Virus record (IMG/VR): IMGVR_UViG_3300025012_000074
Location: 7,106-71,105 of that record
Reading direction: 5' to 3' (one strand)
Length of the DNA: 64,000 nucleotides
Source of the DNA: a virus
Shown: positions 1 to 64,000 of the stretch, piece by piece
Position numbering within the stretch: the first letter of the stretch is position 1
Layout of the letters: each line of letters starts with the position of its first letter
Notes under the pieces: generated by a model
The model's input: the letters and a program-made list of their open reading frames with translations, nothing else
Told to the model about the DNA's origin: nothing
Databases searched by the model: none
Program-made: the position numbers and the translations under genes

Positions 1-120
1 TACCCGCTCGGTTCCGAATTCGTGGTCGAACGAAGCGTCCTCGGCTTCGATGGTCGACGACCCGCAGGCGGGGCAGACGATCGGGTCGAACCGGTCGGAA
101 GCGTCGGGTTCGTGGATCAT
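1..120 (-). CDS. Small Zn-ribbon protein, truncated by window edge
   Basis: Manual translation from ATG 120: MIHEPDASDRFDPIVCPACGSSTIEAED..., open to the edge. Confidence 0.5.
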   Translation of the reverse strand, partial: MIHEPDASDRFDPIVCPACGSSTIEAEDASFDHEFGTERV

Positions 121-508
121 GCGATCTTTTAATTTGCTTTCGTGATCGGGTTCGGTGATTGGCATATTTCGAAGTATTTCGAATCGCGCGAGGTCTTTTA
201 ATTCGACGTGCTTGAAACTCATTATTTCGGCTTTCCTCGTCAGATGATCTTATTATTCCGAATAAAATAGAACCCGCGAATGTCCGAGAAATACTTGACG
301 AGTTCGTCGGGGTTCATGCGCAGGATCATCGCGGCGACGTCGAATTTCTTCATCAGAGTTTTTCCATCTCGGCCGTCAGCGTCTCGTCCATCGCCGAATC
401 GTAAAGGCTGTTCATGATCCGGTCGAATTCGCTCTTGAGTTCCTGTGCCGTCTTCGTCATCGTCGTTCCCTCTTTCGTTTTCGTCCGTAGTTCGGTCCTG
501 ATAATTCC

Positions 509-538
509 AGTATACACGATAACTTATTACCGCGTCAA
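509..538 (-). promoter_or_regulatory. Sigma70-like leftward promoter
   Basis: Minus strand TTGACG-N18-TATACT in AT-rich intergenic DNA. Confidence 0.65.
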
Positions 539-614
539 TAGTTATCGCAAAGTATTTTTCAGACGGTTGAAAATGCGAGCGGTTATCGCGATCTAGCGGA
601 AAAAAACTTTCCGA

Positions 615-797
615 TTACCGGCCGAGCGGACGGAACCTCGGGACGGCCGCCGCGCGAATCTCGATCCGTTCCAGCGCCGCGATCCTGGCCGATAGTTCCG
701 CGTGCGTGCGCTCGTCCTGGCGGATGTGCAGCAGAATTGATGCGGCAAGGATCAGGATCAAGGCTACAAACGTGCTCCGGTTCTGACGGTGGTTCAT
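615..797 (-). CDS. Small membrane protein
   Basis: Hydrophobic FVALILILAASILL segment; ATGA overlap with the upstream ORF. Confidence 0.55.
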   Translation of the reverse strand: MNHRQNRSTFVALILILAASILLHIRQDERTHAELSARIAALERIEIRAAAVPRFRPLGR

Positions 798-1132
798 TTC
801 GTCACCTCGGCGAGCACCCGGTAGTCTCTGTATATATCGCTGTCGCAGTCCGTGTGATTCTTTTTACCCTTGTATTTTTTGCAGTATTCGGGAGAGCAAC
901 GCCGGCAAACGTATTTCGCCCGCACCTGACCCGTCAGTAGTTGCGTTTTCCGCAACTCGTCGCGCTCGAGGATGATTTCATGGTTGACGCGCGCGAGCAT
1001 GTTACTCAGGTTCATCCACTTCCGCGCCATGTTCCGCCAGTAACACACGTCACAAAGACCGTCGTCGATTCCTGGCTCGCGGCCGTGGAGGTGAGGATTG
1101 ATCGCCAGTGAGCCGCAGGGACAGGCGTTCAT
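794..1132 (-). CDS. Cys-rich hypothetical phage protein
   Basis: CPCGS and CDVC motifs; 4-nt overlaps with both neighbours. Confidence 0.6.
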   Translation of the reverse strand: MNACPCGSLAINPHLHGREPGIDDGLCDVCYWRNMARKWMNLSNMLARVNHEIILERDELRKTQLLTGQVRAKYVCRRCSPEYCKKYKGKKNHTDCDSDIYRDYRVLAEVTK

Positions 1133-1383
1133 CCCACAACCTCGCTCATCAGGTAGGCCGCTCGCATCGCATGAACCGCCTCGGCGAGAAAGTAGATTGC
1201 AAGCGTCGTGACGGCCAGCGTCACGGCCCCGACGAGCCCGTTGATGATCTTCTCGAATTCAGGGACGACGTGAACTTCCGTCATCTTGACGTAGTTCCCA
1301 GCCGCAGCGTCGCCGCTGACGTTGACGATCGTGAATAGTTTCCGGTGGCCTGGCAGTGAGTTGGTTTTGTCGGGTTCGGTCAT
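1129..1383 (-). CDS. Hypothetical membrane protein
   Basis: Start moved to ATG 1383 (ATGA coupling); C-terminal hydrophobic helix. Confidence 0.55.
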   Translation of the reverse strand: MTEPDKTNSLPGHRKLFTIVNVSGDAAAGNYVKMTEVHVVPEFEKIINGLVGAVTLAVTTLAIYFLAEAVHAMRAAYLMSEVVG

Positions 1384-1667
1384 GTCGTTTTCTTTTCCTC
1401 TCCTCGCCCGCATATCGGGCAGTGCGTGTAGGTCCCGCAGCCTGGAGCGGCCGGATCTTCGCGGAAGTTCGCCGGCCAGAGTTTCTTATCGACGATCCGA
1501 GTCGAACCGATCAACATCGACGCATCGAACGGCGCTCCGGCCGGCCGGCCGTTCGGCGGTTCGTGGACGTGCGGGGCGACGCCGTAGTAGGGGAACACGC
1601 AACCTTCATCCGGCGCGTCCGGGTTCATGCAGAAGTCGCAGTTGCCTTTCGAGCCGTCCACGTTCAC
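1380..1667 (-). CDS. Hypothetical Cys-containing protein
   Basis: GTG 1667 overlaps the amidase stop; CDFC and CPIC motifs. Confidence 0.6.
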   Translation of the reverse strand: MNVDGSKGNCDFCMNPDAPDEGCVFPYYGVAPHVHEPPNGRPAGAPFDASMLIGSTRIVDKKLWPANFREDPAAPGCGTYTHCPICGRGEEKKTT

Positions 1668-2269
1668 CCCTTCCGAATCCGCTCGCACAGTTCGAGGAAC
1701 GGGAAACGCGAGCCCGGGCACGACTTGGAAGAAAAGTGCGAGTGCGGATAGATCGGGGCGGTCGCCGGGTCGAGGCCGAGTTCGACGAGCAGCTGGCGGC
1801 ACGTCGCGGCCCCGGCGATCATCGCGGCTCCCGGCAGCGTTTCCGTGTCGAAGTCGCCGGAAAAACAGACGCCGATATACAGTGCGTTCTCGTCGCCCTG
1901 CGTCTTGACAGATCCCGCGTGGTAGCCGACTTCATCATTGCGAAGCGTCCGATACGCCGTGCCGTCCGGCTGGACGACGGCCGTATACCCGATGCAAGGC
2001 CATTTGTTGGTTTCGACGTGGTAGCGCGCATAGGCTTCCGGGTTCGAACCCTTGAGCGCCATGGCCGTGCCGGAATGGTGGATGACCAGGCCGAGTCGGG
2101 TGCCGGGCGGGACAGTCCGCGGCGTCCGGCGGGCGAGCGTCGAAACGATGTCGACGAGTTTGAAGACGGGGACGGGCGGCGGGGCGGTATTCTGGAATGC
2201 GGGGATTTCGTAAGATTCGATTCCGATCGTAAGTTTGCACCGGCAGACGGGGCAGGTGATTTCGTTCAT
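1664..2269 (-). CDS. N-acetylmuramoyl-L-alanine amidase (Amidase_2, T7 lysozyme/PGRP-like) with N-terminal CPVC knuckle
   Basis: LVIHHSG, IGY, GYHAG, IGVCFSGDF and HSHFSSKSCPG match the Zn-amidase motif order. Confidence 0.9.
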   Translation of the reverse strand: MNEITCPVCRCKLTIGIESYEIPAFQNTAPPPVPVFKLVDIVSTLARRTPRTVPPGTRLGLVIHHSGTAMALKGSNPEAYARYHVETNKWPCIGYTAVVQPDGTAYRTLRNDEVGYHAGSVKTQGDENALYIGVCFSGDFDTETLPGAAMIAGAATCRQLLVELGLDPATAPIYPHSHFSSKSCPGSRFPFLELCERIRKG

Positions 2270-2281
2270 AGGGTTCCTTTC

Positions 2282-2599
2282 TTATTCGAACCAATTTTCA
2301 AACATAGCCAATGCCGATCCGCGTTCATCGACCGTCATGGATTTGAATAAGTCGATCACCGGACGCTCGACGTCATCCAATTCGAAAGTTCCGCACCAGT
2401 CAACATCCGAATCCTTGATGTTGAAATCGTCCACAAGGATGTGCAGATTTCCGCCGGCTCCGTGCGCTTCATAAAGCGCCATCAAGAGGCCCTGCGCCAT
2501 CGTAACCTTTTCTGTGATTATCTTAGGCGACCCGTATCCACTCCAACATCCCTTGCACATTTTAATTGTCGTCCTTTCTTCCTCGCGCATTATCTCCAT
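2282..2599 (-). CDS. Hypothetical protein
   Basis: 105 aa ORF in tight operon context. Confidence 0.6.
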   Translation of the reverse strand: MEIMREEERTTIKMCKGCWSGYGSPKIITEKVTMAQGLLMALYEAHGAGGNLHILVDDFNIKDSDVDWCGTFELDDVERPVIDLFKSMTVDERGSALAMFENWFE

Positions 2600-2625
2600 T
2601 ATACAATATCGGGTTATTGTGTCAA
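2598..2625 (-). promoter_or_regulatory. Sigma70-like leftward promoter
   Basis: Minus strand TTGACA-N16-TATAAT. Confidence 0.6.
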
Positions 2626-3443
2626 CGTATTTTTAGGTTTCTAAAAATCAGAACCGGACGAATCCATTGTTTTGTGAACTTTTGCCACGCTTCTATTTTG
2701 AGTCCCGTCAACGGGCAGCGCATGAGCATCGCAAACGGAACGAACCCGGCATCCCACGTTTCACGTAACCGCGCTTCTGCTTTCTCGATCGTGTCGCCCT
2801 TGTATCCGAGAAAAACGTAGGCGGCCAGCCGGTGAGATGCTTTGGTAAATCCCGCGTTGAAAAGATTCGTCGCCGCGCATCGAAGTTTCTCAACGTCGCC
2901 CGGCCGATCGTTCGCGCAATAAATAATAGCCGGGTGGATCTTTCGCAACTCGGTCGCTATTTCCGGCGTAATCCGGCTGGCCTCGAGCCCCCCCGTGAAT
3001 CTTACTTTTCCATTCGGACGGCCGCGCAACATCGCAAACACGCTGCTGATGTGTTCGTGCGAACACTGCAATAAATTTGAATCCAGGACGTTCGAACCCG
3101 GAATAATCGGAAGTTCTCGAATCGCACCCTCGCGTTTGTGGACTTGGCAATACCAACATCGATTATTGCATCCTCGCGATGTGATTGTGTAACCGTCGGC
3201 GATGTATCGACCAGGAATGAAATTGCCGCCGCGATCACCGCACGCCGGACCGCCGATCGTAGTCGTAGCGACATCGCGCCAAGCACGCGCTAATTGTTCG
3301 GCGCGCGGAATATCCCATGTGAACGTCACGCTGACGTGGATCTCGTCCGCCTCGTCGAGCATGTCAGGTTCGACGTTCACGCGAACGAGTGAATCGGTAG
3401 GTGTCGCGGACGTCCGTCGCGGAAAAACTCGGATGATTTTCAT
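2622..3443 (-). CDS. Radical SAM protein
   Basis: TSRGCNNRCWYC = CxxxCxxC [4Fe-4S] motif, preceded by a B12-binding-like SVTFTW...IGGP segment. Confidence 0.85.
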   Translation of the reverse strand: MKIIRVFPRRTSATPTDSLVRVNVEPDMLDEADEIHVSVTFTWDIPRAEQLARAWRDVATTTIGGPACGDRGGNFIPGRYIADGYTITSRGCNNRCWYCQVHKREGAIRELPIIPGSNVLDSNLLQCSHEHISSVFAMLRGRPNGKVRFTGGLEASRITPEIATELRKIHPAIIYCANDRPGDVEKLRCAATNLFNAGFTKASHRLAAYVFLGYKGDTIEKAEARLRETWDAGFVPFAMLMRCPLTGLKIEAWQKFTKQWIRPVLIFRNLKIR

Positions 3444-5860
3444 AACATCGGTTCCGTCATTTCCTCATAAACTTTATCCCGCGACCGCGCGGACGCGCAG
3501 AGCACGCCGACCTTCGAGTCGCGGTAGTCGTAGACGCGGGCCGCTTCCTTGCCCGGCGCAGGACGTAGCACGCGGCCGAGATACTGCAACAGCCGCCCGT
3601 CGAACTTGATCGGTGTGGCAAGAAACAGCGTCGACAGCCCGGCGCAATCGAACCCCTCGCCGATCAACTGGCCGGTCGCGATCACAACGCGGGCCGCGCC
3701 GGACGCCGCCCGGCCGACGACCGCCAGCCGTTCGCGCTTGCCGAGCGCGCCGGTCAGCACGTCCGCCCAGATTCGGCGCTCGGCAAACAGGCCGGCCAGC
3801 GTATCGCAGTGTTCCTTCCGGTCGGACAGGATCAGGCAGATCCCCGCGCTGGCTTCCAGTTCCTCGCACACGTCGGCGACGATCAGTTTGTTTCGCTGTT
3901 CGTCTTCCGTCAGTTCGCCGATCATTCGCGCGTAATTCGGTTGCCAGCCGGTTTCGCGCCGGACGATTTCCGCCCGCAGGATGTCGCCGTTCGATTCCAA
4001 TTCGCCCTTGTCGATCGAATGAACCAGGTCGCCGAGGTGCCAGAAGATGAGTTTCGTTTGGCCGTCCCGCCGCCAGGGCGTCGCCGACAGACCGAGCGAA
4101 TACCAGGCGTCGAACTTGGAAACGGCTTCTGTGAACGTGCGGGAAGGGCAACGGTGGCAATTGTGAACCAGCACGCCGCCGGCAAAATAGTTACCGGTTT
4201 CAGTTTCTAAATTGAAGACAGGACCGACCGGACACACGTCCGAAGATCGTTCAGTATCTGGCGGTTTGTAAACCTTAACACTTTCCACCCTAACTTTTGT
4301 AAGTATTCCGTTTTCTTTGAATCCAGAATTCGTCGTTTCCCATTGTGGCTTTGTCCGTCTACTTCTATACCGATCATTAATTTTGTATTTGCTATGTCGA
4401 TTTTGTAGCACGTCGGCAAATTCTGCTCCAAAAGAAATTCTCTCCGGCTTCCTTTCTGAAGATGACTCGCCGTTTTTATCGGAACTTCCGTTCGCCATTT
4501 CAAGGCATCGGCTAAAGTCTTTTGAGCGATAGGAACCGGCCGGCCATTTCCGCCTCGATTCTTCGTGACGACAGATAATGTTCCGTTTTTCGTTTTCGTG
4601 TCCATCATCTTTGCGATCCATTTTGGATTTTTCATTGGGTTGTTTAATATCTTGTTGATGCGACCTTGCGTTTGATTGTATTTTGCTAGTGACATTCCTG
4701 AAACGACATGGCCACGACGCACTATTTCTTTCGTGCATTCTTCCGAGCACGTAGCACGCCCTGATTTTGCTTGCGTCAAGGAACTTCTCCAATGATTTCC
4801 GTCTTTGCATTCCACCTGTTTTCCGCATGCTCGGCACGGAACAATTACAATCTTCATTCTCGATTGCATTCTTGCGCGTCGGCATGGCTTGCAGAAAAGC
4901 CCGGTATCGTTTTTTCCCGTTCCGCATTCTTTGCAATTTTTTCTTATCATGAATCCTCCAAGCATAATCGCCAATTTTAATTTCGTTTGCCGGTTTATAT
5001 TCATTGTCGATATAAAACGGATGATTAGCAGTGCATATCACATGTTCGCCGTTTTCAAAATCAATACGATATAGATCGTTTGATTGATTATGAAATTCAT
5101 GTAATACTTTAGATTCGACAACTTGTTTACTATCATGATTATAGCCTAATACAATGTCGCCGGTCTTAATATCTTCAATATTTTTTTGTCCATCAACCGT
5201 ATCTATTTTCGTTTCGGAGGCGAAACACTCGTCAGTTATGACGAACCCCACCCGCTCACGCACGGCCGCCGCGTTCTTGTAAAGCGAATTGACGATCGCG
5301 ACGGTAATCCGTTCCCCGATCTTGTTTTTCCCGCCGCCGATGATCCCGACTTCGGGCGCGGGGATCGCCAGGAACCTGCCGATTCGTTCAATCCACTGGT
5401 TCAGCAATTCTTTATTATGGACGATCACGAGCGTCGGCTGGCGACGAGCCGCGACCGCAGCCAGGGCCATGACGGTCTTCCCCGATCCGGTAGCCGCGTT
5501 GAGCACGCCGAAGTCTTTCTTAAGCACGTCATCAACCGCCGCTCGCTGGATCGGCCGGACAGCGCCGGCGAACTGAAAATCAACCTCGGGAAGTTTGCGG
5601 CGACGATCATCCAGCGTGAATGCCAGACCGGCCGCTCGGGCCGTTCGGATCGCTTCGGCGATGAACCCGCGCGGAACGATCAGGCCGAATTCCGTTTCCG
5701 AGTATCCGACGATGTTCCGCGGCACGTTCCAGTTCGAGCGGCCGGCCTTTTCGTTGACCGTGAATTGCAGGTTAGGAAACGTCAGCGCGGCTTTCAGGCC
5801 GGCCAGGAAATCAGGCGGGGCGGATTCGATCGACAGGCAGGATGAGAGGCGGAAGATCAT
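3440..5860 (-). CDS. SF2 DExH-box helicase (ResIII-like) containing an intein
   Basis: Walker A ATGSGKT; DE|CH split by intein; motif III GLSATP; GEGFD; QYLGRVLR. Start moved to ATG 5860 (ATGA overlap with PLD stop). Confidence 0.93.
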   Translation of the reverse strand: MIFRLSSCLSIESAPPDFLAGLKAALTFPNLQFTVNEKAGRSNWNVPRNIVGYSETEFGLIVPRGFIAEAIRTARAAGLAFTLDDRRRKLPEVDFQFAGAVRPIQRAAVDDVLKKDFGVLNAATGSGKTVMALAAVAARRQPTLVIVHNKELLNQWIERIGRFLAIPAPEVGIIGGGKNKIGERITVAIVNSLYKNAAAVRERVGFVITDECFASETKIDTVDGQKNIEDIKTGDIVLGYNHDSKQVVESKVLHEFHNQSNDLYRIDFENGEHVICTANHPFYIDNEYKPANEIKIGDYAWRIHDKKKLQRMRNGKKRYRAFLQAMPTRKNAIENEDCNCSVPSMRKTGGMQRRKSLEKFLDASKIRACYVLGRMHERNSASWPCRFRNVTSKIQSNARSHQQDIKQPNEKSKMDRKDDGHENEKRNIICRHEESRRKWPAGSYRSKDFSRCLEMANGSSDKNGESSSERKPERISFGAEFADVLQNRHSKYKINDRYRSRRTKPQWETTNSGFKENGILTKVRVESVKVYKPPDTERSSDVCPVGPVFNLETETGNYFAGGVLVHNCHRCPSRTFTEAVSKFDAWYSLGLSATPWRRDGQTKLIFWHLGDLVHSIDKGELESNGDILRAEIVRRETGWQPNYARMIGELTEDEQRNKLIVADVCEELEASAGICLILSDRKEHCDTLAGLFAERRIWADVLTGALGKRERLAVVGRAASGAARVVIATGQLIGEGFDCAGLSTLFLATPIKFDGRLLQYLGRVLRPAPGKEAARVYDYRDSKVGVLCASARSRDKVYEEMTEPML
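4160..5227 (-). mobile_element. Intein (356 aa) inserted in the DECH motif
   Basis: Block A CFASETKIDTVDG, block B CTANHPF, blocks F/G VFNLETETGNYFAGGVLVHN followed by +1 Cys; AT-richer than flanks. Confidence 0.95.
4207..4950 (-). CDS. Vsr/DUF559-like putative homing endonuclease nested out-of-frame inside the intein
   Basis: IDIA...IGIEVDGQSH...DSKKTEYLQKLGWKVLRF; N-terminal CxxC motifs; GGAGG 4 nt before ATG 4950. Confidence 0.88.
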   Translation of the reverse strand: MIRKNCKECGTGKNDTGLFCKPCRRARMQSRMKIVIVPCRACGKQVECKDGNHWRSSLTQAKSGRATCSEECTKEIVRRGHVVSGMSLAKYNQTQGRINKILNNPMKNPKWIAKMMDTKTKNGTLSVVTKNRGGNGRPVPIAQKTLADALKWRTEVPIKTASHLQKGSRREFLLEQNLPTCYKIDIANTKLMIGIEVDGQSHNGKRRILDSKKTEYLQKLGWKVLRFTNRQILNDLRTCVRSVLSSI

Positions 5861-6588
5861 GACCCGATCCGCCACTCGGGCGCGCACCATTCCGATTCCC
5901 AATCCAGCGGTTCGGACAGGGAAATGATCTTTTGCCATTCGTCGAAGTAGCGTTTAGCAATCAGCGGATCGTGCATGACCACCGCGTTCTCAAACGAGTT
6001 TGTAGAATTTTTCGTGAAGTTGAATGAGCCGGTCCAGACCGAATTTGGCTTCATCCCATCATATCCATGTTGGGGTTTCCACGATTTTCCAAACACTAAA
6101 AATTTATTGTGCATTCTTGGGAACGCCGGAAGTTTATTATAATTATTGTTTCCAACGCATCGCATTGGATCTATTGTGTTATCTCCGCACATACTTAATT
6201 TTCTCACTAATTCACCCATAGCATAACGAGTAAAATTAGTTTTAATATTATTATATTTTGTCTTTAATTCGTCGCGATATCCGACAGACGCGCTCATATC
6301 CGGCCGCAAAAAGTCTTCTTTTTGAACGACGATTGATACGCCGAATTTCACGGACGCCAGCGCGTCAAGGATCTTCGGGCTCGTCAGCCAGGCAACGCAC
6401 CCGACGACAGACTCGGCCGCTTCGATGTGGCGGCATACCACGTCCTCAAGATTTTCAAAATAGAGTTCTACTTTTGGGTTGTATCGCGTCGAATTCCTAT
6501 CAACGTCGTTTGCGAATTCTGTATATTCCGATCCGAGAACTTTGTTTCCGATCCGTTTCAAATCCTTCGGCAAACTTTTGTCGTTCAT
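5857..6588 (-). CDS. Phospholipase D-family (Nuc-like, single HxK) protein
   Basis: MHNKFLVF and WTGSFNFT...FEN motifs; N-terminal GCVAWLT. Confidence 0.8.
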   Translation of the reverse strand: MNDKSLPKDLKRIGNKVLGSEYTEFANDVDRNSTRYNPKVELYFENLEDVVCRHIEAAESVVGCVAWLTSPKILDALASVKFGVSIVVQKEDFLRPDMSASVGYRDELKTKYNNIKTNFTRYAMGELVRKLSMCGDNTIDPMRCVGNNNYNKLPAFPRMHNKFLVFGKSWKPQHGYDGMKPNSVWTGSFNFTKNSTNSFENAVVMHDPLIAKRYFDEWQKIISLSEPLDWESEWCAPEWRIGS

Positions 6589-6610
6589 TTTTACGTCCCC
6601 ATTTCTTCGT

Positions 6611-7045
6611 CTAAAACTTTCGCAGTGAAGTTTCCGCACCGCCGAAACTTTCCGAAACCGTCTAAAACTTTTTCAAAAACTTTATAAATCAACTCAAAAC
6701 TTTTTCGAACCTTTTTGAATCGTCCGAAACTTTTTCAAAACTTTTGGAAAAGTTTTCAAAAGTTTTCGGAAACTTTGTCAAACTTTCTACTTCCAGTTGA
6801 CAACCGATGTTGATAAAGGGGGTTACGTCGGTTACGTCGCGTGGGTCCCTTACACTTTTCCCAGTTTCGTCGAAAGCCCCTATAGATAGAAAATTAATGT
6901 TCTTTCTTTCTTTCTTATATAAGGAGCGCGTGCGCGCGCGCGCACACACACGCGCAGGAGGAACGTGTAGGCTACCCACGCGACGTAACCGACGAAACCT
7001 ATTGTATGTAATTTATACATTACTAAATCCGTTTCAAAAGTTTCG
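6611..7045. repeat. Putative replication origin: AAACTTT iterons, 26-bp inverted repeat, AT-rich and alternating purine/pyrimidine tracts
   Basis: About a dozen AAACTTT/AAAGTTT copies at 6611-6790; inverted repeat 6821-6846 / 6974-6999 (25/26 match); directly downstream of the DUF3987 gene. Confidence 0.7.
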
Positions 7046-9314
7046 GATGAATCTCGTAAACCGCGGCTGGCCGTCCTCCGGATTGCCCGAAACTTTTCCG
7101 ATCCGATTCCGGCCGGACGTATCCCAGGTCGGTCAAATACTCGAGCGCCGGGCGGATCGCCTCTTGGGAATTCAGAGAGCCCCAATTGTTTCGTTGAACA
7201 GTCCGCGGTGTGAACCGGTCCTTCAAGTCGCCGGTTCGGATTTTGTTCAGGATGGTAATCGCCCGGATCGTGTCCGCCGAGTCGCCGGCGAAATACATCC
7301 GGCGGGCGTGCGCCTCGAAGTATCGAATCAGCGTCACGGCCTTGACCACCGACGGGGCCGTGACGAAGCCGTGACGGCCGGAGACGACGTGATCGACGAG
7401 CGCGAGGACCGGGACGAGGGACTGGTATTTCAAAAGATGATCCTGGAGGTCGGTCGAGTCGACGCACCGTTCCCGATTTTCGTTCACGGCCGATTTCAAT
7501 TCGACATACCAGGCGTCAAAAACTCTCTGCGCTTCATCATCAAATCGGAGGTATGGGACGTGCTTCGGGTCCTCGGTCATGGTCGCCCCGATTTCCTCGG
7601 CATCTATACGTGAAATAAACTCGTAGACGGTTCGCGCGCTTCGCTCGGCCGCTTCGTCGGCCGGACGGTCGGGGACCTTGAAGTTTTCCGGCGGGTCCGG
7701 CCAGACGGCCGCGCCGAACCGAGCCAGGAATCCGTCCGATACTTTCCCCTTGCCGGACAGCAGCCTGGACTGCAACACCTCGGGCTGCGTTCCGCCGACC
7801 ATCGACAGGCACAACCCCTCGCAGCGGGACGAACCGCGGCCGATCCGGTCGACGTTGTGCGTGCCGGTTCCCGACCAGCACTCGAGGTAGAATTGCCGAG
7901 CGCCCTGATTGCCTTCACGCTGGAACGAATCGAACAGGCCGGCGATCTCGTCGCGCTCCATGAGCATCCCGCGCGGATTATCTTTCAAAAGGTCGGCGAG
8001 TTTTTCGATCGTCGTATCCTTGACGAGAAACCGGGCCGGCGTCGCTTTTTCCTTTTCGATTTCCGCGTCTGCCAGTTGCTCGGCGATTTGTCGCGCTTCC
8101 GTATTCGCCTCGTCGCTGGTTCCGACCCGCATGGACTTCGCAAGTTTGGCTTTCAAATCGTTGATCTTCGCTTCCGCGTGGATCTTGTCCGCTCGCGATC
8201 CCTTGGACGCGAACCGCTCAGCCGCTTCCGATTCGATTTTGTGGATGGGCTTCAACGCCTCGCGGAGCGCCGGAGATTTTCCCGAGCCCGGCGTTCCGAT
8301 CAACAGCGACCAGATGACGCCCGGCTGAACCCAGTTCGAAAACTTGATCGGCTTGATGCCGACCCGGCGTCCGATCAGCCCGGCGCAGGATGTCAGCGCT
8401 GCGACCGCCACAAAGTCGAGCGGCGCGCCGGTCTGTTCCGCGATGTCGGAAATCCACGGTCGAAGGCTTCGCGGTAGCAATTCGATGTCGAATCTCGGAA
8501 CGGGTAGCAACGGGTTCGGCATCGGCTCCGGATCTCGCCAGCCGCCCGGCTGAACTTTCAGCGGCTTTTTTCCGACGATCGTTGATATGGCGTTCGCCGC
8601 GTCGGCCCGCAGCGTGTCCACGTCGATCGCGTTGACCGCCAGTTCGGCGAGCCGTTCGCATTGGATCTTTATCCGCCGGCGGTCGTAGGCGTCCTCGAGG
8701 AGAATCACCGACGAGTCGAGCGATAACCAATCCTGCGTGTTGACGAACGTCGTAAATTTAACTTCGTCGGCAAACGCCGGAAACCGGCGCTTCAAATCCG
8801 TCAGGACAGAAAAAAACTCGATCGGCTGGCCGTTCGCCTTCATCGTCCGCAGGGATTCGAACACCTTGCGGCAGAGCGGGTCCGCGAAGTGCTCGGGCTC
8901 GAGCGTGTCGATGATCCGATCGACGGCCGTCGGATCGTAGTATTTCAGGCACGTCCCAATGACAAGCCGCTCGGCTTCCGGCTGGCTCGTCCAACCCGCC
9001 TTGTTACCGACGATCTCCGGGACTGACGAATAGACGGGAGGGACGAACGGGATCAGCGCGTCGGCGGCCGGTTGCGGGGCGAGTCGCGGCCCGTGCTTGT
9101 CGTCCATCGCTTCGGAAAACCAGTCATCGTCGGCCGGCTCTGAAATATTTTTTTCCTCGCTTGACACGCTCACGGAATCTCCGGTATAATCGGGGTGTCG
9201 TTCTACCTCTCCCTGTTCCGTTCCAGCCGGCTCGTCACCGGCTGGTTTTATTTTCTCCGGTTGCGGTCCGAGCGTGGAGTCGAACGGGATACCTTCGATT
9301 TCGAAAAGGTTCAT
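7023..9314 (-). CDS. Replication helicase-like protein: DnaB N-terminal-like domain + DUF3987 (YfjI) P-loop domain
   Basis: AERLVIGTCL...EPEHFADPLCRKVF (DnaB-N-like); Walker A GTPGSGKS; RDEIAG, DRIGRG, GGTQP, DGFLARF. Confidence 0.85.
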   Translation of the reverse strand: MNLFEIEGIPFDSTLGPQPEKIKPAGDEPAGTEQGEVERHPDYTGDSVSVSSEEKNISEPADDDWFSEAMDDKHGPRLAPQPAADALIPFVPPVYSSVPEIVGNKAGWTSQPEAERLVIGTCLKYYDPTAVDRIIDTLEPEHFADPLCRKVFESLRTMKANGQPIEFFSVLTDLKRRFPAFADEVKFTTFVNTQDWLSLDSSVILLEDAYDRRRIKIQCERLAELAVNAIDVDTLRADAANAISTIVGKKPLKVQPGGWRDPEPMPNPLLPVPRFDIELLPRSLRPWISDIAEQTGAPLDFVAVAALTSCAGLIGRRVGIKPIKFSNWVQPGVIWSLLIGTPGSGKSPALREALKPIHKIESEAAERFASKGSRADKIHAEAKINDLKAKLAKSMRVGTSDEANTEARQIAEQLADAEIEKEKATPARFLVKDTTIEKLADLLKDNPRGMLMERDEIAGLFDSFQREGNQGARQFYLECWSGTGTHNVDRIGRGSSRCEGLCLSMVGGTQPEVLQSRLLSGKGKVSDGFLARFGAAVWPDPPENFKVPDRPADEAAERSARTVYEFISRIDAEEIGATMTEDPKHVPYLRFDDEAQRVFDAWYVELKSAVNENRERCVDSTDLQDHLLKYQSLVPVLALVDHVVSGRHGFVTAPSVVKAVTLIRYFEAHARRMYFAGDSADTIRAITILNKIRTGDLKDRFTPRTVQRNNWGSLNSQEAIRPALEYLTDLGYVRPESDRKSFGQSGGRPAAVYEIHPKLLKRI

Positions 9315-9481
9315 AGCGTAACCTCAAATGTAAAAGGGTGGCCGAGACCTTGCGGCGCGCAGAGAATCGCGCGCGAACCCTCGCGGTGCTTCGCGGTCTC
9401 GGCCATGATAAACTTAATGATGTCGAATGAATAGGAGGCCACTTTCGGAGGCGTCTCCGTTCTCTGAATTTCCGCACTTCA

Positions 9482-9511
9482 ATCATATCGTATAGTGGGT
9501 TACCGTGTCAA
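9482..9511 (-). promoter_or_regulatory. Leftward sigma70-like promoter for replication genes
   Basis: Minus strand TTGACA-N18-TATGAT. Confidence 0.6.
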
Positions 9512-9543
9512 TCGTGGTGTGAAATAACTACCGGATGACGGGA

Positions 9544-9567
9544 TAAAAAAACCGCCCGGATGGGCGG
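9544..9567 (-). terminator. Rho-independent terminator
   Basis: Minus strand CCGCCC-ATCC-GGGCGG followed by T7. Confidence 0.8.
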
Positions 9568-9571
9568 CCGT

Positions 9572-9838
9572 TCAACGCTTGACGTATCGCTGATGTTCTT
9601 TCGTTTTCTTACGGATCGCGTCACGCGCCCGCCGTTCGGACTCCGCCCGCGCGCGGGTGTATCCGGCGTTCCAGGCGGTGAACGGCGTCGGCCCGATCCA
9701 TTTGTTTCTCGGATGCGGGTTATCCGTGATCGGCTGGCCGCGCTTGAACGCCAGTTCTCCGGCTATCGCCGCTTGCCAAGCGGAGAGCCTGGCTTGGTCG
9801 AAGGCGGGGTCTGAAAGTAGGGGGTCGTCAAGGATCAT
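9572..9838 (-). CDS. Rmf/CrpP-fold-like small protein
   Basis: AGELAFKRG...NPH...AWNAGY pattern. Confidence 0.55.
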   Translation of the reverse strand: MILDDPLLSDPAFDQARLSAWQAAIAGELAFKRGQPITDNPHPRNKWIGPTPFTAWNAGYTRARAESERRARDAIRKKTKEHQRYVKR

Positions 9839-10191
9839 TCCTTCCCCATCCTCTCCACCGCTTCGACCTCGAGCAAGCGCGGGTCGCCCGGCTCAAACGC
9901 GGCGTTTGATACTATCCTCGGTTCGGTCGATGTCGAATCCTTCGGCATGCCCGACAACTCGCGCAGCTGCAACACCTTCCCGAGCGCGATCCGGGCGGCG
10001 ACGCACGCCTCGCGCCAGCGGTCCGGCGGATCGTAGGACGACCGGCCGTATCCTTCGTTCGACAGTTCGCGCAGCGTCTCAAGCGCCTGGCGATAGAGCG
10101 GATCGTTGCCGATCAAGTCGGTGGCGACCAAGTGCGCGTCGCGGCGAAGCGTGTAGTAGCGGGCGATCAAATTAGATTTGATGTCGTTCAT
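9835..10191 (-). CDS. Hypothetical protein
   Basis: 118 aa, overlaps both neighbours in operon. Confidence 0.6.
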   Translation of the reverse strand: MNDIKSNLIARYYTLRRDAHLVATDLIGNDPLYRQALETLRELSNEGYGRSSYDPPDRWREACVAARIALGKVLQLRELSGMPKDSTSTEPRIVSNAAFEPGDPRLLEVEAVERMGKE

Positions 10192-11140
10192 TTCGCATTT
10201 CCATTTCCGTTCGAAGGATCGCGCGTCCGATGACTTCGACGACAGCCGGGACCACCGAGTTACCGGCCGCTTTCAAAGCGCAACGATTCCACGCGCGATA
10301 CTCGATCATTTGGTTTTTCTTCCACCATTCCGCGACAGCATCCGGGCTGCGATGAACTCGATCAGCGAGTCGTCGGATGAAAGATCCATCCAATCCGCCG
10401 GGTAGTTCATGAGCGTTGCGACCCATCTGGAATTCAGCGTCCCGCGATTCGATGAGTCGCGGCGGTTCCCATTCGTGTTGGGGCTGTCCGGGGCGGGCGG
10501 GCCATCTCGCAGCATCGCTCCCGGCACCGTGTCCCGCCCTCGCTGCGAGGGCGGGAGCGTGTCGTTCTTCGCGTCCTGCGCTGCCGGGGTCGGCCATGAT
10601 TCGAAGATTTTCCCGGCCGGATTCCCGCCGCCCGCGTTCGGCCGGTGCGTCTTCGACCCCGGTTTCTTCGCCGACTCGTTCCTGCCGCCCGAATTGTTCG
10701 CGTCCATCGCGGTTGCGGTCGGCCAATCTTTCGAAATTCGAAGCAGCGAAGGCGTCTTCCGTTTTCCGCCTACGCCCTTCGCTCGCCCGTCCGAAGCCAT
10801 CGGAGTCGGAAACATCAAATCTTCGTTCGGTGTAGTTGTATTCGAATCGTCGGCCGTCGTCGTCGAATCCGAGTCGTGCGACGAACCAAGCGCGCTTTCG
10901 TTTGTGCGGAGCGCCGATGTCATCCGCACCGATAACCATGGGCGGCGCGACGGTGTAGCCGAGGCTTTCCAAGTCGCCGATAACCCGGTCAGCGCCTCGA
11001 GTTCGGATAGCACTGACGTTTTCAACGAGGACGTAAAGCGGTCGGCAGCCGCCGACAATTCGATACATGTGTCGCCAAAGAGAAGACCTTGAACCTCGTT
11101 CAATTCCTAACCCCTTCCCGGCGACTGATATATCCTGGCA
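10172..11140 (-). CDS. C5-cytosine DNA methyltransferase, segment with motifs IV-VIII and X (no own start before the catalytic Cys)
   Basis: Frame reads (P)CQDISVAGKG...LYVLVENV...GAPHKRKRAW...LKAAGNSVVP; open upstream of Met 11068 to the catalytic Cys. Confidence 0.85.
   Translation of the reverse strand, partial: CQDISVAGKGLGIERGSRSSLWRHMYRIVGGCRPLYVLVENVSAIRTRGADRVIGDLESLGYTVAPPMVIGADDIGAPHKRKRAWFVARLGFDDDGRRFEYNYTERRFDVSDSDGFGRASEGRRRKTEDAFAASNFERLADRNRDGREQFGRQERVGEETGVEDAPAERGRRESGRENLRIMADPGSAGREERHAPALAARAGHGAGSDAARWPARPGQPQHEWEPPRLIESRDAEFQMGRNAHELPGGLDGSFIRRLADRVHRSPDAVAEWWKKNQMIEYRAWNRCALKAAGNSVVPAVVEVIGRAILRTEMEMRNERHQI
10306..11103 (-). CDS. Overlapping-frame methyltransferase beta-type subunit (variable region + motif IX)
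   Basis: FPTP/WPTA/WPTP repeats and LNSRWVATLMNYPADW (motif IX-like); TTG start overlaps the stop of the N-terminal fragment. Confidence 0.75.
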   Translation of the reverse strand: MNEVQGLLFGDTCIELSAAADRFTSSLKTSVLSELEALTGLSATWKASATPSRRPWLSVRMTSALRTNESALGSSHDSDSTTTADDSNTTTPNEDLMFPTPMASDGRAKGVGGKRKTPSLLRISKDWPTATAMDANNSGGRNESAKKPGSKTHRPNAGGGNPAGKIFESWPTPAAQDAKNDTLPPSQRGRDTVPGAMLRDGPPAPDSPNTNGNRRDSSNRGTLNSRWVATLMNYPADWMDLSSDDSLIEFIAARMLSRNGGRKTK

Positions 11141-11375
11141 CGGTTGAACTCGGGAACCCGCCGACGATCATGTCAGCGAGTCCCCGATAAACCTCCCCGT
11201 CCAGAGTCGTCACGTCTTCGTGTATAATAGCGGCTGGCCAATGCTTGCTGAGAATCAATCGGCAGAACGGATCAATCTCGCAGAACGCCAGCGTTTCAAA
11301 TCCTTGAGTCCGCTCGAGCCCTGCGGAAATCCCGCCGACCCCGCTGAACAAATCCAATATTTTTAATTTTTCCAC
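11100..11375 (-). CDS. C5-cytosine methyltransferase N-terminal fragment (motifs I-III, first half of IV)
   Basis: LDLFSGVGG, CEIDP, HEDV, DMIVGGFP, then leaves the catalytic frame. Confidence 0.88.
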   Translation of the reverse strand: MEKLKILDLFSGVGGISAGLERTQGFETLAFCEIDPFCRLILSKHWPAAIIHEDVTTLDGEVYRGLADMIVGGFPSSTVPGYISRREGVRN

Positions 11376-11403
11376 GTCGTCCTCCCCTTCCCTTCGTCGT
11401 CCA

Positions 11404-11473
11404 ATAATACCATACTGCGATAGCGAAAATCAACCAATAATCTGTTGACATACCACGATATTTCGATTATGCT
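11404..11473. promoter_or_regulatory. Divergent promoter pair at the strand switch
   Basis: Plus strand TTGACA(11445)-N17-TATGCT; minus strand TTGATT(11433)-N18-TATTAT. Confidence 0.7.
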
Positions 11474-11586
11474 AGAAACATGCAGGAAATAATCCAGTGG
11501 GCGGCCGGCGTGATCGCAGCCGGGTTGATCGTCCTGACGCTGGCCGGCGCGGCCGCCAACGGCGACGAGGAAACGGCGGACTTCGA

Positions 11587-11796
11587 ATGATGGAGATCAT
11601 CGTAATTACGTTTTCTGGTGCGCTTGCATTGTCGGTGTGTCTTGCGTTCGACGCCGGGAAGGCGTCCGGACGGGTCGAAGGCCGGATGATCGGGATCGCG
11701 GAGGAGCGGGCGGAAACGATGGATTCGAAATACAACGCATTCTGTCTTAATGTCGCATCCGCCCGCGTTCACGCGCTGAACGGTGAAATCTGGTAA
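11587..11796 (+). CDS. Small membrane protein
   Basis: MMEIIVITFSGALALSVCLAF hydrophobic N-terminus; coupled to a 36-aa hydrophobic ORF at 11480-11590. Confidence 0.5.
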   Translation: MMEIIVITFSGALALSVCLAFDAGKASGRVEGRMIGIAEERAETMDSKYNAFCLNVASARVHALNGEIW

Positions 11797-11944
11797 TGAA
11801 GATCCTCTACCCGGCCGATCAATCGCCGCGCGCGAACTTCTGGCGTGAACAGAGGCGGAAGAAAATCATCCGCGCGATTTGGGAACATCGGACGGAAATC
11901 GAATCGAATCGGCATTATTTCCAACCCGGGAGGAAGGTGAAACC

Positions 11945-12085
11945 ATGACAGTCAAACCGCAGGACAAGGCGTTCAACCGCGGGGCGGAGCACGCGCGGGA
12001 GGGCAAAAACGCCAACCCCTACTCCGCGAAGGCCCCGGCGTTCCGGAACGCCTACGACAAGGGACACGCGAGCGTCAAGAAGTAG
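11945..12085 (+). CDS. Rmf/CrpP-fold-like small protein (paralog 1)
   Basis: MTVKPQDKAFNRG...NPY...NAYDKG; purine-rich RBS. Confidence 0.7.
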   Translation: MTVKPQDKAFNRGAEHAREGKNANPYSAKAPAFRNAYDKGHASVKK

Positions 12086-12115
12086 CCGTAAAATAAATCG
12101 GAGGAGCAACCGAGA

Positions 12116-12289
12116 ATGAGCAAGCCGCAAGACAAAGCGTTCGAACTGGGAACGAAACACGGGAAAGCGCGTCACGGATGGGCGAATCCATACGACGAGA
12201 AACGCAGCCGCGCGTTTTTCAACGCCTACGAGCGCGGATACCAGACGGCCAACACGAAGGTCGGGAAGGCGAAGGCCGCTTCCAACTGA
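12116..12289 (+). CDS. Rmf/CrpP-fold-like small protein (paralog 2, 57 aa, absent from ORF track)
   Basis: Manual translation MSKPQDKAFELG...NPY...NAYERGY; RBS GGAGG. Confidence 0.75.
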   Translation: MSKPQDKAFELGTKHGKARHGWANPYDEKRSRAFFNAYERGYQTANTKVGKAKAASN

Positions 12290-12495
12290 CCGGCTTGCGG
12301 CGCTCTGCTCGAAAAGGCCGGTCGCCGCATTATCATTGTCCACAACACCGCGCAGATACAGGCCGAGTAAACGTCAAGGGAGGTGAAGAAAATAACAACA
12401 GATCCGAGGCCGAATAATTCAAACCCTTTGACGTTCGAAACAAGGGACGTTTACTTAACAACATCGATCACGCCAAGCGATCGTCGGCGCACACC

Positions 12496-12650
12496 GGAGG
12501 TTGCTTAACCCTTGCGGGCGACGCGAGATCGCAAAACAGTGAATCGCGGCCGGTTTCCGGAAACGGCAACCGCCCGCTTTGAATCCCCTGACCCGAACGA
12601 ATGAGGGTGTGCCTCCTGACAGCCGGAAAGACGGCAAAACGGGCAGGGGA
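12496..12650 (+). ncRNA. Putative structured RNA (multi-stem, possible pseudoknot)
   Basis: Complementary pairs GGAGG/CCTCC, ACCCT/AGGGT, GCGGGCG/CGCCCGC, CGCGA/TCGCG, GCCG-GAAAGA-CGGC and TCCCCTGACCCG/CGGGCAGGGGA in ORF-poor DNA. Confidence 0.45.
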
Positions 12651-12669
12651 ACGATATTGAATTTTTACA

Positions 12670-12727
12670 GGAGTGGACGGGAATGGATAGGATCGGGAGG
12701 GACGGGATAGGACTGGATTGGAACGGT
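12670..12727 (+). repeat. GG(A/G)NN pentamer array 1 (11 in-phase units)
   Basis: GGAGT GGACG GGAAT GGATA GGATC GGGAG GGACG GGATA GGACT GGATT GGAAC GGT. Confidence 0.92.
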
Positions 12728-12789
12728 GCGCCTGTAGCCTAATCGGTAGGCCGACCCGGGTTATGTTGGTTCGAGTCCAGCCAGGCGCA
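12728..12789 (+). ncRNA. tRNA-like element lacking a proper anticodon arm
   Basis: Acceptor GCGCCTG/CAGGCGC+A; D arm GCCT-AATCGGT-AGGC; T arm GTTGG-TTCGAGT-CCAGC; only 13 nt between D and T arms; no encoded CCA. Confidence 0.8.
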
Positions 12790-12875
12790 AACGCCGGACG
12801 AAACGAAAGGCAGTTGACTCTCTCAAGGGAAAGGCCGCGTAGCCGGCCGATCGCATCCGGCGAAATATTTTAGGA

Positions 12876-13193
12876 GTGGTGAAATTGGAAGACCACAAGA
12901 CCCTACACATGATCGTCGAACCTGACAAACTCGCGACCGCGACGAGCGAGATCCAGCCGAAGCCGAAGCGCAAGAAAGATCCGGGCAACCTGTGTGTCAT
13001 CCACCGATCGAACGGCAAGCCGATCCGCCGAGTCGGGCACAAGCCGGGCCGGAACGAAAAATGCCCGTGCGGGTCGGGAAAGAAGTTCGGCGCTTGCCAC
13101 TGGAATGGCGGCCGGTGGGAGCGCGTCGCCCCCGGCGAGAAGCCGTTCCAGAAGCCGCCGGTCGACCCGACGCGGCTAAACAACGGGGAGTAG
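12876..13193 (+). CDS. SEC-C motif Zn-binding protein
   Basis: GRNEKCPCGSGKKFGACH. Confidence 0.85.
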   Translation: MVKLEDHKTLHMIVEPDKLATATSEIQPKPKRKKDPGNLCVIHRSNGKPIRRVGHKPGRNEKCPCGSGKKFGACHWNGGRWERVAPGEKPFQKPPVDPTRLNNGE

Positions 13194-13198
13194 ACGGC

Positions 13199-13474
13199 AT
13201 GAAATCCAGAGGCCGCACAACCGGCGTGTCCGCGAACTCGAACCCGGTCGGACGCCCGCCGCGCGAGCGCGGAATGTCCGACGCCCCGTCTCAAAGCGCA
13301 CTGGCTACCCGGTTTCGGAAACTACTTTCCGATCAACGCAAGCGGTTGACCGACATGCTGACCGTCATCGTGCCGGGCAACACCTGCCCGCCGGACCGCG
13401 AAGCCGAGGCCGTGAAACTGATCGAACTGACGCGGGCGGCGATCGACAAAATAGAGAGGGAGATGGACGTGTAA
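13199..13474 (+). CDS. Hypothetical protein (AT-hook-like GRP motif)
   Basis: Start moved to ATG 13199; VGRPPRER then helical C-terminus. Confidence 0.55.
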   Translation: MKSRGRTTGVSANSNPVGRPPRERGMSDAPSQSALATRFRKLLSDQRKRLTDMLTVIVPGNTCPPDREAEAVKLIELTRAAIDKIEREMDV

Positions 13475-13650
13475 TGAACGAAACACCGACGGAGAATAAA
13501 CCCATGACGTGCGAGTGTGGCGGTAACTATCAAGAGGTTGAAAAGGAATTCAACGGGATCAAGTGCCCGGTCATGGCATGCCCGAAATGCGGCGATGTCG
13601 TTTTCACGATCGAGCAGTCGAAGCATTACCACCGGAGGACCGGACGATGA
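13474..13650 (+). CDS. YgiT/MqsA-type zinc finger protein (58 aa, absent from ORF track)
   Basis: MTCECGGNY...CPVMACPKCGDVVFT; TAATG and ATGA coupling on both sides. Confidence 0.7.
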   Translation: MNETPTENKPMTCECGGNYQEVEKEFNGIKCPVMACPKCGDVVFTIEQSKHYHRRTGR

Positions 13651-14207
13651 AATGCATCGGTGGAACAATCGTAGACGGCCCCACTCTCGAAATGAACGAA
13701 CGCGGTTGGCCGGCGTCGATCGCGGTCGACGGCTACCTGTTCGAATTCGTCGAAGTCGTCGACATCCTGCGGCAGGAAATCAAGCGGCAGAATTCGGTCA
13801 AGCAAGATCCGCCGTGGAACGCGATCGTCAACGGAACGCCGGCAACCTTGACGCTCGATGCTCGCGTTGCTGCGGTAGAAAACAACGTTGATACTCTACG
13901 TGCACGCGCTTCCGACGCGGAGGTAACATCAAGGAACATCCGGACGGATGTCGCGGCCGTCACGAAGAAAACAGACGGCATGTATCATTCGCTCGCCCAA
14001 CAGGGCGACGTCATCGAATCACTGGCGCGCAAGGTCGCAGGGATCGAAACAACGATCTTGAAAAATCACTTCGCGAAGGTGAACCTGACGGCCGGGACTT
14101 GGACGGACGACAAACCGACGCCCGAGGAACGGCTCAATTCCGCCGAGTCCCGTATCCGCGTCCTGCAAGATCAGGTAATCGACCTGATGAACGGGCGGAA
14201 GCCGTGA
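13647..14207 (+). CDS. Coiled-coil hypothetical protein
   Basis: Heptad-like LDARVAAVE, LARKVAGIE, AESRIRVLQ. Confidence 0.65.
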   Translation: MKCIGGTIVDGPTLEMNERGWPASIAVDGYLFEFVEVVDILRQEIKRQNSVKQDPPWNAIVNGTPATLTLDARVAAVENNVDTLRARASDAEVTSRNIRTDVAAVTKKTDGMYHSLAQQGDVIESLARKVAGIETTILKNHFAKVNLTAGTWTDDKPTPEERLNSAESRIRVLQDQVIDLMNGRKP

Positions 14208-14461
14208 CCACCTCAACCACCCCCACCACCGAACTGATATTCGAAGCCATGGAATCCCGCGCGTGGGACCGCGATGAACTGGCGCGGCGGATGCGCGTCC
14301 CGCGTTCCGTCCTCGATTCGATTCTATCTGGTCACCGGCCGATCAACGCGCCGGTCGCGCGGCTGCTCGTCGCCGCGTTCGGCGAGCGCACGCCCGAATT
14401 CTGGACAAACCATTACGACAACTACCAGGCCGATTTGAAGGCCGGAAAGCGGGCGAGTTGA
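14204..14461 (+). CDS. HigA-like XRE helix-turn-helix protein
   Basis: ELARRMRVPRSVLDSILSGHRPI...LVAAFG...PEFWTN. Confidence 0.8.
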   Translation: MTTSTTPTTELIFEAMESRAWDRDELARRMRVPRSVLDSILSGHRPINAPVARLLVAAFGERTPEFWTNHYDNYQADLKAGKRAS

Positions 14462-14814
14462 TGAAGATCGGATTCTCGGATGAGGATTATCAGGTAGGCG
14501 ACAAATGCCTGGTTTCCAACGGGATGGGCGGAGGGCAGTTGGCGACCGTTGCAAAACTGACGAAAACACAAGTAGTCCTGTCGAACGGCCAGCGGTTCAA
14601 CGATCGTGGATTCCTGATCGGCGGCGGGACGTGGAGCCGCGTGACGATCACAAAAGATCCGAAAGCGTTCAAAGACTATCGGAATCGCAAGGATATGTTA
14701 AAACTGGAACGCTACATGGAAAAGATCCGGAAGATGCCGCCCGAACTCGTCGAACAAATTCTTAAGTTCGTTGACGAACACCCGCTTTATCAACCACTCA
14801 AGGACGTGAACTGA
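14458..14814 (+). CDS. Hypothetical phage protein (SH3-like barrel)
   Basis: QVGDKCLV...VAKLTKTQVVL. Confidence 0.65.
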   Translation: MMKIGFSDEDYQVGDKCLVSNGMGGGQLATVAKLTKTQVVLSNGQRFNDRGFLIGGGTWSRVTITKDPKAFKDYRNRKDMLKLERYMEKIRKMPPELVEQILKFVDEHPLYQPLKDVN

Positions 14815-15284
14815 TGCCGCTCTTCCGCCACAAACCGACGATCATCGAAGCGCGGCCGTGGAACCGGCACGGGGATCATGCGGGGGTTGAAGAGTTGCGT
14901 CCGTTCGGTGACGACGGATTGCCAAAATACGATTGCCAAGCGGGATGCCCGCACCCCGGCCGCGACCACGGATACATTAAACGACGCGACGGCGGCGCGC
15001 TCAACGGCCTCAAAGTTTGCCCCGGCGACTTCATCGTCGTCGGCCCGTTCGGCGAACTAATCCCGATGAAGCCGGCCGAGATCCTGGCATCGCATGACAT
15101 CATCTACCCGTCGTATTCCTGCCCGTGCGGCGAGGACTACTACCCGATCGTCGTCGACTCGCAATCCGAAAGTTTGATATACTCAGGGAAGGCGCGCGTT
15201 TGCACAAACCCGCCGGCCGTCGTCTGTTCGACCTGCGGCGCTCCGATGCCCGCCGACTGGTTCGTCTCGAAAGGGAAATCATGA
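14814..15284 (+). CDS. Conserved phage protein (PGDYG-like) with C-terminal Cys motifs
   Basis: FRHKPTIIEARPW...VCPGDFIVVGPFGELIPMK; CPCG and CSTC. Confidence 0.65.
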   Translation: MPLFRHKPTIIEARPWNRHGDHAGVEELRPFGDDGLPKYDCQAGCPHPGRDHGYIKRRDGGALNGLKVCPGDFIVVGPFGELIPMKPAEILASHDIIYPSYSCPCGEDYYPIVVDSQSESLIYSGKARVCTNPPAVVCSTCGAPMPADWFVSKGKS

Positions 15285-15982
15285 CATCCGGTTATCTCAA
15301 ATCGTTGATCTACACGATCGTCAGCGGCTCGTCGGCCTACGATCGCAACGCGCAAGCGATGCTTGCCGACGAATTGGAAGCGGCGGCGGTGAAGATCCGG
15401 GGCCGGCTGGCCGCGGCCGCGCCGAAGCCGGTCGCCCCGTTGCAGGATGTGAAGGCGCAGCCGGTCGCCGCCGGGCACGTCGAATCGATCGACAAGAACG
15501 GCGTGGCAACGATCGTGAAAAACGACGGAACGAAAACGACGACGCAATATACCGGGATGGGGAACATCGAACGGCCGATCACCGACCCGAAGCCGCCCGC
15601 CGTCCCGCAGCCGTTCCGCGAACTGTCCGGCATCTACACCACCGGCTACTACCCGCCGCCGGCCGGCGGCTACAAGTCGAAGGCCGAAGCGAAGATGGAA
15701 GGCGGCCCAAAAGATCGATACGGCAAGCCGCTGCGGACGCTCCAACAGTTCGACGGATCGTCAACCGCTTACGTCTCGATCGCGACCGACCCGACATACA
15801 TCCCGTCGAAATCGTTCGTCACCATCGACGGCTTTCCCGGCGTCATCTTCTACGCCTGCGATGTCGGCTCGGCGATCAAGGGATTGCACATTGACATTTG
15901 CGTGAAAGACGCGAAGGCCGCGAACGCGGTTACCAAGCGCGGGCGGGTCGTCCGGGTCTACGAACAGCGGCCGATCATTTAA
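15281..15982 (+). CDS. 3D-domain (MltA-like) cell-wall lytic protein
   Basis: TGY...IATDPTYIP...ACDVGSAIKGLHIDI carries the three-Asp signature. Confidence 0.82.
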   Translation: MTSGYLKSLIYTIVSGSSAYDRNAQAMLADELEAAAVKIRGRLAAAAPKPVAPLQDVKAQPVAAGHVESIDKNGVATIVKNDGTKTTTQYTGMGNIERPITDPKPPAVPQPFRELSGIYTTGYYPPPAGGYKSKAEAKMEGGPKDRYGKPLRTLQQFDGSSTAYVSIATDPTYIPSKSFVTIDGFPGVIFYACDVGSAIKGLHIDICVKDAKAANAVTKRGRVVRVYEQRPII

Positions 15983-15991
15983 GGAGATCGA

Positions 15992-16696
15992 ATGTCCAAC
16001 ATCGAAAACATCGTCAAGGGTTCGTTCCGGTTACTCAACGTCGTCCCGCCGACCGTCGGCGCGTTCGATCCGGTCGCGATCTTCAACCGCCTGGCGGACG
16101 AGCGGCACGCCTTCGATCCGGTGAAGGCCAAGTCCGGATTCGAGCGGGCGAAACTCTCCGACGGGTTCGTGTCCGTCAACTACCGGTTCGTCAGCGCCGA
16201 TGCGATGGTCATCCTTCGCAACGGAAAGTTCGAACGATTCGAATACTCGACGGTAGAAACCTGTTCGATGGCGTTCAACCGGACGTTCGCCGTCATCCAG
16301 GGGAACGCGGACGCGATCAAGATGGGACGGTTCGAACTGGCAAAAGCGGCCGGCGTCGGATTCGCGGAGATCCACCTCGCGCCCGTCCGGGTCTACAAAC
16401 TCAGCGAATCGATGTCGATGATCCGCGCGATCGCGCTGAAAAAGATGAAACGCGGGAACGTGAGCGGCGCGACGTTCAGCGGGAAGTTCGAAAGCATGAG
16501 CGAGATCGAACCGTTCGCGTCGTCGGAAAACACGAAGTCGATCAAGGGCACGGTCGAGACGTGCGACGGGCTGCGAACGATCGCGATCAATTCGGACGCG
16601 AAGGTTTCCATCGGCCTGACGCGGGAGGAAAAGGCGGACGGGATCGACGCGCGGGTGTTGCAGTGGATATTTAATTTCGTGACTAACGGGCGGTAG
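15992..16696 (+). CDS. Hypothetical 234-aa protein directly upstream of pentamer array 2
   Basis: RBS AAGGAG; phage-like codon usage; no recognised motif. Confidence 0.8.
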   Translation: MSNIENIVKGSFRLLNVVPPTVGAFDPVAIFNRLADERHAFDPVKAKSGFERAKLSDGFVSVNYRFVSADAMVILRNGKFERFEYSTVETCSMAFNRTFAVIQGNADAIKMGRFELAKAAGVGFAEIHLAPVRVYKLSESMSMIRAIALKKMKRGNVSGATFSGKFESMSEIEPFASSENTKSIKGTVETCDGLRTIAINSDAKVSIGLTREEKADGIDARVLQWIFNFVTNGR

Positions 16697-16697
16697 C

Positions 16698-16860
16698 GGA
16701 GCGGGTGTAAAGGATGGGAGGGGATCGGATTGGATCGGATCGGATGGGAAGGGATCGGATCGTAAAGCATCGGTTGAAAAGGATTGGATAGGAACGGAAC
16801 GGGCAGGAGAGGAATGGAGAGGACCGGATTGGAATGGATCGGCCGCAACGGATCGGAATG
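16698..16860 (+). repeat. GG(A/G)NN pentamer array 2 (blocks of 10 and 12-13 units with phase breaks)
   Basis: 16712-16761 ten units; linker GTAAAGCATCGGTTGAAAA; 16781-16845 thirteen units; CAAC; two more units. Confidence 0.92.
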
Positions 16861-16861
16861 A

Positions 16862-17518
16862 ATGCGTAACTTGAACCTGTTCGAAATTGAAGGAGACGCA
16901 GAGCCGGTGATTTTGTTACCGGCTCTCGCCTTTCGACACGGCCAACAGCCGGACTTCGGTCCGGCCGATGAACCGATCGACGCGAAGGCCGATGGGCAGG
17001 AATTCATAATCGAACAGCCGGACGAGGACCTCGAGAAAGACCCGCTGCCGCCCGTCGAATACCCGAAAAATTCCGACTTCGAAACGGCTGAGCCGGACAT
17101 CTTGATCGGCCCGGACGGCCGGCCGCCGAGAAAGCGCGAGCGTCATCAAAAGGTCGGCGAGCGCGATATCGTCGAAGCCCTGCGGAAGTCCGGCGGGTAT
17201 CGGACGCAAGCGGCCAAGATGCTCGGCATCACCTACGACGGGCTGGCGAAGCGTATTCAGCGGTCGCCCGACCTGCGAGCGGCCGAGCAACTGATCGAAG
17301 AAACAAGCCTCGACTTTGCGGAATCCAAGTTGATGCACGCGATCCGGCGCGGCGAGCCGTGGGCGATCAAGTTTCATCTGGAAACAAAGGGCGCGGTGCG
17401 CGGCTACGTCAAGAAAGAACCCGAGCAAGACGCGCGGGAGCAGGACTTCGTGTTCACGTTCGAGGTCGATAAAATCGTCGATCAAACGGAACCGGTAGCC
17501 GAACCGGTCGAATCTTGA
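16862..17518 (+). CDS. terS: Terminase small subunit (Fis-like HTH)
   Basis: IVEALRKSGG..TQAAKMLGI...AESKL...WAIKFHLETKG..RGY; directly upstream of TerL. Confidence 0.8.
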   Translation: MRNLNLFEIEGDAEPVILLPALAFRHGQQPDFGPADEPIDAKADGQEFIIEQPDEDLEKDPLPPVEYPKNSDFETAEPDILIGPDGRPPRKRERHQKVGERDIVEALRKSGGYRTQAAKMLGITYDGLAKRIQRSPDLRAAEQLIEETSLDFAESKLMHAIRRGEPWAIKFHLETKGAVRGYVKKEPEQDAREQDFVFTFEVDKIVDQTEPVAEPVES

Positions 17519-18951
17519 TCGAGCAACCGCCAGCGAACCAGGTCAAGCGCCGGCTCGGGATTTCCGGCGTCATGGCCGCCGCGCTCCAATCGAAAAAAAA
17601 GATCGTCGTCGTATTCGGCGGAATCGGGTCGGGCAAGACAACCACCGGCTCGCTCTGGACGCTCGGCAAGGCCAAGGCATCGCCGATCGGTTCCAAGGGG
17701 TTGATTGCCGCCAACTCCTACATGCAGCTGGTCGACTCCACGATTTCAAACTTTTACGAAACCGTCGAGATGCTGAACCTGCGGATCAATCCGCGGACGC
17801 CGCCGAACAATAACCACCCGTTCAACCTCTGCATTCCGGTGGCCGGCAAGCGTCAGGTCTGCCGCTGCCGATCGCTCGAGAATTACAAACTGATCGAGGG
17901 CGCGCAATACGAGTTCGAATGGCTGGACGAAACGCGGGACACGAAAAAGGCGGCGTTCGACATTTGCTTGGGCCGCGCCCGATCGAAGCGCGTTCCGCTG
18001 TCGCAAATCTTTATTACAACGACGCTCGACGAGGACCCGGACGGATCATGGCTTTACGACGTGTTTGTCAAAGGCTACGACCCGGCGATCATGGACGTGT
18101 TCTACGCTCCGACTTCGACGAACATCTACCTGCCGAATCTGCAAGAATACATCCAGTCCCAACGATCGCTGTTGTCGCCGACGCTGTTCCGGTCGCGCGT
18201 CGAGTGCATCTGGACGAACGTCTTGAAGTCCGTTATTTACACATCCTTCAGCCGGGCCGGAAACGATCGGCGCAAGGGCAACGTATCCGAGGACGTGTTC
18301 CTTGATGACGCGCTGCCGCTCTACTGGGCGCATGATTTCAACGTCGGCGCGGGTAAGCCGATGTCGTCGTGTTTCTTCCAGATCAAGCGGGGCCGCGGCC
18401 CGGACGGAAAGACGCGCAACGAAGTCCACGTCATCGACGAGATCATTCAAGACGAGTCGGACACGAACAAAATTATCCCGCTGGCGATCGAGAAGTTTGG
18501 CCAGCCGGACCGCCGCCGGTTCATCATCCACGGCGACGCGGCCGGGCACTCGAAGGATTCACGATCGGGCGGAACCGATTACACGATTCTCTCGAACGCC
18601 GGGTTCACCGAACAGCGCGTTCCGCGCGCAAACCCGTTGAAGCGCGACCGCCACAACGCCATGAATTCGCTGATGCTCAACGCGGATATGGACGTTCGGC
18701 TGTTCATTCATCCGCGAGTGAAGACGCTGATTCGCGGGCTTGAAATCGTCGGATACAAAAAGGGATCGGCGAACGATGAGGAAGAGCGATACGAGCAACA
18801 CGTAACGACCGCGCTCGGATACGCCGTCCATTCCGAATTCCCGATCCAGGTCAACAAATCCGCCGGGACGATTACAATCGTTTCGGATCGGTCGGTTCCA
18901 GGTTCGGCGGAAACCGGTCAACGGACGGATTATGCAAGCGAATTCATTTAA
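17515..18951 (+). CDS. terL: Terminase large subunit
   Basis: Walker A GGIGSGKT, Walker B EWLDE, nuclease AHDFNV, GDAAG. Confidence 0.93.
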   Translation: MIEQPPANQVKRRLGISGVMAAALQSKKKIVVVFGGIGSGKTTTGSLWTLGKAKASPIGSKGLIAANSYMQLVDSTISNFYETVEMLNLRINPRTPPNNNHPFNLCIPVAGKRQVCRCRSLENYKLIEGAQYEFEWLDETRDTKKAAFDICLGRARSKRVPLSQIFITTTLDEDPDGSWLYDVFVKGYDPAIMDVFYAPTSTNIYLPNLQEYIQSQRSLLSPTLFRSRVECIWTNVLKSVIYTSFSRAGNDRRKGNVSEDVFLDDALPLYWAHDFNVGAGKPMSSCFFQIKRGRGPDGKTRNEVHVIDEIIQDESDTNKIIPLAIEKFGQPDRRRFIIHGDAAGHSKDSRSGGTDYTILSNAGFTEQRVPRANPLKRDRHNAMNSLMLNADMDVRLFIHPRVKTLIRGLEIVGYKKGSANDEEERYEQHVTTALGYAVHSEFPIQVNKSAGTITIVSDRSVPGSAETGQRTDYASEFI

Positions 18952-19030
18952 GTATATGTTATAATCGGATCATCGGACCACCGACCGCCGACTTATAAAT
19001 CAATCCCCGGAACAATTTGGAGGACATGAC

Positions 19031-20734
19031 ATGGCAAAACGCGCGAAGGAGCAGCACTTCGATAATTCTCCGGGGGTCCCGATCGCGGGGCCGGCGGTCA
19101 CGACGAGCACGATTCAAGACGCCAGCCAGGGTGTCGCGTTCACGATCGGCGAGGTCGCGAAGTCGATCATTCCCGACGGGTTCATGATCGGCGGCGATTA
19201 CACGAACCCGGACGAGTTGGTCAAGCGGCAGGGCCACAAGGTATTCGACCGGATGCTGAACGATGACCTGATCGGCCCGCTGTCGCAGTTGAAGAAACTG
19301 ATTATCCTTTCCTTCGACTGGCGCATCAAGCCGTTCGATTCGTCGCTCGAGGCCGCCCGCCGGGCGGAGTTCGTCAACCACTGCCTGACCGAGACGATGA
19401 GCCGATCGTTTAACAAAGTTTTGAACGATATTCTTGACGCGCACTTCTACGGGTTTTCGCTGGCGGAAAAGAATTTCGCCTACATCCAGGAAGGCGAATA
19501 CCTAGGGATGGTCGGGCTCAAGTCGATCCGGACGAAGCCGCAATCGTCGATCGAATTCAAAACCGACGAGTTCGGAAACCTGGGCAAAATCATGCAGGTC
19601 ATCAACTCGGCCCGCACCGACCTGCCGGCTGACAAGTTTATCCACTACGCGGTCAACCAACAGAACGAAAACCCGTATGGGAAGTCGATCCTCGCGCGGC
19701 TTTACAACGTCTGGTTCATCAAGACGATCATGCTCCGGCTCTACCCGGCGCACGTCGAGCGGCACGGTTCGCCGACGACCGACGTTTCGTATCCGGCCGG
19801 ATACGGCGAGCCGCTGAAGCGCGAGATCCACAACGCGATCCGTAAACTCCAGTTCGGGTCATCGTTCACCCACCCGACGGACGTGACGTTCAAATACATG
19901 CACGTCCCTACCCCGAGTTCCTACCCGGAAGCAATAGGCCTGATGAACAAGTTCATCGCTCGCGGGATGGGCGTACCCGATCTTTTCGGCTTCACCGACA
20001 TTTCGACGGGCACGCGCAACCTCGGCCTGTCGCAGTTCGATTTGATGTTCCTGCTGTCCGACGCCGAGCGGTCGGACCTGCTCGAGTGCATCAACTACCA
20101 GTTGATTCCTACGCTCGAGGACATCAACTTTCCGAAGATCGGAAAATACTCGACGATCGCGATGACACGCAAGCGGCTATCCGACGCGAAGGGCGTGGCC
20201 GATCTTTACTCGTCCGCTATCTCCGTCGGCGGGTTCAACCCGACGTTACGCGAGGACATCAACAAATTCCGCTCGTCAATCGGGCTGGAAGAGATCGAAG
20301 AAACGCAGTTCCGCGACTACCTGACGAGCGTCAAACCCTACTTGAAAACCGGCGGAAGCCAGCCGGCCGGGCTTGTCAGCGCGGTGACGACCACCCGATT
20401 CGAGGACGAGCCGCCGACCGATCCGGAGCCCGATCCCGCGGCGGGCACGCACGATCACGCGGACGATCCGACGATCAAACGCAACATCGGCGAGGTCGAC
20501 GCGAACCTGAATGGAATTAAAACGCTCGTCTATGAAGAGATGGACAAGATGAGCGCCGACGTTTTGAAACTGGCTGTCGCGTCCTGGGAAGCCGGCGACA
20601 TCGAGATTCAATCGCAATTCATGGAGTCGATGGGGTTTGCGTCCCTGCGGGATCGAATCGCCAAACTCTACACCGACGGATACACGAACGGGACGGCCTC
20701 GGCCGCCCTCGATTTGCAGGAGGCTGAACAGTAA
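19031..20734 (+). CDS. Portal protein (Mu gp29/DUF935-like) with C-terminal extension
   Basis: ILDAHFYGFSLAE, NPYGKSIL..LY..W..K, ERHGSP; follows TerL. Confidence 0.9.
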   Translation: MAKRAKEQHFDNSPGVPIAGPAVTTSTIQDASQGVAFTIGEVAKSIIPDGFMIGGDYTNPDELVKRQGHKVFDRMLNDDLIGPLSQLKKLIILSFDWRIKPFDSSLEAARRAEFVNHCLTETMSRSFNKVLNDILDAHFYGFSLAEKNFAYIQEGEYLGMVGLKSIRTKPQSSIEFKTDEFGNLGKIMQVINSARTDLPADKFIHYAVNQQNENPYGKSILARLYNVWFIKTIMLRLYPAHVERHGSPTTDVSYPAGYGEPLKREIHNAIRKLQFGSSFTHPTDVTFKYMHVPTPSSYPEAIGLMNKFIARGMGVPDLFGFTDISTGTRNLGLSQFDLMFLLSDAERSDLLECINYQLIPTLEDINFPKIGKYSTIAMTRKRLSDAKGVADLYSSAISVGGFNPTLREDINKFRSSIGLEEIEETQFRDYLTSVKPYLKTGGSQPAGLVSAVTTTRFEDEPPTDPEPDPAAGTHDHADDPTIKRNIGEVDANLNGIKTLVYEEMDKMSADVLKLAVASWEAGDIEIQSQFMESMGFASLRDRIAKLYTDGYTNGTASAALDLQEAEQ

Positions 20735-21516
20735 TGGGACGACCGAAAAAAGAAACCACCGTCAAGCCGGAAGAGGTCAAGCCGGCCGGTCTGTTCGAGA
20801 TCGACGGGGAAGATGAGCCGATCGTAGCCGTCGAACCGGCGGACGAAACGCACCCGCTGGCCGTAGCCGCGCTCGTCGAATCGACCGAGCCGGGCATCGC
20901 CGAGACGATTTCCGACATAGTTTTCGACAACGCGATAAACTCAAAAGACGCCGGGCCGATCCCCGACTGCACGGATTTGATCGATGCGTTTCGAACCCCT
21001 TTCCCGCCCGCCGACTTCGTTCGGCCGCTGTCCTGCGGCCCGTCCTGTTCCTTCACGTTCGACGAATGCGCGGAAGGTCATCGGATCGTCCGCGAGTCGT
21101 TCGGCAATTCCTACCGGTGCGTCGGCTGCGGCGGGGAATTCTCGGCGCTCCTCACGTCCGGCAGGTGCCCGACGTGCGATAACAAGATCGGCGAGGCGAA
21201 GCCGCAGGAGATCCGCGAGACGTTCACCAACCAAGTGACGGTTGCGCCCGTCTACGAGCCGCCGGTTCAGGAGGTCCCGATGCAGCGTATCGACATGAAC
21301 CGCAACAATCCAATCTTCGACGCGCAGGTCAACGTCGACAACGCGAACCACGTCAAAGAACTGTCGGACGCGCGGCGAAAGATCCACGACGAGGAACGGC
21401 TCGGCGTCCGGCCGGAATCCTTGCGCGTTGTCGAGGTCGTCGATGGCGTCGAAGTCGAGCCGGACGGAGACGTCCCCGACGTGACGGTCGTCGAACGGCG
21501 GAAGCATGACGCCTGA
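20734..21516 (+). CDS. Acidic Zn-ribbon hypothetical protein between portal and gpF
   Basis: CVGCGG...CPTC; TAATG coupling to portal. Confidence 0.7.
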   Translation: MGRPKKETTVKPEEVKPAGLFEIDGEDEPIVAVEPADETHPLAVAALVESTEPGIAETISDIVFDNAINSKDAGPIPDCTDLIDAFRTPFPPADFVRPLSCGPSCSFTFDECAEGHRIVRESFGNSYRCVGCGGEFSALLTSGRCPTCDNKIGEAKPQEIRETFTNQVTVAPVYEPPVQEVPMQRIDMNRNNPIFDAQVNVDNANHVKELSDARRKIHDEERLGVRPESLRVVEVVDGVEVEPDGDVPDVTVVERRKHDA

Positions 21517-22420
21517 TTCCCGGCTGCTCCTCAACCTTCTGAAATTCGCCGACGGCGATTTCGTTCCGACCGACGCGACCGACTGGATCGGCCGCGTATC
21601 CGAGTCGAACGCGGAGACGGTTGGGGAGTCGCTGGTAGCCGCCCATCGTTCGACGTTCCTGAAAGGGATCGCCGAAGGCTGGGGCGTCGAAGAGTTCACA
21701 AGCAACCTGAAATCGGCGCTCGGGAAAGAGACGCAAAAAGGCGGGCACGAGGCCGAGGTCATTACCGGCATGCACACGGTATTCAACCGCGGACGCATGG
21801 ACTCGTTCAAGGAAGCGGGCGTCAAGTGGTTCACGTTCGTTGCGATCGTTGACGAACGGACGACCGAAGTTTGTAACAACCTGGACGGCCGGATATTGAC
21901 GCCGGCCGACGGCGACGAGTTCAACCCGCCGCTGCATTACCGCTGCCGGTCGCTCCTGTCGCCGAACTTCAAAGGGCCGTCCGGAACAGACGACGCGCGG
22001 CTGATGAACGATCGCGACCGCGCGATTGCCCGCGACGAAGCCGGCGACGGATTCCTTGGTAAAGCAAAGTCGATCGATCCGCCGGTGAAGCGGCCGGAGT
22101 TGAGGCGGTCGGACATTTCTGAGATTCGCGCGGAGACGATCCGCCAGAAGTATTTCGGGACGCTGAATTCGATCAAAGGTATCGGCGCTCCGATCGCATC
22201 CGACGTGTCGGCACCGCTCGCGTTTCTCGATCGCGCGAAGCCCGGCGACAAGGCGGTTGACGTTCAAACGCAACTCGTTTCCAATTTGCGCAACTCGAAA
22301 GCGGACAAACCGAGCAAGGGAATTCTCGCCCGGCTCTACGATATATTCCTCAGCGAACTGTTCGCCAAGGCCACGCTCGTTTCAAAACAGGTCGAAACCG
22401 AAGAAAAGCAAAATCAATAG
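21506..22420 (+). CDS. Minor head morphogenesis protein (Mu gpF/SPP1 gp7)
   Basis: DERTTEVCNNLDG...PPLHYRCRS. Confidence 0.9.
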   Translation: MTPDSRLLLNLLKFADGDFVPTDATDWIGRVSESNAETVGESLVAAHRSTFLKGIAEGWGVEEFTSNLKSALGKETQKGGHEAEVITGMHTVFNRGRMDSFKEAGVKWFTFVAIVDERTTEVCNNLDGRILTPADGDEFNPPLHYRCRSLLSPNFKGPSGTDDARLMNDRDRAIARDEAGDGFLGKAKSIDPPVKRPELRRSDISEIRAETIRQKYFGTLNSIKGIGAPIASDVSAPLAFLDRAKPGDKAVDVQTQLVSNLRNSKADKPSKGILARLYDIFLSELFAKATLVSKQVETEEKQNQ

Positions 22421-22430
22421 GAGGTCTATC

Positions 22431-22877
22431 ATGAACTTCAAAATCCTTTTAACCATCCTCGTGCTCGCGCTGTTCGCCCTGCCGGCCGCCGGGCAGGAGA
22501 TGCTGTCCGAGAAACAGGCGCTCAACAAACTGGCGCGCACGGTCAACGCGGACGGGACCGCGTTCAACACGGTCGCAACGTCTGAGGTCAAGGTCTACGG
22601 CTACGAAGTCGTAGCGCCGACGACCGTCGATGGCGCGGCCGTCACCGTCGCGCTCGCCCACCGGCCGGTGTCGACGAACTTCTACGACCTGTCGGACACC
22701 TACCAGGTGCGGCTCGTCAAGGGCGGCGCTCCGGCCGGCGCGTCGACCGGCGTCATCGTCGAACCCGGGCAGGTCATCACGTCGGCCGACGGCGAGCAAA
22801 TCTTTTCCGTCTACGGCGCGAACGTGGACGACCCGGCGTCTTTCCAGATTACCAGCGTCTACGAAGTCGGGCTTTAA
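22431..22877 (+). CDS. Exported protein with Sec signal peptide
   Basis: RBS AGGAGG; MNFKILLTILVLALFALPAAG then beta-rich mature part. Confidence 0.75.
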   Translation: MNFKILLTILVLALFALPAAGQEMLSEKQALNKLARTVNADGTAFNTVATSEVKVYGYEVVAPTTVDGAAVTVALAHRPVSTNFYDLSDTYQVRLVKGGAPAGASTGVIVEPGQVITSADGEQIFSVYGANVDDPASFQITSVYEVGL

Positions 22878-22889
22878 GAGGTGGCAACC

Positions 22890-25757
22890 ATGCGTAAAAT
22901 CAACTTCATTCTCGCGCTGTTCCTGATCCTCATCACCGCCGTTTCGGCATCCGCTCAGGTCAGTAACTCGATCGTCCGTCCGTCGCGCGTTCGCGGTCCC
23001 GGGCAGATTCCGGCGACGGCCGTTCCGGCCGCGGCGTTCACCGGCGGCGTCACGGCTGGCGCGAATGTGACGGTCACGCCGACGGCGACCGGCGTCGAAA
23101 TCGCGGCGTCGGCTGCTGGCGCGGTCATCGACGACCTGACGACCGCAACCGATAAAGTGTGGTCGTCGCTGAAGGTGGCCTCCAGCCTGGCACTTTATCT
23201 GCCGGTCATCGACCCGATCACGGACGGCCCGCTGTCGATCGACACGACGGAAAACGGTATCTATTCCAAGAAAGCAATTGGAACGCTCGCAAATGGTAAC
23301 GGCTTGACTTACGGCGCGGTATCGTGCAGTTGGGCGACCGCCGATACGTTTTATGCGGCGATGAGCGGCGGCTCCGATCGCATTTACAAGACGATCGACG
23401 GCGGTTCAAATTGGGCCGCCGAATCCATTCTCGGGACCACCGATCTAGTAGCCTATTCGATTGCGTCCGACGGAACCGGGATCGCCGTTGCGGTCGGACA
23501 AGGCGCGTCCGATCCGTTTACGACCAACAAAGGAATTAGGACGTCCGACGGCGGGCTTACTTGGGCCGACATCACGCTGCCTTCAAACTGGTTTTGGGAT
23601 ACAGTGGCAACCAACCGCACCGGCATCTGGATTTCGACGGCGAATAACAACAAACTCGCCCGCTCGACCGACAACGGCGCGACGTGGGTTGAAGTCGTCG
23701 GCGCGTTAGGATCGCCGAAAACTTCATTCGCTTCCGACGGAGGCGCGGTCTTCATCGGCGTCGGGGCGAACGGGGCCGATTCGTCGATCGTCCGATCGAC
23801 AGACGGCGGGCTTACTTGGGCCGACATCACGCCGCCCGATGCGTCGTGGTCCGGTAATGAAGTCGTCTATTGCGGCGGAACGAAATACGCGGCTTGCGGT
23901 TCCAGTTCGTCGGATAGCAAAAACCTCATCTATTCGACTGACGGCGGCGCGACCTGGGCGGCTTCCGCGCTGGCCGACGGGCTCGTCTACGAGGCGCTCT
24001 CTTCTGATCGTCTCGGGAACGTCGCGGCGTTTAACAACGACGGGACGGCTTATAAATCGAACGACAATGGCGCATCGTGGACTGCGCTTTCGGTCGCCGG
24101 GCTCGACGAATATAACTGGCGATCGGCGGCTATGAATTCCGAATCGGATCTTGTGGTTGTTTCAGTGTCTGGGACCGACAAGTCGGCGCGAGCGGCTGCG
24201 ACAAACGTCGGAATTCTTCTGAGATCGGCCGCCGTCTACGTCGACAACCTGACGGCGGTTGCGGGCTCGCCCGTGCAGGTGGACCCGGCGACCGGCAAGG
24301 TTTCCTATTCGACGCCCGTTACGCAAATCCTCCAGAACTACGGCATCCTCAGTTGGTTCACGTCCGAGGTGGAAGCGTGGCCGGTCCTCGACCTGAGCGG
24401 CTACCTGACGACGAGCGGTAAGGCGGCGGACGCCTCGCTCCTGAACGGCGTGGCGGACGCGACGACGGCGACGGCCAGCACGATCGCCAAGCGGGACGCA
24501 TCCGGCGACCTGACCGCCCGGCGGTTTGTGTCCGGGCTCGCAACCGGGACCTCGCCGCTCTCTGTTACGTCTACCACGGTGAACTCGAATCTAAACGCGG
24601 ACCTGTTGGATGGCAACGAGGCTTCGGCTTTCCTTGGCGCTTCTGCGACAGCCGCGAACGCCGTAAATCTGATGGGACTTTCGTATCTTCAGTATTTGCC
24701 GAGCAAGGCGACTATCGAAACACTTCTTGGCGCTTCTGCGGCGAACCTCAACGGCGGGATAGCGGTTGACACTGACAAGTTCACGGTGGCGGATGGGACT
24801 GGTGATACGGTCGTAGGCGGGACGTTCAACGCAAAGGGCGCGGTTACGAACGACTCTACGCTGCTTAATACGGGAAACGCAAAGTTCAGCGGAGAAGTCG
24901 CCGTAACCGGCGATGTTGTCAAATATACCGCTGCCAGTGCCGTCGCCAATAGCGGATACAGGCACGAGGCCGACAATGGCGGTTACACCCGTGTCACAGA
25001 TATGTCTGATACAGGTTACGCTCCGGGAGTTTATTCCAGATCGGTTGGGGCGGGGACAGGAGCGGAGGGTTTCGAATTTAGAGCTTGCCCAAGCCAGGAT
25101 TTGGCTTCAAATTCCACCTATGCTTTCATCGCCTTCAACCCGGCGTATACAGGACCTCTGACGGCATCTGATATTTTTAGAATACAGAACTATACGACCA
25201 CAGTCGCCCGCATCAACGCATCCGGCAACATGACCTTGGGCGCTACCGACCTCGCCTCTACGACCGCCAAACTCTACGTTGACGGCGTAACTAAGGTGAA
25301 GACGCTCGACTCGGGCACGGGCGACACCGCCGTCTACTGGGACAACGCTACCTACACGCTCGCAACCCAAGCATCGGCCCGTCGCTACAAGGAAAACATC
25401 AAGCCGCTCGACGCCGACTGGGACAAGTTCATGGCGATCCGGCCTGTCTCCTACACGCTCATCAAGGACCCGAAGGCCGGAACCAAGGTCGGTATGATCG
25501 CGGAGGAGGTGCTTCCGCTCTACGCCGGGGAGGTATCGACGAACCCCGATGGAACGTGCGAATCGGTGAACTACGACCGGCTGGTCTCCCCGACCATCGC
25601 CGCCGTGCAGGATCTCAAGCGCACCGTCACGTTCATGGGCTGGCTGCTCGCCCTTGTGTTCCTGACCGTCGTCTACCTGCTGTTCCGGAACCTCGCGAAC
25701 GAGCGCGAATTGATGCGGCTGAACTACTGCAAGCAAGGGACGGGGGACGGGGAATGA
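22890..25757 (+). CDS. Signal peptide + BNR/Asp-box propeller + fibre-like region + peptidase S74 chaperone domain + C-terminal TM helix
   Basis: MRKINFILALFLILITAVSASA; six Asp-boxes such as STDGGLTW; SARRYKENIKPL...GMIAEEV...VNYDRLV; MGWLLALVFLTVVYLLF. Confidence 0.85.
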   Translation: MRKINFILALFLILITAVSASAQVSNSIVRPSRVRGPGQIPATAVPAAAFTGGVTAGANVTVTPTATGVEIAASAAGAVIDDLTTATDKVWSSLKVASSLALYLPVIDPITDGPLSIDTTENGIYSKKAIGTLANGNGLTYGAVSCSWATADTFYAAMSGGSDRIYKTIDGGSNWAAESILGTTDLVAYSIASDGTGIAVAVGQGASDPFTTNKGIRTSDGGLTWADITLPSNWFWDTVATNRTGIWISTANNNKLARSTDNGATWVEVVGALGSPKTSFASDGGAVFIGVGANGADSSIVRSTDGGLTWADITPPDASWSGNEVVYCGGTKYAACGSSSSDSKNLIYSTDGGATWAASALADGLVYEALSSDRLGNVAAFNNDGTAYKSNDNGASWTALSVAGLDEYNWRSAAMNSESDLVVVSVSGTDKSARAAATNVGILLRSAAVYVDNLTAVAGSPVQVDPATGKVSYSTPVTQILQNYGILSWFTSEVEAWPVLDLSGYLTTSGKAADASLLNGVADATTATASTIAKRDASGDLTARRFVSGLATGTSPLSVTSTTVNSNLNADLLDGNEASAFLGASATAANAVNLMGLSYLQYLPSKATIETLLGASAANLNGGIAVDTDKFTVADGTGDTVVGGTFNAKGAVTNDSTLLNTGNAKFSGEVAVTGDVVKYTAASAVANSGYRHEADNGGYTRVTDMSDTGYAPGVYSRSVGAGTGAEGFEFRACPSQDLASNSTYAFIAFNPAYTGPLTASDIFRIQNYTTTVARINASGNMTLGATDLASTTAKLYVDGVTKVKTLDSGTGDTAVYWDNATYTLATQASARRYKENIKPLDADWDKFMAIRPVSYTLIKDPKAGTKVGMIAEEVLPLYAGEVSTNPDGTCESVNYDRLVSPTIAAVQDLKRTVTFMGWLLALVFLTVVYLLFRNLANERELMRLNYCKQGTGDGE
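23547..23832 (+). repeat. 31-bp exact direct repeat encoding two Asp-boxes
   Basis: GACGGCGGGCTTACTTGGGCCGACATCACGC at 23547 and 23802. Confidence 0.8.
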
Positions 25758-26293
25758 AGCCAGTCATTTTCCTCACTCTCGTCCCGTTCATCATCTACGG
25801 TCTGTTGACGGCCGCCGGCAACGGCTACAACGCGCAAATCTTCCCCCGGCCGGTGACGCTCTCCGACTCCCGCTCGGCGCTCGATCTCGTGATTCAGGAC
25901 CTCCACAACCTCAAGACCGAAAACGACGCGCTGAAGGCCCGCGTTGTTGAATTAGAAAATGCAACTCAGGCCATGTTGGATCTATATCCCGTGTTCGCAA
26001 AGGAATCCATCGCGTCGATCGAAGTCAGGTTGCAGAAGTTGGAGAACCCGAAGCCGAGCGTATCGGACGGGCTTGGAAATACCTATCCGCTGATACCGAA
26101 CTACCCGGCGAACCCGCAACCGGGTTTCAGTTTCGGCGAATACAACGCCCTGACCGGGTCGATCCTCCTGAAAAACAACGGCCAATGGCTCTCGACCTCC
26201 TCCGTCTTGTTACTCGCTCGGACCGCCGGATGCCAACTCCTCGCCGACCGAACTACTTCGCATCGGAGGCGCGGCCGGCGACACCCGGCTTGA
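25754..26293 (+). CDS. Membrane-anchored coiled-coil protein
   Basis: N-terminal hydrophobic segment; IQDLHNLKTENDALKARVVELE resembles an S74-type coiled coil. Confidence 0.65.
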   Translation: MKPVIFLTLVPFIIYGLLTAAGNGYNAQIFPRPVTLSDSRSALDLVIQDLHNLKTENDALKARVVELENATQAMLDLYPVFAKESIASIEVRLQKLENPKPSVSDGLGNTYPLIPNYPANPQPGFSFGEYNALTGSILLKNNGQWLSTSSVLLLARTAGCQLLADRTTSHRRRGRRHPA

Positions 26294-26368
26294 CGAACTT
26301 GAAATGATCCCCTGCCCGGACGGCCGCCCCGGCTGTTGCGTGGCGCATTACCGAAAGAGAGGAACGAA

Positions 26369-26902
26369 ATGAACCGCATCATCCTGGCGCTCGTCATCTT
26401 GTCCGTAACGCTCACCGGCTGCTCTCTCCTGAAAGGCGAACAGGTTGCCGGCGCGGCGTTCGCCTCGCAGCCGGACATCATCGGCTATCTGGGCTGGCGC
26501 TCGTCCATCCGCCAGCCGGACCCGATCGCGGAACTGCGGGCGGTCAAGCAGTGGGCGGACGACAACCTCCAGCGCCGGCCGGATTCGGTCATCGACTACC
26601 CGAAACTCGCATCCGTCACCTGGACCGACCGGTCCGGTGATTGCGACGACTGGAGTTATCTTTTCCTCGACGTCATGGCCTCGCACGATCACGCGGGCTC
26701 GCGCCTGATGTCGATCGACAATTTCCATACGGTGTGCGTCGTCCCGGACGGACACGGGCTGTTCTATCACGCCTCGAACTGGGCGGAAGTTCGCGGACCG
26801 TTCGCGACCACCGATGAAATCGCGCTGTCGATCAAGCCGGATTGGAAGCGAATCACGTTCAGAAACCGAGACCTCGACGTCACGGCGGAGATCGAGCGTT
26901 GA
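26369..26902 (+). CDS. Lipoprotein with transglutaminase-like Cys-His core
   Basis: Lipobox LTGC; GDCDD and downstream HTVCVV. Confidence 0.78.
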   Translation: MNRIILALVILSVTLTGCSLLKGEQVAGAAFASQPDIIGYLGWRSSIRQPDPIAELRAVKQWADDNLQRRPDSVIDYPKLASVTWTDRSGDCDDWSYLFLDVMASHDHAGSRLMSIDNFHTVCVVPDGHGLFYHASNWAEVRGPFATTDEIALSIKPDWKRITFRNRDLDVTAEIER

Positions 26903-27849
26903 GCAAACGGTTCATCTTCGCCGAGCACAACATTCCGCTGCCGTCGATCTGGCCGCATTACCGAACGATTGCGGCCAACCTGCCGCCCGATCAAATCACC
27001 ACTCGGAAAATCGGATCGGTCGATCATGAAATCCCGGCCGGGTCGGTTGCGATCTTCGCCGAGTCTCCGACGCCGATCGCGATCCCGCGTCCGTTCAAAC
27101 TTGTCCATGCGTTTCACGGGCTGGCCGAAAAGGGATACACCTACGAGGTGTGCCGCAACCGGGCGTTTGACTTGATCCTATCACCCGGCCCGCGCGCGAC
27201 CTCGATCCTGATTGCGAACGGCATCGACCCGGCGAAGATCGCGGAAGTCGGGATGCCGAAACTCGATGGCGTGTTCAACCGACCGGCACACGTTCGCGGA
27301 AGCCGGCCGGTCGTCCTCTACGCACCGACCGGCATCGGCGACTGGCGGTCATCGCTTCGCCGCATCCGGCCGGAACACCTCATCAACTCCGACGCCTACG
27401 AACTGCGGTTCCGCGTTCACCCGCTGGACAAACGTGGATACGAAAAACTCGCGGCCGAGTGGGCGGAAGCCGGCGCGATGATCGACCGAAACTTCGACCC
27501 GGTTAAAATCTTCGATGGCGTCGACCTCCTGATTTCCGATTACTCCTCGATCGCAATCGAATTCGCGCTGACCGGCCGGCCGGTCCTGAAACTCGGCTTC
27601 ACCGAATGGCTGGACAATCCGAACCTCATCAACGATTTCGAATTCACATCGACGTTTACGCGGTCGGTCGATGTCGGAACTGGCGGCCGGAACCTTTTTC
27701 GTGACGTTACGGAAATGCTGTCCGGCGCTTCCAACCCGCCAGAGTTCGATGCCGCGCTGGAAACGATCATCCCGCGCCACCTCCGCGACGGGCGGGCGGG
27801 CCAGCGGGCGGCCGCTGCGATTATGAAACTGATCGAGGCGGGATCATGA
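26899..27849 (+). CDS. CDP-glycerol glycerophosphotransferase family (TagF/TagB-like)
   Basis: HAFHG..EKG, GMPKLD, LYAPT, RVHP, DLLISDYSSIAIEFALTGRPV. Confidence 0.88.
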   Translation: MSKRFIFAEHNIPLPSIWPHYRTIAANLPPDQITTRKIGSVDHEIPAGSVAIFAESPTPIAIPRPFKLVHAFHGLAEKGYTYEVCRNRAFDLILSPGPRATSILIANGIDPAKIAEVGMPKLDGVFNRPAHVRGSRPVVLYAPTGIGDWRSSLRRIRPEHLINSDAYELRFRVHPLDKRGYEKLAAEWAEAGAMIDRNFDPVKIFDGVDLLISDYSSIAIEFALTGRPVLKLGFTEWLDNPNLINDFEFTSTFTRSVDVGTGGRNLFRDVTEMLSGASNPPEFDAALETIIPRHLRDGRAGQRAAAAIMKLIEAGS

Positions 27850-28550
27850 AACCGTTCGACTTGATTATCCTGGCGGCCGGTCGCGGGTCGCGGCTGTTCG
27901 GAGACGGACCGGCGCGGCCGAAGTGCCTGGTTGAAATCGGCGGGCAGACGATCCTCGACCGCTGGCTGTCCCGGCTGTCGCCGTTCTACAACCGCGCGAT
28001 CGTCGTCACCGGGTTCGACCGCGAGGCTTTCGCACCCCGGCCGCGCGTGACCTACATTGAAAACGAGGAATGGGCGACGACGAATACCGCGGCGTCGCTC
28101 GTCCTCGCGTTCCGCGCCCGGTTCCACTGCACGGATAACGTGCTCATCATCAACGGAGACGTGATCGCGACCGATCATGCTATCCGTGCGATCGTCCGCT
28201 CGATCCAAGCGGCGACCGTTTCAACCGTGTTTGCGATCCCGTGTGCAGCCGACGCCGAGGCGGTCAAGGTCGCCGAGCGCGCCGGGTTCGTCGATGAAAT
28301 CGGAAAGCACATCGAACAGCCGGACGCGCCGGAAGCGATCGGCATCAACTATTTCACGAACGATATGGCGCGAAATTATTGCGGGTGGTATACTGAAAAC
28401 TACCGTATGAAATATTTCGAGGACTTGCTAAACGACATGACGAAACACGGCAGGTTCATTGCCAAGGCCGCGATGCTTCCGGAATCTAACGTGATCGAGA
28501 TCGACACGCCGGCGGACTTGGAGCGGGCGCAACGGATGATCGGCCGGTGA
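27846..28550 (+). CDS. Nucleotidyltransferase (LicC-like cytidylyltransferase family)
   Basis: IILAAGRGSRL, PKCL, TNTAASL, INGDV, EIDTPADL. Confidence 0.88.
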   Translation: MKPFDLIILAAGRGSRLFGDGPARPKCLVEIGGQTILDRWLSRLSPFYNRAIVVTGFDREAFAPRPRVTYIENEEWATTNTAASLVLAFRARFHCTDNVLIINGDVIATDHAIRAIVRSIQAATVSTVFAIPCAADAEAVKVAERAGFVDEIGKHIEQPDAPEAIGINYFTNDMARNYCGWYTENYRMKYFEDLLNDMTKHGRFIAKAAMLPESNVIEIDTPADLERAQRMIGR

Positions 28551-30820
28551 GCCGGTTACTCGTCGTCTTCCCGACGTGCCCGGCCGGATTCGGCGGTGGC
28601 GGCCAGAGGTGGGACCAACTATCGGCCGTGTTTGCCGCGAACGGCTGGCGGGTCGTCCTGCTCGATCCGAACTTCCCGATCCCCGATAGAATCGAATTCG
28701 AAGCCGAAGCGGAAATCCGTGTGCTGATCGTCGCCCAACCGAGGCCGGGAACGCACGTCGCGATGCGCAAATACCGGGCGCGTGGGTTCATCGCCGTTTA
28801 CGACCTGGTAGACGATTGGACCGGGCTGAATGACGGCTGGTATGCGCAACACGTCGAAGCGGACCTGTGCAAGCGCGCCGACTTCGTGACCGTCACCTGC
28901 CCGGCGCTCGAGCGTCACGCGCGCGAACTCGGGGCGCGGCGGATCGTGGCCGTTCCGAACGCGGGCGACCCCGAACGGTTCAACCGCGGGCAACTCAAAT
29001 ATTCGGCAAACGGACCTAACAGGGCCGTTGGATATTTCGGGTCCGTGTGGGGTTCGTGGTTCAACCATCAACTCATCGCCGGGATCGCGAAACTTCGCCC
29101 GCGCTGGACGTTCGACATTATCGGCCAGCATTCGTTTCTGTCGCCCGACGGATCGCGCGTGCTCGCCGAGTCGACGGCCAAACGCGCGTTGGGGAAGATC
29201 CCGAACGTCCACTTGCGCGGGATCGTCCCGCACGAACGGCTGGCCGCCGCGGTCGCCGGCTGGTCGGTTGCGCTTATACCGTTCAAGCGGTCGAAAGTCA
29301 TCGACTGCACCGATCCGGTGAAAGCCTACGAGTATCTGCTATCCGGCCTTCCCGTCGTTTCGACGCGGTTCGAAAGTCTCGAGCGATACAGAGGAAACGG
29401 ATTGACGATGATCGAAGGCGTGGACATTGAGCGGCCGGAAATGTGGGTTGCCGCGATCGAGAAATCCAACCCGCCGATCTTCGGCCGGACGGACATGAAA
29501 AGCCTGACGTGGCAAGCGCGAAAGGAAACGCTGTTGAAGACCATCAACGAAATAGCGGCCGAGCGGGAAGCCGCCCGCGCGGCGTTCGAGATCCGGCCGG
29601 CCGTCGATCGGTCGCCCGTCTCCGCGTTCCTGCCCGCCGTTTCGGTCGTCATTCCTTCCTGGCGCGACTGCGATCAGCTGAAACCGCTGCTGTTGAGCCT
29701 CAAGCAACAGACGCACCGGCCGGCCGATATCATCGTGGTTGACAACCAATCCGACGACGGAACGGCCGAACTCTGTCAAGCGGCCGGCGTGACGTTCATC
29801 GAGGAGCGGTCCAACATTTCGACCGCCCGCAACCTGGGCGCGCGCGCGGCTTCGTCCGAACTGATCGCGTTCACCGATTGCGGATGCCGCCTCGCGTCCA
29901 ACTGGCTCGAATCGCTGACGATCGCTCACCGGCCAGCGTCGATCGTCGGATCGGTCATCTACAACCGCCGATATCCGGACGATCCGCAACGGGACGCCGC
30001 CGGTCAAATCGTCTACGCCTGCGGCCAATCGTCGCTCGCCGGGTTCCTGCCGTCCGGTTCGTCGATGCTGATTTCCCGCGCGGACTTCGAACACATCGGC
30101 GGGTTCGACCCCGACCTCTACAACGGCGAAGACACCGAGTTTGATTTCCGCGTGTTGAAGCGCGGCCTGTCGATCATCCCGATCCAGGCGCGACTGGTAG
30201 AGCACGATGTGCAGCCGACCCGCCGCGAACTGTTCACCCAGTTCTGGAAATACGGGATGTGGGATCGGATCGCCAACCGCGAGCGCGACCGCGGATACGC
30301 GACGATGGCGCACGGCGCGGCGACAACCTGCCTTGCCCGCGCTCCGCTGCCGTCGTTTATCCAGGCCGCGTCGTATCTCGGATGGGAAAACGGCCGGACG
30401 GTCGCGATCGGTTCGCCGGACGATCCGCGCGCGGACGCTCCGCTCGCCCGCGATACCCGCGTTTCCTCGTTTCTCGCCGCGTTCAAACTCCGGCTGATCG
30501 AGAAAGAACGGGTGTTGATCCTGCGCGGGCGCGACCTGCCGCCGCGGTTCATCCCGCCGCTGATCGGTCAGTATCACGTTCACGTCGGATCGTTCGGCCC
30601 GTTGCCGCCGTCCGACCGGCGCTGGTGCGAATCAACCGAACTCGGATTGCGCGACGCCGCGGCGTGCGTTCGTCGGCTCGTCCTCGCGTTCAATCCGAAA
30701 TTCGTCGTCGTCGCGGGCGTCGACCACCGAACGCTCGATACCGTTCGGCCGATGATCTCCGGGCGGTTGCAAGATGTCGAATCGCTAATCGACTCGCCGC
30801 TGGTTCAGGGGTTCAAATAA
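28547..30820 (+). CDS. Fused GT-B (GT4-like) + GT2 glycosyltransferase
   Basis: YDLVDDW, GYFGS, DPVKAYEYLLSGLPVV; then VSVVIP, VVDNQSDDGT, ARNLG, FTDCGC, GGFD, GEDTE. Confidence 0.9.
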   Translation: MSRLLVVFPTCPAGFGGGGQRWDQLSAVFAANGWRVVLLDPNFPIPDRIEFEAEAEIRVLIVAQPRPGTHVAMRKYRARGFIAVYDLVDDWTGLNDGWYAQHVEADLCKRADFVTVTCPALERHARELGARRIVAVPNAGDPERFNRGQLKYSANGPNRAVGYFGSVWGSWFNHQLIAGIAKLRPRWTFDIIGQHSFLSPDGSRVLAESTAKRALGKIPNVHLRGIVPHERLAAAVAGWSVALIPFKRSKVIDCTDPVKAYEYLLSGLPVVSTRFESLERYRGNGLTMIEGVDIERPEMWVAAIEKSNPPIFGRTDMKSLTWQARKETLLKTINEIAAEREAARAAFEIRPAVDRSPVSAFLPAVSVVIPSWRDCDQLKPLLLSLKQQTHRPADIIVVDNQSDDGTAELCQAAGVTFIEERSNISTARNLGARAASSELIAFTDCGCRLASNWLESLTIAHRPASIVGSVIYNRRYPDDPQRDAAGQIVYACGQSSLAGFLPSGSSMLISRADFEHIGGFDPDLYNGEDTEFDFRVLKRGLSIIPIQARLVEHDVQPTRRELFTQFWKYGMWDRIANRERDRGYATMAHGAATTCLARAPLPSFIQAASYLGWENGRTVAIGSPDDPRADAPLARDTRVSSFLAAFKLRLIEKERVLILRGRDLPPRFIPPLIGQYHVHVGSFGPLPPSDRRWCESTELGLRDAAACVRRLVLAFNPKFVVVAGVDHRTLDTVRPMISGRLQDVESLIDSPLVQGFK

Positions 30821-31440
30821 TGCCGATCGAAAACATCGACCGCCACCTGTTCGAATTGAAGCGGATCGTCGCCCGCGTGTCGGCCGGCCAAACGCAAACG
30901 CATACGATCTATCCGGCGTTCCCGGACAAGGCCGAGGCGATTCAAGAATTCATCGATCTGTTCGCCGAACACCTTCCGGCTGGCGGCCGGCTGCTCGACA
31001 TCGGCGCGTGTGACGGCTACCTGGCGCGCGCGGTCGCCGAGCGTTTGCCCGGGGTCGTCGCGCTGTCCTGCGACTGCAACCCGCAAAACGAGATGGTGAA
31101 GAAAACGGCGCTGCCGGATCTTCATTATTTCCATGAAGATTTCAACGTCGTCACGTCGCGCCACTGCCTTGAACATTCGCTTACGCTCTCGCTCGACCTG
31201 CTGGAAATCCGGCGCATCCTCAAGCCCGGCGGCATCCTGGCGGTCGTCGTGCCCGACATTTACGATAGCATTATCCTTGAGCATCCGAACCATGTTAATA
31301 TCCTTCCGCGCGAAGCCTGGCGGAAGGTATTCCGTATCTTCGGATTCGAGATCCTGCGGGATGTCGACGGCATCTGGAAGGCATCGAAAGACATGCGTGA
31401 ATGGCGGTTCATCCTGAGGAAATTGGAACTCCCGCTTTGA
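30820..31440 (+). CDS. Class I SAM-dependent methyltransferase
   Basis: LLDIGACDG, HCLEH, RILKPGG. Confidence 0.88.
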   Translation: MPIENIDRHLFELKRIVARVSAGQTQTHTIYPAFPDKAEAIQEFIDLFAEHLPAGGRLLDIGACDGYLARAVAERLPGVVALSCDCNPQNEMVKKTALPDLHYFHEDFNVVTSRHCLEHSLTLSLDLLEIRRILKPGGILAVVVPDIYDSIILEHPNHVNILPREAWRKVFRIFGFEILRDVDGIWKASKDMREWRFILRKLELPL

Positions 31441-32480
31441 ACGGCATCGGTCAACGGATCTTCCGTGATTTCGTCGCCGGCCGGTATTTCCGTATCTGGC
31501 TGGTTCAGTCAGCCGGCATCGGCGACTTCATCGAAACGCTCTGGGCTTACCGGACGGCGCTCACGCTGCTCGGCGGCGATGGATTCTCGAACGAAATGGC
31601 GCTCAGGCGCACGCACTACGTTGTCAACTCGTTCGTCTCTCCGCTGATCCGGATGGTCGAAGGCGTGGACGGTTCGAACATCCACCCGCTGCATGATTTT
31701 TCGGACAAGCCGAAGACGGCGATTTCGCCCGGGGCCGGCGACTACCTCATCAACCTGACGGATAAAGGGTTCGCCGGCGTGGTCAACACGTTTCCGGCGT
31801 CGAATGTTTTTTCGCCATTCCGGACGACGCCCGAACTGGCGACCGCCCGCGGCCGTTCGAAGTATCGCTTTTGGGTGTCGCGGTTCGCGGCCGGTAACAT
31901 GCCGGTGCAGGCGTTCGCGTCGTCCTCGTCGCGGTTCGATGAATTCACGTCGATGAAACTGACGGTCAAGAAACCGAGCGAACCGGTTCGGCTGGCGCTG
32001 TTCCCGTTTTCCCGCGATGGCGGATTCGAAGCGGTGACGGCCGACCCGGCGACCGGCCGCTCGATGTCCGCCGAATTCGTCTGCGAAATGGCCGGCGCGA
32101 CGTCCGGCGCTTGCGTGTTCGGCGAGCCATACCACTGGCTACCGAATCTATCGCGCGAGATCGCGGAGCGCGGGGCGTCCGATCACGTCTGGGCCAACCC
32201 ACTGCCGTTCGCCGGCATGGCTTCCGCCGTCTCGGCCGCGTCTTCGGTCGTCACGGTCGACACGTCGGCCGCGCACCTGGCCGCCGCGCTCGGCCGTCGA
32301 ACGGTCGTCCTGCTCGATGATCGTTCGCCGGAAGTCGTAGCCGCTGGGTTGACGGCCGTCCCGCGCGCTCCGCATGTCGTCCCGTTCATTTGCGGCCTAC
32401 GCGAACGGCGGCCGGCCGAACTGTCGTTTTACCGCGCGTCGATCCTGCGCATCCTCGAAAAGATGGGGGCCAAACTTTGA
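31401..32480 (+). CDS. GT9 (heptosyltransferase-like) glycosyltransferase
   Basis: AGIGDFI and VVTVDTSAAHLAAALGRRTVVL; start may be TTG 31437. Confidence 0.82.
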   Translation: MAVHPEEIGTPALNGIGQRIFRDFVAGRYFRIWLVQSAGIGDFIETLWAYRTALTLLGGDGFSNEMALRRTHYVVNSFVSPLIRMVEGVDGSNIHPLHDFSDKPKTAISPGAGDYLINLTDKGFAGVVNTFPASNVFSPFRTTPELATARGRSKYRFWVSRFAAGNMPVQAFASSSSRFDEFTSMKLTVKKPSEPVRLALFPFSRDGGFEAVTADPATGRSMSAEFVCEMAGATSGACVFGEPYHWLPNLSREIAERGASDHVWANPLPFAGMASAVSAASSVVTVDTSAAHLAAALGRRTVVLLDDRSPEVVAAGLTAVPRAPHVVPFICGLRERRPAELSFYRASILRILEKMGAKL

Positions 32481-33499
32481 AGAAGTTGAACGACATTTAC
32501 CCGAACGAACCGGGATTGAAAACGGCCGGCGGATACCCAGTCCCCGGGCGGTTCGGACGCCGGACGCTGACGTTCCTGCGCGGCGCGACGTGGAATAAAT
32601 TCTATCAGCGGACGCAGGCGCTCGCTGTCGGACTGTCGCAACTGCTTCCGACCTGGGATATATTCTTTGTCTCCGACGGGGAAATGAACGTCATCCGCCC
32701 ACAGGCGCGGAATCTGTTCGTCGTCTCTCCGCTCTGGTTCGAACAGTTCAAGGCCGACCTGGCGCGCGGCGTGTTCTTTACCACCTGGCCGCGGCTGGCC
32801 GACGAACTGCTGACGGCCGACACGTCCTGGTTCGACCTGTGCGATCACCCGTCACTGTTCTACCCGAAGGGAATGGGCGAACGGGAACAGTCGGAACTCG
32901 GACGCGCGCTGACGGCCGACATCTTCACATCGACGCTCAACCGAATGGGCGTCGAACACCGACTCGACGGCTGGACGATCCCCAACGGCTGCTGGCCAGC
33001 GAACACCGCGCTGAACCCGCTGACCGTTCAATCCGCGCCGGTCATCGGCTTCTGGGGTTCGATGGGGCCATGGGTCGACGCCGACCTGTTGAACGAACTG
33101 GGGAAACGCTACGCCGTGCTCGTCGCCTGTGAGCCTGGTAAGTGCCCGCCGACGTGCGCGGACATGGGGTATCTGCGATACGATCAACTCAAGTGGTTCG
33201 CGAAACTCTGCACGCACCTCATTATCCCGTTCAAGCGCGGGCCGATCGCCGAGTATTCCGACCCGATCAAGCAATACGAATACGCGGCGGCCAACCGGGT
33301 ATCGCTGATTCCGACGTGGATACCGAACTTTCACGGGCTCGGGCTGACCAACTACCGCCGATATACGACGCTCGACGAACTGGTAAACGTCATCGGCGAA
33401 TATCGGGTTGAAGATTTGAAGCGGTTCGATGATCCATTTTTCATCTCCTGGGAAACCCGCTGCCGGACGCTCGTCGCCGAGGTGTTCGGCCGTGAATGA
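32477..33499 (+). CDS. GT-B fold glycosyltransferase
   Basis: QRTQALA, FDLCDH, IPNG, IGFWGS..PWVD, DPIKQYEYAAA; resembles the N-half of 28547. Confidence 0.8.
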   Translation: MKKLNDIYPNEPGLKTAGGYPVPGRFGRRTLTFLRGATWNKFYQRTQALAVGLSQLLPTWDIFFVSDGEMNVIRPQARNLFVVSPLWFEQFKADLARGVFFTTWPRLADELLTADTSWFDLCDHPSLFYPKGMGEREQSELGRALTADIFTSTLNRMGVEHRLDGWTIPNGCWPANTALNPLTVQSAPVIGFWGSMGPWVDADLLNELGKRYAVLVACEPGKCPPTCADMGYLRYDQLKWFAKLCTHLIIPFKRGPIAEYSDPIKQYEYAAANRVSLIPTWIPNFHGLGLTNYRRYTTLDELVNVIGEYRVEDLKRFDDPFFISWETRCRTLVAEVFGRE

Positions 33500-34487
33500 A
33501 ATCGTCATGGTGTCCGATCACTTCAACTTGCCGGGCGACACGATCCCGATTGGCGGGGTTCAGAAACATATCTCGGCCGTGTCGGACGAACTGAAACGCC
33601 GCGGTCATTCCGTCAAGTGGATGTATCCGGCGTCGGCCGTCGGCCGGGCTGTCGAACTTTCGCGTTCCAACGTGTTCTTTCACGACTGGTCAGCGTTCCG
33701 TAACTTCCCGTCCGTCACCCGGACGATCATCTTTCACGGCTGGGAGGGCGTCTGCCCGCCGAACCCGAAGACGGTGGCCGCCCGTCAACACATTCATGCC
33801 CAATGCGATTATTCGATGTGCGTCGGCCACTACGTCGAAAAGCACTACGGCACGAAATGCGATCACGTCATTTACGGTGGGGCGAACCTGCCGGAAGGGT
33901 TCGAACGGCGGCCGGTCGGCGACGAATTCAACGTCCTGTTTCTCGGCCGGGTTGCGCGCGACACCGAGCCGGCGCTTGCCGTCTACGCCTTTTCGCAGTT
34001 CGTCAGCACGAATGCGCGTTTCTTCGAACAGCGCGGATGCGCGACCGTCCGGCTGGCGCTCGCCGGCGACGGCGACCAACGCGCGAGGATCGAACTTCAG
34101 GCGCTCGAACTGACGCGCCGATTTTCCAACGTCAAGGTCGAATGCCGCGGATTCGTCGCCGACATCTGGCCGCTGGTTTCAACCGCCGATCTTGTCATTC
34201 CGACCGGATACCTATCGGCTGCCGAAGCGATGGCCGCCAACGTCCCGTCCGTTGTCTTCATCGACGAGCGATACACGCCGACGATCAAGCGCGATTACTG
34301 GGCGATGATGCCGAACAAACTCAAGCCGGCAGTGGTTTCAACCCACGATTCCGAGCGGTTCCTTACCGAAGGATTCGATGCGAAATTCAACGGCGGCGAG
34401 TATCCGAAAGCGATCGTCCCCGGCAAAACGCCGGACGGCTGGCCGTCGATCGCCGACGCTTATATTTCCTGTCTGGCCAAAAAGTAA
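33492..34487 (+). CDS. GT4 glycosyltransferase
   Basis: GGVQKHI...LKRRGHSV, LFLGRV, AGDG, EAMAANVP. Confidence 0.85.
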   Translation: MNEIVMVSDHFNLPGDTIPIGGVQKHISAVSDELKRRGHSVKWMYPASAVGRAVELSRSNVFFHDWSAFRNFPSVTRTIIFHGWEGVCPPNPKTVAARQHIHAQCDYSMCVGHYVEKHYGTKCDHVIYGGANLPEGFERRPVGDEFNVLFLGRVARDTEPALAVYAFSQFVSTNARFFEQRGCATVRLALAGDGDQRARIELQALELTRRFSNVKVECRGFVADIWPLVSTADLVIPTGYLSAAEAMAANVPSVVFIDERYTPTIKRDYWAMMPNKLKPAVVSTHDSERFLTEGFDAKFNGGEYPKAIVPGKTPDGWPSIADAYISCLAKK

Positions 34488-34497
34488 CTTGCATAAT

Positions 34498-34526
34498 TTG
34501 ACACGTTACCAGCCGTATGATATAAT
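34498..34526 (+). promoter_or_regulatory. Consensus sigma70 promoter upstream of capsid assembly genes
   Basis: TTGACA-N17-TATAAT perfect match. Confidence 0.85.
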
Positions 34527-34620
34527 GCGGTTATACGAACTCGCTCTGAGTTCAATTTCCTAATTTCCAGTTCCGGAACATATCGCACAAAAGCCCGAGG
34601 TTTCTCGGGGGAGTTTCGCT

Positions 34621-36369
34621 ATGGAATTTTCCGCCCCGTCCGTCGTCCACGATAAAAAAAGCGGTTTGTCGAAAGTGCTTCGACAGGCGATCTTCAACGT
34701 GGGGACGCACAAGGGGAACGTGTTCACGCTCGCCGACCTGGAAGACATGGCGCGGAATTTCAAGCAGATGCCGTTCATGAAAATCCCGTCGATCCCGAAA
34801 GTCGCGTCCGCGAAACTCGGGCACAACGAAAAAGACAACTATGGGATTCGCAGCGGCTATCCGGCCGTCGGCTGGGTTTCAAACCTCGTCGTCGAAGACG
34901 AAACGCTGGTCGCCGATTTTGATGGCGTCCCCTACCAGGTCGCGGTCGGGATCGAAAAGCAGGCGTTCAAAACCAAGTCATCGGAGATCGCGATCTACTG
35001 CGACCCGGAATACAAAGACGCGGACGGAAACACGCTCGGTTGCGTGCTCGTCGGCGTCGCGTTTCTCGGCGAGGAACTGCCGGCCGTTCCGGACCTGAAC
35101 GATCTGCACACGCTCTACATCACGGAAGAAAACGCGGACGACTTCACGGCCGTCAAACTTTCGAAGTGGGTCGACTGCCTGGTCAACCCGCCGGTCCGCG
35201 CCGAGCAGCGAATCTCCGAGCACGTTCACACGTTCCAATTTTCAAAAAATGACAACCATGAAAGGGTGAATCACAAAATGGCTCTGACGATCGATGAAGC
35301 GAAAACCGCCATCGGCGAACTGACCGGCATGGCCGACGCGCTGGCGAAGATGCCGAAAGACGACGCGGGATATGAGTCCGCCCGCGCCGACCTGATCGGT
35401 AAATGCAAGATGCTCGCCGCCGAATTCACGGTCAATCCCGAGATCGAATCGGTGAAGCCCGACTTCGACGCGCTGACCGTCCTGCTGATCGACGCCGGGC
35501 TGGCGACCGCCGATGAACTGGCGGCCGACAAGCCGAAGACCGAGACCGACGAGGAAATCGAGGCGAAGAAAACCAAACTCGCGGCCGACCCGAAGCCGGT
35601 CAAGATGTCGATGGACGATGCGAAGCAGCGCATCCGCGACCTGGCCGACGAACTCTGGGCGATCCAGAAACCAGCCGTCGCGCTGGCCAAGCCGGAGGAG
35701 TTCAAAACCCGCCGCGCCAAACTCATCGACGACCTGAAGTCGCTGATGGCCGAGTTCGACATCAACCCGGACATCAAAGACGTCACCGACCGGATCGTCT
35801 GGCTCTACAACGATCTGCTCTGGGCCGGGCTGATCGAGGACGGCGAACTGTCGCCGGCCGACGCCGAGATGAAGGCCGAGTTCGCGAAGCGCGCCGACGA
35901 CTACAAGGCCGCGAAGTTCGCAAAGGCGGACGCCGCGAAACTCAAGATCGAACTGGCCGCCGCGAAAACGGCGATCGATTCGACCAAGGGCGAACTGGCC
36001 GAGCAGCTGAACGCCTCGAAGGCCGAGGCCGAGCGGCTGCGGGTCGCGAACGTCACGCTCACGCGCGAGCGGAACGAGGCGACGGTCGCCAAGCAGATGG
36101 ACGAGTGGAAGAAGTTCGGACGCACCTGCCCGGCGCAGGACGAACCGCTCCGCCGCGTGCTCTTCCAGGCGCTCTCCGCGCCGGTCAAGATCGAGTTCGC
36201 GAAGGACGGCAAGACCGCCGAGTCGACGCTGTTCGACGATCTGGTCGCCGTCTTCAACGCAGTCCCGTCCAACACGGTCGTCAACTTCTCGGAAACCGCC
36301 GTCGGCGAGGCCGGCGACGAGTCGAAGGTCGAAGCGATCGTCAAGACCGATTCCCGCTTTTCGAAATAA
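34621..36369 (+). CDS. Prohead protease-scaffold fusion (Mu gpI-like), probable internal scaffold start at 35278
   Basis: LGH...PAVGWV...SSEI...GVAFLGEELPAV..L; helical acidic C-terminal part; GAAAGGGTGA before ATG 35278. Confidence 0.85.
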   Translation: MEFSAPSVVHDKKSGLSKVLRQAIFNVGTHKGNVFTLADLEDMARNFKQMPFMKIPSIPKVASAKLGHNEKDNYGIRSGYPAVGWVSNLVVEDETLVADFDGVPYQVAVGIEKQAFKTKSSEIAIYCDPEYKDADGNTLGCVLVGVAFLGEELPAVPDLNDLHTLYITEENADDFTAVKLSKWVDCLVNPPVRAEQRISEHVHTFQFSKNDNHERVNHKMALTIDEAKTAIGELTGMADALAKMPKDDAGYESARADLIGKCKMLAAEFTVNPEIESVKPDFDALTVLLIDAGLATADELAADKPKTETDEEIEAKKTKLAADPKPVKMSMDDAKQRIRDLADELWAIQKPAVALAKPEEFKTRRAKLIDDLKSLMAEFDINPDIKDVTDRIVWLYNDLLWAGLIEDGELSPADAEMKAEFAKRADDYKAAKFAKADAAKLKIELAAAKTAIDSTKGELAEQLNASKAEAERLRVANVTLTRERNEATVAKQMDEWKKFGRTCPAQDEPLRRVLFQALSAPVKIEFAKDGKTAESTLFDDLVAVFNAVPSNTVVNFSETAVGEAGDESKVEAIVKTDSRFSK

Positions 36370-36406
36370 AAAGCCGGCCGCAAGGCCGTAAGAAAGAGGT
36401 GTAGAA

Positions 36407-36775
36407 ATGAACATTCCGCTCTACAACGAACAGGTCGCGTTCGAGGACAAGACCCTCTGGCAGATCGAGAACGCTGCGATGCCGGCTTCGATCGGCGTCG
36501 TCATCGCCTCGACCGCCGACTTCCCGCTGCAAAAGGGGACGGTCATGGGCAAGGTCACCGCCACCGGGAAGTATCTTCCCTACGTGGACGGCGCGGTCGA
36601 CGGGACGGGCACGGCCGTCGGGCTGCTCAACGAGCACGTCGACGAACTCCGGCTCTCGTCCACCAACCAGGACGTCACGTCCACGATCGGCGTCATCGGC
36701 GTCGCGATCGAGGCTTCCTGCGTCGGGCTCGACGCGGCGGCCAAGGTCGACCTCAAGACGATCGTCTTCGTCTAA
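36407..36775 (+). CDS. Head decoration protein (lambda gpD-like)
   Basis: GTVMGKVTATGKY.PY...DGT.TAVGLL; between scaffold and capsid. Confidence 0.85.
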   Translation: MNIPLYNEQVAFEDKTLWQIENAAMPASIGVVIASTADFPLQKGTVMGKVTATGKYLPYVDGAVDGTGTAVGLLNEHVDELRLSSTNQDVTSTIGVIGVAIEASCVGLDAAAKVDLKTIVFV

Positions 36776-36795
36776 AAGAAAGGCAGGCGAATACA

Positions 36796-37803
36796 ATGAG
36801 CAACTCCCTCCTGTCCGTCCTCGATCCGAAGGCCATCGCCGGCCTGATCGACCGCCGGATCCCCGTCGGCTTCCGCGGCCTCGAATCGATCTTCAAGGAT
36901 TCGATCAAGCCGCGTGACAACATGTTCACGCTCGAGTTCGACGTGCGCTACGGCCGCATCCCGCGCGCGCCCATGTCGAGCCCGAAGGCCCCGTCCTCGC
37001 CGATCCGCGTCGGCAAGGTCAAGAAACTCCTGCTCGAGCCGGCGTGCATCAAGGGCCATCACCGCGTGTTCGAGGCGGACGCCGCGCGCATGCGCACCCC
37101 CGGCGGCCTCGGCCCCTACGGCGACAAACTCATGGCCGACGCGGCCGACACGATCGGAAAGGCCGTGCAGACCACGAAGGAATGGATGATCTGGCAGGCG
37201 CAGCGCGGCTCGATCACCTACTCGAACACCGAGACCGGCCTCCAGTTCAACGTCAACTTCGGTCAGGACGCTTCGCACCTGCCGGTCAACCTGACGACCG
37301 CCAAGTGGGACGCGCCGACCACGGCCGATCCGCTGGGCGACATCGAGACCTACATCGGGATCATCGAGCGCGACGGCGGGGTCACCCCGACCGCGATCGT
37401 CATGAACCGGTTCACGCTCGCCAAGGCGCTCAAGTGCGCTTCGCTCCAGACCGTCCTCGCCCCGACCCTCAAGGGCGGGTCCCTGTTCGCCGCGTTCAAA
37501 GAGTATCTGATGACCGCCTACCAGTGCGCGCTCGAGATCTACACCGGCCCCTACGAGTCCGAGGCCGGCGCGAACGCCTACATGGTCAACGACGGCGAAG
37601 TCTTCTTCTGCCATCCGTCGGCCGTGTCGGTCGAATCGGCGGCCAGCGAATACAACAAGACCGGGCCGTCGAACTACAAGGCCGGCGCGTGGACCGCGAT
37701 CGAAGAGATCAAGGACCCGCTCGGCGCGAAGATCATCGGCGGCGAAAACTCCCTCGCGGCGCTCGTCATCCCCGGCGCGTCCGTCTTCCTGACGGCCTAC
37801 TAG
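36796..37803 (+). CDS. Major capsid protein (lambda gpE-like)
   Basis: EWMIWQA..G.I, W....ADPLGDI; strong codon bias; follows decoration gene. Confidence 0.9.
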   Translation: MSNSLLSVLDPKAIAGLIDRRIPVGFRGLESIFKDSIKPRDNMFTLEFDVRYGRIPRAPMSSPKAPSSPIRVGKVKKLLLEPACIKGHHRVFEADAARMRTPGGLGPYGDKLMADAADTIGKAVQTTKEWMIWQAQRGSITYSNTETGLQFNVNFGQDASHLPVNLTTAKWDAPTTADPLGDIETYIGIIERDGGVTPTAIVMNRFTLAKALKCASLQTVLAPTLKGGSLFAAFKEYLMTAYQCALEIYTGPYESEAGANAYMVNDGEVFFCHPSAVSVESAASEYNKTGPSNYKAGAWTAIEEIKDPLGAKIIGGENSLAALVIPGASVFLTAY

Positions 37804-37817
37804 GGCTGATCCTTCAC

Positions 37818-37856
37818 GGGCCGGCGGCCGGGTTTTACCGCCCGACTGCCGGCCTA
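37818..37856 (+). terminator. GC-rich hairpin after capsid gene
   Basis: GGGCCGGCGG...CTGCCGGCCT stem with only a weak U-tract. Confidence 0.45.
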
Positions 37857-37884
37857 CTTCGTTCCAACTTTCCAAGGTGAGCAA

Positions 37885-38454
37885 ATGGCGTATTCGACGA
37901 TCGCTGACGTGAAAGGTTCGATCCGTGAGACCGGGGCTTCCCCGGTTCAACTCACGCTGTCGGATGCGAAAGTCACGGAAAAGATCGTCGAAGCGGATGC
38001 ACTGATCGACGGTTACCTCGGCCGCGCCTACGCCATCCCGTTCACGTCCGGCGGCGTGGCGGTCGCGACTCCTCCGCTCGTCGCGCTCATGTCGAAATAC
38101 ATCGCCGTCGCGTTCTGCATCGAGTGGGCGATGTCGATCAAGAATGAGATTTCCAGCCAGAGCAAAACAACCGCGCAGGTTCAATATGACCGCTGGGTAT
38201 CGACCCTGAAGTCGATGATCGCTCGCGCGAACGCGCAGCCGATCCTGAATTGCGATCTTAAATCCGGCGTGACGGTCAACGCCGACGGCGGTTTCAACGT
38301 CGTAATCGGCAGTTCGAATTCGACGCTCGGGCTCGTCACCTCGACGACCGGCGGATACAAGCCGACGTTCGGCGAAGAGTCGCCGGAAGAGTGGCGCATC
38401 GACCCGCGCAAACTTTCCGACCTGGCGAGAATGGGTGACCATGTTGTCATCTGA
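37885..38454 (+). CDS. Head-tail adaptor (Mu gp36/DUF1320-like)
   Basis: MAYSTIADV...ADALIDGYLG..Y.IP. Confidence 0.85.
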   Translation: MAYSTIADVKGSIRETGASPVQLTLSDAKVTEKIVEADALIDGYLGRAYAIPFTSGGVAVATPPLVALMSKYIAVAFCIEWAMSIKNEISSQSKTTAQVQYDRWVSTLKSMIARANAQPILNCDLKSGVTVNADGGFNVVIGSSNSTLGLVTSTTGGYKPTFGEESPEEWRIDPRKLSDLARMGDHVVI

Positions 38455-39304
38455 TCGGCCGTCCGTCTGCCTGGGGACGCTCATCCGGAATTGCGCGTGG
38501 ATTCTCCCCGCGTTCCTTTCCCGCGTTTCGATGCTCGACTACCCAAAGCGTTCGATGGATCTGATCTTCCTCGTCAACGATTCGACCGACGACTCGGGAT
38601 CAATCCTTGAACTATTTGCGTCCGAACACCGCCACGAATACCGATCGATCGTGATCGCCCGTCATGACCTTGGCGAACGCGCGATCGGCTCCGGATCGTC
38701 CCGGCTGAACGAACACGATCCGCTCGGCCGGCGCGACGGCGCGAAGATCGAAGACCGCCCCGGGCTATTCCGGAACCTCGCGCATCTTCGAAACGTCCTC
38801 GTCGAATTGTTCACCACCCGGACGGCCGCCGACTGGCTGTTTTCCTGCGACTCGGACATTCTGATTCCGGCCGATTGTTTGACGAACTTACTCGACTATC
38901 CGACCTCGCGCCTTCGGGCCGGGTTGGTCGTCAACGATTTAATGCAGAATCCCGAAAAGGGCTACGAGATGTTTCACCGCCGCTGCAACGCGGGCGTCAT
39001 CTACGAACTGCCGGGCGGCAGGAAACTGATCGGCCACCAACTCAACTACGAACTTGGCCGGATCTACCCGGTCGCCGTGACCGGCGCGTGTTTTGTTTGC
39101 CACCGGTCGATCCTCGGCCAGTCCGAATACCGCTTCCACGAGTGGGGCGAGGACGCCGGCTTCTGCCTCGGCCTTCCCGAGGGCACGCCGATCGAGTGGG
39201 ATACCCGGACGGTCTGCACGCACGCGATGAGCTCAGCGCACCTGGCGGCCGTCCCCGCCTTCGAGTCGGCCGTCGAGGGGGCTCGGGCGCTGTGCCGAAG
39301 GTAA
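38441..39304 (+). CDS. GT2 glycosyltransferase embedded in neck genes
   Basis: RNCAWILP, VNDSTDDS, LAHLRN, DSD motif, TGAC, GED. Confidence 0.85.
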   Translation: MLSSDRPSVCLGTLIRNCAWILPAFLSRVSMLDYPKRSMDLIFLVNDSTDDSGSILELFASEHRHEYRSIVIARHDLGERAIGSGSSRLNEHDPLGRRDGAKIEDRPGLFRNLAHLRNVLVELFTTRTAADWLFSCDSDILIPADCLTNLLDYPTSRLRAGLVVNDLMQNPEKGYEMFHRRCNAGVIYELPGGRKLIGHQLNYELGRIYPVAVTGACFVCHRSILGQSEYRFHEWGEDAGFCLGLPEGTPIEWDTRTVCTHAMSSAHLAAVPAFESAVEGARALCRR

Positions 39305-39819
39305 CGCTCAAACTCGGCCGGATCGAGGCGCTGGCCGAGAAACTGCGAAACAACAAACCGGCGTTCGCAATGATTAAGGCGCGGCTGATCGAAGCGGTGT
39401 CCGACCACCTCAAGCGCGAGGAAGGCCCGGACGGACGCTGGGAGCCGCGGTCATCGTTTACGAAAATCATGGCCGAGCGATCGAAGGGTATCAAGATTCA
39501 CACCGGCGGGCTGTTGAAAAACCGCGGCACGTTCGGCGTATCGTTCGGCCGTGGCGCGACTTCCGGCAAGAACCGGGCGGCCGTCGGTTCGGCGCTGAAG
39601 ACGCCGGACGGCAAGCACAACCTGGCGGCCATTCATCATGAAGGCGTTGACATCGCGGTCACGCCGAAAATGATCGGCTGGTTCAAGCACAACTTCGGGC
39701 TCCGGCTGAAAACCAATGCGATCCGAATTCCAGCGCGGCCGGTCCTCTGGCTGTCGGCCGACGAAAAGAAAGACATCCTTGAAATTCTTTCGTCGTTCTA
39801 TTCAGGGCAGGCCGCCTGA
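39292..39819 (+). CDS. Virion morphogenesis/tail completion protein (Mu gpG-like)
   Basis: GPDGRWEP...AAIHHEG...IPARPVL. Confidence 0.85.
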   Translation: MPKVTLKLGRIEALAEKLRNNKPAFAMIKARLIEAVSDHLKREEGPDGRWEPRSSFTKIMAERSKGIKIHTGGLLKNRGTFGVSFGRGATSGKNRAAVGSALKTPDGKHNLAAIHHEGVDIAVTPKMIGWFKHNFGLRLKTNAIRIPARPVLWLSADEKKDILEILSSFYSGQAA

Positions 39820-40268
39820 TGGCTCGCAAACTCCTGACGAAAGTCATCGACGACGTTTACACGCTGCTTCAGGCGGATACCGCGCTCGCCGCGTCCGTCA
39901 AATACTGGGCGAAGTCGGACGCGATCGAGCCGGATCAATTCCCGGCGCTCGTGTTTATCCGCGATCTGACGACGCAAGTTCGCAACGTGACGATCGGGCG
40001 GCGAACGGCCACCATCTACCCGCTGAACATCGGCGTCATCGTCAAGAATTTTGATAGCGTCGAACTGGCCGACGAGGCGCTGGACGAACTGCTCGATCTG
40101 GTAATCGACCGGCTGGATAAAAACCCGAGAATCAATGGAACCTACGCGAACTCGACGATTACCGGATGGCAATACTCGGTTGCCAACTTCGCCAACAATC
40201 CCATCGCGTTTTTCCCGGCGGCCATTCTAACCATTAACGTAGAAGTCGATAAGAAAATCGACTGCTGA
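39819..40268 (+). CDS. Tail terminator-like protein
   Basis: LLQADTAL..V, FPALVF; directly before tail tube. Confidence 0.65.
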   Translation: MARKLLTKVIDDVYTLLQADTALAASVKYWAKSDAIEPDQFPALVFIRDLTTQVRNVTIGRRTATIYPLNIGVIVKNFDSVELADEALDELLDLVIDRLDKNPRINGTYANSTITGWQYSVANFANNPIAFFPAAILTINVEVDKKIDC

Positions 40269-40291
40269 ACAAGAATCGGAGGATTTGAATC

Positions 40292-41530
40292 ATGACCGTC
40301 CTTCAGGGTATCCTGGCAAAACACGTCATCTACACCGAAGCCGCGTTCGGCACGATGCCGGCGACGCCCGCCTACACCCGCGTCGAACTCCAGTCGTTCG
40401 AGCCCGAGGTCGATTACGGCTACAAAGAACCGGAGACGATCAGCGGAACGCTCGTCCCGGCCGCGGACGTGCGCACCCGCAAGACCGTCAAATACTCGAC
40501 CGGCATGCTGGCCGCGCCCGAGAACGGGTTCGAAAAACTCCTGAAATACATCACCGGCGCGGTGACCACCGTCGCCGGTTATTTCCGCTCCGAGTGGTTC
40601 ACCGCCAGCGGCGCGGAGACGACCGTCACGCTCGCGTTCGCGCCGATCACCGCCACGTCGGAAAGCCTCTACTTCTTCGACGCCTCGGCCGGCACCTGGG
40701 CGCTGCTCACCCGCGTCGTCGCCGGCCCGTCGACCGGCGAGTATTCGATCAACAATACCAGCGGCGTCGCGTCCCTCGGCTTCTCGCTGGCCGCCGGCGA
40801 CAAGATCCTTTCCCGCTACTGCGAAGTCGTTTCCGGCGTCTACTCGCACGTCTACACCGCGTCGGTGGGCACTCTGCCGTCGTTCGGCGTGCTCGAAAAC
40901 CTGCCGACCGATCTGGACGTGCGCGAAGTCCCGGGCGGCAAGGTCAACAGCGCGTCGATAACGATCGGTTCCGAAGACTTCCTGGCCGCGTCGCTCGACA
41001 TCATGGCGCAGGAGGAAGCCCTCGGGTCGGAGACCGGCCACACGTTCCCGGCCGGGACGACGATGAGCAACCTTCAAAAGTTCCTGTTCAAGGATGCCGC
41101 GATCTACATCAACGGCGTCTCGACCGACCTCTACGAATCGCTGGACATCGCGTTCGAAAACAACCTCGACGAAGCATTCACCATCCGCTGCGCGGATACC
41201 GTCCGCGACCTGGCGGTCACCAAGCAGCGCGTCGGCCTGTCCGGTTCGCTCCTGTTCGAGGATCTGGTCGAATACAACCGCGTCCGCAACGGCACGTTCT
41301 TCATGCTCGAAGTCGTCTACGGTCTGTGCCACGGCGAAGAGATCGGGACGACCGACCGGAATTACGGCTTGCACTTCTGGGCGACCAACGTCCGGCACCA
41401 GAGCGGGACGCCGCCGACGCAGCTGGAGCGCATGCGCATCGACGTCGAAGGCTTCGCCAACCCGCACCCGAACCTCGACAACAAGGCGTATGAAATCGTG
41501 CTCATCAACACCATCGCCTCGATCGCGTAA
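40292..41530 (+). CDS. Major tail tube protein with inserted domain
   Basis: EAAFGT.P, YSHVYT...LPSF, GGKVNS, FENNL; strong RBS; precedes chaperone and tape measure. Confidence 0.8.
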   Translation: MTVLQGILAKHVIYTEAAFGTMPATPAYTRVELQSFEPEVDYGYKEPETISGTLVPAADVRTRKTVKYSTGMLAAPENGFEKLLKYITGAVTTVAGYFRSEWFTASGAETTVTLAFAPITATSESLYFFDASAGTWALLTRVVAGPSTGEYSINNTSGVASLGFSLAAGDKILSRYCEVVSGVYSHVYTASVGTLPSFGVLENLPTDLDVREVPGGKVNSASITIGSEDFLAASLDIMAQEEALGSETGHTFPAGTTMSNLQKFLFKDAAIYINGVSTDLYESLDIAFENNLDEAFTIRCADTVRDLAVTKQRVGLSGSLLFEDLVEYNRVRNGTFFMLEVVYGLCHGEEIGTTDRNYGLHFWATNVRHQSGTPPTQLERMRIDVEGFANPHPNLDNKAYEIVLINTIASIA

Positions 41531-41563
41531 GCGGACGAGCCCAACATCGGAGGAGCAACCGAT

Positions 41564-41869
41564 ATGAAACTGTCCGAAATGAAACCGAAGGAAACCACCA
41601 TCGACGGCGTTACGTTCAAGTTCCGGACCGTCCCCGGTTCGGTCGTCATGGACTACCGCAAGCCCGGCCACGTCGTGAAGGAGGGCGAGACGATCGCTCT
41701 CGCCGTCTCCCTCACGTCCGGCTGGAACCTCGAAAACGAGGACGGGTCGCCGATGGAAATCACCGAGGAAAATTTCCTGAAACTCGGGATGGACACGATC
41801 GGGAAATACATCAAGCGCATCATGGGCGCGGAAGAGATCCCGGGCCAGGAACAGGTAAAAAACTCGTAG
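41564..41869 (+). CDS. Tail assembly chaperone (gpG-like)
   Basis: SGWNLENEDG.PMEITEEN; ends at a slippery site. Confidence 0.85.
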   Translation: MKLSEMKPKETTIDGVTFKFRTVPGSVVMDYRKPGHVVKEGETIALAVSLTSGWNLENEDGSPMEITEENFLKLGMDTIGKYIKRIMGAEEIPGQEQVKNS

Positions 41870-42120
41870 ACGCTGTAGCCGCCGGAGTCGCCGCGAAGGC
41901 CCGGGGGCTACAGCCGACTACGAAACTTCTACCTGAAAACGCTTCGTTCGTTCGCATCTTTTCGCTCTGCCAAAACCTCGAGTGCCTGCCTTGCGCTGGC
42001 GGGCTACTCGATCAGCCGGCCTGGTTCGTGATTCTGTCCGAGGCCGTGTTCCAAGGGCGCGAAAAAGGCAGCGATTCGGCGGGGCGTTACAAGTCACTGA
42101 AGACCATGATGAAAAAGTAA
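41857..42120 (+). CDS. -1 frameshift extension of tail chaperone (gpGT)
   Basis: A AAA AAC heptamer at 41857-41863; downstream GCTGTAGCC/GGCTACAGC hairpin; -1 frame open to TAA 42120 with LPCAGGLLDQP. Confidence 0.85.
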   Translation, partial: KKLVDAVAAGVAAKARGLQPTTKLLPENASFVRIFSLCQNLECLPCAGGLLDQPAWFVILSEAVFQGREKGSDSAGRYKSLKTMMKK

Positions 42121-42170
42121 CTCGGGGCGCGGCGTCTTAGCGGACGCTCCGCCCCTTCGAGAGGATCGGC

Positions 42171-45100
42171 ATGAGCGCGACGACCGTCGACAAATTTCAA
42201 ATCGAAGTCGAAGCGATCGACGCGGCGTCCAATGTGATTAGCGCGATCACGGGATTTATTGACGCGGCACGAAAGAAAATCGAACCACCGATCAAGATCA
42301 GCGCAGACGATTCGGCGATGCTCAAGGCAAATGACCATCTGGAAGAATTGTTACAATCGCTCAACCAAGTCAAGGCTTCATCGGGAAACATGTTTGTTTC
42401 CTTCGGCGACAGCGCAATCGCCGCGCTTAACCCAGTAAATCTTTTGTCGGGAGCAATGTCAGTCTTCGCCGGCGGCGTCTTGCAATCCGTCGGTTCGTCG
42501 ATCATGACGCTGCTGAACCCGATGACGTATCTCACGGCCGGGTTCGATGCGCTGACGATCGCCGCTGAATCGCTCTACTCTATCATCTCCGGCGCTTTCT
42601 CCGCCGCGTTTACGGCCGCCGGGATGGCGGTCGACGGCGTGGTCGCCGTATTCTCGACGCTCGGGTCGGCCGCGATGTCGGTCGGTTCCGCGTTGATGGA
42701 TGTCGGGACGACCATCGGCGGGCTCCTGCTCACCGCGTTCGACGGGCTCCTGGCTGCGGCCGGCGCAACGGCCAGCGCGCTGCTCGAAGTCGGATCGGCG
42801 GCCGCGTCCGCGCTCGGTGAAGCCGTTCGAGTCTCCGGCGACTTCGAACAGTCGATGGCAAACGTCAAATCGATGGGCGTCGAATCGGAGGATACGTTCC
42901 AGCGGATGCGCGAAGCGGCAATCAAACTCGGTGCCGATACGTCGCTGTCGTCCTCGCAGGCGGCCGACGCGCTTTACTCCCTGCGGTCCGCCGGATTCTC
43001 GTCCGAAGAATCCATCCTCGCGCTCGAAGGCACCGGGAAACTGGCCGAGGCGACGATGAGCGATCTTCAGTTCACGGCCGAAGCGGTCGGCGCGACGATC
43101 AAGCAGTTCGGAATGGAAGCGTCGGACGCCGGCCGGGTGTCGAACGTCTTCGCGGCAGCAATCCAAAACTCAGCGTTGACGATGGACCGAGCCGCGAACG
43201 GCATGAAATACGCGGGCGTGATTGCCGGCGCGCTCAAGATACCGTTCGAAGAAACGACCGCCGCGCTCATGATCCTGAATAACGCGGGCATCAAAGGCGA
43301 GATGGCCGGGACGGCGCTGCGGGCCGGCCTGTCGAAACTCGTCGATCCGTCGAAGGAATCGGCGGCGGCCATTCAGGCGCTCGGGCTAAGCGTGAAGGAT
43401 ACAAACCCGGCGCTCGTCGGCATCACCGGCGTCGTCGCCGCGCTCGAGAAAGCGGGAATGACCGCGACCGACGCGGTGAAGATCTTCGGCGTCGAAGCCG
43501 GTCCGGCGATGGCCAACCTTGTCGGCGGCGGGGCGCAGGCGCTCACCGATTTTCAAGCGAAAATCACGGGAACGAACGCGGCGTTGGACATGAGCAAGAC
43601 GCAGTTGGATACCTTCTCCGGCGCGTTGAAAATCTTCGAGGGATCCTGGGAATCGCTGCAAATCGTCATCGGCGGGGCGTTCCTGCCGGTCCTCAAGCAG
43701 GTTGTAATCGGCGCGTCGGAAATCGTGAACGCGCTGACGACCTGGATTCAGACGACCGGGCTGGCGACCGCCGCGATGGCGGCGTTTTCAGGCGTGACAA
43801 CCGCCGTTCAAACCGTGATTACAACGCTCTCGCCGCTCGTCGGCGGAATCTCTGCGACGTTCACCGCGCTCGGGAAATACGTCGCCGATTCGATGACCGC
43901 GTTCGGCGCTTGGGCGGCGGCCTCGTCGACCACGAAAGACGCGGTTGAAGCAATCAAGGCATCGGGTGAAAAGTTCGTCGCCATGCTATCCGAAATGATC
44001 GGCGGCGTGCTTTCGCTCAAGACGGGGTTGGATGCCGGCAAGGCCGGATTCGACGAGTGGGGAAACCAACTGACGGTCGCCAGCGGTTCGCTCGGCGAGT
44101 TCGGGACGAAACTCGCGGCGCTCGCGTCGCAAGCGTTGGCCGCAATCGGAACGTGGATTCAGTCGGGCCAGGCGTTCACCGATCTTCGAGCGGCCGTGTC
44201 CGCTGCCGGTTCCGTATTCACAAGCATCGTCACGGTCATCATGTCCGTCGGCCAGGCCGTCGTATCGACCGCCGCGGCAATCGTGAATTTCGCGGCCGGG
44301 ATCGGCGAATCGTCGGCGACGAGTTCGACGTTTGCCGGCGTGATGAAAACCGTTTCGGATGCGGTCGCGGTCGTCGCAACTGCTATCACATCGAGCATCG
44401 CAGCCTACACCGAATTGATCCTCAACACTGATTTGATTTCGACGGCATTTTCCGCCGTGTCGGCTGTCGTATCCGCAGCCGTCGCCGTGTTCAACACCGT
44501 ATCCGGCGGGGTCGGAGCGGCTGCCGCGTCGCTCGCCGATTTTCTGACCGGCCTTCAGGCGTTCGTCAAGCAGACGGAAACCGGAATTAAGTTCGATTTC
44601 GGTGGCGCGATCAAGGCCGGGATCGTCGCCGGGATCGGGATCATCAACGCGGCGGCGAATGACGTTGCGGCGGCCGTGTCGAAGATGGTCGGATCGTTCA
44701 ACGCCGATTCGGTCGCATCGACGATCACCGCGTTTATCGCGTCGATCCGTGACAACATCATTTCCGGATTCACCACCATGTCGGCCGACGGTGCAATCGC
44801 TCAGGCGTTCGTCGATGTGTTCGGTTTCCTGTCGTCAGTCGCCGAGAAAGTTACCGGCCCGGTCGGTGATATGGTGGCCGGAGTGTTCGCGCTGTTGAAG
44901 CAGAGTTTCGACGACAACGCGGCGGCGCTCGGGACGCAAATGGGGACGATCTTCGAGCCGGTCGTCACCGCCGCAATCGACGCGCTGGCCGGAATCGTCG
45001 ATGCGATCACCGCAACGATTTCCGGAGCCGAGTCGATGAGCGGTTCGCTCTCCGAGTTCTTTAAGTCCGGAATCGATGCGGCGCTGCCGAACATCAAGGA

Positions 45101-46613
45101 AGCGTTCGACGCGCTCGGAAAATCGCTCGGCGAGTTCGTGACCGCCGCGCTCGACGCGGCCGGGCTTTCTGACTTCGGAAAGAAGTTCGTCGAACCGATC
45201 CTTGCATCGCTCCAAGCCGGCAACTGGGACGATCTGAAAAAGGCGCTCGGCGAACTGTTGAAGAAAGCGATCAGCGAAGCCTGGGCGCTGTTTGTCGCCG
45301 GCGTCGGCGCGGCGCTCGACTTCGAAGTGTTCGGCGTGAAAATCCGCGACGGAATTATCATGGCGCTTGGTCTGGCGCTGACCGGGCTCGGCGCGCTCAT
45401 CATGGCGCTTCCGGTCCTCGCCACCCTATCGGCTGGAATCGTCGCGGCCGTCGTCGGAGCTGCCGCTTCGTTCGGCCCGCTGATCGTCGCCGCCGGGCTG
45501 GCCGTGCTCATCGGGTATCCGTTGGGCGAAGCGATCTCGGCGGCGTTCCCCGAAGGCTTGAAATCAATCGGCGAAGCGGCGGCCGACTTCATGAAAGGCA
45601 TCGCCGCGTTCTTCACCGGCGAAGGCGTGGACCCGATCACGAATGCCGTGGCCGCCATCGCATCGGCCATCGGAACGGCGTCGGTTGCGATCGGTCCCGC
45701 GTTGACCGCGATCAAGGAAGGCATCACAAAAGCGGCCGTTGGCATGGCCGACGGCGTTGTCGACGGAGCGAAAGCGATCGGCGAGGCGCTGGATAACATC
45801 GGGCAACTGTTTGGCGCGGCCGTCGTCGATTTCGCGGTCCTCGTCGGCGACATCGCGGAAGCGATCAGTAACAAGTTCAACGAGTTCTTTACATCGGCCG
45901 GCGAATTGTCGGTCACGGTTCAAACTTGGCTGACAAATAACATCATGACTCCGATCAACAATTTCGGGTCGGCAGTGCTCGACACGATTTCCAATATCGG
46001 TAAAACGATCTACGACGGCGTTGCCGCCGTGTTTGAGTTCATGACCACCATGCCGGAAGACGCCTACACCTGGGGCGCGAACATCATTCAATCGTGGGTC
46101 GACGGGATCATGGCGACGATCGAGAACGCGAAGGCCGGAATCGCCTCGGCCGTCGATTGGGTATTCGGCATGTTCAAAGGCCAGTCGCCTCCGAAGGAAG
46201 GCCCGCTTCAGCACATCGATCAGTGGGGCTCGAACGTCGCGGCGGCGTGGTCGGATTCGTTCGTCGCCCGCATTCAGAGTTCGATTCCGAGTATCACGTC
46301 GGCGGTCGCCGCTGCCGGTTCCGCGATGGGCGGACTTGGCAAACTCTCCGGCGTCGCCATGCCGGCCAACCTCACATCCGCGATCAAGGGAACCGGGGGG
46401 AAGGCGGGCGGTGCGGTCGGCGCTCCTCCGGGCTTCGCCGCCGCTCTCTCCCCGGCCTCCCGCCAGCCGGCCGCCGCGACCGTCAACGCGCCGATCAACT
46501 TCGGCGGTGTCACGATTTCGAACGGCATCGACATGGTAAATTTTGCCGACACGATTTCCACGTCGATTAAGCAAACGCTGAGGACCGAGACGGCCGCGCG
46601 GAGGCGAGGGTAA
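42171..46613 (+). CDS. Tape measure protein (TP901-type core)
   Basis: FEQSMANV, NAGIKGEMAGTALR, Ala/Gly-rich amphipathic repeats, SPPKEGPL. Confidence 0.95.
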   Translation: MSATTVDKFQIEVEAIDAASNVISAITGFIDAARKKIEPPIKISADDSAMLKANDHLEELLQSLNQVKASSGNMFVSFGDSAIAALNPVNLLSGAMSVFAGGVLQSVGSSIMTLLNPMTYLTAGFDALTIAAESLYSIISGAFSAAFTAAGMAVDGVVAVFSTLGSAAMSVGSALMDVGTTIGGLLLTAFDGLLAAAGATASALLEVGSAAASALGEAVRVSGDFEQSMANVKSMGVESEDTFQRMREAAIKLGADTSLSSSQAADALYSLRSAGFSSEESILALEGTGKLAEATMSDLQFTAEAVGATIKQFGMEASDAGRVSNVFAAAIQNSALTMDRAANGMKYAGVIAGALKIPFEETTAALMILNNAGIKGEMAGTALRAGLSKLVDPSKESAAAIQALGLSVKDTNPALVGITGVVAALEKAGMTATDAVKIFGVEAGPAMANLVGGGAQALTDFQAKITGTNAALDMSKTQLDTFSGALKIFEGSWESLQIVIGGAFLPVLKQVVIGASEIVNALTTWIQTTGLATAAMAAFSGVTTAVQTVITTLSPLVGGISATFTALGKYVADSMTAFGAWAAASSTTKDAVEAIKASGEKFVAMLSEMIGGVLSLKTGLDAGKAGFDEWGNQLTVASGSLGEFGTKLAALASQALAAIGTWIQSGQAFTDLRAAVSAAGSVFTSIVTVIMSVGQAVVSTAAAIVNFAAGIGESSATSSTFAGVMKTVSDAVAVVATAITSSIAAYTELILNTDLISTAFSAVSAVVSAAVAVFNTVSGGVGAAAASLADFLTGLQAFVKQTETGIKFDFGGAIKAGIVAGIGIINAAANDVAAAVSKMVGSFNADSVASTITAFIASIRDNIISGFTTMSADGAIAQAFVDVFGFLSSVAEKVTGPVGDMVAGVFALLKQSFDDNAAALGTQMGTIFEPVVTAAIDALAGIVDAITATISGAESMSGSLSEFFKSGIDAALPNIKEAFDALGKSLGEFVTAALDAAGLSDFGKKFVEPILASLQAGNWDDLKKALGELLKKAISEAWALFVAGVGAALDFEVFGVKIRDGIIMALGLALTGLGALIMALPVLATLSAGIVAAVVGAAASFGPLIVAAGLAVLIGYPLGEAISAAFPEGLKSIGEAAADFMKGIAAFFTGEGVDPITNAVAAIASAIGTASVAIGPALTAIKEGITKAAVGMADGVVDGAKAIGEALDNIGQLFGAAVVDFAVLVGDIAEAISNKFNEFFTSAGELSVTVQTWLTNNIMTPINNFGSAVLDTISNIGKTIYDGVAAVFEFMTTMPEDAYTWGANIIQSWVDGIMATIENAKAGIASAVDWVFGMFKGQSPPKEGPLQHIDQWGSNVAAAWSDSFVARIQSSIPSITSAVAAAGSAMGGLGKLSGVAMPANLTSAIKGTGGKAGGAVGAPPGFAAALSPASRQPAAATVNAPINFGGVTISNGIDMVNFADTISTSIKQTLRTETAARRRG

Positions 46614-46976
46614 ATGACGCTGACGATCAACGATAATATCACGATCGGTTCCTATATTTTCACCTACAACCCCGGCGGTTACGACGTGAAGAATCAGAAA
46701 CTCGCGGAGTTCGGTCGAACGATCGGCGGCAACCTTCGGGCGACCGGCGTATCGAACGGGGCCGGCGGGTTCGTCGTCAAGAAAGTCTTTTCGATCAGCG
46801 GCCTGTCCCGCGATCAACTCGACGACATCGAGGCCGAGTTCGTCAAGTCCGAGTTCCTGACGTTCGTGTCGCCCGACTCGAAAACCTACACCGTCGCGTT
46901 CACTGGTTTCGACTATTCGATGGAAGAGATGAAGCCGAAACTTCCCGGCTACTCCATCGAACTGACAGAGGCTTGA
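46614..46976 (+). CDS. Distal tail (Dit)-like protein
   Basis: 120 aa directly after tape measure, RTIGG.L, ends YSIELTEA. Confidence 0.65.
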   Translation: MTLTINDNITIGSYIFTYNPGGYDVKNQKLAEFGRTIGGNLRATGVSNGAGGFVVKKVFSISGLSRDQLDDIEAEFVKSEFLTFVSPDSKTYTVAFTGFDYSMEEMKPKLPGYSIELTEA

Positions 46977-48406
46977 CCGTGCAGGAATCCATTGAACTGA
47001 CGATCACCGATACGCTGATTGCCGAAGGGACGCTTCCGGTTTGTTACGCCGGATCATCGGAAAACGTCGCGGGCTCCGATCGCATCTACGTTTCGCCGGG
47101 AGACAACTTCGAAATCTTCAACAGCGAATTCAGGAAATACGGCGTGTGCTTCCCGTCCGACGATCCGACGGCGTTTTACTACGTTTCGGAAGCGGTCGGA
47201 AACGTGCTGTTCATCCGGCCTTCGCTGCGGCATGACCTCGGCGTCGCCAACGGCTACGCGGTGAACATCTACCACGGGAAGTTTTCAATCCCGCTGGAAG
47301 TCGTCGCGCGATACGGAGAGATCCAGAACACGGCGGCCAACCTCGAAGTAACCGGCGGGGCGTTCACGGGCGTCACCGTCCCGGCCGAAGTGTCAGGCCA
47401 GCCGGCCGAGGAAGCCTGGACGACCGTCGCCTACACGAAGGCGACCGATCTTGAATTGACCGGCCGCAACTTCTTGTCTTACAACTTCCCGAACCCGCTG
47501 ATACCGCCGTATTTCCCGGAGGCCCGCTATTTGTTCCGCGGCGCGCGGATTCGGCTCGTCGGATACGGCGACGGGAACGACTACGAAGTCATGCAAGACA
47601 TGGCGCACGCGACGGAAGCCGAACCGCTTGGCGGCGACGTGTTGGTGACAAACAACATTCGACCGGCGCAGTGCGCGGAAGTCAACGGCAACGTGAACGC
47701 GCTAATCAGCAGCGAAGTCAACTCGTTTGTCGGCTCGACCGACCCGACCACGATCGGCGCGGGGACGACCGGCGCGTCATCGCCGGACGATCCGCACTCG
47801 CATTCAATTCCGTCGACCGAGCACTACCACGGCAGCGGTCACACGCACACGGTAACGAATTTCCAGACGGTCATTCCGCTGACAAACATCGCGCACGTTC
47901 CGCCAGTCAACAGTTACGTGGAAATCCGCGGGGCCAAGTATCGCGTGATTTCATCGCCGGGAACGCAAATCACGATCTACGGCGCGCTCGCCGGTTCGCT
48001 GTTCGACGGAGATCCGGTCTACCTGCATTACGTTCCGGCCGGCATCGAGATCCAGATGAACCTGTGGCAGCATAGCGGGAACGTCTGCCTGTCGCAGCAT
48101 CAAAACATCGGTCCCGGATTTCAACCGGTCATCATTAATGCGATGAAGGTTCAGGGCGGGTCCGGCATGGACTCGAAAATCCTTTATGTTGGAAAGATGA
48201 TTCCGGTGTATGCTATCGCTCAACCGGTCTACGGCAACACACTGGAACATATTCAACAGATTACTTTCGGATCGTTCGACTTCCCTGGATTCGGCGGGCG
48301 GATTCGCGTCCGGATGAAAAACATCAAGAATGTGTTCGGCACGCAAACGATCGATCAAGTCGGCGAGTTCGCCCCGCTTCTGTATCCCGGCTCCGAGTTT
48401 TCCTGA
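46973..48406 (+). CDS. Minor tail protein
   Basis: Beta-rich; HSHSI/HYH/HTH fibre-type His motifs. Confidence 0.7.
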   Translation: MTVQESIELTITDTLIAEGTLPVCYAGSSENVAGSDRIYVSPGDNFEIFNSEFRKYGVCFPSDDPTAFYYVSEAVGNVLFIRPSLRHDLGVANGYAVNIYHGKFSIPLEVVARYGEIQNTAANLEVTGGAFTGVTVPAEVSGQPAEEAWTTVAYTKATDLELTGRNFLSYNFPNPLIPPYFPEARYLFRGARIRLVGYGDGNDYEVMQDMAHATEAEPLGGDVLVTNNIRPAQCAEVNGNVNALISSEVNSFVGSTDPTTIGAGTTGASSPDDPHSHSIPSTEHYHGSGHTHTVTNFQTVIPLTNIAHVPPVNSYVEIRGAKYRVISSPGTQITIYGALAGSLFDGDPVYLHYVPAGIEIQMNLWQHSGNVCLSQHQNIGPGFQPVIINAMKVQGGSGMDSKILYVGKMIPVYAIAQPVYGNTLEHIQQITFGSFDFPGFGGRIRVRMKNIKNVFGTQTIDQVGEFAPLLYPGSEFS

Positions 48407-48424
48407 TTGCTTTAGGGGGATAAT

Positions 48425-50218
48425 ATGTCAGTCATTCGTTCCGGTTATTCCGACGCGCGGGCGGCCAACACGGCGGCCGACGCTGCTCCTCCCGCCCCGC
48501 CAACCGACCTGATTATCGAATCGGTCGGGCAGCACGGGCCGGCCGGCGCGCGGCTCCCGGAAATCGGGATTTCGTTCATCGCACCGACGACAACGATCCT
48601 GACCGCGGCCGAGTCGCTGACCGACGACGAATACGATTCAGGCTCGATCGTTTCGGCGACGGCCACTCCGCAGGGAACAAACGATACGAACATCGCGACC
48701 GCGACCGATCTATCGGCCGTGCTCGTCCCGGGCGACCGCATCCTGTTCGCCGGCGACGTGAACCGTTATCCGGTCGTCGCGGCGACCGCCACCCCGCAGG
48801 AGGTCGAATTACTCTACGGGTTGCAGACCGCGCTCGACGCGGGGACGGTCATCCGGCATATCACGAAGACCGCCGAGTCGCCGGCCGATTCGCACATCTA
48901 CCGGCTGAACGCCCGCATCGCGGTTTCGGCCACGATCTACACCGACGACGCGGTTACCAAGTCGAAATGGAACCTGACGACCGCGCTCGGCCAGTGGGAA
49001 GACTTGAACAAAGTCATCGGGACGATCAACGAAGCGGGCCGCGAGTGGACCGCGCATCGCGTCATCTACGGCGCAACGCCGATGGTCGCGCTGTCCGACG
49101 CCGCCGGCGGAACGTCCGCGGTGGTCGTCAACTTCGACCCGGCGCTGTCGATCTCCGCCGGGCAGAAAGTCGGATTTACCGCGCTTTCGTCCGATGAATT
49201 CTATGAGGTATACGCGCTGACCGCCACGCCCGACCGGATCGTGCTCGCCGCCCCGCTGGCGGAAAACGTCGCGGCCGGCGCGGAGGTCTGGATCAAGGAC
49301 GAGTTCAGCATCGGCGCGACGCCCTACGTTTTCCCGGATTACTCGGCGATCAGCCTGGCCGACGTGGACGCGGAAACACCGCTCGTCGACCTCGGCGGGT
49401 ATTATCTCTACTGCCAGGCCGCCACGCCGGCAACGCAGGAAGCGAAGGGGACGCGGGTTGTCATGATCCCGCACGACGAAGTAACGGTCGACGGCGCGCG
49501 CACCGAATACACATGGGACGCGGATTCGAAGGTGTTCGAAGGCGACCGCGTGTATTTCTCGCTGTCCGCCTACGATCAGGAAATTCCGCTGCCGAACGAA
49601 TCGACGGCCGCTCTGAACGCGACGACGATTACCTACCCGGGAAACGTGACGATTACCGAATTCACCGAGGACCGGCCGGCGCTTCAAGCCGTGCTCGTCC
49701 TCGACAAAATCACCGAGCGCGGCGACGGTTCGAACATCCACCTGCTTGAGGTCATGAACCAGGCGACCGCCCAATACTCGACGCGCGGCGGGTATGACAT
49801 CTACCTGAAGTCGATGACCGCGCTCGCGCCCGGCTCCGGCGTCTACGAGGGGTTGACCGCGACGACCGCGCGTTTCTCGCACTCCGAGATCCTGCTCGGC
49901 GATCAGGTCCGGGTCGTCGATGGGCTCACCCGGCACGAATGGATCACGCAATCGGAAGCGGCCGGAAAGGTCGAATTCTCGGACGCCGATCTGGTCTTCG
50001 GCGACCTGGCCGTCGACTATCTGGCCGGCCACAAAGTCGAAAACATCTCGGCGTTCCGGGCGACCATCGATCGGACGACCGATTCCGTGTTGCCGCTCTC
50101 GAGCGAGGCGACGCCGCAAAAGCAATACCTGACCGACTTCAACGATTCGGCGACGATCAGCATTCCGTCGATCGGCCTTTACGCAATCGCCGCCGAGGCG
50201 ATCGATACCGAGGCGTGA
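48425..50218 (+). CDS. Minor tail protein with recurrent Ala-Thr-Pro motifs
   Basis: Acidic Ala/Thr-rich beta protein in the tail module. Confidence 0.7.
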   Translation: MSVIRSGYSDARAANTAADAAPPAPPTDLIIESVGQHGPAGARLPEIGISFIAPTTTILTAAESLTDDEYDSGSIVSATATPQGTNDTNIATATDLSAVLVPGDRILFAGDVNRYPVVAATATPQEVELLYGLQTALDAGTVIRHITKTAESPADSHIYRLNARIAVSATIYTDDAVTKSKWNLTTALGQWEDLNKVIGTINEAGREWTAHRVIYGATPMVALSDAAGGTSAVVVNFDPALSISAGQKVGFTALSSDEFYEVYALTATPDRIVLAAPLAENVAAGAEVWIKDEFSIGATPYVFPDYSAISLADVDAETPLVDLGGYYLYCQAATPATQEAKGTRVVMIPHDEVTVDGARTEYTWDADSKVFEGDRVYFSLSAYDQEIPLPNESTAALNATTITYPGNVTITEFTEDRPALQAVLVLDKITERGDGSNIHLLEVMNQATAQYSTRGGYDIYLKSMTALAPGSGVYEGLTATTARFSHSEILLGDQVRVVDGLTRHEWITQSEAAGKVEFSDADLVFGDLAVDYLAGHKVENISAFRATIDRTTDSVLPLSSEATPQKQYLTDFNDSATISIPSIGLYAIAAEAIDTEA

Positions 50219-53200
50219 CCGTGAAGGTTTCCGGGCTCTCCGACTCGCGTGTTCTTTCCGTCCCCGACGGCCCGACGATCGAGCACGCGCCGACCGTCAC
50301 GCTCAAGGAATGCGCGATCATCTACGGCAACGCCGGCGTTTCGAACCGCGTCCTGCTTGCCGATGATTCTTACCTGCCGGACGATTGCTACCTCGTCGAA
50401 GGCCGGTTCTTTTATCCGGCGGTCCTCCACACGGGGACGAACGTCTTCACGTTCCGGTCGGTCGACGTCAACGGCATCATTTCCGCCGTCTCGTCAGTCT
50501 CGATCGAGCGGAACATCCGGCCGATGGTTTCGTTCCGGACGTTCACGCTGACCATCAATGGCGTCGATTATACGACCTACGCGAACGCGCAGCCGAACGT
50601 CAGCGGCGCGGGCTCGGCCGGTGCCGGAACGCTCACCGTTTCGCTGCATGGCGTCGCGCAATCCGATGAAGGCGACTTCGCAATCGGAAACACTGTTTCC
50701 GTGTCGATGGGCGACGGCGTTGTCGATCAGACCTACAGCGGCAAAATCGACCTGATTGATATGGGGATCGAATCGACCGGCAAGCGTTCGTTCGAACTGA
50801 CGGCTGTCACCGCCGGATCGAAGATTCTTGAAGCAAAAATCACACGCTCGATCCTCGGCAAGTTGAACGGCCAGGCCGTCGCCGAGGTGTGCCGGGCCGC
50901 CGGGTATACGACCGTCTACGCGCCGGCCGGCAATCGTTACACCGGGCCGCGCTACTTTCAGGAAGAGGATGCGACGAAGATCCTTGGCGAGATTCAACTC
51001 GTCGAATCGTGGGCGCGCGTCGAACTGGACGCGAACACAATCGCGTTTCTTCCCGATTACGTCGCGTCGTTCATTTCGTGGACGTTCCAAGAGTCCCGCG
51101 AGTTGATGCTCGTCCATCGTTCGATCGACGGCGCGCGGCTGGTCAACAAAGCGCGGATCAAATACGTCGAACCGCCGGAAACGAATATCACAAGCGCATA
51201 CCTGGAAGCGAACATCCCGGATAAAACCGGCGAGGGCGAGGGCTACGCATTTTATGAATCCGACGCGATGGCTGCGGTCGTCACCTCGTATTCAGCCGAT
51301 TCCGTCGTCACGTTCGCGCTGTGGTCGAATTTGCTTGACTGGGAAAACGTCGAGCAAATCTATCTTACGCTCAAATTCAAAGGATCGTCGGCCGCCGGCG
51401 CGTCGTCGTTTACGAAATACGTTCCGCTCGAGACCTACCCGGAAAAGAAGATCGCGGTCGGAAACTTCGACCTGCGAATCTACCACCTGTTGAACGGGAC
51501 GCCGCTTTTCTGGAACTACTACGCGACGGACGCAGCCGGCCACGTCCTTGGCGGGGAAAACAATTTCAACCTCATGCGTCTGTCCGGAACGGTCGGCAAG
51601 TTCGATTCGATTATCACCGAATACGACGTGCAGATGACGGAAGAAAAGTTACTGGCAACCGTGGACAAAACGTGGACGGTCAACGGAAACGACACGCTTC
51701 CGACGACGGCCGAGGATGAAGTCGTATTCTTCCGTTACGACCACACGAAAACCGAGCACGACGAATACTGGGAATATGAAATCATCCTGTCGATCCCGTT
51801 CATCGATGCGGTCATGGGCTCGCTGCTGTTCGACCTCGATCAGGTCAACCGCAACACGGGCGTCCGGCTGAAAAACGCCGAGTTTGAAACCAAGGGAAAC
51901 TCGGACATCAACGGCTCGAAGTGGATCTTCGCCGTCCGGCCGCAACAGCCGAATATCCCGGTCCGGCGGATCAACCGCGCGTATATGAAACTGACCGGAA
52001 AGGTCAACATCGGCGACGCGATTATCATCCGGTTCAACATCTGGGGGCGCGAGTTCAACGGGTCGTCCGACTTCGAGGATTACACGAAGATCGACGAGAT
52101 ACAATCGGACGCCGCATCGATCGCGCGCTACGGCGAGCGGTTCGGCGGGGCGATCGTTTCATCCTACCTGGCGACGAAGGTTCAGGCGGCGAACCGGTTG
52201 CGGAAACTCATTGCTACCAGAAAGACGCCGATCGAAGTCGACACGCTCGACGTGCCCGGGTTCACCGAGATCCAGGCGAACCAGCTGATCCGCGTGACCG
52301 CGCTCGATCAGGCCGGCATTGACAAGTTCTATTGGATTCTCGAGGCGGACGTTAATTCGGAACGGTCGTCTATCGAGGCGGTCAAGATTCAGGATGTCGA
52401 ACTGGTTGACAAGGAAGGCGTTTCGTTCTGGCGGAACGTCGCGCCCGATGTCGACCTTTCGCTGACCGCCGCGATCGAGGAATCGAAGAAACCGCGGACG
52501 GATGAAATCCTTCATGGCACGGTCGCGCGCAACAAATACCGCGACATGTTTACCGTCCGGCTGGCCGACGGACGTGAAATCAAATACGTGCATTCGCGGG
52601 TCGATAACGTGAAGGCCGACGATCAGGTCCTCGTCGCCTACACGCCGGAAGGCAGTTACATCATCGTCGCCGTCCTGCGCGAAAACATGGAGTTTGATAA
52701 GGTCGACGACCTGGACGAGCAGGATCAAGAGGATTTGGAATCCGAAGATCCGAACGTGCGCGACAACGTAGCGGACGCCGATCAAGGCCGCGACATCCCG
52801 AACTACTGTTCCGTGAAATCCATCACGCCTTCGATGTTGATCGACGACATCATACCGCTCAACGCGACGTTTGATATCGAGATGTCGCACGAATTCACGG
52901 CTACGCCAGCGCCGGGGGTTCGCCCGGACGACGGCAACATTTCTCCGTTTCTCGTCTGCTACTACCTTTCAGGCGGGACGAATGTATGGCTTCCGATCAC
53001 CGTTCAGAAGGTGTCGGCGTTCGTCTACCGGATCACGCCGGTCCCGCAGGTGCTTCCGTTCGACACGGATATCATCGTCGGCGTGCAAAACATAACCCCG
53101 CTGTCGGCCCCGCATTCCTGGGGCCGAGAGTGGGATTGCACGTCGATCAGCGGAGCGATCCTGGCCGAGCGTGTTACCGAGACGTTCCGGGTTGAAATCC

Positions 53201-53340
53201 AGTTCACGGCCGACATGGCGCAAATGACGAGCGCGAACAGCGGCATCGTCCACTTCAACCAGCGGCTTGGATTCGACGAAGAAAACGTCGCGGCGATCAG
53301 GAACACCGACAACTACGAAGTCGATTACCAATACATTTGA
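50215..53340 (+). CDS. Central tail hub/baseplate protein with Ig-like domains
   Basis: GTG 50215 coupled to upstream stop; DAASIARYGE hub-like motif; C-terminal Ig-like segment. Confidence 0.75.
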   Translation: MTVKVSGLSDSRVLSVPDGPTIEHAPTVTLKECAIIYGNAGVSNRVLLADDSYLPDDCYLVEGRFFYPAVLHTGTNVFTFRSVDVNGIISAVSSVSIERNIRPMVSFRTFTLTINGVDYTTYANAQPNVSGAGSAGAGTLTVSLHGVAQSDEGDFAIGNTVSVSMGDGVVDQTYSGKIDLIDMGIESTGKRSFELTAVTAGSKILEAKITRSILGKLNGQAVAEVCRAAGYTTVYAPAGNRYTGPRYFQEEDATKILGEIQLVESWARVELDANTIAFLPDYVASFISWTFQESRELMLVHRSIDGARLVNKARIKYVEPPETNITSAYLEANIPDKTGEGEGYAFYESDAMAAVVTSYSADSVVTFALWSNLLDWENVEQIYLTLKFKGSSAAGASSFTKYVPLETYPEKKIAVGNFDLRIYHLLNGTPLFWNYYATDAAGHVLGGENNFNLMRLSGTVGKFDSIITEYDVQMTEEKLLATVDKTWTVNGNDTLPTTAEDEVVFFRYDHTKTEHDEYWEYEIILSIPFIDAVMGSLLFDLDQVNRNTGVRLKNAEFETKGNSDINGSKWIFAVRPQQPNIPVRRINRAYMKLTGKVNIGDAIIIRFNIWGREFNGSSDFEDYTKIDEIQSDAASIARYGERFGGAIVSSYLATKVQAANRLRKLIATRKTPIEVDTLDVPGFTEIQANQLIRVTALDQAGIDKFYWILEADVNSERSSIEAVKIQDVELVDKEGVSFWRNVAPDVDLSLTAAIEESKKPRTDEILHGTVARNKYRDMFTVRLADGREIKYVHSRVDNVKADDQVLVAYTPEGSYIIVAVLRENMEFDKVDDLDEQDQEDLESEDPNVRDNVADADQGRDIPNYCSVKSITPSMLIDDIIPLNATFDIEMSHEFTATPAPGVRPDDGNISPFLVCYYLSGGTNVWLPITVQKVSAFVYRITPVPQVLPFDTDIIVGVQNITPLSAPHSWGREWDCTSISGAILAERVTETFRVEIQFTADMAQMTSANSGIVHFNQRLGFDEENVAAIRNTDNYEVDYQYI

Positions 53341-53345
53341 AGGGC

Positions 53346-53711
53346 ATGATGGACGTGGCACCTGGGAAATACGATGACAAGGATCTTGAGTTCGCGGAAG
53401 AGTGGGGGACATTCAAAAGTGATTTCAAAACATTGGCCGCGAAGGTAAATGAGATCCATGAAACCTGCAAGTCGAAATGCCCGGTCGACATCGCTCGGGA
53501 AGTCGCGCGCGAAGTCGCGAAACTGACGATGGTCCAGCCGGTCGCCCAACAGCCGACGCCGCTTTCCGGCTGGCTGAAGACCGTCATCGGCGGCATCGGG
53601 GCCGGGTTCCTGGCCGTCTCTCTCGCGGTCGTCGCGAACTTCCAACAGGTGATGACCACGATCGCGAAGGGCTTCGCGTTGATCGTCAGTATTTTCCAGT
53701 CCAAACCTTGA
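53346..53711 (+). CDS. Putative holin/XhlA-like membrane protein
   Basis: N-terminal coiled coil, C-terminal hydrophobic helices, end of late operon. Confidence 0.55.
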   Translation: MMDVAPGKYDDKDLEFAEEWGTFKSDFKTLAAKVNEIHETCKSKCPVDIAREVAREVAKLTMVQPVAQQPTPLSGWLKTVIGGIGAGFLAVSLAVVANFQQVMTTIAKGFALIVSIFQSKP

Positions 53712-53758
53712 CGCGGAGCGATCCGCCGGGGCCGGCCTTGCCGAGAAAAGGAGCAATC

Positions 53759-54175
53759 ATGGAAACCGTCAGTCCCTACTTAACTTCCGGAAACATCGCG
53801 CTCGTCGCGTTGATTCTCATCCAGGCGTTCCGCGTCATCGCGCCGAAGACGAAAACGACGGTCGATGACAAGATCCTGAACATGTTCGACAACGGGACGG
53901 CCTGGTTGAAGGCCAACGCGCCGGACAGTTTCAACAAAGTCGAGGCGCTGGCGCTCACCGGCGCTTTCTCAGGCGGAGCCGCCAAACTCGCAGCCTACCT
54001 CTGGGATTTGAACGTCGCGCACATCGAGGACCACGGAACGCCGCTTCCGGTCGAAATGATCGAAGCCGCGCAGCGGGCCGCCGCCGGGCTCGATGCCGAG
54101 GATAAGGTCAAGCGTGCCGCTCCGGCCGCCGCGGCGGCGATGCCTTCCCCTCCGCCCGCCCCGGCTTCGAAATAG
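53759..54175 (+). CDS. Putative holin-like protein
   Basis: RBS AAAGGAG; single TM followed by KTKTTVDDK. Confidence 0.6.
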   Translation: METVSPYLTSGNIALVALILIQAFRVIAPKTKTTVDDKILNMFDNGTAWLKANAPDSFNKVEALALTGAFSGGAAKLAAYLWDLNVAHIEDHGTPLPVEMIEAAQRAAAGLDAEDKVKRAAPAAAAAMPSPPPAPASK

Positions 54176-54286
54176 AAATCGGGGCAAAACGGACAACGAT
54201 CGGCGTCGCCAAAGGCGGGATGTCGGCCGGAGTAGTCATCGGCGGCGGGAAGCCGCAGTTCGCTCTACGATACAGACGATCATTCT

Positions 54287-54322
54287 AAAAAGAAGGGCTC
54301 CCGATTGTGGGAGCCCTTTTCT
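54287..54322. terminator. Bidirectional rho-independent terminator at convergent strand switch
   Basis: AAAAAGAAGGGCTCCC-GATTGT-GGGAGCCCTTTTCT. Confidence 0.9.
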
Positions 54323-54449
54323 AATCACTGAAACAAATAGATCCATGAATACTTGACCATCGCCGCGGCGACGATCAACCAAACGACGCCGAATACGGAA
54401 CACGCCAATCCGATCAGTATTTCAGTGACGGTGTAGCCGCGTCGATTCA

Positions 54450-54650
54450 TCATACCTCCCTCGGATCGTCGATCATCCGATTCCACGAAGTGACCGCTCC
54501 GTGAACGGACTTCCGACGCGGACCCTTGACGCCGCATTTCTCGGAATTGAAACATCCGACGCGGAACACGCGCTGCGTGTATTCGATGATACCGGCGTGA
54601 CGGCCGCACGCCGGGCAACGGCAGATTATATGTTTGATTTTCTTTGTCAC
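54450..54650 (-). CDS. Lar-family restriction alleviation-like Zn protein
   Basis: CPACG...C....CG...AVTSWNR. Confidence 0.7.
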   Translation of the reverse strand: MTKKIKHIICRCPACGRHAGIIEYTQRVFRVGCFNSEKCGVKGPRRKSVHGAVTSWNRMIDDPREV

Positions 54651-54933
54651 AGTTTCGCCTTCCTCGCTTCCGCCGTTTCGTCGATGATCGGTTCGAGCAT
54701 TGACTTGCATCTAACAAGCGGAAACGATTCAAGCGCCGATGCAAACTTCATTATGTTTTCCGTCGCCGCTTCGACCGGCGGGCCAAATGCACCGGCAATC
54801 ACCCGCCCGATATTCTGCATCCCGTAAGTCAACCGCGCCATCGTTTCACTGAACGATAGCCGCGGCGTGTGCTTCGGGTTCCTGCAGCGGATGCCGTTGT
54901 TACGCTTGCCGTGGCGGGTTGAACGGTCGCGGG

Positions 54934-56286
54934 TCACTCCCCCTCGCACTCCCCGTCGCGCTTCAGGTCCGCGCCGTAGATCGTGAACGTGTTCGGGTCG
55001 TCGTCCGGCCCGGCCTCGCGCCGAACGCTCTCGAAGATGAGCATCCATTCTTCGGACGCGGCGGCCAGCCGCTTGGCGATTTGCGCCAGATGCGCGCCGT
55101 CGATGAACGAACCCTGTTTCAGGAACAGGACCTTGAGCGGAGGATTCTCGGCGACTGCCAAGTCGATCGACACCTCGGCCTGACGGGCGGTCGAAGCGTT
55201 GGCGAGCGGCTGGCCGTCGAGCGTGATCGTCTTCGTCTCCGCGTCGATGTCGAGCCCGGGAACCGGTGACGGCGCGTCGGCGACCGTCCGCTGCCGTTTC
55301 TCCCGCTCGGCCTTGACCGCCGCCTCGGAATCGTTGAACGCTTTCAACTTGGCGGTGTGTTCGGCCTTCGACTGTTCGGCGGCCGTTCGCTTGGCCGACA
55401 GTTCGTTGATCCGCTGCGCGTTGACGATCCGGCTGGAACACGTCCGGATCTTTTCCTCGATCGCGTCGAGCGGGCCGGCCGCCTTGATCCGCGCTTCCGT
55501 CTCGGCCGCCTGCGCTTCGAGTTGGTCGACCTTCGTCATCGTCTCGGCGATCAGCGCGTTTGCCCGTTCGATTTCGTTCCGGATCTGTTCGACCTTCTGC
55601 CGGCCCGTCTTGATCTTCGACGCCAGGCTTTCGGCCTCGGTCTTTTCGACCATGACCGCTTGCACGTCGACCGGCTCCTCGGCGATCCCGTTCGCGGCCT
55701 GACGCGCCGTCTCGTAGGCTCCGCCGTCTCGGGCGTTCATTTTCTCCGCCAGGTCGAGCGCCTGCCGCGCGGCCTTCCTGCGTTCCTCCGCCGCCTTGAC
55801 CGCCGCGTCGGAAGCGGCAAGCGCCTTGTCGATGCCCTTGATCTTCGCGAAGTATTCGAACTGCTTGTCCGCCGGCTTGTCGAGGAATAGGAGCGGGTCG
55901 CGGGCGACCGTAGAAAACAGACTTGATAAAAACTTCTGGGGCGGCTGCGTGATCGGCGCGCCGGTCTCGAGGTCGCGGACGGACAGCGACGTGGTTTTAC
56001 CTTCCTTGTTGAAGATCCGCTTCACGTCGTATTTGTTGACCCCGCGCTCGGAAATCACGCCGGAAATAACCGCGCGCTTGGCGTCGTAGTTCACGAAGTC
56101 GCCGAACGGTCGGTCCGGCGAGTTGACCGCGTAGGGCTCGATCAGTTGCGAGATCCCGTCGATGACGCTCGATTTCCCGGTTTCGTTCGGACCGTGGATT
56201 TCAACCAAGACGCCGGTCGGGTCGAAGTCGACGCGGGCCGCTCGGATCTTGCGGACGCCTTCCAGGCTGACGGATACGAGTCGCAT
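54934..56286 (-). CDS. SMC/SbcC-like coiled-coil ATPase
   Basis: Walker A GPNETGKSS, long coiled coil, signature-like ASTARQ, degenerate Walker B. Confidence 0.85.
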   Translation of the reverse strand: MRLVSVSLEGVRKIRAARVDFDPTGVLVEIHGPNETGKSSVIDGISQLIEPYAVNSPDRPFGDFVNYDAKRAVISGVISERGVNKYDVKRIFNKEGKTTSLSVRDLETGAPITQPPQKFLSSLFSTVARDPLLFLDKPADKQFEYFAKIKGIDKALAASDAAVKAAEERRKAARQALDLAEKMNARDGGAYETARQAANGIAEEPVDVQAVMVEKTEAESLASKIKTGRQKVEQIRNEIERANALIAETMTKVDQLEAQAAETEARIKAAGPLDAIEEKIRTCSSRIVNAQRINELSAKRTAAEQSKAEHTAKLKAFNDSEAAVKAEREKRQRTVADAPSPVPGLDIDAETKTITLDGQPLANASTARQAEVSIDLAVAENPPLKVLFLKQGSFIDGAHLAQIAKRLAAASEEWMLIFESVRREAGPDDDPNTFTIYGADLKRDGECEGE

Positions 56287-56725
56287 GTCAGCGTCCTCCC
56301 GTCTTCGGCATGTCCAAGTTCGGGTCGGTCGCGACCGACTGCGAGACGGACGGCGGCGTAGCGTTTTCGAGGCGGGCGGCCAGCGCGGCGTAGCAGTCGG
56401 CGTTGACGGCGCAGTCGTTGCACTTGTCGGCCCGCGGCGACCAGTTGAGCGCGTAGCAGTTGGGTTTGTCGTTCATTCGTCCTCCTAGAAACAGGTGATT
56501 GTGACGCACTTCGTTAAATATGACCGCCCGCGTTCGAGCGTCTTGATAATCTTCGTGACTTCGCGGCGTTCCGGTTCATCGAAATACCGCCGCAGTTCGT
56601 GTTTCAGTTCCGACCACCTGAACGTATCCGACGACCGGACGGCGGCCGATACCTTGACCGTAGATTCTCTGCCGTTGATTTTCATAAACATCCTCGGGCC
56701 GGAGCCGAAGCCCCGGCCCGGTCGG

Positions 56726-56899
56726 TTAGATCTTCACCGGCGCTTCGTGCTCGGCGACGAACGCCCGGATCGCGTCGAGGTGTTCGAGGATGGCTTTCGC
56801 TTTTCCTACGCCGAACGAGAAGTCGTTGCGCTCGCCGACGGGCAGGACGAGCAAGGGGTTGCCGCGGTAGTCGTCGCGCTTGGGTTCGCGTTTTTCCAT
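56726..56899 (-). CDS. Small hypothetical protein (57 aa, absent from ORF track)
   Basis: RBS GGAGGT; MEKREPKRDDYRGNPLLVL...FSFGVGKAKAILEH. Confidence 0.65.
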   Translation of the reverse strand: MEKREPKRDDYRGNPLLVLPVGERNDFSFGVGKAKAILEHLDAIRAFVAEHEAPVKI

Positions 56900-56999
56900 T
56901 GTTGTTTACCTCCCGGTAAGTTTGGCCGGTTTCCCGGCGTTGAGTGCCAGATGACGAGGCGGCGGCTCAACCCTCTCAGGCCGGCCGCTACTTGGCGGT

Positions 57000-57227
57000 C
57001 TACTTCATGTCGGGGATGAGACCGAGGGCGGCGAAGCGGATCCCGATCTCGGCCTCGAGCATCGCGCGCTTCTCGACGTCCGCGACCCGGCCGAGCGAGC
57101 GCATGATCATGCCGGCGTAGTGGCGGAGGATGATCGGGTTCGTTTCGTGCTTCGCGCGGTAGGCGTAGGTCGGGAAGCCGGCGGCGGTTAGGAGGGCTGA
57201 GAGCGCGGAGTTGATGGTGGCCTTCAT
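57000..57227 (-). CDS. Hypothetical protein, first gene after a promoter
   Basis: RBS GAGGA; biased codons. Confidence 0.65.
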   Translation of the reverse strand: MKATINSALSALLTAAGFPTYAYRAKHETNPIILRHYAGMIMRSLGRVADVEKRAMLEAEIGIRFAALGLIPDMK

Positions 57228-57296
57228 GTCGTTTCCTCTGGTCTTCTCCCGCCTTCATCGGCAGCGGGGCGCCGGTTCGTTTTCCTTGATAACTCC

Positions 57297-57325
57297 ATCA
57301 TACCATAATCTAGTTATCGCGTCAA
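57297..57325 (-). promoter_or_regulatory. Sigma70-like leftward promoter
   Basis: Minus strand TTGACG-N17-TATGAT with TGn extension. Confidence 0.75.
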
Positions 57326-57342
57326 GGGGACGGACAATCTTT

Positions 57343-57630
57343 TTATTCGACGATCCCGGTTCCGTTGCAGCATCGGCATTTCGGCGGTGCGTCGATGATC
57401 CCGAGCAGTCGGCGGATCTTCATCGCCGAGCGGACGGCGGCATTATCATCGTCGATAAAACAATCCCACCACGCGATGACCGACGCCGCGTCGTCCGGCG
57501 TTTCGCGCCCGGCGACCGACCGCAGTTCTTTTACCAGATCGTCGCCGGGTTGATCGTCCATGTCTTCCAGTTTCAGGTCGAACGCCTTCATGTAGGCGTC
57601 GAGCAATTCGGAATCGGCGAACGTCTTCAT
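57343..57630 (-). CDS. Hypothetical protein
   Basis: ATGA-coupled; C-terminal CRCCNGTG. Confidence 0.55.
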   Translation of the reverse strand: MKTFADSELLDAYMKAFDLKLEDMDDQPGDDLVKELRSVAGRETPDDAASVIAWWDCFIDDDNAAVRSAMKIRRLLGIIDAPPKCRCCNGTGIVE

Positions 57631-57923
57631 GCTATATGCGCCTTCATTTCCTCGTCGGTAGGTTTCCGATCCTCGCCGCAATTCGCGCACCGCATCTTTG
57701 AATACTCGGCGGGCCAGGCGTGAATGAACTTGAATTCGTGGGGCGATCCGTTCAGGCAATCCGCTTTCGTCAGATCGTGGTCGACGCTGATAGCCGTCGT
57801 GTAAACAAATATCTTTCCGCACTCGCCGCAATCCTGTTGATGGTATTGGCCTTCTTCGTATCCGTAGCCGTCATCGTGGCAGATTTCGACTTCGGCTTTG
57901 CAATACGGGCATCGATCGTTCAT
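57627..57923 (-). CDS. Zn-ribbon protein
   Basis: CPYC, CGECGK, CANCG. Confidence 0.7.
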   Translation of the reverse strand: MNDRCPYCKAEVEICHDDGYGYEEGQYHQQDCGECGKIFVYTTAISVDHDLTKADCLNGSPHEFKFIHAWPAEYSKMRCANCGEDRKPTDEEMKAHIA

Positions 57924-58125
57924 CCCTTGATCCTCCCGTATTCGTCGAGTTCGATCGGCGGGACGGTGAGCAGTTTGAGGGCGGCCTCGATGCGCTTGTC
58001 GTCGTAGCCGCCGAGTTCGAGGTGCAATACGTGGACGCGCGCCTGTTCGATCCGCCGCTCCAGGTCGGCAATCCGCCGAGCCTGAAACGTCAACGTGCTT
58101 TCCGTTGCGTTGTGTTCCTGTTCGC

Positions 58126-58527
58126 TCATGCGCCCATCCCCTCGCCGGTGACGATCAGGTCGCCGGACAAGACCATCCCGATCGCGCGTTTGTGTGCCGC
58201 AACGATCGCGTCCCAATGATCGACCGGCGGCCGTTCCCGTTGATCCGAGCGCCGGCCGCAGTCGTCGCACACGCGGATGATCCGCCCGTCGACCCGCCGC
58301 GACCGATACACGCCTTTGCAATCCGGGCAATCGCGATGCGCCCGCAAGTCCATCCCGCGCGGCTTGGCGAATACCGAGCGGTCGGTTCCCGCGATGTAGC
58401 CGCAGCCGGACTCGATGCAGATTGTTCGGCGCTTCCCTTCGACCATCCGCTCGCGCGTTTGGCCGTGGCAGTGCGCGCATCTGGTTCGGTAGTTGATCGG
58501 CTTGCCAGTTCGTTCGTCGATCCTCAT
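58126..58527 (-). CDS. Zn-ribbon protein
   Basis: CAHC, CPDC, CDDCG; ATGA-coupled. Confidence 0.6.
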   Translation of the reverse strand: MRIDERTGKPINYRTRCAHCHGQTRERMVEGKRRTICIESGCGYIAGTDRSVFAKPRGMDLRAHRDCPDCKGVYRSRRVDGRIIRVCDDCGRRSDQRERPPVDHWDAIVAAHKRAIGMVLSGDLIVTGEGMGA

Positions 58528-58931
58528 GCTTCCACCGTCCAGGCGTCGGCCGCGACCTTCCCGGCTTTGTGGCCGAGCAGGGTTAAACAGCATTCGTTCG
58601 AAACGATTTGACCGCAACTGGAAAACGCGGGGCCGCGATACGGTTCGGCCGCCTGGGTTTCGTCGATTTCCTTGAACGTCCGCCGATGAAACTCCGGGCA
58701 TCCGACGTAAACGAGCGTGAAGTTTCGGCCGTAGACGGACCGCAGCCGCTCGGCCTCGATGATGGTCAGCCCGTCGATGATCGCCGCGCCGTCGTGGTCG
58801 CCGACCGTCGGCCCGATCTCAGCGTGAACGAATCGCTTGGCGTGCCAGGCTTTCAACGCCTTGGCAAATTCCGTCTTGCCGGTCAGCCGCGGACCGCAGA
58901 TCCCGAACACCCTCAACCCTTCGAACTTCAA
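58524..58931 (-). CDS. P-loop kinase-like protein
   Basis: FGICGPRLTGKT and IIDG. Confidence 0.55.
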   Translation of the reverse strand: MKFEGLRVFGICGPRLTGKTEFAKALKAWHAKRFVHAEIGPTVGDHDGAAIIDGLTIIEAERLRSVYGRNFTLVYVGCPEFHRRTFKEIDETQAAEPYRGPAFSSCGQIVSNECCLTLLGHKAGKVAADAWTVEA

Positions 58932-59527
58932 GCCGTCCTCCTCAAAGCATACGCGGCGAGAATCTCCGCGTCGTGCTCGTCCTCGTGAACGTCCGCCCCG
59001 TCTGGTTTCAGTTCGGAGCCGGTCGCCCATGCGTGATATTTTTTGATAAACGCCGCGTGCGCCTTTTCCTTCGAGCAGGGAATGGCGAGCGCCTTCCGGA
59101 CCGTGCTATCGCTCGCCGTCTCGATCGTCGTCGGGATGTTCGCCCGCTCGAGCGCCGCCGCGATCGTCGATAGGAAAGCGCCGCTCCACAGATAGAGCCC
59201 GCGCATGGCCCCGAAGTGCCCGCCGAACGACGAATAGCAGAGCAGATCGACGGCGATGCGCTGGCCGGCCGCCGCTTGGCCGATTCCGTCGGCGAGTCGT
59301 CCGGCCCACTTCGCGCCGTGCCGAACGGCTACCAACCCGTCGGCGTTCGATCCGCAGCCGCCGGACTTCCACGGGATCGACGCGAGCAACACGCCGGCGG
59401 AATCGACAAGCACGGCCGCGCCGTTCTGGCCCGGATCGATCGCGACGATCAGCCGGCGGGCGGTCAAGCCGTCGAACAGGCCGGACGGGCAAGCGTTCGA
59501 AAGCGCTCGGCGCTGGCGGTGATTCAT
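58928..59527 (-). CDS. RuvC-like Holliday junction resolvase
   Basis: IVAIDPGQNGA, C-terminal DEHDAEILAAY. Confidence 0.75.
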   Translation of the reverse strand: MNHRQRRALSNACPSGLFDGLTARRLIVAIDPGQNGAAVLVDSAGVLLASIPWKSGGCGSNADGLVAVRHGAKWAGRLADGIGQAAAGQRIAVDLLCYSSFGGHFGAMRGLYLWSGAFLSTIAAALERANIPTTIETASDSTVRKALAIPCSKEKAHAAFIKKYHAWATGSELKPDGADVHEDEHDAEILAAYALRRTA

Positions 59528-59829
59528 TTCCCTGTCGCCCGGATCATCGGCCCGAACACCGCATCGAAGTCGGGCGCGGGCATGAACACCACGTCAACGC
59601 CGCGTATCGCGTCAGGCTTGAACAGCGTTTCCGCGCCCTCGCGGGTCATGCCGATCGAGCGGCCGGTCCGTTTCCGCTCGTCCTCCGATTTCGTCTCGAC
59701 GACGATCAGGCCGCCTTGGCGGATCGTATCATGACAGGCCGGGCAGGTAGCGCCCGCGACCGGGCGGGACGCGCCTTCGATTTGGTTTCCGCTCGGCCGG
59801 TGGCAGTAGTCGCAAAGTTCGTTTCCCAT
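59524..59829 (-). CDS. Hypothetical Zn-binding protein
   Basis: CDYC, CPAC, RTGR. Confidence 0.6.
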   Translation of the reverse strand: MGNELCDYCHRPSGNQIEGASRPVAGATCPACHDTIRQGGLIVVETKSEDERKRTGRSIGMTREGAETLFKPDAIRGVDVVFMPAPDFDAVFGPMIRATGK

Positions 59830-59831
59830 TT

Positions 59832-59920
59832 CATCCAATCCGTTTCAACCGGTCCGATCCGATCCGACCCAGCCCATTCCGGCCCTGTCCTACCCTTTCC
59901 CCTCCGCTCCAATCCGTTGC
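59832..59920 (-). repeat. GG(A/G)NN pentamer array 3 (13 in-phase units plus tail)
   Basis: Minus strand GCAAC GGATT GGAGC GGAGG GGAAA GGGTA GGACA GGGCC GGAAT GGGCT GGGTC GGATC GGATC GGACC GGTTG AAAC GGATT GGATG. Confidence 0.92.
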
Positions 59921-59986
59921 ATCTGCTCATCTCGCGAGGTTCGAATCAGTATATACCAGCCGAACCGAACCCCGCGAGCGGATCGT

Positions 59987-60238
59987 CTACCCGATGGAAG
60001 CTCCGTCGCCGATGTTCAGTTTCCCGAACTCCATCGGCTTCTTGCCGTTATCCTTCATCGTCCGCGCGACCTTGCATTCCGAGTAGAACGATTCGTTGAC
60101 CTGGGCGGCCATCTTGTTGATCTGGCTCGCGATTTCAACCCGGATGTTCCCGTTCCGAACATCGACGATCGATTCGCAAAGGAAGGAGCGGAGTTGGCCG
60201 ACGGTTTCAATTTTTCTGTTTTCGATTTTCAACGCCAT
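59987..60238 (-). CDS. Hypothetical 83-aa helical protein upstream of array 3
   Basis: RBS GGAG; intact ORF. Confidence 0.7.
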   Translation of the reverse strand: MALKIENRKIETVGQLRSFLCESIVDVRNGNIRVEIASQINKMAAQVNESFYSECKVARTMKDNGKKPMEFGKLNIGDGASIG

Positions 60239-60998
60239 ATTTACTCTCCCAGTGAATTTCTTTTAACAGACGTTTGTTGAATTCGCAATCCGTTTCGTTA
60301 CGTTCTAATTCATCCATCCTTTCATAGCAGGATTTACAGTAAAACGCTGTTCTATCTTTTACAAAATATATACCGTCTTTATAATCAAGTTCGTTAGGAG
60401 TCCTTATCTTTTTACACCTTCTGCATAGATGTAAAACGGTTAATGGTATAAACACACCATCTAAATAATAATGAACTATATGAGTAAAATTTCCAAATTC
60501 TTTTAACATTTTTTTATAATCATATTCTATAAAATGATTTATCCATTTAGAGCTATACATATGTGGTATATATTGTTTGTCTAAAACTCTTCCATGCCCT
60601 TCGCAATTTTCGCAAATAATTACCGGACTATATAAATATTCTCCGTAACTTCTTGACCTTTTAGATTTAATTAATTTATAATTATATTTATCTAAATTTA
60701 TATTATTTTCAATAATGATCATCAAAGGACATTTTGTATAGTTTAAGTAACAAGTAAGAATATCTAAGCTATCAAATAGTTTAGAATTATATTTAACAAA
60801 TTTATATTTGTTACTTTTAGTAATGCGTTTCAACTCGTGAGTTATACCTTTGCTGCATTTATTGCAATCTATACTATGCCTATAAAAGTCTATGTCGCTA
60901 TGACCGTAACCTGTATATGTTCTGAAATATCCGCTTATATATTCTACATCGAAATTATAATAATTATCTTTCTCGGTATACAGCGGTTCGGAGTTCAT
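60207..60998 (-). CDS. Very AT-rich Cys-rich hypothetical protein (moron-like)
   Basis: Sharp GC drop; four CxxC motifs; ATGA-coupled to the nuclease. Confidence 0.65.
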   Translation of the reverse strand: MNSEPLYTEKDNYYNFDVEYISGYFRTYTGYGHSDIDFYRHSIDCNKCSKGITHELKRITKSNKYKFVKYNSKLFDSLDILTCYLNYTKCPLMIIIENNINLDKYNYKLIKSKRSRSYGEYLYSPVIICENCEGHGRVLDKQYIPHMYSSKWINHFIEYDYKKMLKEFGNFTHIVHYYLDGVFIPLTVLHLCRRCKKIRTPNELDYKDGIYFVKDRTAFYCKSCYERMDELERNETDCEFNKRLLKEIHWESKYGVENRKQKN

Positions 60999-62170
60999 TT
61001 CTTCGTCGCCTTCCCGCCTTTGAACTCGCACGATTCCGTTTCAGACACCGCGCCGGCGGCCTTCAACCGCTTCAACAGGTCCGGGTTTTCCAAGATCGTA
61101 TTATCGCCCGTTTTCGTCGCGTCGATTTTCGCATGTTGAAACGATTCCTTCATGAGCGATTCAGGAATCTTCTGAATGTCAACTTCCGTTTTCTTCGTTG
61201 CCTTGAACGCCCACTTCGTCCCGTTGTGCGTCAGGTCGCCGTGACCTTCGACCCATCGCTTAATCGCTTCCTTCGCGACCTTCGCCTCTTTCGTCGACTC
61301 GTAATACGCGTCGGCAATCTCGCGGATTTGATCTTCCGATTCGACGTAAAAATATATCGTTTGAGCGTTCAACCGTTTCGGACATTCGTAATAATATTCG
61401 CAAACCGGGAACCCGTCGGCGTTCGCGCAATGCCGGCCCGGCGTCGCGTCGAACTGGCGTTCGGTCAGGCACTCTATACCGCGGTTGACCCAGAACAAAA
61501 ACGAGTCGATCAGTTTCGGAAGTTCGGACCTGAAATATGAGACGGTCCGCCGCCGGTTTCCATACCTGATATAAATGTTCGAAAACTTCACCTCGTCGAA
61601 CGCCGCGAACCGCGGATCGAGGAAGGCGTTCATGCAGTTCAGTTGCGGCTGCATTTCGTATCTGAGTTCCGCCGCGTCGTCGATCGCCCGCGAGGATTTC
61701 CAATCGTCAATCTTGAGCGTCAACCCCTCGGCGTAGATCAGGTCCGCGCGGCTTTGCGTCGCATACGGTCCTACCTGGCCGCGTAGCGTCTCCTCAACCA
61801 GATACCATTTCGTCGTGTCGAACTGGAACCGCGACCGCCAGCCGTCGAACAGATCGCGGACCCGTAGCGGCATCGGCGCGAGCACGGGCGTTCCGCCTTC
61901 AACCCAGGCTTTCAACGTGGTTTCAATCGCTTCGTGAAGCGCGGACCCGGCTTCGGCCGGATCGTCCGGCCGGCGGGGTTCCGGTTCCGGCTTGACGCCG
62001 ACGTATTTGCGCGCCCATTTATACGGGCATTCCGTAAGCACTTTCAGGCAGGACGGCGAGAATGAGCGGGCTTCGACCGCCTGAATCAGTTCATCAAGTT
62101 CGGCATCGGTCCGCGCGGACAGCCACTCCTCGAAGTCGGTCCGTTCAATTTCCTTTTGTTCCGTCGTCAT
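60995..62170 (-). CDS. PD-(D/E)XK (RecB/Cas4-like) exonuclease
   Basis: SPS....CP, GSALH, RADLI, DDWKS, QL, C-terminal Cys cluster. Confidence 0.88.
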   Translation of the reverse strand: MTTEQKEIERTDFEEWLSARTDAELDELIQAVEARSFSPSCLKVLTECPYKWARKYVGVKPEPEPRRPDDPAEAGSALHEAIETTLKAWVEGGTPVLAPMPLRVRDLFDGWRSRFQFDTTKWYLVEETLRGQVGPYATQSRADLIYAEGLTLKIDDWKSSRAIDDAAELRYEMQPQLNCMNAFLDPRFAAFDEVKFSNIYIRYGNRRRTVSYFRSELPKLIDSFLFWVNRGIECLTERQFDATPGRHCANADGFPVCEYYYECPKRLNAQTIYFYVESEDQIREIADAYYESTKEAKVAKEAIKRWVEGHGDLTHNGTKWAFKATKKTEVDIQKIPESLMKESFQHAKIDATKTGDNTILENPDLLKRLKAAGAVSETESCEFKGGKATKK

Positions 62171-62190
62171 CGTCGTCCACCTCTACATTG

Positions 62191-62221
62191 ATTATACATT
62201 ATCTTGTTATCGCGCGGTCAA
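62191..62221 (-). promoter_or_regulatory. Leftward promoter (extended -10)
   Basis: Minus strand TTGACC-N19-TATAAT; spacer nearly identical to the 57.3 kb promoter. Confidence 0.6.
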
Positions 62222-62276
62222 GGTTTATTTATTTTTTTCTTGGCCGCGCGATTTCAGCCGTTGCAGCCGGTATTCT

Positions 62277-63479
62277 TTACCCTTTCTTTTCGACCAACAG
62301 CGGCGCGACCATGGCGACGAACCGCCGGCCGATCGTCGAGCCGCCGTCCGTCTCGCAGATCAGCGCGCGGTTCCGGTGATCGAACGACAGCCGCACGTTC
62401 GTCCCGACGCACGCGCAAACCGCGTCGACCAACCGCGACGAATTGGCGAACACCTCGAACGGCGCTTCCGGCCAGCCGACGCGCAGCATCGTATTCGGTT
62501 CGTCGCGCGGCACGATCGGAACGCCAGCCGAGTCGACCGTCCGCCCGACCGCGATCAGCGGGAATCCGGTTTTCATTTCCGCGATCGACGCGGACGAAAC
62601 GTGAACCTCGGCGGCCATCCGCTTCGGATCGAGGACGAGCATGGATTTCCCGTCCTCGAACTTGAGCGCCAGGTCGTCGCACGGGATCAACGCGGCGATG
62701 AACCGCTCGCGGTCGGCCGTCGCGTAGTTCTGTTCCTGCCTGGTCAGGAACGTCAACACGTTCGGAAACTTGCCGGCCAGCGGAGAAACCGTCACGTTCA
62801 CGTCGGACAGGAACTGCACCGAATCGCACTCGAGCGGGTTCGATCCCCGGCCGATGAACACGGTCGCCATCGACAGATTCAGGATGCCGTCAATCGCCGC
62901 GTTCGGGATAAACGCTTCGATCCGGTCGGCCGGCGCGATCTCCGGCGCTCCGCCGTCGAACTGGACGAACGCGGCAGACTGGCCGTCGGTGGCCGCGACG
63001 ATCGTCATCGTTTGCGTGACGATCAAGTTGACCCCGCACATGTCGGAGCCGGCCCCGATTCCCGTCCCCTCCTTCGCGGCGTAGCGGACCCGCCGAATCG
63101 CTTCGACGATCTCCGCGTCCATCGGGACGAACACGCCGGCGTCCATCGGCCGGACGAGCGTCAGGTCGACCGTCGAGTAGTCGAGTTCGACCGAAAGCCC
63201 GTTTTCTTCGACGGCCAGGAACGCGCGCTTGCCGCCCGCGTGATCGGTCAGCGTGATCGTCCCGGCGTCGGCGACGGCCAAGACCTGGTAGAGCGGGAAC
63301 GGCCGAACGGTCGCGATGAACCCGGCGGGAAGATTCGATTCGACGATCGGGACGGACGTGACCGCCCCGACCGGCCCGTGTCGGAACGCCAGTTCGGCGG
63401 AACCGCCAGCCGGCTTGACCGTCACCGTTTCGTCGCCGTCGTCGTTGATTCGGAACCGTCGCAGCGTGTGCAACGCCAT
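62277..63479 (-). CDS. DNA polymerase III beta-clamp-like protein
   Basis: IRRVRYAA...CGVNL...AATDG...FIP...GKFPNV...VAMVAPL; ~400 aa. Confidence 0.8.
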   Translation of the reverse strand: MALHTLRRFRINDDGDETVTVKPAGGSAELAFRHGPVGAVTSVPIVESNLPAGFIATVRPFPLYQVLAVADAGTITLTDHAGGKRAFLAVEENGLSVELDYSTVDLTLVRPMDAGVFVPMDAEIVEAIRRVRYAAKEGTGIGAGSDMCGVNLIVTQTMTIVAATDGQSAAFVQFDGGAPEIAPADRIEAFIPNAAIDGILNLSMATVFIGRGSNPLECDSVQFLSDVNVTVSPLAGKFPNVLTFLTRQEQNYATADRERFIAALIPCDDLALKFEDGKSMLVLDPKRMAAEVHVSSASIAEMKTGFPLIAVGRTVDSAGVPIVPRDEPNTMLRVGWPEAPFEVFANSSRLVDAVCACVGTNVRLSFDHRNRALICETDGGSTIGRRFVAMVAPLLVEKKG

Positions 63480-63521
63480 GTTAATGTCTTTCCGGTTGAA
63501 CGTGATGAACTGGCCGCCCAT

Positions 63522-64000
63522 CTATTTCAACCCTTTCATCCGCACCGTGTGATTGCACGGCTTGCACTGGACGATCGCGCAATCGGGCGGCAGGCCCTTT
63601 TCAACGTGGACGGTCAGTTTTCCAGATCCGATTTCCGAGCATCCGCACTTTTCGCATTTGGGAATCCAGGCCCCGCTGGCCAGCAGTTCGGCGGCCGTCA
63701 TCGGTCCGGACGCGGGATCGGTCGCGGGCGGCTCGGCCTTCGTCGTTTCGGCGGCCGGCTGTTCCTGCACCTGTTCGGCCGGCGCGGCGGCGGGTTCGTT
63801 CACCGGTTCAGCCTTCGGCTCGGCCGGTTTCTCGGCCGGCTGCGTTTCGGCCGTGGCGGATGCCGCCGGGTCGACGAACTTCCCGGTTTCCTTCTCGGCG
63901 GCGATCAGCAGGCGTTCCGCCTCGTCGGCGGTGATCGACCGCGAGTTACCGAGCGGCCGGCCGAGGACCTTCGACGAGAATTCGAGCGTTTTCCGCTTGT
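63522..64000 (-). CDS. C-terminal part of a protein truncated by the window edge (possibly a recombinase)
   Basis: Frame open to the edge: NSRSITADEAERLL, Pro/Ala/Glu linker, CEKC...CKPC. Confidence 0.55.
   Translation of the reverse strand, partial: KRKTLEFSSKVLGRPLGNSRSITADEAERLLIAAEKETGKFVDPAASATAETQPAEKPAEPKAEPVNEPAAAPAEQVQEQPAAETTKAEPPATDPASGPMTAAELLASGAWIPKCEKCGCSEIGSGKLTVHVEKGLPPDCAIVQCKPCNHTVRMKGLK

What the first reader, a model, noticed from the sequence alone, without database searches (positions are those of the whole stretch)
4160..5227. Intein with its endonuclease overprinted in a different reading frame
Seen: a contiguous 356-aa intein splits the helicase DE|CH motif. Between blocks B and F the intein frame reads as motif-less basic sequence yet has no stop for about 250 codons of AT-rich DNA. 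The +1 frame encodes a complete 247-aa Zn-finger + Vsr/DUF559 nuclease, with GGAGG-ATTC-ATG hidden in the intein codons for W-R-I-H-D, and its end overlaps block F. Established: intein endonucleases are normally in-frame, and free-standing Vsr-like homing endonucleases are known between split-intein halves in phages. Inference: this is a dual-coded arrangement between those two states, letting the nuclease be translated independently of the host protein and of splicing.
Basis: partly seen in the sequence, partly recalled or inferred. Interest (0 to 1): 0.85.

Follow-up and report, generated by a model that had tools for sequence, protein, structure and literature searches.

The report
Intein with out-of-frame homing nuclease
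A phage helicase gene carries a self-splicing protein insert (intein) whose middle part also encodes, one base out of step, a separate DNA-cutting enzyme; this two-in-one layout recurs in about a hundred other phages and bacteria, although such layouts have been described as rare.

Summary
Window 4160..5227 (minus strand) is a 356-aa class-1 intein that splits motif II (DE|CH) of a phage SF2 helicase (ORF 3440..5938). The +1 frame holds a 247-aa ORF (4207..4950) after GGAGG-ATTC-ATG. It encodes two zinc ribbons and a DUF559/Vsr-type nuclease.

The intein frame has 0 stops where synonymous permutation expects 10.5 (0 of 20,000 permutations reach 0). It is not an assembly error: four independent run assemblies show no indel.

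The layout is also not unique. Of 126 loci with a nuclease match of at least 100 aa, 120 have an open frame across it. 117 carry both splicing domains (92 non-redundant). The nuclease is always at +1, with 0 stops seen against about 788 expected. Only the nuclease frame is conserved (44% against 24% identity). Its GWxVLRF core shares nucleotides with an intein C-lobe strand.

Cultured phages CP-T1, MR14 and phi673 carry the same layout, with the nuclease unannotated.

The kind is already in print: Gogarten-lab preprints of 2025 and 2026, which cite Gorbalenya 1998. This same-strand Vsr-like family at the Walker-B site, and its abundance, were not found in the searched literature. Splicing, independent translation and cleavage remain inferred.

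The parts
3440..5938 (-). Helicase precursor ORF (832 aa from the first ATG). The likely true start is Met27 at 5860, which gives an 806-aa precursor and a 450-aa spliced SF2 helicase.
   Evidence: Pfam ResIII 5.3e-20, DEAD, Helicase_C. PHROG 16 'DNA helicase' 2.7e-55. Met27 aligns with Met1 of the intein-free homolog P0020.
5228..5938 (-). N-extein, ending in motif II ...VITDE.
   Evidence: The homolog P0020 reads VVDECHRTPSRTF without interruption.
4160..5227 (-). Class-1 intein, 356 aa: Cys1 ... His-Asn, followed by Cys+1.
   Evidence: PT-HINT 2.2e-12, Intein_splicing 1e-09, both above their cutoffs. In the AlphaFold model, residues 1-90 and about 311-320 and 341-356 have pLDDT 95-98.
4940..5227 (-). 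N-terminal splicing lobe (intein residues 1-96, with blocks A and B, including T-A-N-H).
   Evidence: HMM built from 118 relatives, E 6e-29. pLDDT 95-98.
4304..4939 (-). Frame-0 linker of the intein. It is open and basic, has no family match, and is predicted disordered.
   Evidence: 0 Pfam and 0 PHROG families. pLDDT 41-56 over residues about 130-300. Identity between relatives equals that of the non-coding frame. pI 10.2.
4160..4303 (-). C-terminal splicing lobe (intein residues 309-356, blocks F and G, ending VLVHN).
   Evidence: HMM E 1e-16. Strands 309-320 and 335-355 in the model.
4955..4959 (-). Shine-Dalgarno-like GGAGG, 4 nt upstream of the nuclease ATG, inside intein codons W-R.
   Evidence: Family-wide enrichment is 42 of 88 against a 15.1% control, binomial p 5.7e-13.
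4207..4950 (-). Nested +1-frame ORF of 247 aa plus a TAA stop: the homing-endonuclease candidate.
   Evidence: The N-terminus MIRKNCKECG aligns with the starts of homologs. Model mean pLDDT is 86.3.
4738..4935 (-). Two Cys4 zinc ribbons of the nuclease (residues 6-23 and 39-71), presumed to bind DNA.
   Evidence: CxxC pairs conserved in A1. Weak profile matches to a MYM zinc finger (0.0095) and to L24e. Binding to DNA is inferred.
4210..4413 (-). DUF559/Vsr-type (EDxHD-like) catalytic domain of the nuclease (residues about 180-247).
   Evidence: PF04480 2.8e-11. Profile against PDB: 3hrl 1.5e-10, I-Bth0305I 3r3p 0.0064. Foldseek 3hrl and 3r3p at E 0.02, probability 1.00. D185, E196, D198, H202, D210 and K213 are invariant in all 15 sequences.
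4270..4291 (-). Doubly constrained junction. The same bases encode nuclease G-W-K-V-L-R-F (+1 frame) and the intein C-lobe strand R-V-E-S-V-K-V (frame 0).
   Evidence: The register holds in relatives: 89 of 92 have GWx[VI], and the intein frame there reads RV in 70, GV in 9 and RL in 7.
3440..4159 (-). C-extein, starting CHRCPSRTF...
   Evidence: 62% identical to P0020. Helicase_C 1.4e-06.

Best explanation
This is a mobile class-1 intein at motif II (Walker B, DE|CH) of a phage SF2 helicase. Its homing endonuclease is a separate gene overprinted in the +1 frame of the intein's own coding sequence.

Proposed mechanism:

1. Ribosomes that read the helicase frame go straight through the nuclease gene. 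That stretch becomes a 215-aa disordered, basic linker between the two HINT lobes.
2. The lobes fold, the intein excises itself, and a helicase of about 450 aa is ligated (inferred).
3. Other ribosomes start at an internal GGAGG-N4-ATG. They make a 247-aa protein with two zinc ribbons and a Vsr/DUF559 (EDxHD-like) nuclease domain.
4. That protein is expected to cut intein-free DE|CH alleles, so that repair copies the whole element in (inferred).

The helicase frame is kept open at no cost to the nuclease protein. Every stop codon starts with T, and in this register that T is the nuclease's third codon base, where T-to-C is always synonymous.

At the 3' end, the nuclease core (GWKVLRF) and an intein C-lobe strand (RVESVKV) are written in the same bases. 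Nuclease and intein are therefore physically interlocked.

Shown here: the anatomy; selection against stops; protein-level conservation of the nuclease frame only; conservation of the layout in about 117 loci; and absence of the intein from the nearest helicase homologs.

Inferred: splicing, internal initiation, cleavage specificity and homing.
For: Anatomy and chance
- Coordinates, frames and motifs are confirmed.
- 0 stops against 10.5 expected; 0 of 20,000 synonymous permutations are open.

Not an error
- Logan contigs of 4 runs from 3 studies show 0 other letters and 0 gaps over 4000..5400 wherever they cover it. X1 and X3 span the whole stretch but may be the source. X7 covers 4000..5250 in three contigs.

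Conserved layout
- 126 loci, including the window, have a nuclease match of at least 100 aa. In 120 of them an ORF in the frame one base upstream spans the match.
- A frame-agnostic tblastn found 86 N-lobe and 66 C-lobe hits. All are on the same strand, within 1.5 kb, with the nuclease at offset +1, never 0 or 2.
- 117 loci have both lobes, and they form 92 clusters at 90% nt identity.
- Across the 92 representatives there are 0 stops in the intein frame against 787.7 expected.

Mechanism of stop avoidance
- T at nuclease codon position 3 before AA/AG/GA occurs in 0 of 5022 cases, against 3212 of 11919 elsewhere. C rises from 15.8% to 23.4%.
- The invariant Gln275 of the linker is the CAA forced by nuclease Tyr(TAC)-Lys.

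Which frame is selected
- Identity is 0.436 (nuclease frame), 0.236 (intein frame) and 0.235 (third frame). The nuclease frame is higher in 3957 of 4005 pairs.
- The nuclease model has pLDDT 86.3. The intein-frame linker has pLDDT 41-56, between lobes at 95-98.

Nuclease identity
- PF04480 scores above its cutoff. The profile hits 3hrl at 1.5e-10 and I-Bth0305I at 0.0064. The top Foldseek hits are 3hrl and 3r3p.

Own start
- ATG in 67, GTG in 14 and TTG in 7 of 88 representatives, mostly 1-15 codons before the first CxxC.
- A Shine-Dalgarno-like motif is present in 42 of 88, against 15.1% at other codons of the same ORFs.

Mobility
- The 119 best C-extein homologs other than the window's own product are 457-498 aa and have no HINT domain.
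- P0020 reads DECH without interruption.
- Intein GC is about 0.41, against about 0.61 for the host gene.
- Hosts of relatives are ResIII helicases (58 of 90), AAA+/RuvB-N/clamp-loader-like (21) and SNF2 (9).
- 76 of 92 representatives sit at DE|CH.

Cultured examples
- CP-T1 gp10, MR14 gp44 and phi673 gp43 all have offset +1 and 0 internal stops.
Against: - No experiment or expression data bear on splicing, on translation of the nested ORF, or on cleavage.
- Only 48% of representatives have a Shine-Dalgarno-like motif at the presumed start. That start was chosen by a rule (nearest start upstream of the first CxxC), not observed.
- Structural similarity to solved nucleases is weak by Foldseek E-value (0.02; none at or below 0.001). 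The sequence-profile match to the characterised homing enzyme I-Bth0305I is marginal (0.0064).
- Whether a linker of more than 200 residues is compatible with efficient splicing is unknown.
- Pairwise identity of the nuclease correlates with the non-overlapping N-lobe only modestly (Spearman 0.33). That is no better than with the exteins (0.41-0.47). This measure does not by itself show that nuclease and intein travel as one unit.
- The identity comparison between frames used an alignment built on the nuclease frame, which favours that frame. The third frame serves as the control.
- The loci were found with the nuclease as bait. Relatives of the intein that lack the nuclease, or carry another one, would not have been seen.
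Confidence: 0.85

Rival explanations
1. Artefact. Two compensating indel errors in the assembly put an ordinary in-frame intein endonuclease out of frame.
For: None was found. It is conceivable a priori for a metagenome assembly at about 10x depth.
Against: Contigs assembled independently from 4 runs agree, with 0 gaps. 117 loci from unrelated assemblies, and three cultured phage genomes, have the same +1 offset. The nuclease has its own start and its own stop. The intein frame shows specific avoidance of stops.
Confidence: 0.01
2. The nuclease is not made by internal initiation. Ribosomes translating the helicase would shift +1 near the end of the N-lobe and produce an N-extein/N-lobe/nuclease fusion that ends at the nuclease stop.
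For: 46 of 88 representatives lack a Shine-Dalgarno-like motif at the presumed start. The nuclease open span extends upstream of the presumed start in many loci.
Against: A start codon sits 1-15 codons before the first zinc ribbon in most of the 88 representatives, and Shine-Dalgarno-like motifs are three-fold enriched there. Free-standing homologs (L087, L115, L117) and called proteins of 151-281 aa begin at the same point. I did not search for a conserved slippery site.
Confidence: 0.06
3. The nested nuclease no longer works in homing. It is either a decaying passenger, or it has been recruited for another role (for example phage competition or defence), while the intein is simply inherited.
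For: The window holds a single copy. The nuclease correlates with the extein as well as it does with the N-lobe, which is compatible with much vertical descent.
Against: Catalytic-type residues are invariant in all 15 sequences. The nuclease frame is conserved in 3957 of 4005 pairs. None of the 92 representatives has a stop inside the matched nuclease region, by construction of the open spans. The nearest helicase homologs lack the intein. The intein's GC differs from its host gene. 15 pairs have nucleases at least 60% identical inside exteins less than 30% identical.
Confidence: 0.1
4. The frame-0 reading of the nuclease region is itself a functional domain, for example a basic nucleic-acid-binding or splicing-regulating segment. 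Both products of the middle region would then be selected.
For: The linker is basic in the window (pI 10.2). 51 of 91 linkers have pI above 9. A helix at intein residues 141-165 is predicted, at low confidence.
Against: Its identity between relatives equals that of the frame that is not read at all (0.236 against 0.235). It has 0 Pfam and 0 PHROG matches and pLDDT 41-56. Linker length varies from 70 to 354 aa. The basic composition follows from reading A-rich Lys/Glu/Arg codons one base early (inference).
Confidence: 0.07

Closest known systems
Non-canonical inteins with a homing endonuclease in a separate reading frame. Sources: Gosselin, Arsenault and Gogarten, bioRxiv 10.1101/2025.01.02.630785 (abstract, sections 8 and 15, and passages read); Phillips, DeSimone and Gogarten, bioRxiv 10.64898/2026.09.14.751524 (abstract, sections 11 and 17 read); both cite Gorbalenya 1998, which I did not see.
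   Same: A contiguous intein whose in-frame middle is unstructured and uninterrupted, while a folded endonuclease is read from another frame. The evidence type is the same: a low-confidence in-frame model against a confident out-of-frame model, Shine-Dalgarno motifs, and low dN/dS in the endonuclease frame. The proposed origin is the same: a free-standing endonuclease gene invading a mini-intein.
   Different: The published same-strand cases are an endonuclease VII-like enzyme in 'frame 3' (actinophage terminase, capsid and other genes) and a LAGLIDADG enzyme in the '+2ORF' of cyanobacterial dnaX. The published Vsr-like case in a contiguous intein is on the antisense strand. Here the enzyme is a zinc-ribbon plus Vsr/DUF559 nuclease, on the same strand at +1, at the Walker-B site of helicases, SNF2 and AAA+ proteins. 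Those authors call the architecture rare and say the second ORF typically lies outside the splicing domain. Here there are 92 non-redundant cases, and the nuclease core overlaps the C-lobe. Their supplementary tables could not be opened and may list further cases.
Fractured genes: split inteins with a free-standing Vsr-like endonuclease gene between the halves (Dassa et al. 2009, PMC2677866; abstract and passages read).
   Same: A Vsr-related putative homing endonuclease with its own translation signals sits between the N and C parts of an intein, in phage DNA-metabolism genes. The 3' end of the endonuclease gene overlaps the downstream intein-C coding region (6-69 bp in 15 of their loci).
   Different: In fractured genes the host frame is broken: the N part ends in a stop and the C part has a new start, and the protein is joined by trans-splicing. 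Here the host frame has no stop in the window or in any of the 92 representatives, so the intein is contiguous and would cis-splice.
I-Bth0305I / EDxHD homing endonuclease family (Taylor et al. 2011, PMC3239194; search listing and abstract only) and the DUF559 protein NGO0050 (PDB 3hrl).
   Same: The catalytic-domain fold and motif pattern (D...ExD...H...D..K). Profile hits to 3hrl at 1.5e-10 and to 3r3p at 0.0064. These are the top Foldseek hits, with TM 0.60-0.64 over the target.
   Different: I-Bth0305I is encoded in a group I intron of a phage recA gene. The N-terminal half here (two zinc ribbons plus a conserved NPM...RGGNG segment) has no counterpart among the solved structures found. 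Activity is untested.
[quoted passage not shown] 2025, PMC11855218; abstract read).
   Same: An insertion that is stop-free in the host gene's frame while a nuclease is read from another frame on the same strand, with its own start and stop close to the ends of the insertion.
   Different: ShiLan has no splicing domains and stays in the host protein as a loop. Here canonical HINT lobes flank the overlap, so the insert should be removed.

Membership tests
Class-1 intein (HINT splicing domain) | Cys/Ser at position 1; block B TxxH; C-terminal His-Asn; Cys/Ser/Thr at +1. | tested here: met
   Cys1, T-A-N-H (residues 66-69), His355-Asn356 and Cys+1. Cys1 is present in 92 of 92 relatives, and HN or SN followed by C or S in all of them.
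Class-1 intein (HINT splicing domain) | Sequence-profile membership of HINT/intein families. | tested here: met
   PT-HINT 47.8 bits (cutoff 27.7), Intein_splicing 38.8 (cutoff 35.8) and Hint 30.5 (cutoff 29.7) on the 356-aa segment.
Class-1 intein (HINT splicing domain) | Precise in-frame insertion in a conserved site of a host protein that also exists without it. | tested here: met
   P0020 reads VVDECHRTPSRTF across the site. 119 of the 120 listed homologs lack HINT domains.
Class-1 intein (HINT splicing domain) | Protein splicing activity. | not testable with these tools
   Needs an expression and splicing assay.
Vsr-like / DUF559 / EDxHD homing endonucleases | DUF559 profile match and the conserved acidic/His/Lys catalytic pattern. 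| tested here: met
   PF04480 43.7 bits (cutoff 20.6). D185, E196, D198, H202, D210 and K213 are invariant in 15 of 15 sequences. 3hrl at 1.5e-10.
Vsr-like / DUF559 / EDxHD homing endonucleases | Specific relationship to the characterised homing enzyme I-Bth0305I. | tested here: inconclusive
   Profile E 0.0064 over 56 residues. Foldseek E 0.02, probability 1.00, TM 0.60 over the target.
Vsr-like / DUF559 / EDxHD homing endonucleases | Site-specific cleavage of the element-free allele. | not testable with these tools
   Needs a cleavage assay on DE|CH allele DNA.
Non-canonical inteins with an out-of-frame endonuclease | An endonuclease ORF in a frame other than the intein's, inside the intein, while the intein/extein frame stays uninterrupted. 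| tested here: met
   Offset +1, with 0 stops in frame 0. The same holds in 117 loci.
Fractured gene / split intein with a free-standing endonuclease gene | The host frame ends in a stop after the N-intein part and restarts before the C-intein part. | tested here: not met
   No stop in frame 0 over the 356 intein codons. None in the 92 representatives.
Canonical endonuclease-containing intein | The endonuclease domain is in frame between blocks B and F. | tested here: not met
   The in-frame middle has 0 family matches and a low-confidence fold. No protein of 434-2000 aa contains the nuclease in frame, which is weak evidence.

The most novel reading that the evidence does not exclude
Out-of-frame endonuclease inteins are not rarities. 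They would be a large, old and systematically unannotated class. On this reading, one lineage specialised on the Walker-B codons (DE|xH) shared by SF2 helicases, SNF2 and AAA+/clamp-loader ATPases, and hops between these gene families. It stays stable because the nuclease core and the intein C-lobe are written in the same nucleotides, so neither can be lost or decay without destroying the other. That interlock would escape the usual homing cycle in which the endonuclease decays into a mini-intein. The +1 register would be favoured because it is the only one in which the host frame can be kept open by synonymous changes alone.
Probability: 0.5. Interest if true: 0.72.

Novelty: new variant of a known kind. 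Interest (0 to 1): 0.6.

Why it matters
- It gives a clean, large natural data set of same-strand overlapping genes: 92 independent sequences. One frame is selected for a folded enzyme. The other is selected only for being open, except for about 30 codons where both encode structure. This is useful for testing overlapping-gene codon models and gene finders.
- It shows that the 'rare' non-canonical intein architecture of recent preprints includes an abundant family. That family occurs in cultured, tractable phages (C. glutamicum phage phi673, Pseudomonas phage MR14), so splicing, internal initiation and homing can be tested directly.
- It supplies the contiguous counterpart of the fractured-gene arrangement of Dassa et al. 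It also gives a concrete reason, interlocked coding, why an endonuclease and an intein might persist together.
- For annotation, the nuclease ORF is missing from the three GenBank phage records inspected. The long 'disordered insert' in these helicases is a translated gene read out of register.
- The Walker-B target suggests how one mobile element can move among unrelated ATPase genes.

Tried and rejected
- RNA evidence. The look-up of sequencing runs listed no RNA holder, so nothing can be said about expression.
- Coverage gaps. Parts of the stretch had no contig cover in runs X7 and X9. These gaps carry no meaning.
- Fused forms. A search for proteins of 434-2000 aa containing the nuclease found none at E <= 0.001 among 1432 candidates. 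The tool itself rates this as weak evidence.
- Foldseek against PDB gave no match at E <= 0.001. I rely on the profile search and on Pfam instead.
- Mini-intein or other-endonuclease alleles. I tried to look for them at the same site using an alignment of 71 N-lobes. The search for related loci answered that no stretch was conserved enough. I did not pursue it, so the ancestral state is not addressed.
- Co-inheritance test. All Mantel tests were significant (0 of 500 permutations), but the correlations were modest. Nuclease-to-N-lobe (0.33) was not higher than nuclease-to-extein (0.41-0.47), so I do not use it as support.
- First Shine-Dalgarno count. 58 of 92 had no control and allowed several candidate starts per ORF. 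It was replaced by the controlled count.
- Timing and script errors. Its repeat, printed the identity results and then stopped on a formatting error, so the planned count of differences by codon position was never obtained.
- Rows dropped.
  - L083 was dropped from the 118 loci with both lobes, because its N-lobe is cut by the contig end, leaving 117.
  - L124 and L136 were left out of alignment A2.
  - Loci with nuclease matches under 100 aa were left out of the 126. These are L127-L158 (except L139, kept at 156 aa) plus L124 and L136, which were short for other reasons. L127-L158 are mostly generic DUF559 C-terminal hits in Brevundimonas, Rhizobium and others.
  - One search used 88 of 92 representatives, namely those with a CxxC and an upstream start.
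  - One search used 89 of 92.
They may list cases like this one.
- Literature claim. The statement that a same-strand Vsr-like nested endonuclease in a contiguous intein was not found rests on the searches, and on the passages read. Gorbalenya 1998 is known to me only through the preprints' citations.
- Complex prediction, the protein-atlas search, the search of protein representatives and the metagenome scan were not used.

Full report
**What is there**

The minus strand of window 3440..5938 is one open reading frame of 832 codons. Its ends are an SF2 helicase: Pfam ResIII 5.3e-20, DEAD, Helicase_C, and PHROG 16 'DNA helicase' 2.7e-55.

Between ...VITDE and CHRCP... lies a 356-residue insert, window 4160..5227. 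It begins with Cys and ends with His-Asn followed by Cys. It scores above the curated cut-offs of the PT-HINT, Intein_splicing and Hint families.

An intein-free homolog, P0020 (459 aa), aligns on both sides and reads VVDECHRTPSRTF straight across the site.

**The two frames**

- Frame 0 has no stop over the 356 intein codons.
- Frame +1 has an open span holding a 265-aa ORF (4207..5004).
- Frame +2 has 39 stops, and the three reverse frames have 11-17.

The ORF that matches homologs starts at ATG 4950..4948. It is preceded by ATTC and GGAGG (4955..4959), inside the intein codons for A-W-R-I-H-D. It gives 247 aa and ends at TAA 4209..4207, 47 nt before the intein's last base, inside the codons for N-L-E of the block-F region.

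The +1 product matches DUF559 (PF04480, 2.8e-11, above cutoff). The frame-0 reading of the same DNA matches no Pfam and no PHROG family.

The insert has GC 0.32-0.49, inside a gene of GC 0.57-0.71.

**Is the open intein frame more than chance?**

I permuted synonymous codons within the 247-codon ORF. This keeps the protein and its codon usage. The intein frame then carries a mean of 10.5 stops (sd 2.3, minimum 2), and none of 20,000 permutations is open. Shuffling codon order gives a mean of 12.8 and again none of 20,000. The third frame behaves as expected: 21 stops seen, 18.7 expected.

**Is it an assembly error?**

Logan contigs of four public runs from three studies were laid on 4000..5400.

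- Two runs span the whole stretch with no differing letter and no gap. These may be the source of the record.
- Run X7, from another sample, covers 4000..5250 in three contigs without a difference.
- Run X9 covers four parts without a difference.

The stronger argument is the set of relatives described next.

**Relatives**

The nuclease has called homologs of 151-281 aa. There are 15 proteins at E <= 1e-3, including the window's own, and all carry PF04480. D185, E196, D198, H202, D210, K213 and a GGNG motif are invariant.

Using that alignment, I fetched 80 loci from viral contigs (322 confirmed relatives, best 80 kept) and 78 from one-genome-per-species contigs.

A frame-agnostic tblastn with the window's N-lobe (100 aa) and C-lobe (45 aa) found 86 and 66 hits. 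Every one is on the nuclease's strand, within 1.5 kb, and in the frame that puts the nuclease at +1. None is at 0 or +2.

Of 126 loci with a nuclease match of at least 100 aa (the window included), 120 have an ORF in that frame spanning the whole match. The six exceptions are:

- L057, which is cut by its contig end;
- L139, a distant hit;
- L010, L087, L115 and L117, where the nuclease stands alone. In L087 it overlaps the start of a helicase-like gene. In L010 a weak C-lobe remnant lies in another frame.

HMMs built from the hits place both lobes in 118 loci, or 117 after dropping one cut by a contig end. These fall into 92 clusters at 90% nucleotide identity, 55 viral, 36 genomic and the window.

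All 92 begin with Cys. 76 sit at DE|CH. The others sit after DExH of SNF2-like proteins or before Ser.

The N-extein flanks match ResIII in 58 of 90, DEAD in 43, AAA/RuvB_N in 21, DNA_pol3_delta2 in 16 and SNF2 in 9.

The record titles span many phyla, a Woesearchaeota bin included.

In GenBank phages, 40 records carry the nuclease at 80% coverage or more: 37 Vibrio, 2 Corynebacterium and 1 Pseudomonas. In CP-T1 gp10, MR14 gp44 and phi673 gp43, the annotated helicase has no internal stop, the nuclease is at +1, and no nuclease CDS is annotated.

**Selection in the family**

- Stops. Across the 92 representatives the intein frame has 0 stops in the overlap, where synonymous permutation expects 787.7 in total.
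- How the stops are avoided. When the next nuclease codon begins AA, AG or GA, the preceding codon ends in T in 0 of 5022 cases, against 3212 of 11919 otherwise. C rises from 15.8% to 23.4%. NNT and NNC are always synonymous, so the host frame is kept open without touching the nuclease protein. The invariant Gln275 of the linker is the CAA produced by the invariant nuclease Tyr-Lys written TAC-AAR.
- Which frame is conserved. Over 4005 pairs, amino-acid identity is 0.436 in the nuclease frame, 0.236 in the intein frame and 0.235 in the unread third frame. The nuclease frame is higher in 3957 pairs. The alignment was made on the nuclease frame, so the fair control is the third frame, which the intein frame equals.
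- Structure prediction agrees. The nuclease model has mean pLDDT 86.3. The intein model has 95-98 over residues 1-90 and in the C-lobe strands, but 41-56 over residues about 130-300.
- The linker. It is 70-354 aa long in relatives and often basic: pI 10.2 here, and above 9 in 51 of 91.

**The interlocked end**

In 89 of 92 representatives the nuclease stop lies 8-74 nt before the intein's end. In three, the open span runs past it.

In the window, the bases 4270..4291 read G-W-K-V-L-R-F in the nuclease frame and R-V-E-S-V-K-V in the intein frame. The first is the conserved core strand of DUF559. The second is the first strand of the C-lobe.

The register is conserved. 89 of 92 have GWx[VI], and the intein frame there reads RV in 70, GV in 9 and RL in 7, mostly 44-47 or 53 residues from the intein end. 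This argues for one ancestral fusion.

It also means that, over about 30 codons, both frames encode structure. In runs X7 and X9, other contigs match only 4255..4290, with three differences. So this junction is conserved at the DNA level in another element of the same communities.

**What the nuclease is**

The profile of the 15 homologs hits the DUF559 structure 3hrl (1.5e-10) and the homing endonuclease I-Bth0305I (3r3p, 0.0064). It also hits a MYM zinc finger (0.0095) and, weakly, phage P1 Ref (0.0057) in the middle segment.

Foldseek ranks 3hrl and 3r3p first (E 0.02, probability 1.00, TM 0.60-0.64 over the target), then TnsA and Vsr. No hit is at or below 0.001.

It is therefore a DUF559/Vsr-type enzyme. 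It is plausibly of the EDxHD homing family, with an N-terminal half (two Cys4 ribbons and an NPM...RGGNG segment) of unknown structure class.

**Own translation signals**

I took the nearest start upstream of the first CxxC in 88 representatives. The codon is ATG in 67, GTG in 14 and TTG in 7, mostly 1-15 codons before the ribbon. A GGAG/GAGG/AGGA motif lies 4-17 nt upstream in 42 (48%), against 15.1% at the other codons of the same ORFs (binomial p 5.7e-13). This supports internal initiation but does not prove it.

**Mobility**

- The 119 best homologs of the window's C-extein, other than its own product, are 457-498 aa and have no HINT domain. The intein is therefore absent from the nearest alleles.
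- Its composition differs from the host gene.
- Fifteen pairs of loci have nucleases at least 60% identical inside exteins less than 30% identical.
- By contrast, the overall correlation between nuclease and N-lobe identity is only 0.33, no higher than with the exteins. I do not count this as support.

**Context**

The window is part of a 71,105-base virus record (CheckV completeness 55%) with one copy of the element. It encodes terminase, portal, protease, tape measure, a DUF3987/DnaB-N protein, a methyltransferase and a radical SAM protein.

**Comparison with what is known**

The kind is in print.

- Gosselin et al. (bioRxiv 10.1101/2025.01.02.630785; sections 8 and 15 read) describe actinophage inteins with antisense LAGLIDADG, antisense Vsr-like and same-strand 'frame 3' endonuclease VII-like genes. 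They propose invasion of inteins by free-standing endonuclease genes.
- Phillips et al. (bioRxiv 10.64898/2026.09.14.751524; sections 11 and 17 read) show a LAGLIDADG gene in the '+2ORF' of the cyanobacterial dnaX intein. Their arguments are the same as mine, and they call it a rarity.
- Both preprints credit Gorbalenya 1998.
- Dassa et al. 2009 (PMC2677866) found Vsr-like genes free-standing between split-intein halves, overlapping the downstream half by 6-69 bp.
- The ShiLan element (PMC11855218, abstract read) is an out-of-frame HNH gene without splicing domains.

Five searches found no description of a same-strand Vsr/DUF559 gene nested in a contiguous intein, nor of this helicase-site family. 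The supplements of the preprints could not be opened.

**Verdict**

The element is best filed as a new variant of a known kind, for five reasons:

- a different nuclease family and orientation from the published cases;
- a Walker-B target shared by several ATPase families;
- a structured overlap with the C-lobe;
- about a hundred independent examples, against the published view of rarity;
- examples in cultured phages, with the nuclease unannotated in the three records inspected.

What remains untested is everything biochemical: splicing through a 215-residue linker, internal initiation, and the cleavage site.

Noticed in passing
window 5857..6639 (-) and 5857..5860: A 260-aa PLD-like nuclease ORF (PF13091, 5.6e-07) sits in an AT-rich island (GC 0.34-0.46) just upstream of the helicase. 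Its TGA overlaps an ATG (ATGA) that is Met27 of the helicase ORF, and Met27 aligns with Met1 of the intein-free homolog P0020. The helicase therefore probably starts at 5860. The PLD-like gene may be another acquired nuclease cassette.
   Followed up: partly
window 2500..2700, 6000..6300 and 6500..6900: Further AT-rich islands (GC 0.34-0.39) lie in an otherwise 55-70% GC replication module. They suggest more foreign insertions around the helicase.
   Followed up: no
L087:3896-5961: A free-standing homolog of the nuclease (204-codon open span) overlaps by 37 nt the start of a helicase-like ORF. There are no splicing lobes, and the frame one base upstream has 14 stops. This is a stand-alone relative sitting next to the same kind of target gene.
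   Followed up: partly
L010:3338-3979: A free-standing homolog with 9 stops in the would-be intein frame. A weak remnant of the C-lobe (HMM positions 2-21, E 9e-4) lies in another frame at 3844-3942. It may be a decayed or rearranged copy.
   Followed up: partly
window 4255..4290: In runs X7 and X9, separate contigs of other organisms match only these 36 bases, with 3 differences. This is the doubly coded GWKVLRF/RVESVKV junction, so it is conserved at the DNA level between different elements in the same communities.
   Followed up: no
L159 (Vibrio phage CP-T1 gp10), L160 (Pseudomonas phage MR14 gp44), L162 (Corynebacterium phage phi673 gp43): These GenBank phage helicases of 993, 857 and 836 aa contain the same intein with the +1 nuclease ORF. 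Only the helicase CDS is annotated. In about 30 Vibrio lentus phage records the host gene is labelled 'coil containing protein'.
   Followed up: yes
nuclease residues about 84-167 (window about 4450..4700): The conserved middle segment (NPM...RGGNG) gives a weak profile match to the phage P1 recombination enhancement function protein Ref (3plw, E 0.0057). Its meaning is unknown.
   Followed up: no
L006, L007, L012, L063, L089, L094 and others: In about 21 of 90 relatives the host is an AAA+/RuvB-N/clamp-loader-like ATPase (junction ...DE|CHMLS-like). In 9 it is an SNF2 protein (DEGH|C...KN). Fifteen pairs have nucleases at least 60% identical inside exteins less than 30% identical. This is apparent switching of host gene family at the Walker-B site.
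   Followed up: partly
alignment A3 (N-extein flanks): Two of the 90 N-extein flanks match LAGLIDADG_3 (best 1.8e-06). Some of these host genes may therefore carry a second, conventional intein or endonuclease upstream.
   Followed up: no

Follow-up and report, generated by a model that had tools for sequence, protein, structure and literature searches.

The C5 cytosine methyltransferase gene on the minus strand of the window, the 64,000 nt stretch of phage DNA analysed here, carries a 10 nt interruption right at the Pro|Cys codon junction of catalytic motif IV. The same Pro|Cys junction is occupied by an insert in 86 of the 195 related loci in which motif IV was located, and the inserts of these relatives are linked to an HTH-HNH endonuclease. 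The window insert is an aberrant member of this class of coding gaps. Chances are judged about even that full-length alpha chain is not made in useful amounts and that the insert represents either a gap that has decayed or a scar left by repair at that site. This origin and the accompanying loss of function are what we infer for the window gene, and bypass of the insert by ribosomes is estimated to be less likely than inactivation.

Read on the minus strand, the gene runs GGG TTC CCG (Pro codon 11153–11151), then the insert AGTTCAACCG (11150–11141), then TGC CAG GAT ATA TCA (Cys codon 11140–11138). The final three bases of the insert are a copy of the Pro codon CCG; a CCG thus stands before the insert and another ends it, directly ahead of TGC, as take-off and landing codons that would pair with the same tRNA. 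The first in-frame codon of the insert is AGT, the fourth rarest sense codon in the long ORFs of the window (37 of 14,084 codons, 2.6 per 1000). The motif IV Pro lies in frame A and the Cys in frame B, 10 nt apart, and no contiguous Pro-Cys is encoded together with motif I. An earlier note on this DNA had claimed a 10 nt interruption between two CCG codons exactly at Pro-Cys, and both the sequence and the PF00145 profile confirm it: profile positions 1–70 match upstream of the insert and 71–323 downstream, which places the break exactly between the motif IV Pro and Cys. Its further claim, that removal of 11141–11150 restores a complete enzyme, also holds, the result being a single frame of 397 codons that reads GGFPCQDIS across the junction.

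The alpha chain as a whole spans 11375–10172 (minus strand) and carries motifs I–VIII and X. The upstream ORF (11375–11100, 91 aa, GTG start) matches PF00145 positions 1–70 with an E-value of 4.7e-13 and 49.7 bits (cut-off 22). Its first 75 codons (11151–11375), from the GTG start to the motif IV Pro codon, match phrog_363 (E 2.8e-24) and include motif I as LFSGVGG (FSGVGG 11348–11331); the remainder, read by non-shifting ribosomes, is the out-of-frame tail SSTVPGYISRREGVRN (11100–11150), ending at TGA 11102–11100. The C-terminal part consists of 322 open codons (10172–11140; PF00145 71–323, E 4e-17; phrog_363, E 1.9e-30). It begins with the Cys codon TGC and continues through motif VI (VENV, with ENV at 11023–11015), motif VIII (PHKRKR, 10909–10892), WPARPGQPQHEWEPPR and motif X (GNSVVP, 10264–10247); motifs VI, VIII and X are invariant columns in alignment A3.

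The insert is the sole lesion in the gene. It is flanked by 75 and 322 stop-free codons, the catalytic motifs are all kept in alpha, and the nested beta chain is intact as well; the usual signs of a pseudogene, namely several independent lesions and lost catalytic residues, are absent. A single lesion is compatible with inactivation only if that inactivation is recent, and intact alpha and beta chains fit a working gene as well as a recent lesion. Folding of the 101 nt around the insert gave no significant RNA structure (−27.3 kcal/mol, z 0.49, 131 of 200 shuffles folding at least as well). The only local repeats near the insert are the 6-mers TTGAAC/GTTCAA, and because these shared repeats are so short a templated origin is not demonstrable; a template switch with CGAGGTTCAA as its source, some 50 nt downstream of the insert, is speculation.

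Nested in the +1 frame of alpha is the beta chain, 265 codons long (10306–11103, minus strand; phrog_1008, E 2.7e-18; homologues P0001–P0032). Its TTG start (11103–11101) overlaps the TGA (11102–11100) that ends the 91 aa alpha fragment, just as the earlier note had described for in-frame reading and its motif-IX ORF. The purine-rich GGGAAGGGG (11111–11119), 8–16 nt upstream of the TTG, may by its sequence be a Shine–Dalgarno site for beta; the same bases code for the conserved AGKG in alpha. Within beta are W-P-T-P/A-x-x-x-D repeats, WPTPAAQDAKNDTLPPSQRGRDTVPGAMLRDG (10596–10501) and LNSRWVATLMNYPADW (10437–10390), the last of which we take, by eye and against the motif IX consensus, to be motif-IX-like. 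Searches of beta against PF00145, NCBIfam and PDB sequences returned no match. A beta-type ORF is present in the +1 frame at 13 of 13 IMG/VR loci and in Paenibacillus phage Shelly; at those loci the +1 frame is open for 237–389 codons and the +2 frame for merely 22–124. The same +1 nesting recurs in 114/114 loci that have an alpha core hit; among them are 12 HMM training loci and the window itself. Judged by this conserved arrangement of frames, the locus is a two-chain phage C5 cytosine methyltransferase of the M.EcoHK31I type, in which nested beta would be the recognition/motif-IX part; the suggestion of two subunits made from the window alone is thereby borne out.

A structural model of the C-terminal and N-terminal alpha pieces with beta supports association of the two chains. 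Binding was predicted with an ipSAE of 0.88, against 0.01 for the best of three controls; among solved complexes 58/80 reach this mark, and among mismatched pairs 2/110 do. Solved monomeric C5 methyltransferases may have fed this alpha/beta binding pass. Partner pLDDT is at least 58, the runs share at least 62 % of contacts, and the motif-IX-like segment of beta (beta 220–256) contacts the motif X region of alpha. As the model joins the 75 aa N-terminal piece, the C-terminal piece and beta, and split C5 methyltransferases can reassemble according to the accessible parts of PMC3404938 and PMC2836561, an enzyme of three pieces (two of alpha plus beta) might be envisaged, as might GGFPSSPCQ produced by a +1 shift of frame within the insert. 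Either route is very unlikely. No ATG, GTG or TTG occurs between the upstream stop of the C-terminal alpha frame and the Cys codon, at which a separate C-terminal piece could begin, and the insert holds no slippery sequence on which a tRNA could re-pair in the +1 frame.

The insert stretch is reproduced with 0 differences and 0 gaps, at a depth of about 10–13, in Logan contigs X1 (21,915 nt) and X3 (12,428 nt). These are from two samples of one study, and the record may itself derive from them; no allele other than the insert is seen there, contigs being unable to reveal minority alleles. Assembly error had been named in the earlier note among the simpler options, and an artefact of assembly or sequencing is now extremely unlikely: the evidence consists of contigs and not raw reads, yet independent contig assemblies of two samples agree completely and a non-repetitive insert of 10 nt is atypical of sequencing error. 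Two other samples (runs X5 and X7, the gene being uncovered) contain a related phage in which a contig joins across with 1525 other letters in place of the entire gene slot, which indicates that the locus is in flux.

Across the 195 related loci the Pro and Cys codons adjoin directly in 109, are separated by 6 nt in 82, by 7 nt in one, by 8 nt in one and by 9 nt in two; the length is not a multiple of three in 2 of the 86 gap loci. Clustering at 90 % identity gives 57 gap clusters and 71 plain clusters, none of them mixed. The usual insert is a stop codon followed by a YYN codon: of 60 cluster-site variants, 59 open the gap with a stop, and all 60 have YYN as the next codon (Pro in 35, Leu or Ser in 25). 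Downstream of the gap, alpha is open to motif X in 74/86 gap loci, compared with 96/109 plain loci. An in-frame HTH-HNH endonuclease lies just upstream in 16/86 gap loci and in 0/109 uninterrupted ones. A contiguous Pro-Cys is found in 102/102 uninterrupted relatives. The gap genes were assessed by the intactness of the downstream ORF rather than by dN/dS, an alpha-only 3′ segment being usable in just 9 gap-cluster representatives because beta usually extends almost to the end of alpha. Among the loci that depart from the usual form, L309 has two consecutive stops. L325 combines a 7 nt gap with an intact HNH and an alpha frame open to motif X, an instance of a frame-shifting gap in a relative that looks functional.

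Several pattern matches and decoding mechanisms were considered for these relatives and set aside. Sixteen apparent ‘13 nt gaps’ turned out to be uninterrupted genes matched out of frame by chance, and both matches with TGG at the stop position (L136 and L157) are not methyltransferase genes. A recoded genetic code is contradicted by the use of all three stops at this site, with the remainder of each gene open under code 11. Shifting to +1 at the stop would either take ribosomes into the beta frame or cost the enzyme its Pro-Cys. Readthrough cannot explain a pattern in which the post-stop codon is Leu or Ser in 25/60 variants, YYN is universal while Pro is not, and Pro-Cys is kept in every uninterrupted gene; the double stop of L309 and the 7 nt gap of L325 speak against it too. 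Taking the T4 gene 60/MobA cassette as an analogue, we infer that the relatives' inserts are endonuclease-linked coding gaps skipped by a ribosomal stop-hop: the inserts would alter conserved motif IV DNA, and peptidyl-tRNA-Pro would have to skip them for alpha to be made. The probability that hopping explains the 6 nt gaps of the family is put at roughly one half. No cultured phage with a gap was found, a tblastn search with the N-terminal alpha fragment placing uninterrupted Paenibacillus phage genes first among the matches listed. A literature search returned no paper that describes a stop or gap at a methyltransferase Pro-Cys; subscription journals and supplements fall mostly outside its coverage, so a precedent in print is possible.

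Set against the family, the window insert is atypical in being 10 nt long and frame-shifting, in having AGT in place of a stop and in lacking an HNH. Comparison with homologues had been proposed in the earlier note as a check on the insert: no relative found carries these 10 nt, and what 57 clusters carry is the gap of the family, mostly 6 nt long. The scan with alpha returned distant relatives only (27–54 % identity in the best segment), the scans with beta and with the neighbouring 118 aa protein returned no relative, and neither an HNH nor a second methyltransferase was found elsewhere in the 71 kb record, which is 55 % complete. Nevertheless, the position of the insert is more than chance, because the identical junction, one of about 397 codon junctions, holds inserts in 86/195 related loci. 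An inactivating indel that fell there by accident, unrelated to the family gaps, is accordingly a quite improbable account. Indels do happen, and a 6-mer is all that the insert has in common with the sequence around it, but such an event would have had to hit exactly that junction and to end in a second Pro codon, as 35/60 family variants do.

The insert might instead be a coding gap that functions. Where CCG occupies the P site and the rare AGU the A site, some of the peptidyl-tRNA-Pro would leave the first CCG and pair anew with the second one, 10 nt further along, and decoding would resume at UGC to give GGFPCQDIS and full-length alpha, the joined peptide being ...GGFPCQDISVAGK; ribosomes that do not hop would end at the TGA overlapping the beta start. 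This CCG-to-CCG hop is regarded as possible, though rather doubtful. The insert shares its junction with the 57 gap clusters, whose downstream alpha is as intact as in plain genes; the two CCG codons match, AGT is rare, and alpha and beta are intact in the window. Rare A-site codons also stand in for the stop in some cassettes of the gene 60 type, as far as the available text of bioRxiv 10.1101/2022.08.31.505936 goes. However, the gap has no stop, unlike 59/60 family variants, its 10 nt exceed any gap in the relatives (6–9 nt), and both a stimulatory structure and conservation are missing. Unprogrammed hops are moreover inefficient, according to the accessible part of the review by Atkins et al. 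(2016; PMC5009743). The window insert could by the same token be a functioning example of an undescribed group of mini bypass cassettes, 6–10 nt gaps between the catalytic Pro and Cys that are spread by an HTH-HNH endonuclease; the target of the endonuclease would then be uninterrupted motif IV DNA, and peptidyl-tRNA-Pro would hop the gap. This, too, is entertained only tentatively.

The programmed hop proposed in the earlier note receives indirect backing from the relatives. The junction is one at which 57 clusters carry a stop and YYN insert with alpha intact downstream; the window insert itself is unshared, has no stop after the take-off codon, no significant RNA structure and no nearby endonuclease. 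A mobile-element scar, offered in the same note as a simpler option, fits the HNH link found in the relatives. For a decayed gap or repair scar, the preferred reading, standard decoding of the window gene would yield the 91 aa N-terminal fragment, and beta may still be translated via the TGA/TTG overlap, yet without a working partner.

To our knowledge, the T4 gene 60 cassette family is essentially the one case in which efficient translational bypassing has been established in nature. The present relatives comprise 57 diverged clusters with a stop and a tRNA-Pro-pairable codon inside the most conserved dipeptide of the enzyme. Should ribosomes hop there, these clusters would amount to a large collection of natural minimal bypass sites, easy to test and varied in stop type, landing codon and length (6, 7, 9 and perhaps 10 nt), as well as a second case of a homing endonuclease and a bypass insert travelling together. 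They would also provide the first natural stop-hop, and the window, if its own gap is bypassed, would show that a stop-less, frame-changing hop of 10 nt works. For annotation, ‘methyltransferase fragments’ of 80 aa that end in GG(F/Y)P, together with unannotated nested beta genes, would then amount to parts of one enzyme and not debris. For the phage of the window, what is at stake is whether the one C5 methyltransferase gene it has is still alive.

Enzymes made of two polypeptides are familiar among split C5 methyltransferases of the M.AquI type. The relatives L098, L102 and L112, with motif X in the beta frame, resemble the M.AquI split into alpha (I–VIII) and beta (TRD-IX-X), whereas the window has motif X in the alpha frame. 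Its nested two-chain layout is that of M.EcoHK31I, a heterodimeric C5 methyltransferase of E. coli (PMC2836561), the likeness being one of layout. In the available portion of that paper the TRD of M.EcoHK31I is placed in alpha, whereas in the window the conserved repeat region resembling a recognition part is in beta, and that portion mentions no Pro-Cys interruption.

The closest parallel to the relatives' inserts is the T4 gene 60/MobA HNH system, in which, as set out in the accessible text of bioRxiv 10.1101/2022.08.31.505936, a short non-coding insert lies at codons of invariant residues, is endonuclease-linked and has been retained in lineages lacking the endonuclease. In cassettes of this type the A-site codon is a stop or rare, and a single tRNA pairs with both the take-off and the landing codon; the hungry AGG codon of Acinetobacter phages is put there at 0.08 % by Manning and Atkins. 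The gaps of the present family are shorter, 6–10 nt as against 50 nt in T4 gene 60, and interrupt a different host gene. In the relatives the HNH forms an in-frame fusion with the upstream gene part, unlike that of T4 gene 60/MobA, and in the window, which is known from sequence alone, no stem loop was found. An HNH homing element also lies at conserved residues inside actinophage DNA methylase genes in the ShiLan case (PMC11855218). That HNH, however, is read in another frame than the methylase, whose own frame meets no stop within the insert, and the available part of that report describes no short gap in a catalytic motif. Synthetic stop-hops in E. coli, for which in-frame bypassing has been shown, use a take-off codon, a stop and a pairing codon, as in the 6 nt gaps of the relatives; that none is known to occur naturally is stated in the 2016 review (PMC5009743). 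Those constructs are engineered and of low efficiency, and in the window the stop is absent and the 10 nt hop would change the frame.

On the minus strand, the gene for the C5 cytosine methyltransferase chain (alpha, 11375-10172) reads GGG TTC CCG, then AGTTCAACCG, then TGC CAG GAT ATA TCA. The motif-IV Pro codon lies at 11153-11151, the 10 nt insert at 11150-11141 and the motif-IV Cys codon at 11140-11138. The N-terminal ORF (alphaN, 91 aa, 11375-11100) matches Pfam PF00145 profile positions 1-70, and the C-terminal frame (alphaC, 11140-10172) matches positions 71-323; thus, it is precisely the catalytic Pro-Cys pair that the break splits. Without a frame change, 16 further codons follow the Pro before TGA 11102-11100, which overlaps TTG 11103-11101, the start of a 265-codon third-frame ORF (beta, 11103-10306). 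An earlier note had described both a 10 nt interruption at the catalytic Pro-Cys and an in-frame stop overlapping the TTG; the sequence and the PF00145 matches on either side bear out the first, and frame analysis the second. The methyltransferase gene is single copy in the source record (IMG/VR virus, 71,105 nt, CheckV completeness 55), in which no second PF00145 gene was found. Assembled contigs from two samples of one study match 10000-11600 (X1) and 10000-11508 (X3) without difference, although the record may itself derive from these two samples and rare alleles are hidden in contigs. An assembly artefact is unlikely.

Beta matched no Pfam family but matches PHROG phrog_1008 (E 2.7e-18), and both alpha pieces match phrog_363. 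The same arrangement is annotated in Paenibacillus larvae phages, gp55 being the methyltransferase and gp56 a 'g55 internal gene'. Counted by eye, the window's third frame and the +1 frame of Shelly show 3 differences over 32 residues, and about 10 of the same 32 residues agree in the overlapping methyltransferase frame. The two-frame layout is present in 13/13 IMG/VR loci fetched with an alpha frame (GC 0.43-0.64). In these, frame 0 carries motifs I, IV, VI, VIII and X, and frame +1 carries W-P-T-P-x-x-x-D repeats and LNPxWVExLMGxPxGW; stop-free stretches span 237-389 codons in +1 but only 22-124 in +2. HMMs built from the alpha and beta frames were run on 80 metagenome and 30 genome loci fetched through beta. 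A beta-type match lies in the +1 frame of all 114 loci with an alpha core match, a set that includes 12 HMM training loci and the window; 11 more loci had no core match. A nested arrangement of this kind is described for M.EcoHK31I, a heterodimeric C5 methyltransferase of E. coli (PMC2836561).

Modelled as a complex, alphaC, alphaN and beta of the window scored 0.88, against 0.01 for the best of three controls; in calibration, such a mark was reached by 58/80 solved complexes and 2/110 mismatched pairs. Partner pLDDT was at least 58 and contact agreement between runs at least 62 %, with beta residues 220-256 predicted to adjoin the motif X region of alpha. The model supports binding of the three predicted pieces to each other, its pass possibly being drawn from solved monomeric C5 methyltransferases.

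Variants of the layout are also apparent. Motif X is in the beta frame in L018, L030, L098, L102, L112, L116, L117, P0005, P0008 and P0016 (Brevibacillus, Paenibacillus and others), where alpha (I-VIII) and beta (repeats, IX, X) are split, not nested. In proteins P0019 and P0021 a motif I N-terminus is joined in frame to beta-type sequence, skipping motifs IV-VIII, possibly through a change of frame before motif IV is reached. Two gap-bearing loci, L131 and L141, have a motif-IX-like NPEFIEWMMGLPxGWVT in the alpha frame itself. In L011-L017 (about 2738-2745) the ATG that opens the +1 ORF precedes that of alpha by 5 nt (ATGACATGG), and the N-terminus it encodes, WILPKQLHTS, shows stronger conservation than the alpha N-terminus that overlaps it.

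Interruptions at the same Pro-Cys junction (gaps) recur among relatives. Of 109 loci with motif IV in alpha, 102 are uninterrupted (plain), five read Y/I-P-stop-P-C, and the others are L007 (TGA for Gly) and the window. The five (L024, L046, L050, L051, L053) carry CCT TGA CC(A/T) TGC, with alpha intact to motif X despite wide divergence elsewhere. In L007, a viral contig of 46 % GC, the TGA (about 2992-2994) occupies the second Gly codon of T-G-G-Y-P-C and may represent a phage code in which TGA means Gly; a nonsense mutation is the alternative. L084 shifts frame at a nine-C run (about 840-860) separating motif IV from the N-terminal part, likely through sequencing error or slippage.

A profile search with N-terminal fragments returned 1893 proteins of 44-160 aa (E <= 1e-5). 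Among the best 120, 69 stop exactly at the motif-IV Pro, 2 at the Cys, 41 extend through PCQ, 7 end earlier and 1 otherwise. Several such fragment genes lie on 40-110 kb contigs or in named genomes (Effusibacillus, Paenibacillus). Two N-terminal ORFs seen as protein only (P0134, P0151) end ...GGFPC, one codon past the usual position, and some gaps may therefore sit after the Cys codon. In P0122 (10 contigs, the longest 60,647 nt), GGFPCQDISVAGK is intact; the reading frame is lost a few codons past motif IV, with ISRVTRN as the out-of-frame tail before a stop.

IMG/VR scans for Pro codon-TRR-Pro codon gave 50 contigs (TGA 20, TAG 16, TAA 12, TGG 2), both TGG matches being rejected as genes other than methyltransferases. 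With the middle codon left free, 28 contigs were found, with a stop in 28/28. When the codon following the stop was allowed to vary, 62 contigs were found, all with stops, followed by Pro (28), Leu (27), Ser (6) or Val (1); removal of L188 (Val) and L209, which are not methyltransferase genes, leaves YYN after the stop in 60/60. The matches listed from a scan with free gap length include gaps of 7 nt (L325, TGA A TCA) and 9 nt (L309, TGA TGA CCT; L286, TAA GGA CCG), and a QDIS-subtype scan gave seven Pro-stop-Pro-Cys loci and L231 (8 nt). Motif IV was located in 195 pooled loci, enriched for gaps by the mode of fetching: 109 have no insert, 82 an insert of 6 nt, one of 7 nt, one of 8 nt and two of 9 nt. 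Gap rates in sets fetched by protein similarity were 0/12, 5/59 and 0/25. Clustering at 90 % alpha-core identity gave 71 plain, 57 gap and no mixed clusters. On a weakly resolved FastTree phylogeny (121 cluster representatives, 119 columns) the gap trait requires 19 changes, against a shuffled mean of 40 (0/500 shuffles that low); the starred branches force at least four changes, and in a single clade 27/28 rows have the gap.

Of 60 cluster-site variants, 59 open the gap with a stop (TGA 27, TAA 19, TAG 13), all 60 close it with YYN (CCN 35, CTN 17, TCN 7, TTA 1), and C directly follows the stop in 49. The take-off codon is CCC in 2/60 gap variants versus 35/71 plain clusters. These figures are partly set by the search patterns; the 109-locus survey and the free-middle-codon and free-next-codon scans are unbiased. 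Past the gap, alpha has no start codon of its own. Its frame is open to motif X in 74/86 gap loci (7 cut by contig ends, 5 ending early) and in 96/109 plain loci (4 and 9, respectively), all entered on condition that 115 codons past the Cys be free of stops; alpha beyond the junction is thus equally well preserved in both.

Readthrough was rejected as the route to alpha in gap loci. All three stops are used, Leu or Ser follows the stop in 25/60 variants at a Pro-Cys that is invariant in plain genes, near-identical genes of the L128 cluster carry CCT TAG CCT and CCG TAG CTG, and L309 has two stops and L325 a frame change. We infer instead that peptidyl-tRNA-Pro would leave CCN and land on the next codon whose first two bases are pyrimidines. 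YYN landing codons could pair with anticodon GG via G:C or G·U, and the predicted product is the canonical GG(F/Y)PCQ in every gap variant. A 2016 review (PMC5009743) describes in-frame stop-hopping for synthetic constructs, with no natural case known. Searches of open-access literature found no account of a stop or gap at a methyltransferase Pro-Cys.

Like the family gaps, the window's insert lies at the Pro-Cys junction and supplies a second Pro codon (CCG/CCG); unlike them, it is 10 nt long and frame-shifting. No stop codon lies within it, the RNA fold around it was not significant, and no carrier was found among the relatives compared. In long ORFs of the window only three sense codons are rarer than AGT, the codon after take-off (2.6 per 1000). 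On the weakly resolved tree, QDIS-type genes, both gap and plain, lie near the alpha of the window, whose branch is long. A 6-mer, TTGAAC/GTTCAA, occurs three times (11089-11094, 11098-11103, 11144-11149), the insert holding one copy and the TTG start of beta another; the copy at the start and the one just downstream of it could pair as a 6 bp hairpin with a 3 nt loop, too short for significance. In a related phage (X5, X7; two samples, another study) differing by ~7-10 % at the flanking positions compared, 1525 unrelated letters stand in place of the entire methyltransferase slot (10193-11377). By eye, the 30-letter ends of the replacement resemble the start and end of a different alpha allele of the methyltransferase, ~340 nt longer.

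The programmed hop proposed earlier for the window gains from the 57 gap clusters at the same junction and loses from an insert that is stopless, 10 nt long, unshared and without a significant fold. Few conserved gaps lack a stop, and few have a length indivisible by 3; on the other side stand the alpha and beta frames, both intact, and the CCG/CCG match. On this balance a working 10 nt hop is possible but doubtful, and about half of the probability goes to an inactive alpha, bearing either a decayed gap or a scar of error-prone repair at an endonuclease site. Most of the remainder goes to the hop, and chance, other recoding or artefact share what is left.

An endonuclease is associated with the gap alleles of the family. 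An in-frame insert of ~145 aa, placed after motif III and before the motif-IV strand, is found in the alpha N-terminal ORF of 16/86 gap loci (L134, L145, L151, L152, L154, L160, L165, L170, L181, L195, L203, L223, L227, L231, L309, L325; 15/57 clusters) and 0/109 plain loci. It comprises an HTH (Pfam HTH_7) and an endonuclease part matching phrog_2340 (E 5e-20 to 2e-24), phrog_8446, 7545 and 8048, 'HNH endonuclease'. As plain and gap loci come partly from different searches, the contrast is not controlled, and the association of HNH insert and gap is suggestive. No HNH was found near the window's gene or elsewhere in the 71,105 nt record (CheckV completeness 55).

Manning and Atkins (bioRxiv 10.1101/2022.08.31.505936) describe the 50 nt bypass insert of phage T4 gene 60 and the MobA HNH endonuclease as one mobile element. 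The T4 insert lies at invariant-residue codons, with a stop or rare codon in the A site, shields the DNA from MobA and is retained after endonuclease loss. From this likeness it is proposed that the gaps likewise alter an HNH target: the endonuclease would recognize uninterrupted motif-IV DNA, which the gap would change, and this would also account for the scattered distribution of gaps on the tree. The parallel between the gap family and T4 gene 60 with MobA is close.
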